Part shown: positions 1 through 37,346 of the stretch, piece by piece
Layout: every line of letters starts with the position of its first letter
Numbering within the stretch: position 1 is the first letter of the stretch
Assembly: GCA_048938445.1 (NCBI GenBank)
Contig: JBHLME010000033.1
Coordinates: forward strand, 1-37,346
Direction of reading: 5' to 3'
Source of the DNA: Promethearchaeota archaeon
Lineage (GTDB): Archaea > Asgardarchaeota > Lokiarchaeia > Sigyniarchaeales > SOKP01
Length of the DNA: 37,346 nt
Position numbers and translations under genes: made by a program
The notes under the pieces: model-generated
Seen by the model: only the letters and a program-made list of their open reading frames with translations
Told to the model about the DNA's origin: nothing
Databases searched by the model: none

Positions 1-271
1 TTCATAATGAATCTTCATTTTGAGCTTTAATAATTTAAAATTGAAACAAAATCTAATATATTTTTTGAGATGCCTTTATAAGAAGTAAAAGTTACAAGTT
101 TTTTCCAAGATATTCTCATAAAAATCAGAATCTGAATTTACCTTTCCATTTCAATTTCACAGAAAATTGGGATCAAATTTAAAAAAACTCAAATTTTGCC
201 TCGTTTTTCTTAAAATAAAGGAAAAAAAAATTCTCAAAAACGATAGAAAAATAAGATCTTAAACCCTATGT

Positions 272-970
272 CTAATACTCAATATTCCTTAGATATTTTT
301 GTGTCCATGGACATATATAGATACATAAACCACACATACCCTCTCTTAATTTTAATTTTTCTCCCCTTTCAATGATTTTATCTCGACATTTTAAAGCTTC
401 AAAGAAGGTATCTCTCTCCAGATTTATATCCCAATTATATCCTCTAACTGCTTCTGCAGGGCAGATCTTTTTACATTCTTCACACTCACCACATTTCGAG
501 CTATTTATTGGTCTCCCTACCTTTATCTCAGCATTAGTTAATACAGTAGTAAGACGAATTGCAGCACCAAATTGTTCTGTAATTAACAAAGCACATTTCC
601 CAATCCATCCAAGACCCGCTCTTGTAGCAACAGTTTTATGAGGTAAATCTGTTCTTTTAGTATTTTGATCTATAAAAATATTTTTTTGACTTTTAGAAAA
701 GGCATCATATCCTTTACTTTTTAGAAGTAATTCCGTATAATCACCAATTTCATTTAATCTTTCATTTACATAGTCATATTCATTATAATAATCCAAACTT
801 GGTCCGGGATTAATTTTTTTTATAACCTTTGGATTTAACTTTATTCCTATGACTATACCATACCTTAGATCATTTCTTATTTGATAGGATACATTTTTTA
901 AATCTGCAAAACCTACTATTGAAGCGCCTTTAGAGATTAACTTATGATGAATTTCTTGATTTAAATTCAA
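272..970 (-). CDS. Epoxyqueuosine reductase (QueG)-like / reductive-dehalogenase-like 2x[4Fe-4S] protein
   Basis: HKTVATRAGLGWIGK..LLITEQFGAAIRLTTVLT segment typical of the QueG/RdhA cobalamin-binding fold; CxxCxxCxxxCP (CGECEECKKICP) plus C...CGLCIYICP; TTG start preceded by AGGTGA SD-like motif. Confidence 0.8.
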   Translation of the reverse strand: MNLNQEIHHKLISKGASIVGFADLKNVSYQIRNDLRYGIVIGIKLNPKVIKKINPGPSLDYYNEYDYVNERLNEIGDYTELLLKSKGYDAFSKSQKNIFIDQNTKRTDLPHKTVATRAGLGWIGKCALLITEQFGAAIRLTTVLTNAEIKVGRPINSSKCGECEECKKICPAEAVRGYNWDINLERDTFFEALKCRDKIIERGEKLKLREGMCGLCIYICPWTQKYLRNIEY

Positions 971-1482
971 TCTGTTTCACCTTTTTATTATTAAAGTTTG
1001 TTCTTAGCCTGGCAAGCTCTTGATGAGTTTGATTAATATATTTACATAAGTTCATTATGATAGATATCTTTAATATTTTATTGTACCTTCATTGCCATTA
1101 ATTTCAGTTTAGTTTTTTCATTAAATATTCATTGAAATCAGTCTCTAAATTTACCTTTTCAATCCTCATTAACCATATAATTATATGATTATTTAAAAAA
1201 TTAATAATAATCTCTTCCAATGATCGATTTTCCCTTACTGAATTGATCCGAAGATGCACATCCGTTACACTTCGCTAAGATGGATTCGCAAAATCGTTAC
1301 GCACGAGGCTTCTCCGATAGGGCGACTTCAGAATTTTTCACAAAAAATATGGCTCAGATCGGAGTCATTTTCTTTTTTTTTGATGATAATTTTGAGGTGT
1401 CAATTTGGAGACGAATTATTTATATAAGATTTATTTCATGAAATTACTTAGATATCGGAACGAGATAAAATCACAAGGTTCT

Positions 1483-2478
1483 TTACGGATTTATATTCAA
1501 AGAGTGTGTTTTGAAAAATTCCCACATTAATTCAGAAGCATGAATATCTTCGTTAATGCCACCCATATCTCCTAATCCTAAAAGTTCCACATTAGGATCA
1601 ATATTTCCTCCTGGCCAAGTGTGTCCTCCATCTTCAAGCGTCCATAATATAACTTCAGTATTATTTTCAGTTGAGGTGTATTTTTCCATGACCGCAGCCC
1701 CGATCCTATTTTCTTCTGGTTCAAGTGAACATCCATTAAAATCGACCCATGATTCAATTGATTCAACAACAGGGTACGCATCTGCTTCTAATAATGGTTC
1801 TCCCACTGTCGGAGGGCCTCCATCATAAAGAGATATCGGGTCGTTTAATCCCGAGAATTGCATAATGGAAATTGGGCTTAAAGGAGTTAAATCAAATGTG
1901 TCATTAGCAGGCCTCTGACCTGCAACTGTGGATACTGCTGCAAATTTATCTGTCATCTGTTTTGAAAGACGATAAGTAAATTGCGCACCATTCGAAAAAC
2001 CACATGCATAAACCATTTGATCGTTTATATTAAACTTCTCTTTAACGTCCTTTAAAACTTCTTCTACAAATCCAACATCATCGACAGTATTAGGGGTTCC
2101 ATCGCTAAAATTCCTTCCATCGTTCCAAATTAGTAGTTTTTTTTTATAATATTCATTCGTTGGAGTTCCAGCAGGATAAACTACAATAAACCCATATTTA
2201 TCTGAAACTTGATCCATCTCAGATTCATATTGTACTGAACCAGGATGCCCTCCACCCCCATGAAAAACCATAACTAAAGGTGTTTTTTCATTCTCATGAT
2301 AAGAAGAAGGAACATGCACTATATAATATCTTTCAAGTCCATCGTATTCCAAAGTAAATTCGTAATTTTGAGATGAATTGCTTGATAAAAAAATAATGGA
2401 GACGATAATTCCTATTGTTATTAAACTAATAATAATAACCGCTATCGATACACTTATTAATACTTTCTTTAACCTCAT
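1483..2478 (-). CDS. Membrane-anchored alpha/beta-hydrolase, PHB-depolymerase/LpqC-like esterase
   Basis: N-terminal hydrophobic anchor; HGGGG oxyanion motif, GFSNGA nucleophile elbow, DDVGFV, GGHTWPGG catalytic His motif. Confidence 0.85.
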   Translation of the reverse strand: MRLKKVLISVSIAVIIISLITIGIIVSIIFLSSNSSQNYEFTLEYDGLERYYIVHVPSSYHENEKTPLVMVFHGGGGHPGSVQYESEMDQVSDKYGFIVVYPAGTPTNEYYKKKLLIWNDGRNFSDGTPNTVDDVGFVEEVLKDVKEKFNINDQMVYACGFSNGAQFTYRLSKQMTDKFAAVSTVAGQRPANDTFDLTPLSPISIMQFSGLNDPISLYDGGPPTVGEPLLEADAYPVVESIESWVDFNGCSLEPEENRIGAAVMEKYTSTENNTEVILWTLEDGGHTWPGGNIDPNVELLGLGDMGGINEDIHASELMWEFFKTHSLNINP

Positions 2479-2697
2479 AATATAAAATTTATACTAATCT
2501 CATTCAATATTTTTCCTGTTCTATTATTAAAAAATAATTCATTTATTTTTTTGCTTTTTCTGTTATATGGTTATTTTTGCATTTTATTTCTAAGAGTTAA
2601 ATTTTTAGATTGGTGATCTTTTTTGGATTCTTCCTGCATTTTAAATAACTCAAGATAATTCCAACAGCCCTCATCTTTAATTACATGTTCGGAGTAA

Positions 2698-3123
2698 TTC
2701 TTACCGTATAAACTTAAAAGATTAAGAAATAATCTCCGAGAAATTATCATAAGAGCGACTTATGATGAGATTGAAATTTTGAAGAATTATTCTAGTTTAT
2801 ATGATTCACATTTTGAGCTACCACCTGAGGAAGAGGTAGAACAGTTCTATTTACAAAGAACAAAGCAAAAATTATCAGATTTATTAGATGATTCTATTTG
2901 TGTATGTCCACTATGCACAAATTCAGATAAAGATATGGTGTATATTCCCGAACATAAATCGTGGTATTGTATTGAATGTCAAGATCAAGAACGTATCTGG
3001 TATCCTTGGCATGGAAGTGAAGAAGATAGGAGACAAAACGATTTCGTAAATTAGTATTATGAAGAGAAAGAAAAATTCACTAAAAGGTTTAAGATTAAAG
3101 AAAATAAGTTTTTGAAGGATTAG
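2698..3123 (+). pseudogene. Cys-rich (CPLC...CIEC) zinc-finger-like gene, probably a remnant; annotatable core 2779..3054
   Basis: Frame is open from 2698 with no ATG before the TTG at 2779, and continues in a coding-like way for 22 codons (YYEEKEKFTKRFKIKENKFLKD) after the TAG at 3052-3054. Confidence 0.45.
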
Positions 3124-3158
3124 ATTCTCTATATTGGAGAATTGGAAGCTCTCCTCAA

Positions 3159-3560
3159 TTATACCCTACGGCCTCTATGCCCACCTTTTCTACGGCAGTG
3201 GTCATGAGACTTAGGAGTTACTTCTTCAATTCTTCCAACCATCAAACCAGACCGAGCGAGGGCACGAATGCAAGCTTGAGCTCCTGGACCTGGTGTTTGA
3301 GATTTATTTCCGCCGGGCGCTCTTACTTTTATATGTATGCCCCTAATTCCTTTATCTTTTAACTCAGTTGCGACTCTAAATCCACATTGCATTGCAGCAT
3401 ATGGATTGGATTGATCTCTGTCAGCCTTAACGACCATTCCACCACTACATTTCGCGAATGTTTCTTGACCGCTGAGGTCTGTAGCCGTTACAATCGTATT
3501 GTTATAACTACTAAAAATATGCACGATAGCCCAGTGTTGTTTATTTTCTCTTTTACTCAT
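3159..3560 (-). CDS. rps11: 30S ribosomal protein uS11
   Basis: [42 protein letters not shown]: archaeal uS11 / eukaryotic S14 signatures. Confidence 0.98.
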
Positions 3561-3578
3561 GTTATTAAACCATTAATT

Positions 3579-4076
3579 TTATTCTTTTACTGTCGCAAAA
3601 GGACTGCTTGCTGCGAAGCTAATGAGGTCTTCTTCCTCTTTTTTAACAATATATGAAGGAGCATTAATTCTTTTACCGCGTATTTGAATGTGTTTATGGA
3701 CAATCATTTGTCTAGCTTGATATACCGAACGTGCTAAACCTTTTTCAAAAACGATAGTTTGTAATCTCCTTTTTAATAAATCTTCCACGGTCAAGAGAAG
3801 AACATCTTCAAATTCTGCTTCGGTTCCTACAATACCTAATCTATTTAGTTTTTTAAGAAGAGTTTGTTGTACTTCTTTTGCTCTATCTTTTGGTAATGTT
3901 CTTGATTGTCTGGCAATTTCTCTCCATCTAGCTAGCATGGTACGAGATTTCCAAAATTCTCTTTTATTTCTAAGACCATATTTACCTATGAACTCAAGTT
4001 CTTCTAAGATTCTCTCTTTTTCGAAAGGTCTTTTCGGTTTCTTAAATTTCTTTTTCAAGCGTCTAGGATCTCCCAT
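3579..4076 (-). CDS. rps4: 30S ribosomal protein uS4
   Basis: MGDPRR, YGLRNKREFW, RRLQTIV..GLARSVYQARQMIVHKHI, PSYIV. Confidence 0.98.
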   Translation of the reverse strand: MGDPRRLKKKFKKPKRPFEKERILEELEFIGKYGLRNKREFWKSRTMLARWREIARQSRTLPKDRAKEVQQTLLKKLNRLGIVGTEAEFEDVLLLTVEDLLKRRLQTIVFEKGLARSVYQARQMIVHKHIQIRGKRINAPSYIVKKEEEDLISFAASSPFATVKE

Positions 4077-4238
4077 TTGTTAAACACCGCTAATAACTTT
4101 CTCTCAAATAATTCCTCATTATTCCAATAAAATCTATTGTTAGTATTATTTAAAATGTAAGGATTAATATTAATTTTTTTGTTTTCTAATGTTATTAAAG
4201 TTTTAATGTGAAAAAGAAATTCTAATCTATTTAAAAGA

Positions 4239-5615
4239 TTACCTAGTGACATTTAATTCTTCAATTGTTTCATTAAGAGCATTAAAATATTTTAAATTTG
4301 CTGTATCTCCAGCTATTTTAACATTCATATAGCAGTACATTTCATCATACCAATTATCAAATATTGTAGTTCCACCACTCACTCCTACTGTAGTATAAAT
4401 TATTCCTGACCTGTTTTCCAAGTTATAATTATGAGAATGACCTGAAAATACCAAATCAACATCATATTGGAGGAATATAGAGTGAAAAGTGTCAATCATT
4501 TCCTGGCCAAAGTTGCAATGACACATGAAGATCGTCCAATCATTCTTAGGTATTGTTTTAATTTGATCTTCAAACCATATTTTTTGCGCATGATTATATT
4601 CTTCAATACCCCATTCGAGATCCAACAAAAAGAAGTGAATATTGTTAATATCAATTCTGTACCAGAATCTAGAACCTGTTTGAATTGTCATTCCAATTGG
4701 ATAAAAATAATCTAAAAAGTATTGTGCGCCTCCTAAAATTGATTCATGATTTCCAATAACAGGTCTAAAAGGAATCTTTGAAGTAAAAGGGGAGAAAGTA
4801 TCTAAACCTAACTTCCACTCATAATCATCAAAACCCAGGTCTACAAAATCACCTAAAAAGAAAAAGGCATCATTTCCACTTGAAGGATCTGATATCAAAT
4901 TTAGCAGGTTAATTGTGCCTTCAATATTACGTGAAAAAGGACCAAAATGGGAGTCGGTTGCAACAGCAAACGTTATCGTATCATTAGTAGCAGGTGGTGT
5001 GGTAAAAGTATAGTTCTCTCCTACATTATTTATTTGATACCAATAAGAAGTATCTGGTTTGAGATCATTTAAAAGAAAAACATGTGAATTCTTATAACTT
5101 GTCTCTTCCTCAATAAATATTTCTGAACTATTACCCCATATAAGTATATTCTTTGTTTCTTGTTGAGTCCAAAATGACACTGCGAGGTTAGGAATACCAT
5201 ATTTTCCTGTACCATCACATAAAAGGAGATGTGGTGGTTTATCTCCCGCAGGATGAGATAAAGATATAGTAGTAAACCCAAAAAAACCCACTGGTATCAA
5301 TAAGCTAAAAAGAAATGCTAGCCATACAAATCTTCTTGGGATGTGGTGAGTTGTGCTTATAATAGACAAGATCATATCAAATAAGGCCATTATAGGTCCA
5401 ATTAATGCACAAAAAATAAAAATATAGACAAGTAATTTATAGACAATAAAAGTTTGAAATGTCCCTACTGTACCATGTAAACTAAAAAACCATATTATTA
5501 TACATATAGTTATAATTGGACTATAAATTACGAAAAATACCCAATAGATTTTTTTTAATTTACTCATTTGTGAGAAATAATTCTTTAAATATAGTCCTAT
5601 CATGTATTCACTCAA
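4239..5615 (-). CDS. Membrane-anchored purple-acid-phosphatase-like metallophosphoesterase (3 TM + FN3-like + calcineurin-like domain)
   Basis: Three N-terminal hydrophobic helices; HVFLLNDLKPDTSYWYQI FN3-like segment; intact metal motifs DSH, GDFVD, GNHE, CH, GHSH. True start may be a downstream ATG (5603 or 5567). Confidence 0.85.
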   Translation of the reverse strand: MSEYMIGLYLKNYFSQMSKLKKIYWVFFVIYSPIITICIIIWFFSLHGTVGTFQTFIVYKLLVYIFIFCALIGPIMALFDMILSIISTTHHIPRRFVWLAFLFSLLIPVGFFGFTTISLSHPAGDKPPHLLLCDGTGKYGIPNLAVSFWTQQETKNILIWGNSSEIFIEEETSYKNSHVFLLNDLKPDTSYWYQINNVGENYTFTTPPATNDTITFAVATDSHFGPFSRNIEGTINLLNLISDPSSGNDAFFFLGDFVDLGFDDYEWKLGLDTFSPFTSKIPFRPVIGNHESILGGAQYFLDYFYPIGMTIQTGSRFWYRIDINNIHFFLLDLEWGIEEYNHAQKIWFEDQIKTIPKNDWTIFMCHCNFGQEMIDTFHSIFLQYDVDLVFSGHSHNYNLENRSGIIYTTVGVSGGTTIFDNWYDEMYCYMNVKIAGDTANLKYFNALNETIEELNVTR

Positions 5616-5914
5616 CTTTTTAGCAAGATCTTAAAAATCGATAATCATGATTTAATTGTATAATGCATCGTGAAGATCAAATTTCATCTTTTCTTATAAT
5701 AAGTTCAAGCATTATATTTAATTATTATCAATCATCATGAAATGATCACATGAATTAAAGACTCATTTCTTAAATATAAAACACATTATTAACAGTTAGA
5801 CCTATTGTTTTATATTTATTGCTAGAAAATTTAATTATTGACTAATTCTTAGCTATTAGAATTTAGTTAATTTTTAAAATTTGAAAATTGAGCATGTCTA
5901 ATTAACTTATTTCC

Positions 5915-6403
5915 CTATTTTTGCCCTTTTTTACGTCTAATTACACCTACTACTAGTCCATGACGACCAGTAGATTTGGTTCTTTGTCCACGTACTTTTA
6001 AATGAAAATGGTGCCGAACTCCCTTATAACTTCTAATTTTCTTCATTCGTGCAACATCTCTTTTAACGGTAATCTCTAATTGGTTTCCAATTAGATGTTT
6101 ATCCGTCCCCTCTCTCAAATCATTTTTTCTATTCACCATCCAATTAGGAATTCCATTTTCAACAGGATTTAAAATGATTTCTTCTATTCTATTAAGATCT
6201 TTTTCGGATACTGCCCCAATTCTCATATTTGGATCGATTTCAGCAACCATTACAACAGCTTGTGCAAATCTCCTTCCAACACCTCTAATTTGCGTCAAAG
6301 CGTGTTCAACCTTAGCGCTTCCATCAACTTGAGACTTGAGTTTACGGAAATATGGTTTTTCTTTATAATTTTTTGGTCGTATAGCAGGTAAAGAACCACT
6401 CAT
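5915..6403 (-). CDS. rps13: 30S ribosomal protein uS13
   Basis: ALTQIRGVGRRFA, IPNWMVNRKND, SYKGVRH, KVRGQRTKSTGR. Confidence 0.98.
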   Translation of the reverse strand: MSGSLPAIRPKNYKEKPYFRKLKSQVDGSAKVEHALTQIRGVGRRFAQAVVMVAEIDPNMRIGAVSEKDLNRIEEIILNPVENGIPNWMVNRKNDLREGTDKHLIGNQLEITVKRDVARMKKIRSYKGVRHHFHLKVRGQRTKSTGRHGLVVGVIRRKKGQK

Positions 6404-6613
6404 ATATAATCATTAATATTATTTTATTCTTGTTATAAATTGAGTAATTTTTTACTTTTAATTAATTTTTTGGTTTTAACTTCGAGTAGACCTTGAAAAG
6501 TCAAATTCTTGAAGATAAAGAGGTTATTTTATTTAAAATTCAAATACTATAATATCTAATTTTAATTATAAAACATATCAATAGTTAATGATAAGAATTA
6601 GAGGGTCATTTGC

Positions 6614-7912
6614 TTGCTTGATATAGAACTGTTTAGAACAAATTTAGATAAAATAATAGAATCGGAAAAAAAGAGGTTTAAAGATCCTTCAAATGCCGAA
6701 AAAGTTTTTGAATTTGATAAGAAATGGCGTGAAACTAATACTAAATGGGAAAAAGCGAGGCAAAAAAGCAATGAGACAAGCCAAAAAATAGGAGATTTAA
6801 AGAAAACTAAGAAAGAAAAAGATGCTAAAGAAGCAGATCAATTGATTAAATTTAATAAAAAATTGAAGAAAGAGATCGAGGATCTTGATGAATTAAAGAA
6901 TGAATACAAGAAGGAGAGGAAGAAATATAGATATATTGTTGGAAATATATTACATGAGTCCGTTCCTATAGGAAAAACTGAAGAAGATAATGAAGTTGTT
7001 CGAAATGTAGGAGATCTTCCAAAATTTAGTTTTAAACCTATAAATCATGTAAAATTGGTAGAATTGATTGATGGAGCAGATACTCAAAAGGCTTCTGAAG
7101 TAGTTGGATCCCGATTTTATTATTTAAAAGGAGATTTAGTAAATTTAAATTTAGCTTTAATGAGATTCGCAATGGATATTTTACAAGATAAAGGTTACAT
7201 CCCAATGTGGACCCCTTTTTTCATCAAGCATGAAGTCATTGAAGCTGCAGCAGAATTGGCTGATTTCGAGGAGCAATTATATAAAATACAAGATGAAGAT
7301 TTGTTCATGATCGCTACTTCAGAACAAACTTTAGCCGCATTCCATTATGATGAGATAATTGAACCAGAAAGCTTACCCATTAAATATGCAGGAATTTCTT
7401 CTTGCTTTAGAAGAGAAGCAGGTTCTCATGGTAAGGATACTCTTGGTATTTTTCGAGTTCATCAGTTTGAAAAGATTGAGCAATATGTTTTTTGCAAACC
7501 AGAGGATTCTTGGGAAATTCATGAAGAATTGATAAAAAATGCGGAAGAAATTTATAAATTGTTGAAATTACCATATAGAATTGTAAATATTACTTCAGGA
7601 GAATTAAATGATAATGCTGCTAAGAAATATGATCTCGAGGCGTGGTTTCCCGCTTCAGAAACATACCGAGAACTTGTTTCTTGTAGTAATTGTACAGATT
7701 ATCAAGCAAGAAAATTAAAGATCAGGATGGGAAAGGTTGGTTCAGATAAAGAAAAAATTACTTTACACACTCTTAATTCTACAGCAATAGCAACTGAAAG
7801 AACAATTTGCTGTATTTTAGAGAATTATCAAAATGAAGATCATTCAATTACTATTCCAAAAGTATTACAAAAATATATGAATGGAAAAAAATTAATTAAT
7901 GCTGTGAAATAA
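6614..7912 (+). CDS. serS: Serine--tRNA ligase
   Basis: N-terminal coiled-coil arm, ATSEQ, CFRREAGSHGKDTLGIFRVHQFEKIEQ (motif 2), ELVSCSNCTDYQAR, HTLNSTAIATER (motif 3). Confidence 0.98.
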   Translation: MLDIELFRTNLDKIIESEKKRFKDPSNAEKVFEFDKKWRETNTKWEKARQKSNETSQKIGDLKKTKKEKDAKEADQLIKFNKKLKKEIEDLDELKNEYKKERKKYRYIVGNILHESVPIGKTEEDNEVVRNVGDLPKFSFKPINHVKLVELIDGADTQKASEVVGSRFYYLKGDLVNLNLALMRFAMDILQDKGYIPMWTPFFIKHEVIEAAAELADFEEQLYKIQDEDLFMIATSEQTLAAFHYDEIIEPESLPIKYAGISSCFRREAGSHGKDTLGIFRVHQFEKIEQYVFCKPEDSWEIHEELIKNAEEIYKLLKLPYRIVNITSGELNDNAAKKYDLEAWFPASETYRELVSCSNCTDYQARKLKIRMGKVGSDKEKITLHTLNSTAIATERTICCILENYQNEDHSITIPKVLQKYMNGKKLINAVK

Positions 7913-7939
7913 AGTCAATGATAATAAGGAATTAGAGAA

Positions 7940-9175
7940 ATGAAAGAAATTGAATTAGAGGAGTTTGAGGATTATTATAAGCAAAAGATTAATGCAATAT
8001 ATGCAAAGATAAAAAAAAACGTTGCTAAACTAATCGCAGATATGGAAACTAATTTAGCGGATGTGAGAAATAGTTTAGATCACTTTGAACAAGCTGCAGG
8101 TGATAGACTTGGAGATAAAGCATTAAGATCTTTGAAGTTTTTTACCGATCGAATCAATAAAGATATAAATGAAATTGCAATTCCAAAAGAAGATGAGATT
8201 TATTATGATAATTTGATGGAACTTTCTAGTTCAATCAAAAAGATTTTCACGACTATAAATGAAACTGCCAGAAAATCGCTTCCAAAATTTCAAAAAGAAG
8301 TTCAACCTCAAATAAAAGAGCTCAATTACTTGACACGTAAACTTCAGAAAAAATTAGCCATATATAATGAATTTATTAGAAAACGTTATGGTGATGTGAA
8401 AACTGCAGAGGAGTTATTAAAAAAAATTCCAAAATTATTTTCACTTAAAGATAATATTGAACATGCCAAAAAAGATAAAACTGAATTTGAAAATGAGTTC
8501 GAAGAAAGGAATAAAAATCAACAGGAATTAAATAAAAAATTATTAGAACTAGAAAAAAATGAACTGTTCAAGGAACTTAAGGAAGAGAGAGAGGCACTAT
8601 TTCAATTAAGAATTGCAATAAATGATGAATTAAGCTTTAAAAAAGCTTTAAAAAAATTAAAAGTTGGATTGGAGAAAGATACAATAAATGTTCCAGGTGT
8701 CGATATTAATTATCTTAGAGATTTTTTAAAGCATCCAATTAAATTATTAGCAAGCGATTCAGCTGACTTGCAGAAATTCACGAGTCTATTAGTTAGACTA
8801 AGACATGCTTTAGAGGAGAATAAATTAAATCTTAAAACAGATAAAAAAGATAAAACTATAGAACATATCAATAAAATATTTGAGGAAAAAAAATTGCATG
8901 AGAATATTGATGAATTAAAGGAGAATCAGGTAAAAATTAAAGCAATAAAAGCAAAGATAGAAAATGCTGGACTTGCAGGTAAATTAGAAGATATTAAGCA
9001 CCAAATTTCATTAAATACCGTGAAATTAGAACATTTAGAAAATGATAAAAATAAAAAAGATAATGATTTCACTAGGTATTTGGCATCTTTGAAGCAGCAA
9101 AGGGAGGAATTTCAAAAATTGGTTAAAGATACTATAGGTGAAGACATAAAAATTAATATATCATTTTCATTTTAA
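7940..9175 (+). CDS. Uncharacterised long coiled-coil protein
   Basis: 411-aa Lys/Glu/Leu-rich heptad-pattern ORF 27 nt downstream of serS; no catalytic motifs recognised. Confidence 0.8.
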   Translation: MKEIELEEFEDYYKQKINAIYAKIKKNVAKLIADMETNLADVRNSLDHFEQAAGDRLGDKALRSLKFFTDRINKDINEIAIPKEDEIYYDNLMELSSSIKKIFTTINETARKSLPKFQKEVQPQIKELNYLTRKLQKKLAIYNEFIRKRYGDVKTAEELLKKIPKLFSLKDNIEHAKKDKTEFENEFEERNKNQQELNKKLLELEKNELFKELKEEREALFQLRIAINDELSFKKALKKLKVGLEKDTINVPGVDINYLRDFLKHPIKLLASDSADLQKFTSLLVRLRHALEENKLNLKTDKKDKTIEHINKIFEEKKLHENIDELKENQVKIKAIKAKIENAGLAGKLEDIKHQISLNTVKLEHLENDKNKKDNDFTRYLASLKQQREEFQKLVKDTIGEDIKINISFSF

Positions 9176-9906
9176 ATTTTTTTATCGGTTATGGCAAATT
9201 CCCTATTATTATTTTCCATTGTTTTATGTATTGATAATTTAAGGTTTTTTTTTAGGAACTTGTATGTTTCTGTCTCTTCTAAATTAAATATTTTTAAATA
9301 TTCATAAGCTAACATTAAATCTTTCATGATATCAACATCAAAACTAGCTCGAAAGGAATCATAAATGGCTATTTTTTCAATACCTTTTTCATTAGCAGCA
9401 TTAAATAATGCGATTAAAGAAGGGACTTTCGGATGTGAAAAATATGAATCCAATAAATCTGGTGGTTTTCTTCCCAAAACAGATATTCCAGCAGATTGAA
9501 TTGCTGGACACACGACTAAATTATTGGTTTTCATGAGTGAATTGATTTCAAGAAAATTTTGAGCTGAAATTAATACCAAATCTAAAAATGCAATAACAGT
9601 AGATTCGGGATCATATCGATCAATTATCAAGCGATCCAAATTTGTAATCATTCCATCAAATGACAGTGAGGGATTCTTTGGATATTCCTTGATCCCAACT
9701 AAATCATACTCTCCAGCCAATTTTAGTATTTCTTCGCTTTCACAATATACTATTTTCTCAGAAAAACATTTTATATTTAATAATGTATTCCCCAAATCTT
9801 TAAACATTGCTATTGTAAGCTCTTTTAACTGATTTCTAGATAGATAATTCTCAAGTCGAGATTTCGAACGATATAATGGTGCTATGGGTATTAATAATAA
9901 AGACAT
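9172..9906 (-). CDS. cofC: 2-phospho-L-lactate/PEP guanylyltransferase (CofC)-like protein, divergent
   Basis: IPIAPL..SKSRL..YLS......LTIAMFKD N-terminus and SFDVDIMKDL C-terminal motif match the CofC pattern (IPVK...AKSRL...; DVDTPEDL). Confidence 0.7.
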   Translation of the reverse strand: MSLLLIPIAPLYRSKSRLENYLSRNQLKELTIAMFKDLGNTLLNIKCFSEKIVYCESEEILKLAGEYDLVGIKEYPKNPSLSFDGMITNLDRLIIDRYDPESTVIAFLDLVLISAQNFLEINSLMKTNNLVVCPAIQSAGISVLGRKPPDLLDSYFSHPKVPSLIALFNAANEKGIEKIAIYDSFRASFDVDIMKDLMLAYEYLKIFNLEETETYKFLKKNLKLSIHKTMENNNREFAITDKKI

Positions 9907-10047
9907 TTCTTATAATAGGAATTTCTTAAAGGTTAAAAATATTTGATTTTAGAATTTAAAGTAGGTAGTAATATCTAAAATTTTTTATTTTAAGATTTTA
10001 ACATGATAAAGAACTTGAATAATTAAAGTAGTGTTAAAATCTTTTTT

Positions 10048-10599
10048 TTATTTTATCCTTATGGATAAAATTTTCAAAGCTAAGGTATTAAAAGCTAAAG
10101 TGACGTTTTCATTGGTTTTAGCAGAAGTCTCAAAATATTCTACATTATATTTACTAACTTTCTTTTTTATTTCATCTTCGCTTACTACTTTCTTTTTATC
10201 GCATTTATTCCCTATAATTACAAATGGTATATCTCCGGTGAGCGATGTCATTTTTTGTATCCAAAAATCGAGACTTTTAAATGATTCTTCATTGGATACA
10301 TCAAATACTACAAGTGCTCCTACTGCCTGGCTAAAATAATACTCCGTCGCAAAAAGTCTATCTTGTTGCCCCCCAATATCCCACCAATATATTTTTAATT
10401 CTTTAACATCTTTAAGATTATCTGAATCTGTAATTCCCTCTATTTTATCCATTAAATCGACTTCTTTGACCATAAAGTTAGCGCCTATTGTCTGCACGTA
10501 ATCTTCCTGGAAATTGTCATTAACATATCTATCAAGAAGGCTTGTTTTACCTACAGAGGCCTCCCCAATAATTAAACACTTGCCTCTCAGACCACTCAT
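10048..10599 (-). CDS. Rab-like small GTPase (Ras superfamily)
   Basis: G1 GEASVGKT, G2 QTIG, G3 WDIGGQ, G4 NKCD, G5 ETSAK. Confidence 0.93.
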   Translation of the reverse strand: MSGLRGKCLIIGEASVGKTSLLDRYVNDNFQEDYVQTIGANFMVKEVDLMDKIEGITDSDNLKDVKELKIYWWDIGGQQDRLFATEYYFSQAVGALVVFDVSNEESFKSLDFWIQKMTSLTGDIPFVIIGNKCDKKKVVSEDEIKKKVSKYNVEYFETSAKTNENVTLAFNTLALKILSIRIK

Positions 10600-10690
10600 A
10601 TTAATTCATTCTTTTATATTTTGTTGGTTTTTATAGTTGATTCAATATTAATTATTTTTTTAAATTTTTTTGTCAATAAAAATCATTTTT

Positions 10691-11551
10691 TTATTTAAAA
10701 TTCATGATTGAACTGGTGTGTTTTTTTTTTACTTTTTGTGTCAGAGCAATAAGTTTACATTGTGAGTTAATAAAATGCCTGAATAAATGTTCATATCCAA
10801 TTACTTGTTTATCCTTTCCATTTTCTAACCATAATCCTGAAGTATATTCAGGAGCTTCAGCAATTTGATCTAAAGTTGTCAAGAGAAAATCATTATCAGT
10901 GATTAACAATCCAAAGGGTATTACTGAATCTCCTTCAATGGAATGCATTACAATGTTAATCTTTAATAATTTTTTAATTTCATCCTTTAAAGTCTCTTGA
11001 TATTTTAAAGCAACAACAATTTGAATTGCTTCATTTGAAAATTTCTTGTTCCATAAATCTTTAAATATCCAATCCGTGGTACCTTTTGAAAAATCCTCCA
11101 TTAATAAATCTGGAGTAATCACGAAAAATATTCTCTTTTCAGCCTCATTAACTAAATCCTTGATCTTTTTTCTAATCTTTTCTCTAGAACTAATAGCCCA
11201 TACACGTGGTTCTGATTCTTCTTCATCAATTTTTAAATCAGCAATCTTTTTCTCAAGGTCCATAGTTTCAGAGATTTTCTGTTTATAATCTTCTCGAATT
11301 GATTTAAAAATTCTTTCAATGGGGATAACTTGATAATTAGCTCCTCTTTTAACAGGTTCTTTTTGAATGAATCCTTTTTCAATGAGGCGATTCAACGAAT
11401 CATATACTCTTGCACGGTCAACTCCAGAATTACGGGCTATATCTGCAGGACTTAAAATTTTGTATTTACATAAAGTCAATAAGACTTTAGAATCATTTTT
11501 TGTAAATCCTAGTTCCATCAAAGATTCTTCAATGTCCGCTTCCACGTGCAA
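10691..11551 (-). CDS. TrmB-family transcriptional regulator
   Basis: LMELGFTKNDSKV...ADIARNSGVDRARVYDSLNRLIEKGFI winged-HTH, followed by a TrmB-like effector domain (VWAISSREKI...AEKRIFF). Confidence 0.9.
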   Translation of the reverse strand: MHVEADIEESLMELGFTKNDSKVLLTLCKYKILSPADIARNSGVDRARVYDSLNRLIEKGFIQKEPVKRGANYQVIPIERIFKSIREDYKQKISETMDLEKKIADLKIDEEESEPRVWAISSREKIRKKIKDLVNEAEKRIFFVITPDLLMEDFSKGTTDWIFKDLWNKKFSNEAIQIVVALKYQETLKDEIKKLLKINIVMHSIEGDSVIPFGLLITDNDFLLTTLDQIAEAPEYTSGLWLENGKDKQVIGYEHLFRHFINSQCKLIALTQKVKKKHTSSIMNFK

Positions 11552-12055
11552 TTACCCTGTTGTTTCATTTTTATTTTAATTTATTAAAAAGCTCTTAAAT
11601 TAAAATTCTAAAATATTATATATATAATTTTTTTTTTTGTAAAAAATATATGATTGTTCATTGATTTAAATGTTTTGACAAGTGAATATAAATTAAATTA
11701 TATAGTGTTGCAAAAGGGTATATTTCATCTTTTGATGGTTTTCTTTAAAATTTCACGAATTTTTCATATAAAATAACATTACAACTATATCATTAAAATT
11801 TAATTTTTTATTTATAAAAATATCTAAAACCATTTATTTAGCATTAAATAAATTATCATGAAACCAAATTCATGTCGATTTGATCATGTTTAAGTATTAA
11901 TAAAATTTTTCATATTAATACAAAAAACTCCGCAATTTATCTCGTACAATCATTAAAATATTATTTTGTCGGTTAAGGCAAATTAACGATCTGATTCCCA
12001 CCAACTGAAAAAACAGTCATGAAAATTCCGAAATATATTGATTCGAACCATAATA

Positions 12056-12063
12056 TTTATATA
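12056..12063 (+). promoter_or_regulatory. Putative TATA box of the histone gene
   Basis: TTTATATA about 80 nt upstream of the histone ATG; GGAGG SD-like motif at 12129-12133. AT-rich background makes this uncertain. Confidence 0.4.
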
Positions 12064-12142
12064 TATTTATTGTTAAGTTATACTTAATAACTAAAATTAT
12101 TCTAAAAAAAAATTAATAAAAAGTAAGTGGAGGAGTAGGAAT

Positions 12143-12409
12143 ATGGCAAAAAAGAAACCTGCTGCTGCAAAACCAGCAAAAAAGAAAGCACCAGCAGCAA
12201 AAAAAGGGGAAGGATATATTGCGAAAGCCCCAATCAGAAGGTTAATGAAGAAGGAAGGTGCTGAGTTAGTTGCTGCAGAAGCTTTAGATAAATTGATTGA
12301 TTTCTTAGAGAAAGCTGCTGCTGATGCAACAAAAGATGCAATTAAAGTTTGCAAAGCAGACAAGCGAAAAAGAGTTACTGCTTCCGATATTAGAAACGCA
12401 ACTCGATAA
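12143..12409 (+). CDS. Archaeal histone (HMf-type fold) with Lys-rich N-terminal tail
   Basis: IAKAPIRRLMKKEGAELVA.EA...L...LE........A......KRKRVTASDI aligns with the HMfB fold; preceded by MAKKKPAAAKPAKKKAPAAKKG. Confidence 0.93.
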   Translation: MAKKKPAAAKPAKKKAPAAKKGEGYIAKAPIRRLMKKEGAELVAAEALDKLIDFLEKAAADATKDAIKVCKADKRKRVTASDIRNATR

Positions 12410-12426
12410 TACCTAAATTAATGTGA

Positions 12427-12448
12427 TTTTTTTTTTATATTTTTTTTT
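12427..12448 (+). terminator. Oligo(T) archaeal terminator after the histone gene
   Basis: Two long T runs starting about 18 nt after the stop codon. Confidence 0.5.
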
Positions 12449-12480
12449 AAAATAAATATTCAATAATTAAAGAAATCCCG

Positions 12481-13002
12481 CTAGTATTTCTCAAAAAATT
12501 CTTTATTTAAATAGTTATTTATGTTCTCTGAAATTTTTTTTTTTACTGATTCCAAACCTTCAACGCAAATTCTCGTCTTACCAACTATATCAATATAACC
12601 AAGTTCACTGCCATATCGAGGCACTATATGAAAGTGAACATGATCTATGCTTGCTCCAGCAGATCCTATTCCTTGATTCATTCCAATATTATATCCTTTT
12701 GGATTATAAATATCATCAATCATTAATTCTAGACCTTGAATCATACGTGATAAATGTACTAACTCTTGTTTATTTAAATCTGTATACTTTAAGACATGTC
12801 GTATTGGAACCACCATTAAATGTGCAGGATTATATGGATAAAGATTTAAAACGACAAAAGCCAGATTATCTTGATATACTTTTAAATTTTTGACTCGTTC
12901 ATCATCATCTCTTACAGAACATAAGATACAATCGACATCAGGTCGTTCTGTACCTTGCACGTAATCTAATTTTCCGAGTGCTCTTAACCAATTTTCAAAC
13001 AT
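12481..13002 (-). CDS. HIT-family nucleotide hydrolase/phosphorylase (Ap4A phosphorylase-like)
   Basis: CILC, LNLYPYNPAHLMVVP, GYNIGMNQG..AGASIDHVHFHIVPR histidine triad. Confidence 0.92.
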   Translation of the reverse strand: MFENWLRALGKLDYVQGTERPDVDCILCSVRDDDERVKNLKVYQDNLAFVVLNLYPYNPAHLMVVPIRHVLKYTDLNKQELVHLSRMIQGLELMIDDIYNPKGYNIGMNQGIGSAGASIDHVHFHIVPRYGSELGYIDIVGKTRICVEGLESVKKKISENINNYLNKEFFEKY

Positions 13003-13031
13003 TTTTCTTCCACCTATGAAAACGGATAGAT

Positions 13032-13544
13032 TTACGTATAAAGAGAGAAATCAGATCCAGAAGTAAAATCATCTTGAGAGACTTTTCCCATGCAATATTC
13101 CTGCAAAATCGTATTAGCATACATTGCTGTATTAAATACTTTCCGAATTCCCTTATATAATGAATTTTTCGAAATAGAACCATTCTTTTTGAGAAAAATT
13201 TGATCACTTATCTCAAATCTATTATTTTGTGCATCTATTCGGAAATATACATTTTTTGATAAAAATAATTTTCTCAAACTCATAAAAAAATGCATTTTTT
13301 TTTCCCCAATAGAATTAAGTGAATTCGCATGTTCTTGACTTATTTGAGTTCCAATTGAAATTATTATAAAATCTTTATTTTTCGGCATGAAAACATTTAA
13401 TTTATTACCAGTATTAAGCCCTGGAGGGAACGCTATTAGAAATCCGAATTCTAACTTAGGATTGGATAATTTTTCCCTTAAAATACCTTCATCCAAAAGG
13501 TATTCTTGAATCAGTTCTTTAATATTAATTTTATTATCTGACAT
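13032..13544 (-). CDS. DUF2299-like protein
   Basis: IQEYLLDEG N-terminus, isQEH, QIFL....SKNSL..GIRKV pattern recalled for archaeal DUF2299; co-oriented with the HIT gene. Confidence 0.65.
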   Translation of the reverse strand: MSDNKINIKELIQEYLLDEGILREKLSNPKLEFGFLIAFPPGLNTGNKLNVFMPKNKDFIIISIGTQISQEHANSLNSIGEKKMHFFMSLRKLFLSKNVYFRIDAQNNRFEISDQIFLKKNGSISKNSLYKGIRKVFNTAMYANTILQEYCMGKVSQDDFTSGSDFSLYT

Positions 13545-13634
13545 TTTTCTTCAATAAATTAAAGAGTGCAACAATAAATAAATATTTTAAACTTTGAGAT
13601 GTGTATAATGTAATTTTTTTCCTCAAAAGACAGA

Positions 13635-14000
13635 TTAATACTTACCTCTCGGCCGAACTTGAGGTTCAATACCCGCTTGTATCATTTTTTCAACATTAGC
13701 TTCAAGTTCTGCTACGGATGTACAATATAATACGTCTTGTTCTGGAAGACTTATTAGAATGGTTCCTACAATTCCCATTCCCATGATTTTATTACCCTTT
13801 CCAATGAAAGTATTGTCAATCCCCATTTTAATAGCTTGCTTACCATCTTCAAGTTCTACTAATTGAGGTTTACAAGCAGTATAACCTGGACCCACATGTT
13901 GAAGCAAATAATTCATGAGGGCATAATCTAACTCATCGCTAATTTCCCCTTTTTCTTGGAGAATTTTTACTATTTTTGGAATTTGTAAAGGAACTGACAT
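13635..14000 (-). CDS. Hypothetical protein
   Basis: 121-aa ATG ORF with coding-like composition, in a run of minus-strand genes; no family recognised. Confidence 0.75.
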   Translation of the reverse strand: MSVPLQIPKIVKILQEKGEISDELDYALMNYLLQHVGPGYTACKPQLVELEDGKQAIKMGIDNTFIGKGNKIMGMGIVGTILISLPEQDVLYCTSVAELEANVEKMIQAGIEPQVRPRGKY

Positions 14001-14036
14001 TTTTTCCCCTGTTATTGTTTAATATATTATAATATT

Positions 14037-14050
14037 AAAAAAAAAAAAAA
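14037..14050 (-). terminator. Oligo(T) terminator after the DUF211 gene
   Basis: A14 run on + (T14 on -) directly abutting the TGA stop at 14051. Confidence 0.5.
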
Positions 14051-14308
14051 TCATTTCCAATTTTCTATTAGTACTTTATCTACGGAATGAAGAGCACAAT
14101 TATTAGCTTCCAATGTCTCTGTAATCTCTTCTATTGAAATAGCTCCTGATCCTGCAATAACGATGGTAATAGAGGTAGTCTTTTGATCTATTTCTTCTAC
14201 TCTTATTTCTACCATCTTAACACCATCTAATTTTTCTAAAGTTCGAGCAAGCATGTCGATTGAGGGTTGATGTGGTTTTAAGACATCTAGATGATACTCT
14301 ACACGCAT
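14051..14308 (-). CDS. DUF211 family protein
   Basis: LDVLKPHQPS...L..LDGV..V.I.V.EID......I......I...LE.....LHSVDKV is the DUF211 pattern. Confidence 0.85.
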   Translation of the reverse strand: MRVEYHLDVLKPHQPSIDMLARTLEKLDGVKMVEIRVEEIDQKTTSITIVIAGSGAISIEEITETLEANNCALHSVDKVLIENWK

Positions 14309-14420
14309 GTATTAGATTACCTATTTTTATTTTATGATTTTTTTTTGTTTAATTGTATTTCGTAATAATTCTTATTTAAATATATAAATAACGTGTCTGA
14401 TATTAAAATTTTATTAAGAT

Positions 14421-15107
14421 TTAAATAAGATTTTCAATAGCTTGAATTAATTTGGATGGGATGTCCTTTTCTTCTATAATTACATCTGCTATATTTAGAC
14501 TATCCACTTTAGCCATTTTAGAATGAATAGCTATAGAATGGGCACCTACTTTTTGTGCTCCTTGGATGTCTCGGAAGTGGTCTCCTATTACAATAATTTG
14601 AGTTGCTTTAACATTTAACTGATTACAGATATAATTCAAGTGTTCAGGATGAGGTTTCGGATTATCAATCGAGTCTCTCCCAGCTATAATGTCAAAAAAA
14701 TGCAATAATTGTACTTTTTCAAGTGAAATTTTTGCATTAATAGTATGATTGTAAGTATATATCGCTTGTTTTAATTGTTGTCTTTTAATATACTTGAGGA
14801 CCTCATCAATCCCTTTTATCATTGAAGCTTTTATTGCCGCTTCTTGTTCTATTGCTATTACTTTTTGGTCAACTTCTTTAATGATTAATTCAATCTCATT
14901 TTCTTTCATTCCTCTAGACCTAAACATTTTTTTAGCCTTTTGCATCGTGTCAACAATTCCGGTTTCTAGAGAAAGGATATCATCAGGGATCCCATAATTC
15001 TTTAAGATAGTAAAAGCTTCTTTACGAGCTCTTAAAAAATCAATTTTAAAGTCTATAAGTGTCCCGTCTAAATCCCATATAACTGCTTTAATTAAATTTT
15101 TTACCAT
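14421..15107 (-). CDS. HAD-superfamily hydrolase (phosphoglycolate phosphatase-like)
   Basis: Motif I WDLDGTL, motif II T, KPHPEHL, motif IV IGDHFRDIQGA. Confidence 0.92.
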   Translation of the reverse strand: MVKNLIKAVIWDLDGTLIDFKIDFLRARKEAFTILKNYGIPDDILSLETGIVDTMQKAKKMFRSRGMKENEIELIIKEVDQKVIAIEQEAAIKASMIKGIDEVLKYIKRQQLKQAIYTYNHTINAKISLEKVQLLHFFDIIAGRDSIDNPKPHPEHLNYICNQLNVKATQIIVIGDHFRDIQGAQKVGAHSIAIHSKMAKVDSLNIADVIIEEKDIPSKLIQAIENLI

Positions 15108-15677
15108 TTAATACACCAAGTCGGAATATATGGGCCCTTTTGGAGTCAGTACTGACTTTTTCAACTTAATTTCACCTATATTATAACTTCCAAACTCCTT
15201 TTCTTTATTCTCTTTAATTATGTTTTTAAAACTTTCAAAAGTCTTGTAATCGATTCTTTTTTTATTTAATCTCCCAATTGTTAGATGTGGTTTAAATTGT
15301 GGTCTTTTATCCCTTTCTAGATTTAATTTTTTATTTAACAGGTCTTCAAGTGTATCCTTAATTGTTTGGAGCAATGATATATTACCAATTAATTTTACCC
15401 ATATTATAGAAAATCTATTAAACTGCCCAACTCCTTTAAGATCATACTTAAAAGTCTTTCCTTGAAAAAATTTTTCATTTACTTCTTTGATAATATCAAA
15501 TATTTTTGGCGCAAGTGATTCAGTAATATCTCCTAAGAATTTTATAGTCATATGAAGATTTTCAGGTTCAACTGTTTTGATTTTTGGTTGATTTTTTTTA
15601 ATCCGCAAGGAAAAATCCTTGATATTATCGATTGTTTCTTTATCTTTCAGTTCTATGGCAATGAAACTTCTAATCAT
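15108..15677 (-). CDS. thpR: RNA 2',3'-cyclic phosphodiesterase (2H phosphoesterase, LigT/ThpR)
   Basis: RSFIAIEL, NLHMTIKFLG and FKPHLTIGR (two HxT motifs), KSVLTPKGPIY. Confidence 0.93.
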   Translation of the reverse strand: MIRSFIAIELKDKETIDNIKDFSLRIKKNQPKIKTVEPENLHMTIKFLGDITESLAPKIFDIIKEVNEKFFQGKTFKYDLKGVGQFNRFSIIWVKLIGNISLLQTIKDTLEDLLNKKLNLERDKRPQFKPHLTIGRLNKKRIDYKTFESFKNIIKENKEKEFGSYNIGEIKLKKSVLTPKGPIYSDLVY

Positions 15678-16563
15678 TTTCTTTTTTCTCTTTTTTTCGC
15701 ATTTTCACGTTCTTCTGTTGTTCTACGATTACATTACCAATGAATTGGGTTGTTGAATATGCAGATTCTGCTTCTCCAAGAGTGACACCATCCAAATCTT
15801 CTTTTATTTTCTCAGCCTCTTCAGCAGAAAAAGCCATTTCCGTTTGAACATAATCAGTAGCACTCATTTTATGGCGTTTTGTTCTTAATTCTGCTCTCTG
15901 GAGATAGTAATGGCTAGTCATGTGCAACACGGTCCCATCATCTCCATATTTAAAAGTAATTACAATAGGAGCTTCACCATATTTTTCTTCCATTTCCTTA
16001 CTCGTAATTAAAACTTTTATTTTCTCCTTATCTATGATCTTGATCGGATAGGAAGAACTTTCAAGCCACCATATTGGCTCCTCCTCAGCTTTAAATAATC
16101 CTTCTAAAAATTTATTATCCTTGTCAACAACTTGTACGGCAACACAATCATCCCCCGTTGGATGTTGATTATACTGGATAAATTCAGGAAATATTTTTTC
16201 AAGAATATTTAACAAAGCCCAATCAGTCGTGAATAAGAATCCTCCCCTTTTAACAAAGTCTTTTATTTTATCCAATCCTTCACTTATGTTCCCCGGACAA
16301 TTAATGATTAAAATTTGCTCTGGTTTCAATTCTATTTGAGCAACTTGATAGGGTTGAATTAAAATATAAGGAACCTTGATTAAATCTAAAACGAGTTCAA
16401 TCTTATCATATTCTCCAGCAACAATAATGATAGATGAATCTTTTACTTTATCTAAGAGTTCTAAATCTTCGGGTCTTTCTTTTTCCATCCTTTTTCTCAT
16501 AATTTTTGAAGAAGCTTTATAAGCTTGCTCCATGTTTTTAAAATCTCCCATTAATGTCACCAT
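15670..16563 (-). CDS. Uncharacterised protein, possible class I glutamine-amidotransferase-like fold
   Basis: LIINCPG...KIKDFVKRGGFLFTTDWAL resembles the 'FV..GG.L' strand of GATase-like domains; overlaps thpR by 8 nt. Confidence 0.7.
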   Translation of the reverse strand: MVTLMGDFKNMEQAYKASSKIMRKRMEKERPEDLELLDKVKDSSIIIVAGEYDKIELVLDLIKVPYILIQPYQVAQIELKPEQILIINCPGNISEGLDKIKDFVKRGGFLFTTDWALLNILEKIFPEFIQYNQHPTGDDCVAVQVVDKDNKFLEGLFKAEEEPIWWLESSSYPIKIIDKEKIKVLITSKEMEEKYGEAPIVITFKYGDDGTVLHMTSHYYLQRAELRTKRHKMSATDYVQTEMAFSAEEAEKIKEDLDGVTLGEAESAYSTTQFIGNVIVEQQKNVKMRKKEKKEND

Positions 16564-16702
16564 ATTCCTTTTTAAAATATAGAAGAAATCAATGTTTAAA
16601 TAATTAAGTAGATTGAAGCAAACAGATAAATAGGTAAATTGAACTACTAATAATGTTAGAAATTCAATAAAAACTTGAAAATATGTAAGGAATTGATAAG
16701 AT

Positions 16703-17812
16703 ATGGATGTGGATAAATCACATGTTTATGAAGAATTGAGGGCACATATAGATACATTTCCAATTGGATTTCCTACAACTAAATCAGGAGTGGAATTGGA
16801 GATTTTAAAATATCTTTTTACACCTGAAGAAGCAAAAATAGCTTCTAATCTCAAGTTTTCTTGGTCTAGAGATCTGGAATCCTTAAATACAATTTATGAA
16901 CGCATGAAAAATACTGGAATTTCACGTGAAGAGCTAGAGACAAATTTAGATAATATGATAAAAAAGGGAACGATACATTTTAAAAAGGAGGGAAATGATA
17001 AATACTATTCAAATGCCCAGTTTTTGATAGGAATCTATGAATTTCAAGTAAATAGGCTTAATGAAGAATTCCTTAAAAACCATTTTAAATATCTAACAGA
17101 AGGTATGGGTATGGAAGTATTTGGAACGAAAATTCCTCAGTTTAGGACTGTTCCTGTAGAAAAAAGCATAACACCTGAACATCACGTTCCAACCTATGAT
17201 CAACTAAAAAAAATAATCGAGACTGTTGAGGGTCCTCTCGGTGTTATTGAATGTATTTGTCGTCAAGCCACTGATTTATTAGGATCTCCGTGTAAGGCAA
17301 CAAATAGACGCGAAATATGCATGGGATTTGGCCCAATGGCTCAATTATATTTAGAAAGAAGAGAAGCTCGTGAAATTTCAAGAGAAGAAGCATTAGAAAT
17401 ACTAAGGAAAAATGAACAAGAAGGTTTAGTTCTTCAAGCAGGTAATTCCCTAAGACCACACTTTATATGTAGTTGTTGCGGTTGTTGCTGTCCAGTATTA
17501 AGAGGTACTAAAAATTTCCCTCGTCCAGTTCAGTTCTTCTCTGCTAACTTTACAGCACAAGTAGATGCAGAGTTATGTTCTGGATGTGGAACTTGTGTAA
17601 ACAGATGTCAGATGAACGCGATTAAGATAGTAAAAGATGTCTCTAAGGTAAATTGGAAAAAATGTATTGGATGTGGTAATTGTGTGCCAACCTGTCCTGA
17701 GGAAGCAATTTCTCTCAAGAAAAAAGAAAAAGAGATTGAACCTTATCCTACAATGGATGCATTATATGATGGTATACTTGAAAAGAAATTAGAATTAAAG
17801 GGTAAAAACTAA
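16703..17812 (+). CDS. 4Fe-4S binding protein (N-terminal wHTH-like region, Cys-rich CICR...CSCCGCCC core, C-terminal 2x[4Fe-4S] ferredoxin)
   Basis: CICR, ICSCCGCCC, CSGCGTCVNRC, CIGCGNCVPTCP. Confidence 0.9.
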   Translation: MDVDKSHVYEELRAHIDTFPIGFPTTKSGVELEILKYLFTPEEAKIASNLKFSWSRDLESLNTIYERMKNTGISREELETNLDNMIKKGTIHFKKEGNDKYYSNAQFLIGIYEFQVNRLNEEFLKNHFKYLTEGMGMEVFGTKIPQFRTVPVEKSITPEHHVPTYDQLKKIIETVEGPLGVIECICRQATDLLGSPCKATNRREICMGFGPMAQLYLERREAREISREEALEILRKNEQEGLVLQAGNSLRPHFICSCCGCCCPVLRGTKNFPRPVQFFSANFTAQVDAELCSGCGTCVNRCQMNAIKIVKDVSKVNWKKCIGCGNCVPTCPEEAISLKKKEKEIEPYPTMDALYDGILEKKLELKGKN

Positions 17813-17846
17813 CAATATTTTTTTTTAATTCATTATTCAAGGAATA

Positions 17847-18014
17847 TTAATTTCTTTCTAACTTAATCGAACAATCATCTTCGTTAGCACAACCACCAAA
17901 TCTCGTTCCTTTTATTTCAGATTGGCACTTTGGACACATTGATTTTCCATTATACTCACCTTCTCCTTCGAATTTGAATGAAGTGATAGTGCTACAAATT
18001 ATGCATTTCTCCAT
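17847..18014 (-). CDS. Small zinc-finger protein (55 aa), absent from the supplied ORF track
   Basis: Manual translation: MEKCIICSTITSFKFEGEGEYNGKSMCPKCQSEIKGTRFGGCANEDDCSIKLERN*; two CxxC motifs; fills an otherwise empty gap and is GC-richer than its flanks. Confidence 0.7.
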   Translation of the reverse strand: MEKCIICSTITSFKFEGEGEYNGKSMCPKCQSEIKGTRFGGCANEDDCSIKLERN

Positions 18015-18166
18015 TGTACCTAAATTATAATTAGAATTTTACTAAATTTAACTAATTTGAAATACTTTTTATCTTTTGATCCAATTTTAATAAAAAAAAA
18101 ATAAATTAAATACATCTTATATCTTAAAAAAATATTGTAAAATAATTCAAAAAGAGTGATAAAAAA

Positions 18167-19114
18167 ATGATTATAAGCATGCATTCTCATCTAATTCATA
18201 AAAACATGTGGTCTGAAAAGATTTTCAGTTCATCGATCAAGCTTATCGCAAAAGCTTTAAACCAACCAATTGAATTCGTAGAAAAGACAATGCTCCCCCA
18301 AATTACTGATGCAAATGTAAATAGATATGTAAAAGAATTGGATAACGCAGGCATTGACAAAGCTTTGGTAATGGGTGTTGACTTTGGTCTTTCGCCTGCT
18401 GGAGAAGCAAAGTGGTCAGTCGAAGAAATGAATCGCTGGGTTGCGGATCAAGTAAATGAATATCCTGATAAACTAAAAGCATTATGTGCAGTCGATCCTC
18501 GAAGAGGAGAAAAAGCAGTGGAACTGGTTGAGAAAGCAATAACTGAGTGGGGAATGGTGGGAGTAAAATTTCATCCAACAGCGGGTTTTTATCCAGATGA
18601 TCCTAACTTTTTTCCACTTTATGAAAAAATCGTGGAGTTAGGTGTACCATTACATTCTCATTCCTCTTTATTTTCTGTTCCAATGATGTCTGGAAAATTT
18701 GCTGATCCGATTTATTTAGATGGGATTGCTGCAAATTTTCCTGAATTGAAAATAGTTTTAATACATTTTGGAGGATTTGAGTGGATTACTAAATGTATTA
18801 CCCTAATGAGTGCAAGATCAAATATATATGCGGAATTTTCAGGACATCAATCTACGGTTAATTATTGGGAGAAAAGGTTTATTGAGGATTTAAACAGTAT
18901 TTTAAACATGGTAGGAGTAACCTCGGGAGCTTTTAAAGATAAAATTTTTTTTGGAACTGATTGGCCATTATTAGAAACTGTCTTGGATAGTAAGAGATTT
19001 GTTGATTGGTTTAAAAATGTCCCTGAAAAAGCCAAAGAATATGGTATTAAAATTAAGCAAAGAGATATTAGAAAAATTCTCGGTGATAACGCTCAAAAGT
19101 TCCTACAATTTTAA
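18167..19114 (+). CDS. Amidohydrolase-family (amidohydro_2) metal-dependent hydrolase
   Basis: HSH metal motif at N-terminus, GVKFHP, PLHSHS, FPELKIVLIHFG, FGTDWP. Confidence 0.9.
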   Translation: MIISMHSHLIHKNMWSEKIFSSSIKLIAKALNQPIEFVEKTMLPQITDANVNRYVKELDNAGIDKALVMGVDFGLSPAGEAKWSVEEMNRWVADQVNEYPDKLKALCAVDPRRGEKAVELVEKAITEWGMVGVKFHPTAGFYPDDPNFFPLYEKIVELGVPLHSHSSLFSVPMMSGKFADPIYLDGIAANFPELKIVLIHFGGFEWITKCITLMSARSNIYAEFSGHQSTVNYWEKRFIEDLNSILNMVGVTSGAFKDKIFFGTDWPLLETVLDSKRFVDWFKNVPEKAKEYGIKIKQRDIRKILGDNAQKFLQF

Positions 19115-19184
19115 CTATTTATTCTATAAAGTTTAACCAAGTTTATACTAAAAAAAGAAATTATGAGTCATATTGTATTAAAAA

Positions 19185-20141
19185 TTATCGTTTAATTTTT
19201 CCTGGCAAGTAAAAAGCATAATTCTTCTTAAATAACCTAATTTTAATAAACCTATCTATTTTTCTTGCGGCTTGAAAAATCCTCCACATGTTAGCATCAC
19301 TTTTATAATATTTCTGAATTTCCATTAAAGTTAGAGGAGCAATATTAAATTCAGGTATTTCTTCTTTCAGAAATTTATTTACGGATTTAATTAATCTTGG
19401 TATTAATAGAGGTTTTTCCTCTTTATAGAAATTTGCAATTAAATCAACTAACACACGCCGAAAATCGTAATATCTATCAACAGTATCTTGAAGAAATAAT
19501 GCTTTTATTAAAAATCGTAAAAATGAAGGAGTGCTCTTGAGGAAAAGAACTGCCTCCATTGCTTCTTTTCCATTAATCCTAAAAAATGGAGTGCTTGTAT
19601 CTAAGTAATATAATTTCGTTGTATCATTAACTTCAATATTGTTTGGATCATAATTCTTTATAGCAAAATTTGAAATTTGACCATCTAGTCCGAGTTTCAG
19701 GGATTTTCTCTGTCTAGAGTAAGCCCATACTTTTTTTAATTCTCTCATTACGAGTATTACTAGCGTCTTAATATCATCATTATTGATCTTATGAATTATT
19801 TTATTACATACCGAATCTGGATGAATTTTTTCTTGAATGCAATAAAATTGAATCCCTCCTTGTTCATCATTAAACCACACGGTATCATAATTAGGAATGT
19901 TTAAATTGCATTTTTTTTTTAAAATTTTATTATATTCGTTATATGCCCATACATGTCTCTTGACTTGACTTTCATTGTCGAAAATCGGAATCCTTTTATA
20001 TGCAATATTTTCATTGTCGCTCAATAATTCAAAGACGAGACTTATTTCTCCAAAACCTAATATTTTAATTGGAATTTTTCCTCTCTCAGGATTAACCGTA
20101 TCAATGTTTTTTTCCAGTTCTTTAAGTAAATCGATGTTCAT
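19185..20141 (-). CDS. DUF6206-like protein with protein-kinase-like motifs
   Basis: LGFGEISLV (Gly-rich loop), AYKR (beta3 Lys), GLDGQISNF (catalytic-loop-like D...N), YLDTSTP (Mg-binding Asp). Confidence 0.7.
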   Translation of the reverse strand: MNIDLLKELEKNIDTVNPERGKIPIKILGFGEISLVFELLSDNENIAYKRIPIFDNESQVKRHVWAYNEYNKILKKKCNLNIPNYDTVWFNDEQGGIQFYCIQEKIHPDSVCNKIIHKINNDDIKTLVILVMRELKKVWAYSRQRKSLKLGLDGQISNFAIKNYDPNNIEVNDTTKLYYLDTSTPFFRINGKEAMEAVLFLKSTPSFLRFLIKALFLQDTVDRYYDFRRVLVDLIANFYKEEKPLLIPRLIKSVNKFLKEEIPEFNIAPLTLMEIQKYYKSDANMWRIFQAARKIDRFIKIRLFKKNYAFYLPGKIKR

Positions 20142-20241
20142 ATCTGTTTTTAAAATAATTTAAGCTTTATATTATATAATGAATAACTTATTGTATATTA
20201 AAATTAAATGCATTTTGCAAAATACTTTTTAAAGAATTGTT

Positions 20242-21057
20242 ATGGCACGTCCCCTTTGGCTTGTTAACTTGGTTAAAAAAGCCTTTCCTAGCATAAAATT
20301 TTTAGCTAAGTTAACGAATGTACCAATAATAGGGAAAGTATTTGATTTTTTTCTTTTTGAAGGAGATGATATTTTCTACCTACCACAAGATAAAATCATT
20401 CCAATTGATAAAACAATTGAAACTCATGATGAATATGTTCTACCATCTCAAGTTCTAGAATACTTTGTCAAAAAAGCAAATTATCATTGGATAATGGATT
20501 TTTGTATCTGTCGTTCAAGCATGGAATGCAAGGACTATCCAATAAATTATGGTTGTTTGTTTTTAGGTGAAGCAGCACTTGGAATTAATCCACAATTAGG
20601 CAAACGAGTTTCAAAAGAAGAAGCATTAGCATACCTTAAAAAATGCCGCGAAGCAGGATTGGTACATTTGATCGGACGTAATAAATTGGATACTCAATGG
20701 TTAGGAGTAGGTCCTGGAGATAAATTGATGACCATATGTAATTGTTGCCCATGTTGCTGCTTGTGGAGGATCTCACCCATTATAAATCCAAAGATTGGGA
20801 GTAAAGTAAAAAAAATGCCAGGAGTAAAAGTAGAAGTTAATAAAAACTGTATCGGATGTGGAATATGCTCTAATGGAATTTGCTTTACTGATGCCATTCA
20901 ATTATATGAAGGATGCGCATTTATTAGTGATGAATGCAGGGGATGTGGTCGTTGTGTTTCTGTGTGTCCCCAAGGTGCAATAAAATTAACCTTAAATGAC
21001 AAAAAATACATAGAAAAAACGATTAAAACAATTTCAAGCGTGTTAGATGTGACTTGA
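20242..21057 (+). CDS. 4Fe-4S binding protein, tandem paralogue 1
   Basis: CICR....CKDYP..GCLFLG, ICNCCPCCC, CIGCGIC....C, CRGCGRCVSVCP. Confidence 0.9.
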   Translation: MARPLWLVNLVKKAFPSIKFLAKLTNVPIIGKVFDFFLFEGDDIFYLPQDKIIPIDKTIETHDEYVLPSQVLEYFVKKANYHWIMDFCICRSSMECKDYPINYGCLFLGEAALGINPQLGKRVSKEEALAYLKKCREAGLVHLIGRNKLDTQWLGVGPGDKLMTICNCCPCCCLWRISPIINPKIGSKVKKMPGVKVEVNKNCIGCGICSNGICFTDAIQLYEGCAFISDECRGCGRCVSVCPQGAIKLTLNDKKYIEKTIKTISSVLDVT

Positions 21058-21174
21058 AATATAAAGATAACTATAATTCCTTAAATAATATAATTTAAGC
21101 TTTTTATTGTTTAATGTGTAATATAGAGTATATTGAAGTAAAATCATTAAAAAAATATACATCAAGGAATTTAT

Positions 21175-21990
21175 ATGATACGTCCGCTCTGGGTTGTTAC
21201 GCTAATTAGAAAAATATTTCCAACTATTAAATTCTTATCAAAGTTGACAAACTTTCCACTCATCGGCAATATAGTTAAGATCTTCTTATTTAAAGGGGAT
21301 AATTCTTTCTATCTTTTACAAGATAAAGTCATACCGATTGACAGAACAATTGAAACACACGATGAATATATTTTACCATCCCAAGTACTAGAATACTTTA
21401 TAAAAAAATCAAGGTATATATGGAAAATGAACTTTTGCCTATGTCGCTCAAGCATTAAATGTAAGGATTATCCAATTGATTTTGGTTGCTTGTTTTTAGG
21501 AGAGGCAACTCTTGGAATTAATCCTCAATTCGGTAAACATATTTCGGAAGATGAAGCCTTAGAATATCTTAAAGAATGTCGTAAAGCAGGATTAATACAT
21601 TTTATAGGACGAAATAAATTAGACTCCCAATGGCTTGGAGCAAATCCCGGAGATAAACTGATGACAATTTGTAATTGTTGCCCATGTTGTTGTTTATGGA
21701 AAAACGCATCTATCATAAATCCTTTAATCAGTAATAAAATACAAAAAATGCCAGGAGTTACAGTAGAAGTAAATGACAACTGTATCGGATGTGGAACTTG
21801 TATTAAAGTAAAGTGTTTTGTTGATGCTATACAAATAAAGAAAGGACGTTCAGTTATCAGTAGTGAATGCAGGGGTTGTGGTCGTTGTGTTTCTGTGTGT
21901 CCTAATGGTGCGATTACATTGACCATAAATGATAAGGAGTATATAAAAAAAACGATATTATCAATGTCAAGCGTGGTGGACGTGACATGA
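21175..21990 (+). CDS. 4Fe-4S binding protein, tandem paralogue 2
   Basis: Same length (271 aa), colinear with 20242..21057 and with the same Cys motifs. Confidence 0.9.
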   Translation: MIRPLWVVTLIRKIFPTIKFLSKLTNFPLIGNIVKIFLFKGDNSFYLLQDKVIPIDRTIETHDEYILPSQVLEYFIKKSRYIWKMNFCLCRSSIKCKDYPIDFGCLFLGEATLGINPQFGKHISEDEALEYLKECRKAGLIHFIGRNKLDSQWLGANPGDKLMTICNCCPCCCLWKNASIINPLISNKIQKMPGVTVEVNDNCIGCGTCIKVKCFVDAIQIKKGRSVISSECRGCGRCVSVCPNGAITLTINDKEYIKKTILSMSSVVDVT

Positions 21991-21998
21991 AAAAAAAT

Positions 21999-23159
21999 TT
22001 AAAAGATTTCAAGAAGACCTTTTAAACCTTTCCTTTTAGGATTAATTGCATTATGAGGACATAATTCCATACAACAAAGACAAGAGATACACTTTTGTCT
22101 ATTAAATGACGGAAACATATTTGGCTGAAACTTGATGGCTTCTGCTGGACATATTTGAGCGCATTGACCACATTTTTTACATTTAATCTTGTTTAATTCG
22201 GGTATTTTTTCCATCATTCTATATGCAATATTTCCTGTAAGTATGCTAACGAATTTAGTCAAAAATTCATTAGGGACATTAAATCTTGGTGTGATTTTTT
22301 TAGCATAGTCTAAGGTCAGTCCTTTAAATTCTATTTCATTAATATTTGAAACTCCAAGTTGGCGCCTAATTGCACTTTTTATGTGAGGGACGTGAATTCC
22401 CTTGAATTTTCCAATTTCTAATGCCACGATATCTAATGCCAACTCATCTGTACCAGCTAAAATTAAATCCCATTTATTCATATTTCCTGAGCTTGGTCCC
22501 ATTGATCCGTCCATTACTAATTGTAAATCATAGATAGTCATTCTATTTGGTTTATTTCTAACTACCCATGAGAAATTATCCGCAATTACTTCTCCAAATT
22601 GGTCAGCAGTTTTCCCGAGTAAGTGAAATTTTGCTTTCAAGCCACCAGGAATAATTCCCCAATAATTTTTTATTGCACCTGTCATAGTCGCTTCGGCATG
22701 GGTTTTTAATCTAGGTAGATTGATGAGGATATCACTCTCTTTGACCATTTTTGCGATGAAGGAATCTTTTAATTTAATTGCTCCATCAATGCTTTCCTTA
22801 ATCGGTGGTTGACTTTCGAAATCACTAATTTCAATCCCATAATTTTCACAAATTTCAAACAATCCAATTTTTTTAGCAACACCAATTGCGGATTCATTGG
22901 ATTGTCCTGGTGAATCCCCGATAAGTATTTTTTCCAAGGGGATCTTTTTTTCTTTAAGATACGATAGGATTCCATCTACGAAGGATGGATTGGTACAAGC
23001 ATTTTTATTACCAGTAAGTAGATTAGGTTTTATTAATATTGAATTAGCATTTGAAAAATTAAATGTTAAATTATCTTCAATTAATATAACAGCTTCTTTA
23101 ACTGCATCTTGTATGCTTTTGTAATCTTTAACATTTACTATACTAATCTGAGTTAACAT
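21999..23159 (-). CDS. DUF362 domain + C-terminal 2x[4Fe-4S] protein
   Basis: ILIKPNLL, CTNP, IGDSPG, INLPRLKTH...MTGAIKNYWG, CKKCGQCAQICP, CISCLCCMELCP. ATG at 23159 chosen to avoid overlap with the upstream gene. Confidence 0.88.
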   Translation of the reverse strand: MLTQISIVNVKDYKSIQDAVKEAVILIEDNLTFNFSNANSILIKPNLLTGNKNACTNPSFVDGILSYLKEKKIPLEKILIGDSPGQSNESAIGVAKKIGLFEICENYGIEISDFESQPPIKESIDGAIKLKDSFIAKMVKESDILINLPRLKTHAEATMTGAIKNYWGIIPGGLKAKFHLLGKTADQFGEVIADNFSWVVRNKPNRMTIYDLQLVMDGSMGPSSGNMNKWDLILAGTDELALDIVALEIGKFKGIHVPHIKSAIRRQLGVSNINEIEFKGLTLDYAKKITPRFNVPNEFLTKFVSILTGNIAYRMMEKIPELNKIKCKKCGQCAQICPAEAIKFQPNMFPSFNRQKCISCLCCMELCPHNAINPKRKGLKGLLEIF

Positions 23160-23178
23160 GATTATCAAATAAAATAAA

Positions 23179-24618
23179 TCATTCCCAATAAACGTTATTC
23201 TTTTTAAGATTCTCAAGTCGCGTTCTTAATTTTAATGCTGCTGCTGCTTGGGTAACCTCCTTAATGCTATGAAAGACAGGAATGTTTGCAATTTCTAAGG
23301 ATTCAATAATTAACGAGTACTTTGGAACATATGGAATAAAACATATTACAGGTTTCCTTTTTGATGTAATGATATTTGCAATCCTGCGTCCTATTTGAAA
23401 TGAAATGTTAGGAGGATATGGTAATAACAATAACAATATACATTCAATTCGTTCTATATCTGAAAGTACTTCAATTATGTTTTCAATGTCCATATCCAAT
23501 ACAGAACCAGTTAAATCAATGGGATTATTAAAAGAAGCAATACCTCTTGCCACGGGATTCAAGCTTTCTTTTAATCTTTTTTTCTCATCTTCTGAGAATT
23601 GAACTGCTTTAAGACCATATTTAGAGATTAAATCTGAACAAATGACCCCATGACCTCCAGATACTGATAATATTGCCACGTTTCCATAAGTAATTGTATT
23701 ATCACCGAAAGGTTTCTTGCGTTGAGAAAGAACATCATAAACTTTTAAATATGTTAATAATTCCCCCTCACCTTTAGGTTGAATGATAAAATTTTGTTTA
23801 AGTGCTGCTGAAAGAATTTTCAAATTACCTGCAAGTGATGCTGTATGAGATTGCGTTGCAATCTTTCCTTGCTCAGTTACTCCCCCGAAAAAAGAAATTA
23901 CAATATCTTTTGACTCGCGAGCAGCTTTTAAAAAATTTCGAGCACGGCCATCTTTAAAACCTTCCAAATAAAAAGCGATATTTGAAGTTTCTTGATCTGT
24001 TTTACTGAAATATTCAAGGAGCATCGTTTCATCTACAACAGCTCTATTACCTATTGAAACTGCTGTTGATACTCCAATATTTCTCTCTTTAAATTTTACA
24101 AAAAATTGATCGATTAAAAAACCTCCGGATTGGCTAATTAAAGCCACTGAGCCTTTTGGAGGTCGAGTTATGCGTTCAGTAGGAAGAAAAATAGTGTCAA
24201 CTAAAGGAGGAGCATAAACGCCTATACAATTAGGACCTAAAACAGCAATATTATTATCGAAAGCAATTTTTGATAATTTTTCTTGACGCTCAATTCCTTT
24301 ACCTCCAATTTCAGCGAAACCACTGCTAATAATAACAGCAGCTTTTATTCCTAAATCAACACATTGCTCAATATATTTTATAGTATCATCTGCATTTACA
24401 GCTATGATAAGTACATCTGGGATTTCAGGCAATTCATCCAATCTCGAATGTAAACTCACACCTTCTAATTGCCCCCCTTCTGGATGAATCCCATATACTT
24501 TTACATTCATTTCATATTCGTTTTTTAAAAGAATGATTCGTCCCGGACTCAAGGGATTCCGCTTGCTAATACCTACTACGGCCATACTTTTTGGTTTAAA
24601 TAATTTCTCTAAATTCAT
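23179..24618 (-). CDS. NDP-forming acyl-CoA synthetase (acetate--CoA ligase, ADP-forming) alpha-subunit-like protein
   Basis: LFKPKSMAVVG CoA-binding fold, SSGFAE, LGPNCIG, ISQSGG, SHTASLAG phospho-His, SGGHG, NNPIDLTG; no ATP-grasp domain. Confidence 0.9.
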   Translation of the reverse strand: MNLEKLFKPKSMAVVGISKRNPLSPGRIILLKNEYEMNVKVYGIHPEGGQLEGVSLHSRLDELPEIPDVLIIAVNADDTIKYIEQCVDLGIKAAVIISSGFAEIGGKGIERQEKLSKIAFDNNIAVLGPNCIGVYAPPLVDTIFLPTERITRPPKGSVALISQSGGFLIDQFFVKFKERNIGVSTAVSIGNRAVVDETMLLEYFSKTDQETSNIAFYLEGFKDGRARNFLKAARESKDIVISFFGGVTEQGKIATQSHTASLAGNLKILSAALKQNFIIQPKGEGELLTYLKVYDVLSQRKKPFGDNTITYGNVAILSVSGGHGVICSDLISKYGLKAVQFSEDEKKRLKESLNPVARGIASFNNPIDLTGSVLDMDIENIIEVLSDIERIECILLLLLPYPPNISFQIGRRIANIITSKRKPVICFIPYVPKYSLIIESLEIANIPVFHSIKEVTQAAAALKLRTRLENLKKNNVYWE

Positions 24619-24624
24619 TAAGAT

Positions 24625-25926
24625 TCATTTTTTTATTTTTTTTAATTTAATTATTGCTTTTCTTATTCTTTCAGTAATCTCATCAACATCTTCTTTTGTT
24701 ATTATTAATGGAGGCATTATTATTAACGTATCGGGTTTGTTACCTGAATAATTTTGCAGAACACCTTCTCTTATTATAGAAATCATGGCACGTAGAGCAT
24801 CATTTTCATCATTAAATTCCATCCCCCACATTAACCCTCTCCCTCTCACGTTTTTAATTAAATCTGAATTATCTGTGGCAATTTCTTGTAAAGCTTTTCC
24901 AAATAAATTTCCCATTTCTTTAACATTTTCTAAAAAGTTTGGATCAGATTGAATATTTAACATCTCGAGACTAATTGCGCATCCTAAATCCGAACCACCA
25001 GTAGTTGAGATATGAATAAAAGGATCTTCTTTAAAAACTGCCTTTTCTATAAAAGGTTTATAGCTCGTGGTTGATAATGGATAAATACCCGAACTCATGC
25101 CTTTACCCAAAACCATAAAATCAGGAATAATTTTTTCATTTGGATATAATCCTCCATAGATTGCCCAAAATTCACCCGTGCGTCCAAGTCCGGCTTGAAC
25201 TTCGTCAATTATCATCATTATGCCATTATCATCACATATCTCTCGGACTTGTGAAAAATATCCTTCAGGGGCAATTAGCACACCTCCCGTTGCTGGAATT
25301 GTCTCAAATATAATGCATGCTATTTCATTAGTGATAGCTTTTCTTAAGGCATCAGCATCTCCAAATGGCACCTGTTTAAATCCAGGAGGGTTCCATTTGA
25401 AGTTATCTTTAAAGCTTGGATCTCCCGTTGCTAAAGCAAATCCAGTATGACCGTGATAACCTCCTATCGCAGATATACATCCATTTTTCTTTGTATAGGC
25501 AAAAGAAAATTTTATTGCAGTATCTACAGCTTCACCACCACTCACGCCAAATGTAGTCTTGGTAATTCCAGGAGGCATCAATTCAGCTAATCGCTTTCCT
25601 AATAACGCTCTTTGTTCCGATAAAAGCATGTGATCCCCTAAATCTAATCCTCCTTCTAAAGCATCTTTAAGGACTTGAATAATTCTTGGATTCCTATGAC
25701 CTAAGTTGAAAACTCCTCCACTTGAACGGCAATTATAAATGTCCAATTGCGGTTCTGATGGTTCAACCCCCTCCAACGACTTGATTTTGAGCCCTCCTCT
25801 TTCACCTGGAATGATTCCAAGACCAAATCCTTTAAAGAGTGTGGTTTTTGGTCCGTTCACGTGTTTAGCATAAAGTTTTAATAATTCCTTTTGAGGGAGA
25901 GTACCTATAAATTTCTTTTTCCCCAT
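24625..25926 (-). CDS. Class III PLP aminotransferase (putrescine aminotransferase PatA-like)
   Basis: FNLGHRNP, SGGEAVDTAIK, GYHGHT, DEVQAGLGRTG, LGKGMSSG (PLP Lys), PFIHISTTGG, VRGRGLMWG. Confidence 0.92.
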   Translation of the reverse strand: MGKKKFIGTLPQKELLKLYAKHVNGPKTTLFKGFGLGIIPGERGGLKIKSLEGVEPSEPQLDIYNCRSSGGVFNLGHRNPRIIQVLKDALEGGLDLGDHMLLSEQRALLGKRLAELMPPGITKTTFGVSGGEAVDTAIKFSFAYTKKNGCISAIGGYHGHTGFALATGDPSFKDNFKWNPPGFKQVPFGDADALRKAITNEIACIIFETIPATGGVLIAPEGYFSQVREICDDNGIMMIIDEVQAGLGRTGEFWAIYGGLYPNEKIIPDFMVLGKGMSSGIYPLSTTSYKPFIEKAVFKEDPFIHISTTGGSDLGCAISLEMLNIQSDPNFLENVKEMGNLFGKALQEIATDNSDLIKNVRGRGLMWGMEFNDENDALRAMISIIREGVLQNYSGNKPDTLIIMPPLIITKEDVDEITERIRKAIIKLKKIKK

Positions 25927-25995
25927 AGAATAAAAATAAGAGAAATCCTATTAAAAGTTATTTCATCAATGATAATTTAAAGATTAAAAAATAAG

Positions 25996-26466
25996 TTAAC
26001 AATTTTCGAATTTTATGCCACAACATTCACATAAAGTATCAAGATTTTCAACATAATTTAACATGGATTCATACCATTTTTTTAATAATTTTTTTAATTC
26101 TTTTTTTATTAATTCCATATCTTCTGCATTATAGACATAAACATATCCTTTTTTATTTGAATCATTCAATTTTTTATATTCAACGTATTGCTTCATTGAT
26201 ATTGATTTACGCTTAATGATCTTTAAATCAGATAAGTTTTGTAATGCTCTTTGAACAGAGCTCCTATCCATATCAAGAAATTTAGCCAATTCAGCTGTTG
26301 CTACGTCCTTATTTTTCATCATGTATCCAAGTATTTTTGATTCAGTATGATTCAATCCTAAAATGCATTTGAATAATCGCAAACTTGAAAATATTTCTTT
26401 ATTTTCAAGTATTTTATCAATTTCAATATCTTTGAACTCTTCTAACTGCTTACCTATGATTTCCAT
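25996..26466 (-). CDS. Winged-HTH (TrmB-like) transcriptional regulator with Cys-rich C-terminus
   Basis: KCILGLNHTE...ELAKFLDMDRSSVQRALQNL...GYVYVY; ends LCECCGIKFENC. Confidence 0.85.
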   Translation of the reverse strand: MEIIGKQLEEFKDIEIDKILENKEIFSSLRLFKCILGLNHTESKILGYMMKNKDVATAELAKFLDMDRSSVQRALQNLSDLKIIKRKSISMKQYVEYKKLNDSNKKGYVYVYNAEDMELIKKELKKLLKKWYESMLNYVENLDTLCECCGIKFENC

Positions 26467-26522
26467 TTTATTCCATTAATTTTATTGAATTAAAATAATA
26501 TTAAAAAAAAGTCATATAAAAA

Positions 26523-26930
26523 TTAAGATTTTATAGACTCCAAGTAATCCTTTAGCATATCATAACTCAATGCCCCTACAGCTTGTTGAAAAACTTTTCC
26601 ATCTTTTATGAAAAGGGTTGTTGGAACTCCCGTGATCTGATATTGCATTGCTAATTGGCGATTCTCATCAACATCAACCTTTGCAAATATAAAATCATTG
26701 GAGTATTCTCCTTGAAGTTTTTCGAAAATTGGAGAATAAAACTTACAAGGACCGCACCATACAGCAGTAAAATCAATAATTATGACCTTACCAGGATTTT
26801 TTGCTACCAATTTTTCATATTCATCATACGTGTGTAATTTTACAATGGAAGCAGGCATTGCCGTCTGATTCATTAATTCATTTGTTTTTTTCAACCTAAT
26901 CGTCTCTAATTCATTATCCGATTTTTCCAT
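26523..26930 (-). CDS. trxA: Thioredoxin
   Basis: DFTAVWCGPCK, KVDVDE, GVPT. Confidence 0.95.
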   Translation of the reverse strand: MEKSDNELETIRLKKTNELMNQTAMPASIVKLHTYDEYEKLVAKNPGKVIIIDFTAVWCGPCKFYSPIFEKLQGEYSNDFIFAKVDVDENRQLAMQYQITGVPTTLFIKDGKVFQQAVGALSYDMLKDYLESIKS

Positions 26931-27077
26931 TCTATTTTCACTTCATTCCTCTTTATTTATAGTTGTGTAAAATAAATTCATAACTTAATTAAAATAAGTC
27001 AAGAACCATATTTAAAGGTGTTTATTATGAAAAATAATTCATAACTAAACACTAAAAATTAATAAAAAAGTAAATTA

Positions 27078-27971
27078 TTAAATAAGACCAGCCATATCCT
27101 TACAATCTTCTGCTATTGTTATCATATCTTTTATTTTATCTCTCTCGTCATAATCTAAATTCTCAATTAATAATTTCGCTTGTTTGATTATTTCATTCTT
27201 TTTCAACCATGCTTCATGAGCTATAGCTATATCTTTCTTTAAATACGCATTCATAACGTCTTTATAATAATCATATATCTTTTTAAAGAAAGCTTCAACA
27301 TTTTCATTGATTCGTAAATTCTTTAAAATAGTACCAATATCTTCAATTTTTTCACAAAACATTCTCAAATCCATTGCTTCTAAAGGAGTAAATTTTTGAT
27401 TATCATCAGAGATGTAAATTCCCGTGCGTAAGTAGGTCCGAATGTGAGTTACTAATATGAAATAAAAACGCTGTAATTTTTTAAAATCTTGTTTCAAGTC
27501 AATATTTGCTCGTTCTAAGAGATTATCGAACATGTCACATATTAAAAATAACAACCTTTGAATGATTTTTTTTGTAGGAATTTTTTTATACCCAAAATTT
27601 TGAATTACGATTCTTTGTCGCTCTTCTTCGATAATTTCAGTATTAGGAAGTCCATCAACAAACCAACTTATTTCATTGCGGATCTTTTTATCAAATTCTT
27701 TATCAGATCTTATAATAACAGTTTCAATTCCAGATAAAATAAATTTACTCATTTCTCTTGCTACATATTTACTTGAATTGAGGATTATTTCATTTTTTAA
27801 TTCATTTTCTTCTTGTTTTAGTTTTGGAGAAATCAGTAAAGTTCCATCAGGACGGATATCTATTGCCACGGAGGATTCTTTTTTAAGGCCAAAATTTTTT
27901 GTCCATACTTTTGGCAAGCTAACGAAAATTGATCCTCCTAGATTCTGTAGTTTACGATAGATGCGATCCAT
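27078..27971 (-). CDS. phoU: Archaeal AbrB-PhoU phosphate uptake regulator-like protein
   Basis: N-terminal AbrB/SpoVT domain (RKLQNLGGSIFVSLPKVW...GL), then helical PhoU-like repeats (EKIEDIG; AEDCKDMA). Confidence 0.8.
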   Translation of the reverse strand: MDRIYRKLQNLGGSIFVSLPKVWTKNFGLKKESSVAIDIRPDGTLLISPKLKQEENELKNEIILNSSKYVAREMSKFILSGIETVIIRSDKEFDKKIRNEISWFVDGLPNTEIIEEERQRIVIQNFGYKKIPTKKIIQRLLFLICDMFDNLLERANIDLKQDFKKLQRFYFILVTHIRTYLRTGIYISDDNQKFTPLEAMDLRMFCEKIEDIGTILKNLRINENVEAFFKKIYDYYKDVMNAYLKKDIAIAHEAWLKKNEIIKQAKLLIENLDYDERDKIKDMITIAEDCKDMAGLI

Positions 27972-28105
27972 ATTTAATAATTAACTAATCAATATTTAAA
28001 CTTTTATATTAACTTTAAACATCCTTTAAATGTTTATAGATAATCTTTAAATTTTTTCGAAATCATCAATAATTCAGAGCAATTACAGATAATTGGAGAA
28101 ATTTA

Positions 28106-28771
28106 ATGAAGTATCATTGGATAAAAAAGTATAAAGCACTAGTAGTAGCATTATTCGTTTTTGTATGTATTGGAATTTGTTTTAATATCATTTATATCAT
28201 AGCGATATTTTCACAGCAACTAATCGCAAAATCTGAAATATTTATTGAATTGTTATTTTCAGGTATATACTTTGGAGTATTTACGGGATGTTTTATTCTC
28301 TATTATCAATATTTTAAAAAAAATAAAAAATGGTTTACTGTTAAGAGTGCTTTAATAGTTGGTTTTATAGTTTTTACTTTTTTTGCATTTTATTGTAATG
28401 CAATTTATATTGTGATACCATATTCCGCGGGTATGCAAATCCAGCTTGAAACCATTTCAATATATTTAATTTTAGGGATATTTTTTGGAATAAGTTCAAT
28501 ATTTTTGGTGAAATTTGGTTCATGGTTCAAACCAAAAAATTATGATCCTGAGACATATAAAATACCTTTTAAAGGAGCAGTCTTGCTATTTCTATTTGTT
28601 TTTTCATTTTTTGCTATATGTTTTAATATTATTAGCATAATAGTCTCCCAAAAGATTCAGATTGAATACATTTTATTTATATGTTTTTTAGGATTGTTTG
28701 CAGGGATACTTGCTCCGTTGATATTTTTAGTTGATCCTGATGATTTACCTATATTTGATTTATTTGATTGA
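28106..28771 (+). CDS. Hypothetical six-TM membrane protein with three internal repeats
   Basis: Six hydrophobic segments; repeated K.A....F....F....N.I.I....Q.E...G...G unit. Confidence 0.75.
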   Translation: MKYHWIKKYKALVVALFVFVCIGICFNIIYIIAIFSQQLIAKSEIFIELLFSGIYFGVFTGCFILYYQYFKKNKKWFTVKSALIVGFIVFTFFAFYCNAIYIVIPYSAGMQIQLETISIYLILGIFFGISSIFLVKFGSWFKPKNYDPETYKIPFKGAVLLFLFVFSFFAICFNIISIIVSQKIQIEYILFICFLGLFAGILAPLIFLVDPDDLPIFDLFD

Positions 28772-28954
28772 TTTTTTTATTATTTAGCAATTAATCAACA
28801 AGAATATTTTTCAAGTTAGAAATCACCCTTCACTTTGATGTTGGTAAATCTATTTATGATTCTGAACTTTTTTTCTCATTCATACTAAGAATTTATTATT
28901 CTATTAAAAATAAGGAAGAAAATAATCGAGGAAATAGTCGAAATCAGGGAGATC

Positions 28955-29812
28955 TCAGAAATCATACCCACATTTTTTACACACATGTTTCTTCGCGTAC
29001 ATCGGTATATGTCCGACATAGCTAAGTACTTTTGACTTGTCTTCTTCAGAACGAATATCACTGCCTACCGCACCACACATTGGACATGTCAATCGTTCTT
29101 CAGTATGAAAACCGCCTCCTCCTATTTCTGGGGGTTTTAACTCGCTTAATTCAGCTTCAACTTCGGTTAACTGAGAGGTCTTTTCTTCAAGAGTTTTTTC
29201 TTTTTCACTAAGAGAATTTGTTAATTCTTCAACTTGATTTGATAAGTCGTCTATTTGTGCTTGTAATTGCGTTTTTTCACTTTCTAAAGCAGTAGTTTTT
29301 CCTTCTAAATCTTGGACTTGAGATTTTAAGTTATTTAATTCACTTTTAAGCTTTGAATTTTCCATATTAGCAGAATTTAATTCTGTTTTTGTGGAATCTA
29401 ATTCATTTTTTGAAGAATCTCTATCCGCTTTAGTCTCATCTAGCTCAGATTTTAATTTAGTGATTGTTTCATTAGATTCTGATAATTTTTTTTCAAGATC
29501 ATCTATTTTTGTTAATTCATTTTTTAAGGAATTAGCTTCATCTGATAATTTATTAACTTTATTTTCACTTGCAGAAAGTTTAGATTTAGTCTCTTCATGA
29601 TTTTTTTTTTCACCATCAAGAGAAGCTCGTGTTATCTCAAGATCATCTTTAGTTTTGCTAAGGGATAATTCAAATTGAGCAATTTTTTTTTTTGATTCAG
29701 AAAGTTGCCGTTCTAAATCATTCACTTTAGCTCTTAAATCCAGTAGGAACTTTCCTTCTACGGAAATCTTCTTGTCAGGCCTTTCTTCAGCCTTCGACCA
29801 GTCTAATGCCAT
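28955..29812 (-). CDS. Long coiled-coil protein with C-terminal zinc ribbon
   Basis: About 200 aa of continuous heptads, then CPMC...EDKSKVLSY..HIPMYAKKHVCKKCGYDF; ATG at 29812 preferred over GTG at 29821. Confidence 0.85.
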   Translation of the reverse strand: MALDWSKAEERPDKKISVEGKFLLDLRAKVNDLERQLSESKKKIAQFELSLSKTKDDLEITRASLDGEKKNHEETKSKLSASENKVNKLSDEANSLKNELTKIDDLEKKLSESNETITKLKSELDETKADRDSSKNELDSTKTELNSANMENSKLKSELNNLKSQVQDLEGKTTALESEKTQLQAQIDDLSNQVEELTNSLSEKEKTLEEKTSQLTEVEAELSELKPPEIGGGGFHTEERLTCPMCGAVGSDIRSEEDKSKVLSYVGHIPMYAKKHVCKKCGYDF

Positions 29813-29990
29813 GGTTTTCACTCAATAATTCAAGTTTTTTTATATATAGTAATGAACAATTTTTTATAATTTTTAATTATATGATATATTAAATTATTTT
29901 CTTATATATTTAAGCACTTTAAAAATTAGCATGTAAAATAGAAAAGGAATATTATTTTTATAATGCTAGTTACTGAAAAATAAATAAATC

Positions 29991-30866
29991 GTGTTAGAAG
30001 AAATGGATAAAATTAAAGACGGTGATATTGAAGTTGAGTTTTTATCAACATCGGGAGTTTATAAGACTTCGTTTACATTAATCATCATCTTACAGCTTTT
30101 ATTTGGAGGATTACTCGTTTTAATAATAAATCTATGGTTCTATAATCATCTATATATATTACTGGTAGGAAAACCATTTATTGGATTTGATGTTCCTGTC
30201 GCATGGTGGGAATGGTTACTCCTTCCTATTAGCATATATTTAAATCTATTTTTATTTTCCTTCTCTATTATTTTATTTTCAGTAGTTATTTTTAAATTTT
30301 TAAATTGGCGTAGTCCTCCTCGAGAAGGCGTGTTTGAAAAGGGAAGTAAAGACTGGAAGTACATGCATAGAAGATTTTGGACAGCATATCTTCCAATTTG
30401 GTTAGTAAGGGCATTACCTCTCCCTTGGTTGGATATTGCAGTCTATAACTTTCTAGGAGTAAAAATAGGTAGGGTTGTAGTAGCATATGAAGGGTACATA
30501 GATCCTTTATTCATTGATATTGGCCCTCAGACCATGACTTCACTTCATATTTGTATTTTTTCTCATTTAATTTATCATGACAAGGTAATAATAAAAAAAA
30601 TAAAAGTAGGTAAAAACTGCATAATTGGACCTCACACGATTTTATTTCCGGGATCTACTTTAGAAGATGGGGCAATACTAGGAGCAAATAGTTATACTAG
30701 TATAGGCCAAAAATTAGAAGGAAATCTAATCCATATTGGACGTCCAGCTAGTATTAAACTACCACTGCAATCTTTAGAAGAATCTAAAAAAAAAGTTAAT
30801 AAGATTCTTATAACCAAAAGTGATGATGCCTCTAAAATAAACCAAACTCAAGGAGATGAAGATTAA
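29991..30866 (+). CDS. Membrane protein with left-handed beta-helix (hexapeptide-repeat) acyltransferase-like domain, paralogue 1
   Basis: 2 TM helices, PREGVF, FLGVKIG, IKVGKNCIIGPHTILFPGSTLEDGAILGA; start may be the ATG at 30003. Confidence 0.8.
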   Translation: MLEEMDKIKDGDIEVEFLSTSGVYKTSFTLIIILQLLFGGLLVLIINLWFYNHLYILLVGKPFIGFDVPVAWWEWLLLPISIYLNLFLFSFSIILFSVVIFKFLNWRSPPREGVFEKGSKDWKYMHRRFWTAYLPIWLVRALPLPWLDIAVYNFLGVKIGRVVVAYEGYIDPLFIDIGPQTMTSLHICIFSHLIYHDKVIIKKIKVGKNCIIGPHTILFPGSTLEDGAILGANSYTSIGQKLEGNLIHIGRPASIKLPLQSLEESKKKVNKILITKSDDASKINQTQGDED

Positions 30867-30868
30867 GA

Positions 30869-31615
30869 ATGTTCCAACCAGCAAGTCTAAAAGGAGATTC
30901 ACCCACACCTATCGATGAGAGAATTAGAAAGAAATATCTTTTTCTTTACTTGATCATCATAATATTAAGCTTTATTCCTTGTAGTATATATGAATACGCT
31001 TATTATATCCTTCTATGGAATGAGGTATTTATTGGTATTTTTTTTTTCCTTTTACCGTTAAACATGATGCTTTTAATATATATTTTGCAATTAAGTGCTA
31101 TATTGTTTTCATTTCTGATTTTAAAAATAATTAATTTAATCCATAAACCAAGAGAAGGAGTTTTTAGAAGGGATCCCCATGATAAAGATTATTTTTTTTG
31201 GAATTTAAGGAATATTGTTAAAAAATGGCCTCTTTTTATTGCGGCTACAAATCCTTTCCCGTGGTTAAAAAATCGTTTTACTCTTAGATTTTTTGGAGTG
31301 AAAATAGGAAAGAAATGTTTATGTGATGGAAGTTGGATATCTTCTGAATTTGTCACCATTGGAAAAAATTGTATAATTGGTATTAGCAGTACAATCTTAA
31401 CTTTTGGAATTGAAGCGGAAAATTTTATATTAAAGAAAATAATAATTGAAAATAACGTAGCACTTGGTGCTAAATGTATTCTCTTACCAGGAACAATCAT
31501 AAAAAAGAACGCAAAATTGTCAGCCTATTCTAGCACTAAATATGATGATATTTTAGATGAGAATTTGGTTTATAAAGGAATTCCTGTAAAATTAAAGGAA
31601 GAAAAAAATGATTGA
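30869..31615 (+). CDS. Membrane protein with left-handed beta-helix acyltransferase-like domain, paralogue 2
   Basis: 2 TM helices, PREGVF, FFGVKIGK, VTIGKNCIIG, IIIENNVALGAKCILLPGTII. Confidence 0.8.
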   Translation: MFQPASLKGDSPTPIDERIRKKYLFLYLIIIILSFIPCSIYEYAYYILLWNEVFIGIFFFLLPLNMMLLIYILQLSAILFSFLILKIINLIHKPREGVFRRDPHDKDYFFWNLRNIVKKWPLFIAATNPFPWLKNRFTLRFFGVKIGKKCLCDGSWISSEFVTIGKNCIIGISSTILTFGIEAENFILKKIIIENNVALGAKCILLPGTIIKKNAKLSAYSSTKYDDILDENLVYKGIPVKLKEEKND

Positions 31616-33194
31616 TACAACTGTAAAGATAGATAAGCGACTTGGTGTTCGAAAAAGAATTGTAATCGTATCCGATACACATATTACACCATCTGGAACT
31701 GAATTTAATGAAAAAATTTTTGATAATGGTATTGAAAAAATAAATAAAATTAAAGATGTAACACTTTATTTACATCTAGGAGATATAACTCAAAATGGAA
31801 CCCTTTTGGATTATGATTTTGCATACAAAAAGAGCAAAAAATTTCAACCACAATCGAAAGCTGCTATTGAATACATCCTAGGAAATCATGATGCTTTAAA
31901 TGTGGGATATTTATTATTTGAAGAAATATTTGGAAAAAGACATTTTGAATACGAAGATGAGGTATTATATATAATAGGAATAGACAGTACAAAACCAGAC
32001 TTACCTGGGGGGGTTATTCACCATAATGCCATTGATGCAATTAAAAGACGATTAGAAATCCCTGAAAGAGAAAAAAAGATAAAAATTGTATGTTTTCATC
32101 ATCAATTAATTCCCATACCTAATACCGGGAAAGAAAGATCTGCAATTGATGATTCTGGCAACATGCTTAAAATGCTACTTGAACAAAAAGCAGATTTAGT
32201 ATTGAATGGGCACAGACATATTTCAAATCTTTATACTCTTAGTAGTACTGAAAAAGACTTATATATTTTCAATGCGGGAACATTTTCATGTAATAAAACT
32301 CGTTATAGGGAATTGTTCACTTATTCTGTTATTGATCTTTATGGAAATAATCTAAATTTTAAAATAGTACCCATATTAGAACCCGAATTTAAAAAAGAAA
32401 TTGTTAGAAACATAAATTATTATACTCCCCGTGATATTAAAAAAAATGAAAAACCATACTGTAAATTCATTCAATTATCTAACTCTTTAATATCATCTGA
32501 ATTTCAAGAGAAGGAAAAATATTTTGATATTGCAATTGAGAAAATTAATAAGATTGATGATATTGACTTGATCGTTCATGCGGGGAACTTAACTCAAAAT
32601 AGTTATGAAGAAGAATTCAAGATTGCGAAAGAAAAGCTAAAATCGTTTAATTATCCCGTTCTTGTAGTACCCGGTTATGAAGATTCACGACCACCTGCTT
32701 GGACATTTTGGGATCGTTATATAGGCCCTCTTAATCCATTATTTGAAAATGAAAAAATATATTTTCAAGGAATTGATTCTACGACACCTGATTCAAATAT
32801 AGGATTTGTTGGGAGAAAAAAGTTAACGAGATTTATTGAAAATGTATTAAATTTAAGCCATAAAAAAATATTTGGTGCTTGTTGTTTTCATAATTTAATT
32901 CCAACGCCATTGAGTGTCTGGCGAACAGAATTAATGGATTCCGGAGATGTGCTTTCACAATTCGCACGTTCACAAATTTCCTTAGTAATTAATAATTCTC
33001 CAAGTATATCTTTTAATGTTAAAATAGATAATACAATATTTTCAAATGGTGGTAATCTAGAAGGAACACATTTCGATCCTGTATTTTTAGAAATTGATAT
33101 TTATGAAGATGGCACTTTAACACTATTAGAATATAACTTAAAAACTAATAAAAAACAAATTATTGGCAGGTATAATATAGAAATTCTACATTAA
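31608..33194 (+). CDS. Tandem-domain metallophosphoesterase (CpdA/Icc-like); second domain degenerate
   Basis: Domain 1: SDTH, GDITQNG, GNHD, FHH, GHRH. Domain 2 equivalents: SNSL, GNLTQNS, GYED, FHN, NNSP. Confidence 0.88.
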   Translation: MIDTTVKIDKRLGVRKRIVIVSDTHITPSGTEFNEKIFDNGIEKINKIKDVTLYLHLGDITQNGTLLDYDFAYKKSKKFQPQSKAAIEYILGNHDALNVGYLLFEEIFGKRHFEYEDEVLYIIGIDSTKPDLPGGVIHHNAIDAIKRRLEIPEREKKIKIVCFHHQLIPIPNTGKERSAIDDSGNMLKMLLEQKADLVLNGHRHISNLYTLSSTEKDLYIFNAGTFSCNKTRYRELFTYSVIDLYGNNLNFKIVPILEPEFKKEIVRNINYYTPRDIKKNEKPYCKFIQLSNSLISSEFQEKEKYFDIAIEKINKIDDIDLIVHAGNLTQNSYEEEFKIAKEKLKSFNYPVLVVPGYEDSRPPAWTFWDRYIGPLNPLFENEKIYFQGIDSTTPDSNIGFVGRKKLTRFIENVLNLSHKKIFGACCFHNLIPTPLSVWRTELMDSGDVLSQFARSQISLVINNSPSISFNVKIDNTIFSNGGNLEGTHFDPVFLEIDIYEDGTLTLLEYNLKTNKKQIIGRYNIEILH

Positions 33195-33234
33195 TACTTA
33201 CTATATTAATTATAAAAAAAGGATTTTAATAAAA

Positions 33235-34461
33235 ATGCAAAAAATATCTTTTTTACCTCAATATAATCTAATTCTTGTAAGATATAATGAGATTTGGTTA
33301 AAATCAACTAAAGTTAAGATAAGAATGTTAAAAACTTTGATGAGAAACATGAAAAACATGTTAAACAGAGCGCAAATTCCCTTTCTTAAATATCAATTAA
33401 GTAAAGATTCAACTAGAATATTTTATTTTTTTAAAAATGAATATTTAGCAGAGGTTGTTGCCATATTTAAAAAAGTTTTTGGCATACATTCGTTTAGTCC
33501 TGCATTAAGAACTTCTAGCAATATTAAAAATATTTCAGAAAAAGCTATTGAAGTTGCTGAGCAAATTCTAAAGAATGGTGATACTTTTGCTTTAAGAGTT
33601 AAAAGATCCGGGACGCATGATTATAGTTCTAAGGATATTGCTCGTCAAGTTGGTCAAGATATTATTGATCATTTCTTGAATACAAATATTCAACTAAAAG
33701 TTAATTTAACTAATCCTGATAAGAAAATATTTATTGAGGTTAGGAGAGACTTTTCATACATATTCACTGATGTAATTGAAAGTGATTGGGGAGGGTTACC
33801 AATCGAATCAAATAAAAAAATTGCTGTCATGGATGTGGGAAGAATAAACGATTTACTCGCAGGATTCTTACTCATGAGAAGGGGATCTGAGATTTATCCC
33901 TTTCTTTTTGATATTTCTCAAGATGATAAGTTATATAACCAATGGATATTAAATTGGAAAGAAATCACAGCTTTCACACCTTCTTTTAAATTTTCCATCA
34001 TGAGGATTAAATTATATGATATTCTTAAAAACATTATTAATAATAAAGTAAAGAAAGAGCATGTTTGCGGTACATGTAGAGTATTAAGATTAAAGATTCT
34101 TTCCACTTTATTATCAAATAGTAAGGAGGGTGCTTTAGAGGGAATTAGAGCTTTGACTGATGGAGTTTCCCTCACAAATTCGTCTATATGTTATGATAAT
34201 ATCGACTTAGATTCACTTTCACTTAATTATTTGTGCTCGGATTTTCCTATTTTTACTCCTATAATAGGATTAGATCTTACAGTTATTAAAGAAATACTCA
34301 GTAAAATATCTAAGAACCTAACCCAAATTAAATACTGTCCCTTTAGACCAAAAGATCAGGAAGTAGATGTTAATGAATTATCAAAGTTCTTAAAATCTTC
34401 AGAGACAAATAGAATAATTACAACTTGTATTTCTAAAGTAGAAAGAATTAATATAATCTAA
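33235..34461 (+). CDS. thiI: THUMP-domain ThiI (tRNA 4-thiouridine synthase)-like protein with degenerate PP-loop
   Basis: ILVRYNEIWLKS, VFGIHSFSP, TFALRVKRSG, VNLTNPD, GGLP, LMRRG, CGTC, PIIGLD, CPFRPK; SGGxDS is absent. Confidence 0.8.
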   Translation: MQKISFLPQYNLILVRYNEIWLKSTKVKIRMLKTLMRNMKNMLNRAQIPFLKYQLSKDSTRIFYFFKNEYLAEVVAIFKKVFGIHSFSPALRTSSNIKNISEKAIEVAEQILKNGDTFALRVKRSGTHDYSSKDIARQVGQDIIDHFLNTNIQLKVNLTNPDKKIFIEVRRDFSYIFTDVIESDWGGLPIESNKKIAVMDVGRINDLLAGFLLMRRGSEIYPFLFDISQDDKLYNQWILNWKEITAFTPSFKFSIMRIKLYDILKNIINNKVKKEHVCGTCRVLRLKILSTLLSNSKEGALEGIRALTDGVSLTNSSICYDNIDLDSLSLNYLCSDFPIFTPIIGLDLTVIKEILSKISKNLTQIKYCPFRPKDQEVDVNELSKFLKSSETNRIITTCISKVERINII

Positions 34462-34501
34462 TATTGGTTTAATTAAAAATAGCTTAAAGAAAAACGATAT
34501 C

Positions 34502-34783
34502 ATGGTAAAAATCGTATTAAATTTATTGAATATTTTTCAATTAAGGACCCAACAAAAATCAATAGAATATGATGGTGACACAGTGGGAGATATTATTAAA
34601 CAATTTGTGAAAGAATTTCGAGATAAACTCGATCCTGGATTGCTTGATAAAAAGAAAAAAAAATTAAATAAAGGAATGTTGATTTTATTGAATGGACGAA
34701 ACATAGAATTTCTTGATAAATATAAAACGAAATTAAAAGTTGAAGATAAACTTTATGTTTCAGTTCCATTAGGCGGAGGATAG
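34502..34783 (+). CDS. Ubiquitin-like sulfur carrier (MoaD/ThiS/SAMP family)
   Basis: Beta-grasp pattern TVGDII, ILLNGRNI, C-terminal PLGGG. Confidence 0.92.
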   Translation: MVKIVLNLLNIFQLRTQQKSIEYDGDTVGDIIKQFVKEFRDKLDPGLLDKKKKKLNKGMLILLNGRNIEFLDKYKTKLKVEDKLYVSVPLGGG

Positions 34784-34900
34784 TTTTTTTATATCACTAA
34801 ACTCTACTTTTAGGTAAATGAAATAATTTATAAAGTTCTAATTCATATTATTTCTAGTAATTTTTATTTGATAATGTGCAATGTTAGGTTTGATGGTTTC

Positions 34901-35836
34901 ATGACGAATAAACTTATATTTGTTGGGCTAGATAATGCAGGGAAGACCAGTATCATCACGGCAATCACAGAAAGATTTGGATTCGAAGAGGACGTAATGA
35001 ATTTAATCCCCACTAGAAGAATTGACAGGGATACCTTCTCTTTTCTAGGTTTAGAATTTTTAAGATTTGATATGGGGGGTCAAAAACAATATAGGGAAGA
35101 TTATTTGAAATTTCCAGAAAAATATTTTACTGGAACAGATTTAATATTTTATGTTATTGATGCACAAGACTATGAAAGATATATTGAATCAATTGACTAT
35201 TTAGATGAAATTTTGTTATTTTTCAAGGAAATCCAAGAGAATCCTCCTATTGCCATCCTATTCCATAAATTTGATCCACAACTTACTAATGAAAAGGAGA
35301 TAAATCAGAAAATTCTCACGTTGAAACAAGCTTTAACGAAGTATTCTCGAGAATTTGATATTTTTTTCTTCGAAACTAGCATATATGATATCAAGACGAT
35401 AATGGATGCATTTTCAAGTGGACTTTCACTTCTTTTTGATAAAATGGAGATGGTTAGCCATTTATTTGCAGAAATAAGTAAAAATTATAATGCAATTTTA
35501 ATTTCTTTATTTGATTCAAGGGGAATAACCATTGGGGAATATTATAGACCCCACTTACATTTAAATGAGAAATTAAAAATATATGATTTGTATATAGAAG
35601 CTCAAAAAAGAATTGTAGCTGAAAATTGTTCTCTATACGAGTTTTCTGATAAATTCGATAATGATAAAAGATTTTCTGGGGTTGTAGAATCGTTAAAGTT
35701 TGGAAAATTAGACTTTTACTTACTCTTCATCATCGAAGAGGATGAAGAAGACTTAGAAAAGACAATTGATATCTTAGATAAAATCGAGAGCGCAAAACCT
35801 CAAATGAAAAATATTATCCTCCAGATCATCCAATAA
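34901..35836 (+). CDS. Small GTPase (Arf-like G1, Rag/Gtr-like G4-G5) with C-terminal roadblock/longin-like extension
   Basis: GLDNAGKTS, PT, DMGGQ, HKFD, ETSIYD; C-terminal ~140 aa with ISLFDSRGITIG strand-turn-strand. ATG at 34901 preferred. Confidence 0.9.
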   Translation: MTNKLIFVGLDNAGKTSIITAITERFGFEEDVMNLIPTRRIDRDTFSFLGLEFLRFDMGGQKQYREDYLKFPEKYFTGTDLIFYVIDAQDYERYIESIDYLDEILLFFKEIQENPPIAILFHKFDPQLTNEKEINQKILTLKQALTKYSREFDIFFFETSIYDIKTIMDAFSSGLSLLFDKMEMVSHLFAEISKNYNAILISLFDSRGITIGEYYRPHLHLNEKLKIYDLYIEAQKRIVAENCSLYEFSDKFDNDKRFSGVVESLKFGKLDFYLLFIIEEDEEDLEKTIDILDKIESAKPQMKNIILQIIQ

Positions 35837-35916
35837 ATCTTTTTTACATGGAACATCTCATTTTTTAGATTATTTTACATTAATTTTATCAAAATTAGTA
35901 GATTAATTAAAAAGAA

Positions 35917-36021
35917 CGCAGATGGAGGGACTCGAACCCCCGAGCGCTCACGCGCACCGGCTTTCTCGGATAGAGAGGAATAAACTCGAAGCCGGCGTCT
36001 TACCAACTAGGCTACATCTGC
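35917..36021 (-). tRNA. tRNA-Ser(CGA) with a 22-nt intron at 37/38 (intron 35963..35984)
   Basis: Acceptor stem GCAGATG/CATCTGC, discriminator G, anticodon stem CCGGC/GCCGG, loop TT-CGA-G|intron|A, long variable arm GCGC-GTGA-GCGC, T-loop GTTCGAG; CCA not encoded. Confidence 0.93.
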
Positions 36022-36113
36022 TAGAAAAACTCTATTATGGATAAAGAATTAAAACTTTTTATATTTCTAGGAAAAATTTCTTTTCTTTCTATTATTTTTA
36101 AATTGAATTATAT

Positions 36114-36410
36114 TCAAACAGGCACGTATATTTTCAATTTTAAAGAAGGATTTAATAGTTTTATCAAACCTTCTTCCATGTAGCGATTTAGTAATAAATT
36201 AATTGTTGATACTCGAATATCATATTTTAAAGCTATGTCTGTAGCTAATATTGCTTTCTTTTTTAAAATAGATTCCTTGATTTCGTTTTCAAGAGAGCCG
36301 GGGATGAAGGCATCCCTTTCAACTATGTCAATCTTCTTAGCTCTTCCATATTTTTTCTTCAAGTTGACCGTTGCTTTTCTTACTAATAGCTTTTCTTCTT
36401 TTTCTGACAA
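36114..36410 (-). CDS. rps25e: 30S ribosomal protein eS25-like
   Basis: Basic N-terminus plus winged helix I.ATDIALKYDIRVS....LL..YMEEGLIKL......KIYVP, matching archaeal S25e; TTG start. Confidence 0.8.
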   Translation of the reverse strand: MSEKEEKLLVRKATVNLKKKYGRAKKIDIVERDAFIPGSLENEIKESILKKKAILATDIALKYDIRVSTINLLLNRYMEEGLIKLLNPSLKLKIYVPV

Positions 36411-36568
36411 AAATTTATCACGAATGCCTAATGTTAAAATTAATGAGAAACTTAACAGTTTGATATTTATTAATAAATGAAATTTAATAAAATTTGTGAT
36501 TTATAAGGATTTTTATTCGATTTTATAATATTTATTTGATTATTATATAAAAAAAAGAGCATGAAAAA

Positions 36569-37198
36569 TTGAATGATAAATATGAATTTAACGTGAAGAA
36601 AAAGAGACCAGAGGAAATTTATAGAAATGCTTCAGAATACTTCAAGGGGCAAGTTCTCTCTCAATATGCTAAATCAAAAAGTATCATGCACATTCAAGAA
36701 AAAATTACAATTAGAGCTTTGGAACTTTTAGATCTCAAAGATAAAAGTGCTTTATTTTTAGATGCTGGTTGCGGTCCTGGATTCGCTTCAATCTATTTAA
36801 AAGAACTTGGATATGAGGTGGTTGCACTCGATTTAATTACCGAATTCCTTTCTTATTATGATATAAAGGAACTTAATCCCATACGTTCTGATATGTGCCT
36901 TCCACCATTTCGATCCAATACTTTTAATGCTATTATATCAATTTCTGCATTGCAGTGGATATATAGTGAAATTACTGATAAAGTAATGGAATCTAATTTG
37001 ATAAATATGGTAAAATCTTTCCATATCATTTTAAAACCTAATGCTAAGGCAATTTTCCAATTTTATCCTAAAAATAATATAATAATGGAAAATATTGGAA
37101 AGATTATTGCAGATAACACAGAATTTACGGGAAATTTTATTATTGATAACCTCGACAATCCAAAAAAGAGGAAAATATTTTTATTACTGCAAAAATAA
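36569..37198 (+). CDS. Class I SAM-dependent methyltransferase, Bud23/WBSCR22-like (SSU rRNA m7G)
   Basis: RPE..Y, HIQ.KIT.RALELL.L, LDAGCGPG, PFR..TF.A.ISISALQW, QFYPKN, F.G..IID....KK.K.FL.L, colinear with yeast Bud23 as I recall it. Confidence 0.85.
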   Translation: MNDKYEFNVKKKRPEEIYRNASEYFKGQVLSQYAKSKSIMHIQEKITIRALELLDLKDKSALFLDAGCGPGFASIYLKELGYEVVALDLITEFLSYYDIKELNPIRSDMCLPPFRSNTFNAIISISALQWIYSEITDKVMESNLINMVKSFHIILKPNAKAIFQFYPKNNIIMENIGKIIADNTEFTGNFIIDNLDNPKKRKIFLLLQK

Positions 37199-37346
37199 CT
37201 TAAATTTTTCAATATTAAGAAATTTGAAAAAATACATGTTAAAAAAATCTAATTAGAGTTAGCTAAAAATTTATTAATCTGAATTATGATACTAATTTTA
37301 TACTTTTAATATAATACAAAAAAAAAGGTATATATACTCAAGTAAC

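Follow-up and report, generated by a model that had tools for sequence, protein, structure and literature searches.

An Uncultured Lokiarchaeia Family Very Probably Encodes a Single-Copy Orthologue of HLoB-Type Tailed Histones

Results

A Complete Gene for a Tailed Histone

Positions 12143-12409 of the window, the whole stretch of 37,346 nucleotides that was analysed, very probably encode the single-copy orthologue, in an uncultured Lokiarchaeia family, of HLoB-type tailed histones, in which a polycationic tail is joined to a histone fold with putative roles in DNA binding and modification. The gene is an ordinary member of a tailed-histone family that has already been described and tested in cultured relatives. 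Judging from what is known of the fold family and from studies published on these relatives, the fold would dimerise and bind DNA within histone-based chromatin, and the tail would project out of the particle, contribute non-specific electrostatic contact with DNA, and make its lysines available for methylation and acetylation. The initiator methionine is probably removed, as the protein begins with Met-Ala and removal has been seen in relatives. We infer the abundance, methionine removal, modification, and DNA binding of the window protein from relatives of the same order, to which it is 53-73% identical. The gene and its two parts are as follows.

12143..12409, plus strand: tailed histone gene (open reading frame list, 88 aa, ATG start; Pfam PF00808)
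12143..12211, plus strand: N-terminal tail, residues 1-23 (MAKKKPAAAKPAKKKAPAAKKGE; HMfB register, ungapped phmmer alignment)
12212..12406, plus strand: histone fold, residues 24-88 (Pfam PF00808, phmmer, AlphaFold2)

The gene is complete, with the stop codon TAA at 12407-12409, and the protein has 574 database homologues at E ≤ 1e-3. An assembled contig of one sequencing run covers the entire gene with 0 differences; this run and the possible source sample belong to one study, so the contig does not count as independent. The contigs from three runs of other studies are fragments without the tail region. A search for sequencing runs containing the locus listed none of RNA.

Translation Start and Flanking Elements

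Translation begins at the ATG at 12143, upstream of the entire tail. The following elements flank the gene.

12129..12133, plus strand: Shine-Dalgarno-like GGAGG, 9 nt 5' of the ATG at 12143
12056..12063, plus strand: TATA-box-like TTTATATA, a conserved block ~80 nt 5' of the ATG
12038..12053, plus strand: near-palindromic element TTGATTCGAACCATAA (relatives: TGATTCGAATCA), just 5' of the TATA box
12427..12448, plus strand: two T runs (10 and 9), 18 nt past the stop codon, read from the sequence
10691..11551, minus strand: TrmB-family regulator gene, divergent from the histone gene (Pfam TrmB, 1e-15)

The sequence-only reading had taken GGAGG as support for this start codon, and comparison with relatives agrees. 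Of the 80 loci from relatives, 76 have the motif in the 20 nt preceding the ATG, at a distance of 7-11 nt (one at 1 nt) that narrows to 7-9 nt in 73 of the 80; GTGGAGGA at this site is invariant across 12 aligned upstream regions, and none of the 36 other large open reading frames of the window has GGAGG before its start. The protein start MAKK, together with a K/A/P tail, recurs at 78 of 80 genome loci and in 118 of the 120 listed database homologues. Translation from a downstream codon, which would leave the tail unmade and had been named as a way for the earlier reading to fail, is scarcely credible. There is no in-frame ATG, GTG, or TTG between codon 1 and Met35, a residue within helix 1, and ATT at codon 26 is the sole conceivable near-cognate start; conservation of both the Shine-Dalgarno motif and MAKK argues against it as well. 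In the relatives HLoB and HMpB, moreover, the initiator methionine is removed and tail peptides were detected from residue 2 by MS/MS, according to the preprint of Cho et al. (10.64898/2026.07.02.735847). A search for archaeal SSU rRNA, needed for the anti-Shine-Dalgarno sequence, found none in the window's genome bin, which is 96.5% complete and 8% contaminated.

In all 12 aligned relatives the CATAAYATTTATATAAT block shows little or no variation, and, in line with what is generally known of archaeal promoters, it is likely the promoter of the gene. The GGAGG motif is unusually strong and is conserved along with this TATA block, which is no more than suggestive of high abundance. A scan for sigma-70 promoters yielded no information (10 sites versus 8.0 +/- 2.8 expected). 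In the 12 aligned upstream regions, invariant or near-invariant columns cluster at 12038..12053, within a poorly conserved A+T-rich spacer, and mark the element there as a candidate operator or BRE-proximal site. When the genome was searched with this palindrome at up to 2 mismatches, 47 matches were obtained versus 19 for the reversed control, none of them beside the five other histone genes; no regulon is claimed. A role of the neighbouring TrmB protein, whose gene adjoins the histone gene at 67 of the 80 related loci with a median identity of 73%, as regulator of the histone would be speculation. Archaeal RNA polymerase terminates at oligo-T, and on this general ground the T runs at 12427..12448 are terminator-like. 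Three further terminator-like matches, all minus-strand Ala-codon repeats within the coding region, were rejected.

The Tail Is Constrained in Composition and Presence

For the comparisons that follow, the tail comprises all residues N-terminal of the position matching HMfB Met1. The segment originally singled out, 12143-12208, corresponds exactly to the first 22 codons (MAKKKPAAAKPAKKKAPAAKKG) and contains 9 Lys as had been counted. With its 22-23 residues, the tail consists largely of 9 Lys, 8 Ala, and 3 Pro, lacks Arg, and carries a net charge of +8. It is predicted to be disordered in this 88-aa histone: the AlphaFold2 model has residues 1-24 without secondary structure and with block-mean pLDDT values of 47-62.

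Internally, the tail is repetitive.

12146..12205, plus strand: two tandem 30-nt (10-codon) units, AKKKPAAAKP and AKKKAPAAKK (Tandem Repeats Finder)

The repeat was scored at 79, with period 30, 1.9 copies, and 81% matches; units 1 and 2 are identical at 23 of 30 nucleotides and 7 of 10 amino acids. Most relatives have one unit, in a tail of 12-13 residues, and the duplication in the window doubles that length. Across the tailed clade, tails range from 2 to 30 residues. Whether orthologues conserve the tail had been proposed as a check, and they do with respect to its presence: a Lys-rich N-terminal extension of at least 6 residues is found at 79 of 80 loci and one of at least 11 at 75. One relative (L075) is essentially tail-less, and four others have 6-8 tail residues; together with the wide range of lengths, these cases indicate that a long tail is not essential to the function of the fold. 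Over 120 relatives, the composition is K 0.44, A 0.32, and P 0.12. The exact sequence is unconstrained, as is the length, which shifts as K/A/P units of roughly 5-10 residues are gained or lost, and constraint falls on composition, on the MAKK beginning, and on the presence of a tail.

This pattern bears on the proposal that the tail is a functionless by-product, formed when the reading frame extended into A+T-rich upstream DNA and shaped since by Lys codons and slippage drift. An "easy come, easy go" origin of this kind has been put forward for the tails of Asgard and bacterial nucleoid-associated proteins (PMC10919886), and the variable length, the recent 30-nt tandem duplication in the window, and the poor alignment of tail sequences among relatives all fit it. 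We nevertheless consider it improbable, since tails are retained throughout the clade, MAKK is nearly invariant, and acidic residues occur ahead of the tail-fold junction in only 5 of 120 relatives. Base composition also argues against drift. Ala and Pro, which have G+C-rich codons, make up 43% of tail residues, and the tail-coding DNA has 42% G+C versus 30% for the whole window, so that the tail's Ala and Pro codons oppose the A+T bias of the genome rather than follow from it. Finally, relatives are modified at defined tail lysines (10.64898/2026.07.02.735847).

The sequence-only reading had also likened KKAPAAKKG in the tail to KSAPAPKKG of the eukaryotic H2B tail. Shared descent of the two tails is very improbable, and the resemblance proves compositional and superficial. 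The segments match at 7 of 9 positions, a score that shuffles of the same tail reach in 0.9% of 20,000 trials; this figure is not a fair probability, however, because the motif was picked afterwards among many possible histone-tail segments. Among 120 family members, no more than 6 attain 7/9, scores of 5-6 are the commonest, and just 3, all close relatives, contain the identical 9-mer. As the commonest tails consist of one unit, the H2B-matching segment arose with the lineage-specific duplication. The core-histone profile PF00125, in addition, scores under its cut-off (19.9 versus 26.4 bits).

Fold, Phylogeny, and Synteny

That the protein is an archaeal, Asgard-type histone, as first recognised by inspection, is confirmed by profile and structure searches. 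Pfam PF00808 (CBFD_NFYB_HMF) matches residues 28-86/88 with 40.1 bits, above the cut-off of 21.4 (E 4.5e-10), and over profile positions 5-64 of 65, and phmmer searches against PDB chains identified HPhA (1ku5, 3.5e-6), HMfB (1a7w, 3.5e-5), and the Asgard "Archaeal histone A" (9qv6/9qv5, about 2.5e-5). From residue 28 onward the fold aligns with HMfB 5-65 without gaps, ending at the HMfB-65 equivalent. The AlphaFold2 monomer model, a poor test for an obligate dimer, has one helix at 25-72, in which helices 1 and 2 are fused, and another at 80-87; its pLDDT is 83-95 across residues 31-80.

In a maximum-likelihood tree of the fold alone (25 rows), 17 tailed-type sequences split from 8 untailed ones with support of 100/99. 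Among the tailed rows are the window protein and three proteins of Ca. Harpocratesius repetitus, a named record. The link to HLoB is indirect and runs through a match to the quoted HLoB.1 epitope, scored by eye, which is 11/13 for the 84-aa Harpocratesius protein, 8/13 for the window protein, and 5/13 for an untailed paralogue. The tailed histone is single-copy in the window's genome, which has five other histone genes, and synteny over 80 related loci (TrmB at 67, HIT at 65, DUF2299 at 63, and Ras at 61) backs the orthology of the tailed histone loci. The fold is conserved far above the neighbouring genes, with a median identity of 88% versus 51-73%.

Beyond the window's order, only generic histone matches were found. 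An apparent spread of the highly conserved form over several Asgard phyla, with Hermod-, Odin-, Hod-, and Thorarchaeota labels, was rejected because contig and coordinates of the matches in these four records are those of genomes from family f1, to which the window itself belongs (genus g11).

Interface Residues and a Possible Capstone-Like Role

To describe the residues that shape higher-order assembly, HMfB numbering is used below for 200 tailed-clade rows (120 database sequences and 80 loci, which are overlapping sets). R10, G16, R52, and K53 are kept in 200/200 rows and D59 in 198/200; in the window protein, R10 is R33 and the glycine at stacking position 16 is G39. R19 is replaced by Leu in 200/200 rows (L42 in the window protein), and the five untailed paralogues, with Met or Ile at this position, likewise lack the arginine. 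Positions 46, 49, 59, and 62 correspond to V69, A72, D82, and N85. At position 49 the rows have A 157, T 16, E 9, N 6, and other 12, including V 3 and D 2, and His 0; at position 62 they have N 133, A 35, K 18, and other 14, with Leu, Ile, Val, and Met at 0. All five untailed paralogues in the same genome retain His49, Asp59, and Leu/Ile62. The clade-wide absence of His49, a hydrophobic residue 62, and Arg19, features that the untailed paralogues partly keep, is one of the things that the present analysis adds.

According to Henneman 2018 (PMC6136690), L46, H49, D59, and L62 are required for the dimer-dimer interface, and tailed histones tend toward substitutions there. Among the features associated with hypernucleosomes in that work, the window protein has Gly16 and lacks both the complete L46/H49/D59/L62 set and the R10+R19 pair of DNA-anchoring arginines. 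With His49 missing and a polar or small residue at 62, "ordinary nucleosomal histone" may be too simple a label for this protein.

A capstone-like role can therefore be envisaged, which would add to the assignment as an HLoB-type orthologue rather than exclude it. The tailed histone would cap or punctuate stacks of untailed paralogues and would not extend hypernucleosomes by itself, because neither the His49-Asp59 hydrogen bond nor the hydrophobic residue 62 of the dimer-dimer four-helix bundle is present in it; tails would then come to lie at the ends of discrete particles. We regard this role as possible, if clearly the less expected outcome. The residue pattern in the 200 rows and in the paralogues points toward it, as does the criterion of Stevens 2020 (PMC7776873), where capstones are diagnosed by a hydrophobic or acidic residue 49, here Ala72. 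The best AlphaFold3 particle in the preprint was, in the same vein, a mixed one of 6 untailed and 2 tailed chains (10.64898/2026.07.02.735847). Pointing the other way, the same preprint places HLoB.2 in hypernucleosome models, and residue 49 is a marker and no proof.

A broader and somewhat more doubtful proposal is that the Lokiarchaeia tailed clade constitutes an abundant, H4-like-conserved histone that has lost the tetramerisation pair (His49 and a hydrophobic residue 62) together with the loop-1 arginine Arg19. It would then mark boundaries or define particles among untailed paralogues that form hypernucleosomes; the tail would compensate for the lost DNA contact, and its charge would be tuned as 10-codon K/A/P units are gained or lost. 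If this were true, discrete tail-bearing nucleosome-like particles would have arisen in Asgard archaea via a capstone route.

Discussion

Asgard tailed histones bear on the origin of eukaryotic chromatin with modifiable tails. Work on cultured Lokiarchaeia and Hodarchaeales is already taking up this question directly, and the window gene contributes a further data point and is no discovery in itself. The present analysis contributes a single-copy, syntenic tailed histone with a conserved, likely promoter in one large uncultured Lokiarchaeial family, a tail that is constrained in composition and not in length, and a clade without two of the four canonical tetramerisation residues. Conservation of the fold, constraint on the tail, and the missing tetramerisation residues combine into a concrete, testable hypothesis on particle size.

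The sequence-only reading described tails as a minority trait of archaeal histones known from Asgard lineages, a statement that the literature supports, and proposed the tail as a candidate substrate for lysine modification. The latter gains weight from the relatives HLoB and HMpB, to which the evidence belongs. As reported in the preprint by Cho et al. (10.64898/2026.07.02.735847), these proteins are abundant and co-localise with DNA in cultured Asgard archaea, mass spectrometry detected methylation of tail lysines and one possible acetylation, and they were acetylated and deacetylated in vitro, with LoHAT2 and LoSIR2b acting on tail peptides. According to the preprint, Asgard genomes yielded neither readers nor a complete methylation pathway. 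Earlier papers likewise report Asgard histone tails. The window's genome has 4 SIR2-family and 2 SET-domain genes, which are consistent with tail modification but not specific to it, both gene types being widespread and the bin having 8% contamination.

Comparison with Known Systems

HLoB and HMpB, from Ca. Lokiarchaeum ossiferum and Ca. Margulisarchaeum peptidiphilum, respectively, are among the closest known systems (10.64898/2026.07.02.735847). They share with the window protein a Lys-rich disordered N-terminal tail that starts with (M)AKKK, a ...KRKRVTA.D... loop-2/helix-3 signature unlike that of the untailed HLoA type, and a position in a clade apart from untailed paralogues that occur in the same genome. 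The window protein differs in belonging to another, uncultured family of the same order, in being single-copy, in contrast to the several tailed paralogues of cultured relatives (the Harpocratesius record has 3), and in its C-terminus, ...DIRNATR as opposed to ...DVIAAE.

A Lys-rich N-terminal tail on an archaeal histone is also present in LC_3 HA of the Heimdallarchaeota/Hodarchaeales (Henneman 2018, PMC6136690), which is substituted at the dimer-dimer interface as well, by H49N where the window protein has Ala. LC_3 HA belongs to another Asgard class, however, and its tail is described as H4-like, with three consecutive Arg threading the DNA gyres, in contrast to the Arg-free K/A/P repeat described here. 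Diversification is reported to have proceeded independently in the histone sets of the two lineages, Lokiarchaeial and Hodarchaeal (PMC10919886).

HMfB, HTkA, and HHoB (PDB 1a7w, 5t5k, 9qv5-7) have the same fold and share R10, G16, R52, K53, and D59 with the window protein. Relative to them, the window protein has 23 extra N-terminal residues and carries Leu for R19, Ala for H49, Asn for L62, and Arg for T54. The untailed paralogues of the same genome extend 2 residues past its C-terminal end. In the capstones of the Methanobacteriales (Stevens 2020, PMC7776873), residue 49 is non-His and hydrophobic, as it is in the window protein, and both are conserved, vertically inherited paralogues distinct from bulk histones. 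Capstones, however, are untailed and lowly expressed, whereas the relatives of the window protein are tailed and highly abundant.

The tails of eukaryotic H2B and H4 resemble the window tail in being disordered, net positive, Lys-based, and N-terminal of the fold, and in the relatives of the window protein the tail is methylated and acetylated as in eukaryotic core histones. There is no sequence homology between them, and the length of the window tail is not fixed.

The linker histone H1 carries a K/A/P-rich basic tail as its C-terminal domain. A repetitive Lys/Ala/Pro composition like that of the window tail is found in the tail of mycobacterial HupB, too (PMC10919886). The tails of HupB and H1 are C-terminal and attached to an HU or winged-helix domain, whereas the window tail is N-terminal and attached to a histone fold. 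The resemblance is one of composition only, suggesting that these tails may have in common non-specific electrostatic DNA binding and charge neutralisation.

A histone fold behind a translated tail

The gene under study lies in a source bin of 4.63 Mb (256 contigs, 96.5% complete, 8.2% contaminated), and its extent is as follows.

12143..12409, + strand: tailed histone ORF from the ORF listing, 88 aa, ATG start
12143-12208, + strand: tail part as first delimited, the first 22 codons, MAKKKPAAAKPAKKKAPAAKKG; 9 Lys, 8 Ala, 3 Pro

The sequence-only reading of an archaeal histone with a Lys/Ala/Pro N-terminal tail is borne out by the ORF, by Pfam PF00808 on residues 28-86 (40.1 bits; cut-off 21.4) and by phmmer matches to the PDB chains of HPhA, the Asgard histone of 9qv5-7, HMfB and HMfA (E 3.5e-6 to 7e-5). 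HMfB residues 5-65 align by phmmer with query residues 28-88 without gaps. Across 200 overlapping rows (120 listed database homologues and the best 80 of 84 related genome loci), R10, G16 and K53 in HMfB numbering are each kept in all 200, and the R52-D59 pair in 200 and 198.

From codon 1 to Met35 the frame holds no ATG, GTG or TTG, and the fold would not survive a start further downstream, because Met35 lies inside helix 1 of the ungapped HMfB alignment. The GGAGG at 12129-12133, 9 nt 5' of the ATG, had been read as backing this start, and its retention supports that view: among the best 80 of 84 confirmed related loci it occurs within 20 nt upstream in 76, with a spacing of 7-9 nt in 73, and 78 ORFs begin with MAKK. 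The four most distant loci, L083-L086, lack it and carry GTGAT in its place. For none of the 36 other large ORFs of the window does an exact GGAGG lie within 20 nt of the first start codon, which may not be the true one; the strong Shine–Dalgarno motif of the histone is exceptional in the window. Within the limits of sequence evidence, the start at 12143 is secure, and the tail would be translated.

In 12 aligned upstream regions, GTGGAGGA and ATGGC are invariant, and all 12 relatives conserve a TATA block, CATAAYATTTATATAAT, about 80 nt upstream of the ATG.

12038-12063, + strand: near-palindrome and TATA block, abutting, in 12/12 aligned relatives; the relatives' palindrome is TGATTCGAATCA, with one mismatch in the window
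10691-11551, - strand: TrmB-family regulator, divergent from the histone over a 591-nt A+T-rich spacer; 67 of the best 80 of 84 loci, median identity 73%
10048-10599, - strand: Ras-family small GTPase, typical of Asgard genomes (Pfam Ras E 9.4e-38); 61 of the best 80 of 84 loci

The near-palindrome is a candidate operator that may serve the neighbouring TrmB-type regulator; its pattern has 47 matches genome-wide versus 19 for a control, none of the 47 adjoining another histone gene. The stop codon is followed by two T-runs. Taken together, the start, GGAGG, upstream block and T-runs suggest a monocistronic gene whose promoter and ribosome-binding site are both strong.

Near the histone, the best 80 of 84 loci also carry HIT (65) and DUF2299 (63) genes, and this synteny backs the orthology of the tailed histones. 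Median identity is 87.7% for the histone fold versus 51-73% for the TrmB, HIT, DUF2299 and Ras neighbours. Elsewhere in the window, Rfam marks a 105-nt tRNA at 35917-36021 on the - strand (44 bits), unreported by ARAGORN, which is probably an intron-containing archaeal tRNA.

The tail is constrained in composition and free in length

The tail was taken to comprise all residues before the equivalent of HMfB Met1. Of 844 candidates in the homologue search, 574 proteins reached E<=1e-3. The 120 listed measure 76-95 aa; their tails span 11-30 residues (median 17), and 118 begin with MAKK. Tails in the best 80 of 84 genome loci span 2-27 residues (median 13); one locus, L075, is nearly tail-less, and in four the tail is 6-8 residues long. 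The tails are uniform in composition (K 0.44, A 0.32, P 0.12), an acidic residue precedes the junction in only 5 of the 120 listed tails, and the sequence inside the tail resists detailed alignment. The tail of the window's protein, with a charge of +8 and predicted to be disordered, consists of two tandem 30-nt units (TRF period 30, 1.9 copies) sharing 23/30 nt and 7/10 aa; most relatives have a single unit. The presence of the tail, its MAKK start and its K/A/P composition are therefore constrained across the relatives surveyed, but its length and exact order are not.

Tail-coding DNA has 42% G+C against about 30% in the window, and its Ala/Pro codons therefore run against mutational bias. 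An origin of Asgard tails by extension into A+T-rich upstream DNA is proposed in a passage of PMC10919886; the Ala/Pro codons argue against the tail being mere read-through of such DNA.

KKAPAAKKG had also been likened to the H2B tail segment KSAPAPKKG, which it matches at 7/9 positions. When the tail is shuffled, 0.9% of 20,000 trials score 7/9, for a motif selected in hindsight; 7/9 is reached by only 6 of the 120 listed homologues (of 574), and 3 of the 120 contain the exact 9-mer. Homology to the H2B tail was rejected, since the 9-mer is unconserved, was chosen post hoc and sits in the lineage-specific duplicated unit, and since the Pfam core-histone model scores below threshold on the tailed histone. 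The portion of PMC10919886 available likewise discerns no homology of Asgard tails to eukaryotic ones. The likeness is a convergence of composition.

A tailed clade within one Lokiarchaeial family

The genome encodes six histone-fold genes, and the five others (68-73 aa) have at most a 3-6-residue basic N-terminus. A maximum-likelihood tree of the fold only, built from 25 author-chosen rows (6 own, 6 from Ca. Harpocratesius repetitus, 6 database homologues and 7 other loci), places 17 tailed-type and 8 untailed rows on opposite sides of a split supported at 100/99. The three tailed paralogues of Ca. Harpocratesius repetitus carry tails of about 20, 31 and 47 residues. The last, L088 (G404:C1:3838100-3838750), a protein of 113 aa within the tailed clade, has a long branch; its tail, rich in Lys, Thr and Asn, is very unlike the others in composition on the same fold.

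Among 400 phylum genomes searched, 189 have a match at E<=1e-5, and E below about 1e-25 is confined to the window's family, f1, in which 133/134 genomes have some match. The same-order families f3 and f4 give E 1e-17 to 1e-22 at 49-72% identity, and other classes generic histone-level matches only. The 90%-identical form characterises a single Lokiarchaeial family rather than several phyla, because the loci labelled Hermod-, Odin-, Hod- and Thorarchaeota (L009, L019, L020 and L036) share contig and coordinates with genomes G200, G198, G205 and G196 of f1, genus g11. The submitters' phylum labels of these four loci conflict with that grouping. A record titled Nanopelagicaceae bacterium (L064) also encodes a tailed histone, at 85% identity with a MAKK start and GGAGG; its contig is probably mis-binned Lokiarchaeial DNA.

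Proposed function and the dimer–dimer interface

By its fold family and the preprint of Cho et al. (10.64898/2026.07.02.735847), the tailed histone would dimerise and bind DNA, and its exposed tail would contact DNA and be open to methylation or acetylation of its lysines. Several residues sit awkwardly with so plain a reading. According to the text available of Henneman et al. 2018 (PMC6136690), the dimer–dimer interface requires L46, H49, D59 and L62, and tailed histones are prone to substitutions at these positions. In the 200 overlapping rows of the tailed clade (120 listed, best 80 of 84 loci), His49 is never present (Ala in 157), position 62 lacks a hydrophobic residue (Asn 133, Ala 35, Lys 18), Leu replaces Arg19 in all 200, and 181 end at the HMfB-65 equivalent. 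The five untailed paralogues keep His49, Asp59 and Leu/Ile62; Arg19 is absent from them too. Cys70 (codon 12350-12352) occupies the HMfB-47 position, which adjoins the interface residues; Cys stands there in 172 of the same 200 overlapping rows and Thr in 23; Cys is found at it in 0/5 untailed paralogues.

Residue 49 is, in the part of Stevens 2020 available, a marker of 'capstone' histones that stop oligomer extension, although tailed histones were left out of that modelling, and the best AlphaFold3 particle excerpted from Cho et al. combines 6 untailed chains with 2 tailed ones. The substitutions, the residue-49 marker and the mixed particle make a capstone-like, particle-limiting role a live rival or addition to the role outlined, yet we consider it rather unlikely: capstones are lowly expressed in Stevens 2020, whereas HLoB-type proteins are abundant in Cho et al. 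Within the accessible parts of the literature on capstone, Asgard and tailed histones, capstones are suggested for 'other histone variants' in general, and no proposal for the tailed Loki clade specifically was found.

As for a DNA-binding histone with an exposed tail, the earlier suggestion of a lysine-modification substrate is supported by analogy with the modified tails of HLoB/HMpB relatives. Candidate erasers and writers of lysine marks occur in the same genome, G000, whose bin is 8% contaminated.

G000 contigs C68, C237, C141, C80: four SIR2-family genes, candidate erasers
G000 contigs C168, C75: two SET-domain genes, candidate writers

These genes are consistent with tail modification and unspecific.

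Comparison with described tailed histones

Tails had been regarded as a minority trait among archaeal histones, known in Asgard, which agrees with the published text available: Henneman et al. 2018 (PMC6136690) describe eukaryote-like N-terminal tails in a small number of archaeal histones, Heimdallarchaeota LC_3 among them, and short ones in Lokiarchaeota, and Schwab et al. 2024 (PMC11390915) positively charged N-terminal tails often on Asgard histones. PMC10919886, as excerpted, recognises five or more conserved groups of histone paralogues in Lokiarchaeia. In the portions available of Cho et al., untailed HLoA/HMpA and tailed HLoB/HMpB are defined in cultured Loki and Hod strains; the tailed family is among the cell's most abundant proteins, co-localises with DNA, loses its initiator Met and carries methylated tail lysines, with acetylation seen once, and tail peptides are acetylated by LoHAT2 and deacetylated by LoSIR2b in vitro. 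Their quoted peptides, AKKKTPAKK and the HLoB.1 epitope with RKRVTAAD, fit the signature of the present tailed clade; compared by eye, the epitope agrees at 11/13 positions with an 84-aa Harpocratesius protein, 8/13 with the window's protein and 5/13 with an untailed paralogue. Because of this match, we place the window's gene, indirectly through the quoted peptides, as a new, uncharacterised orthologue in the described and experimentally studied HLoB/HMpB family.
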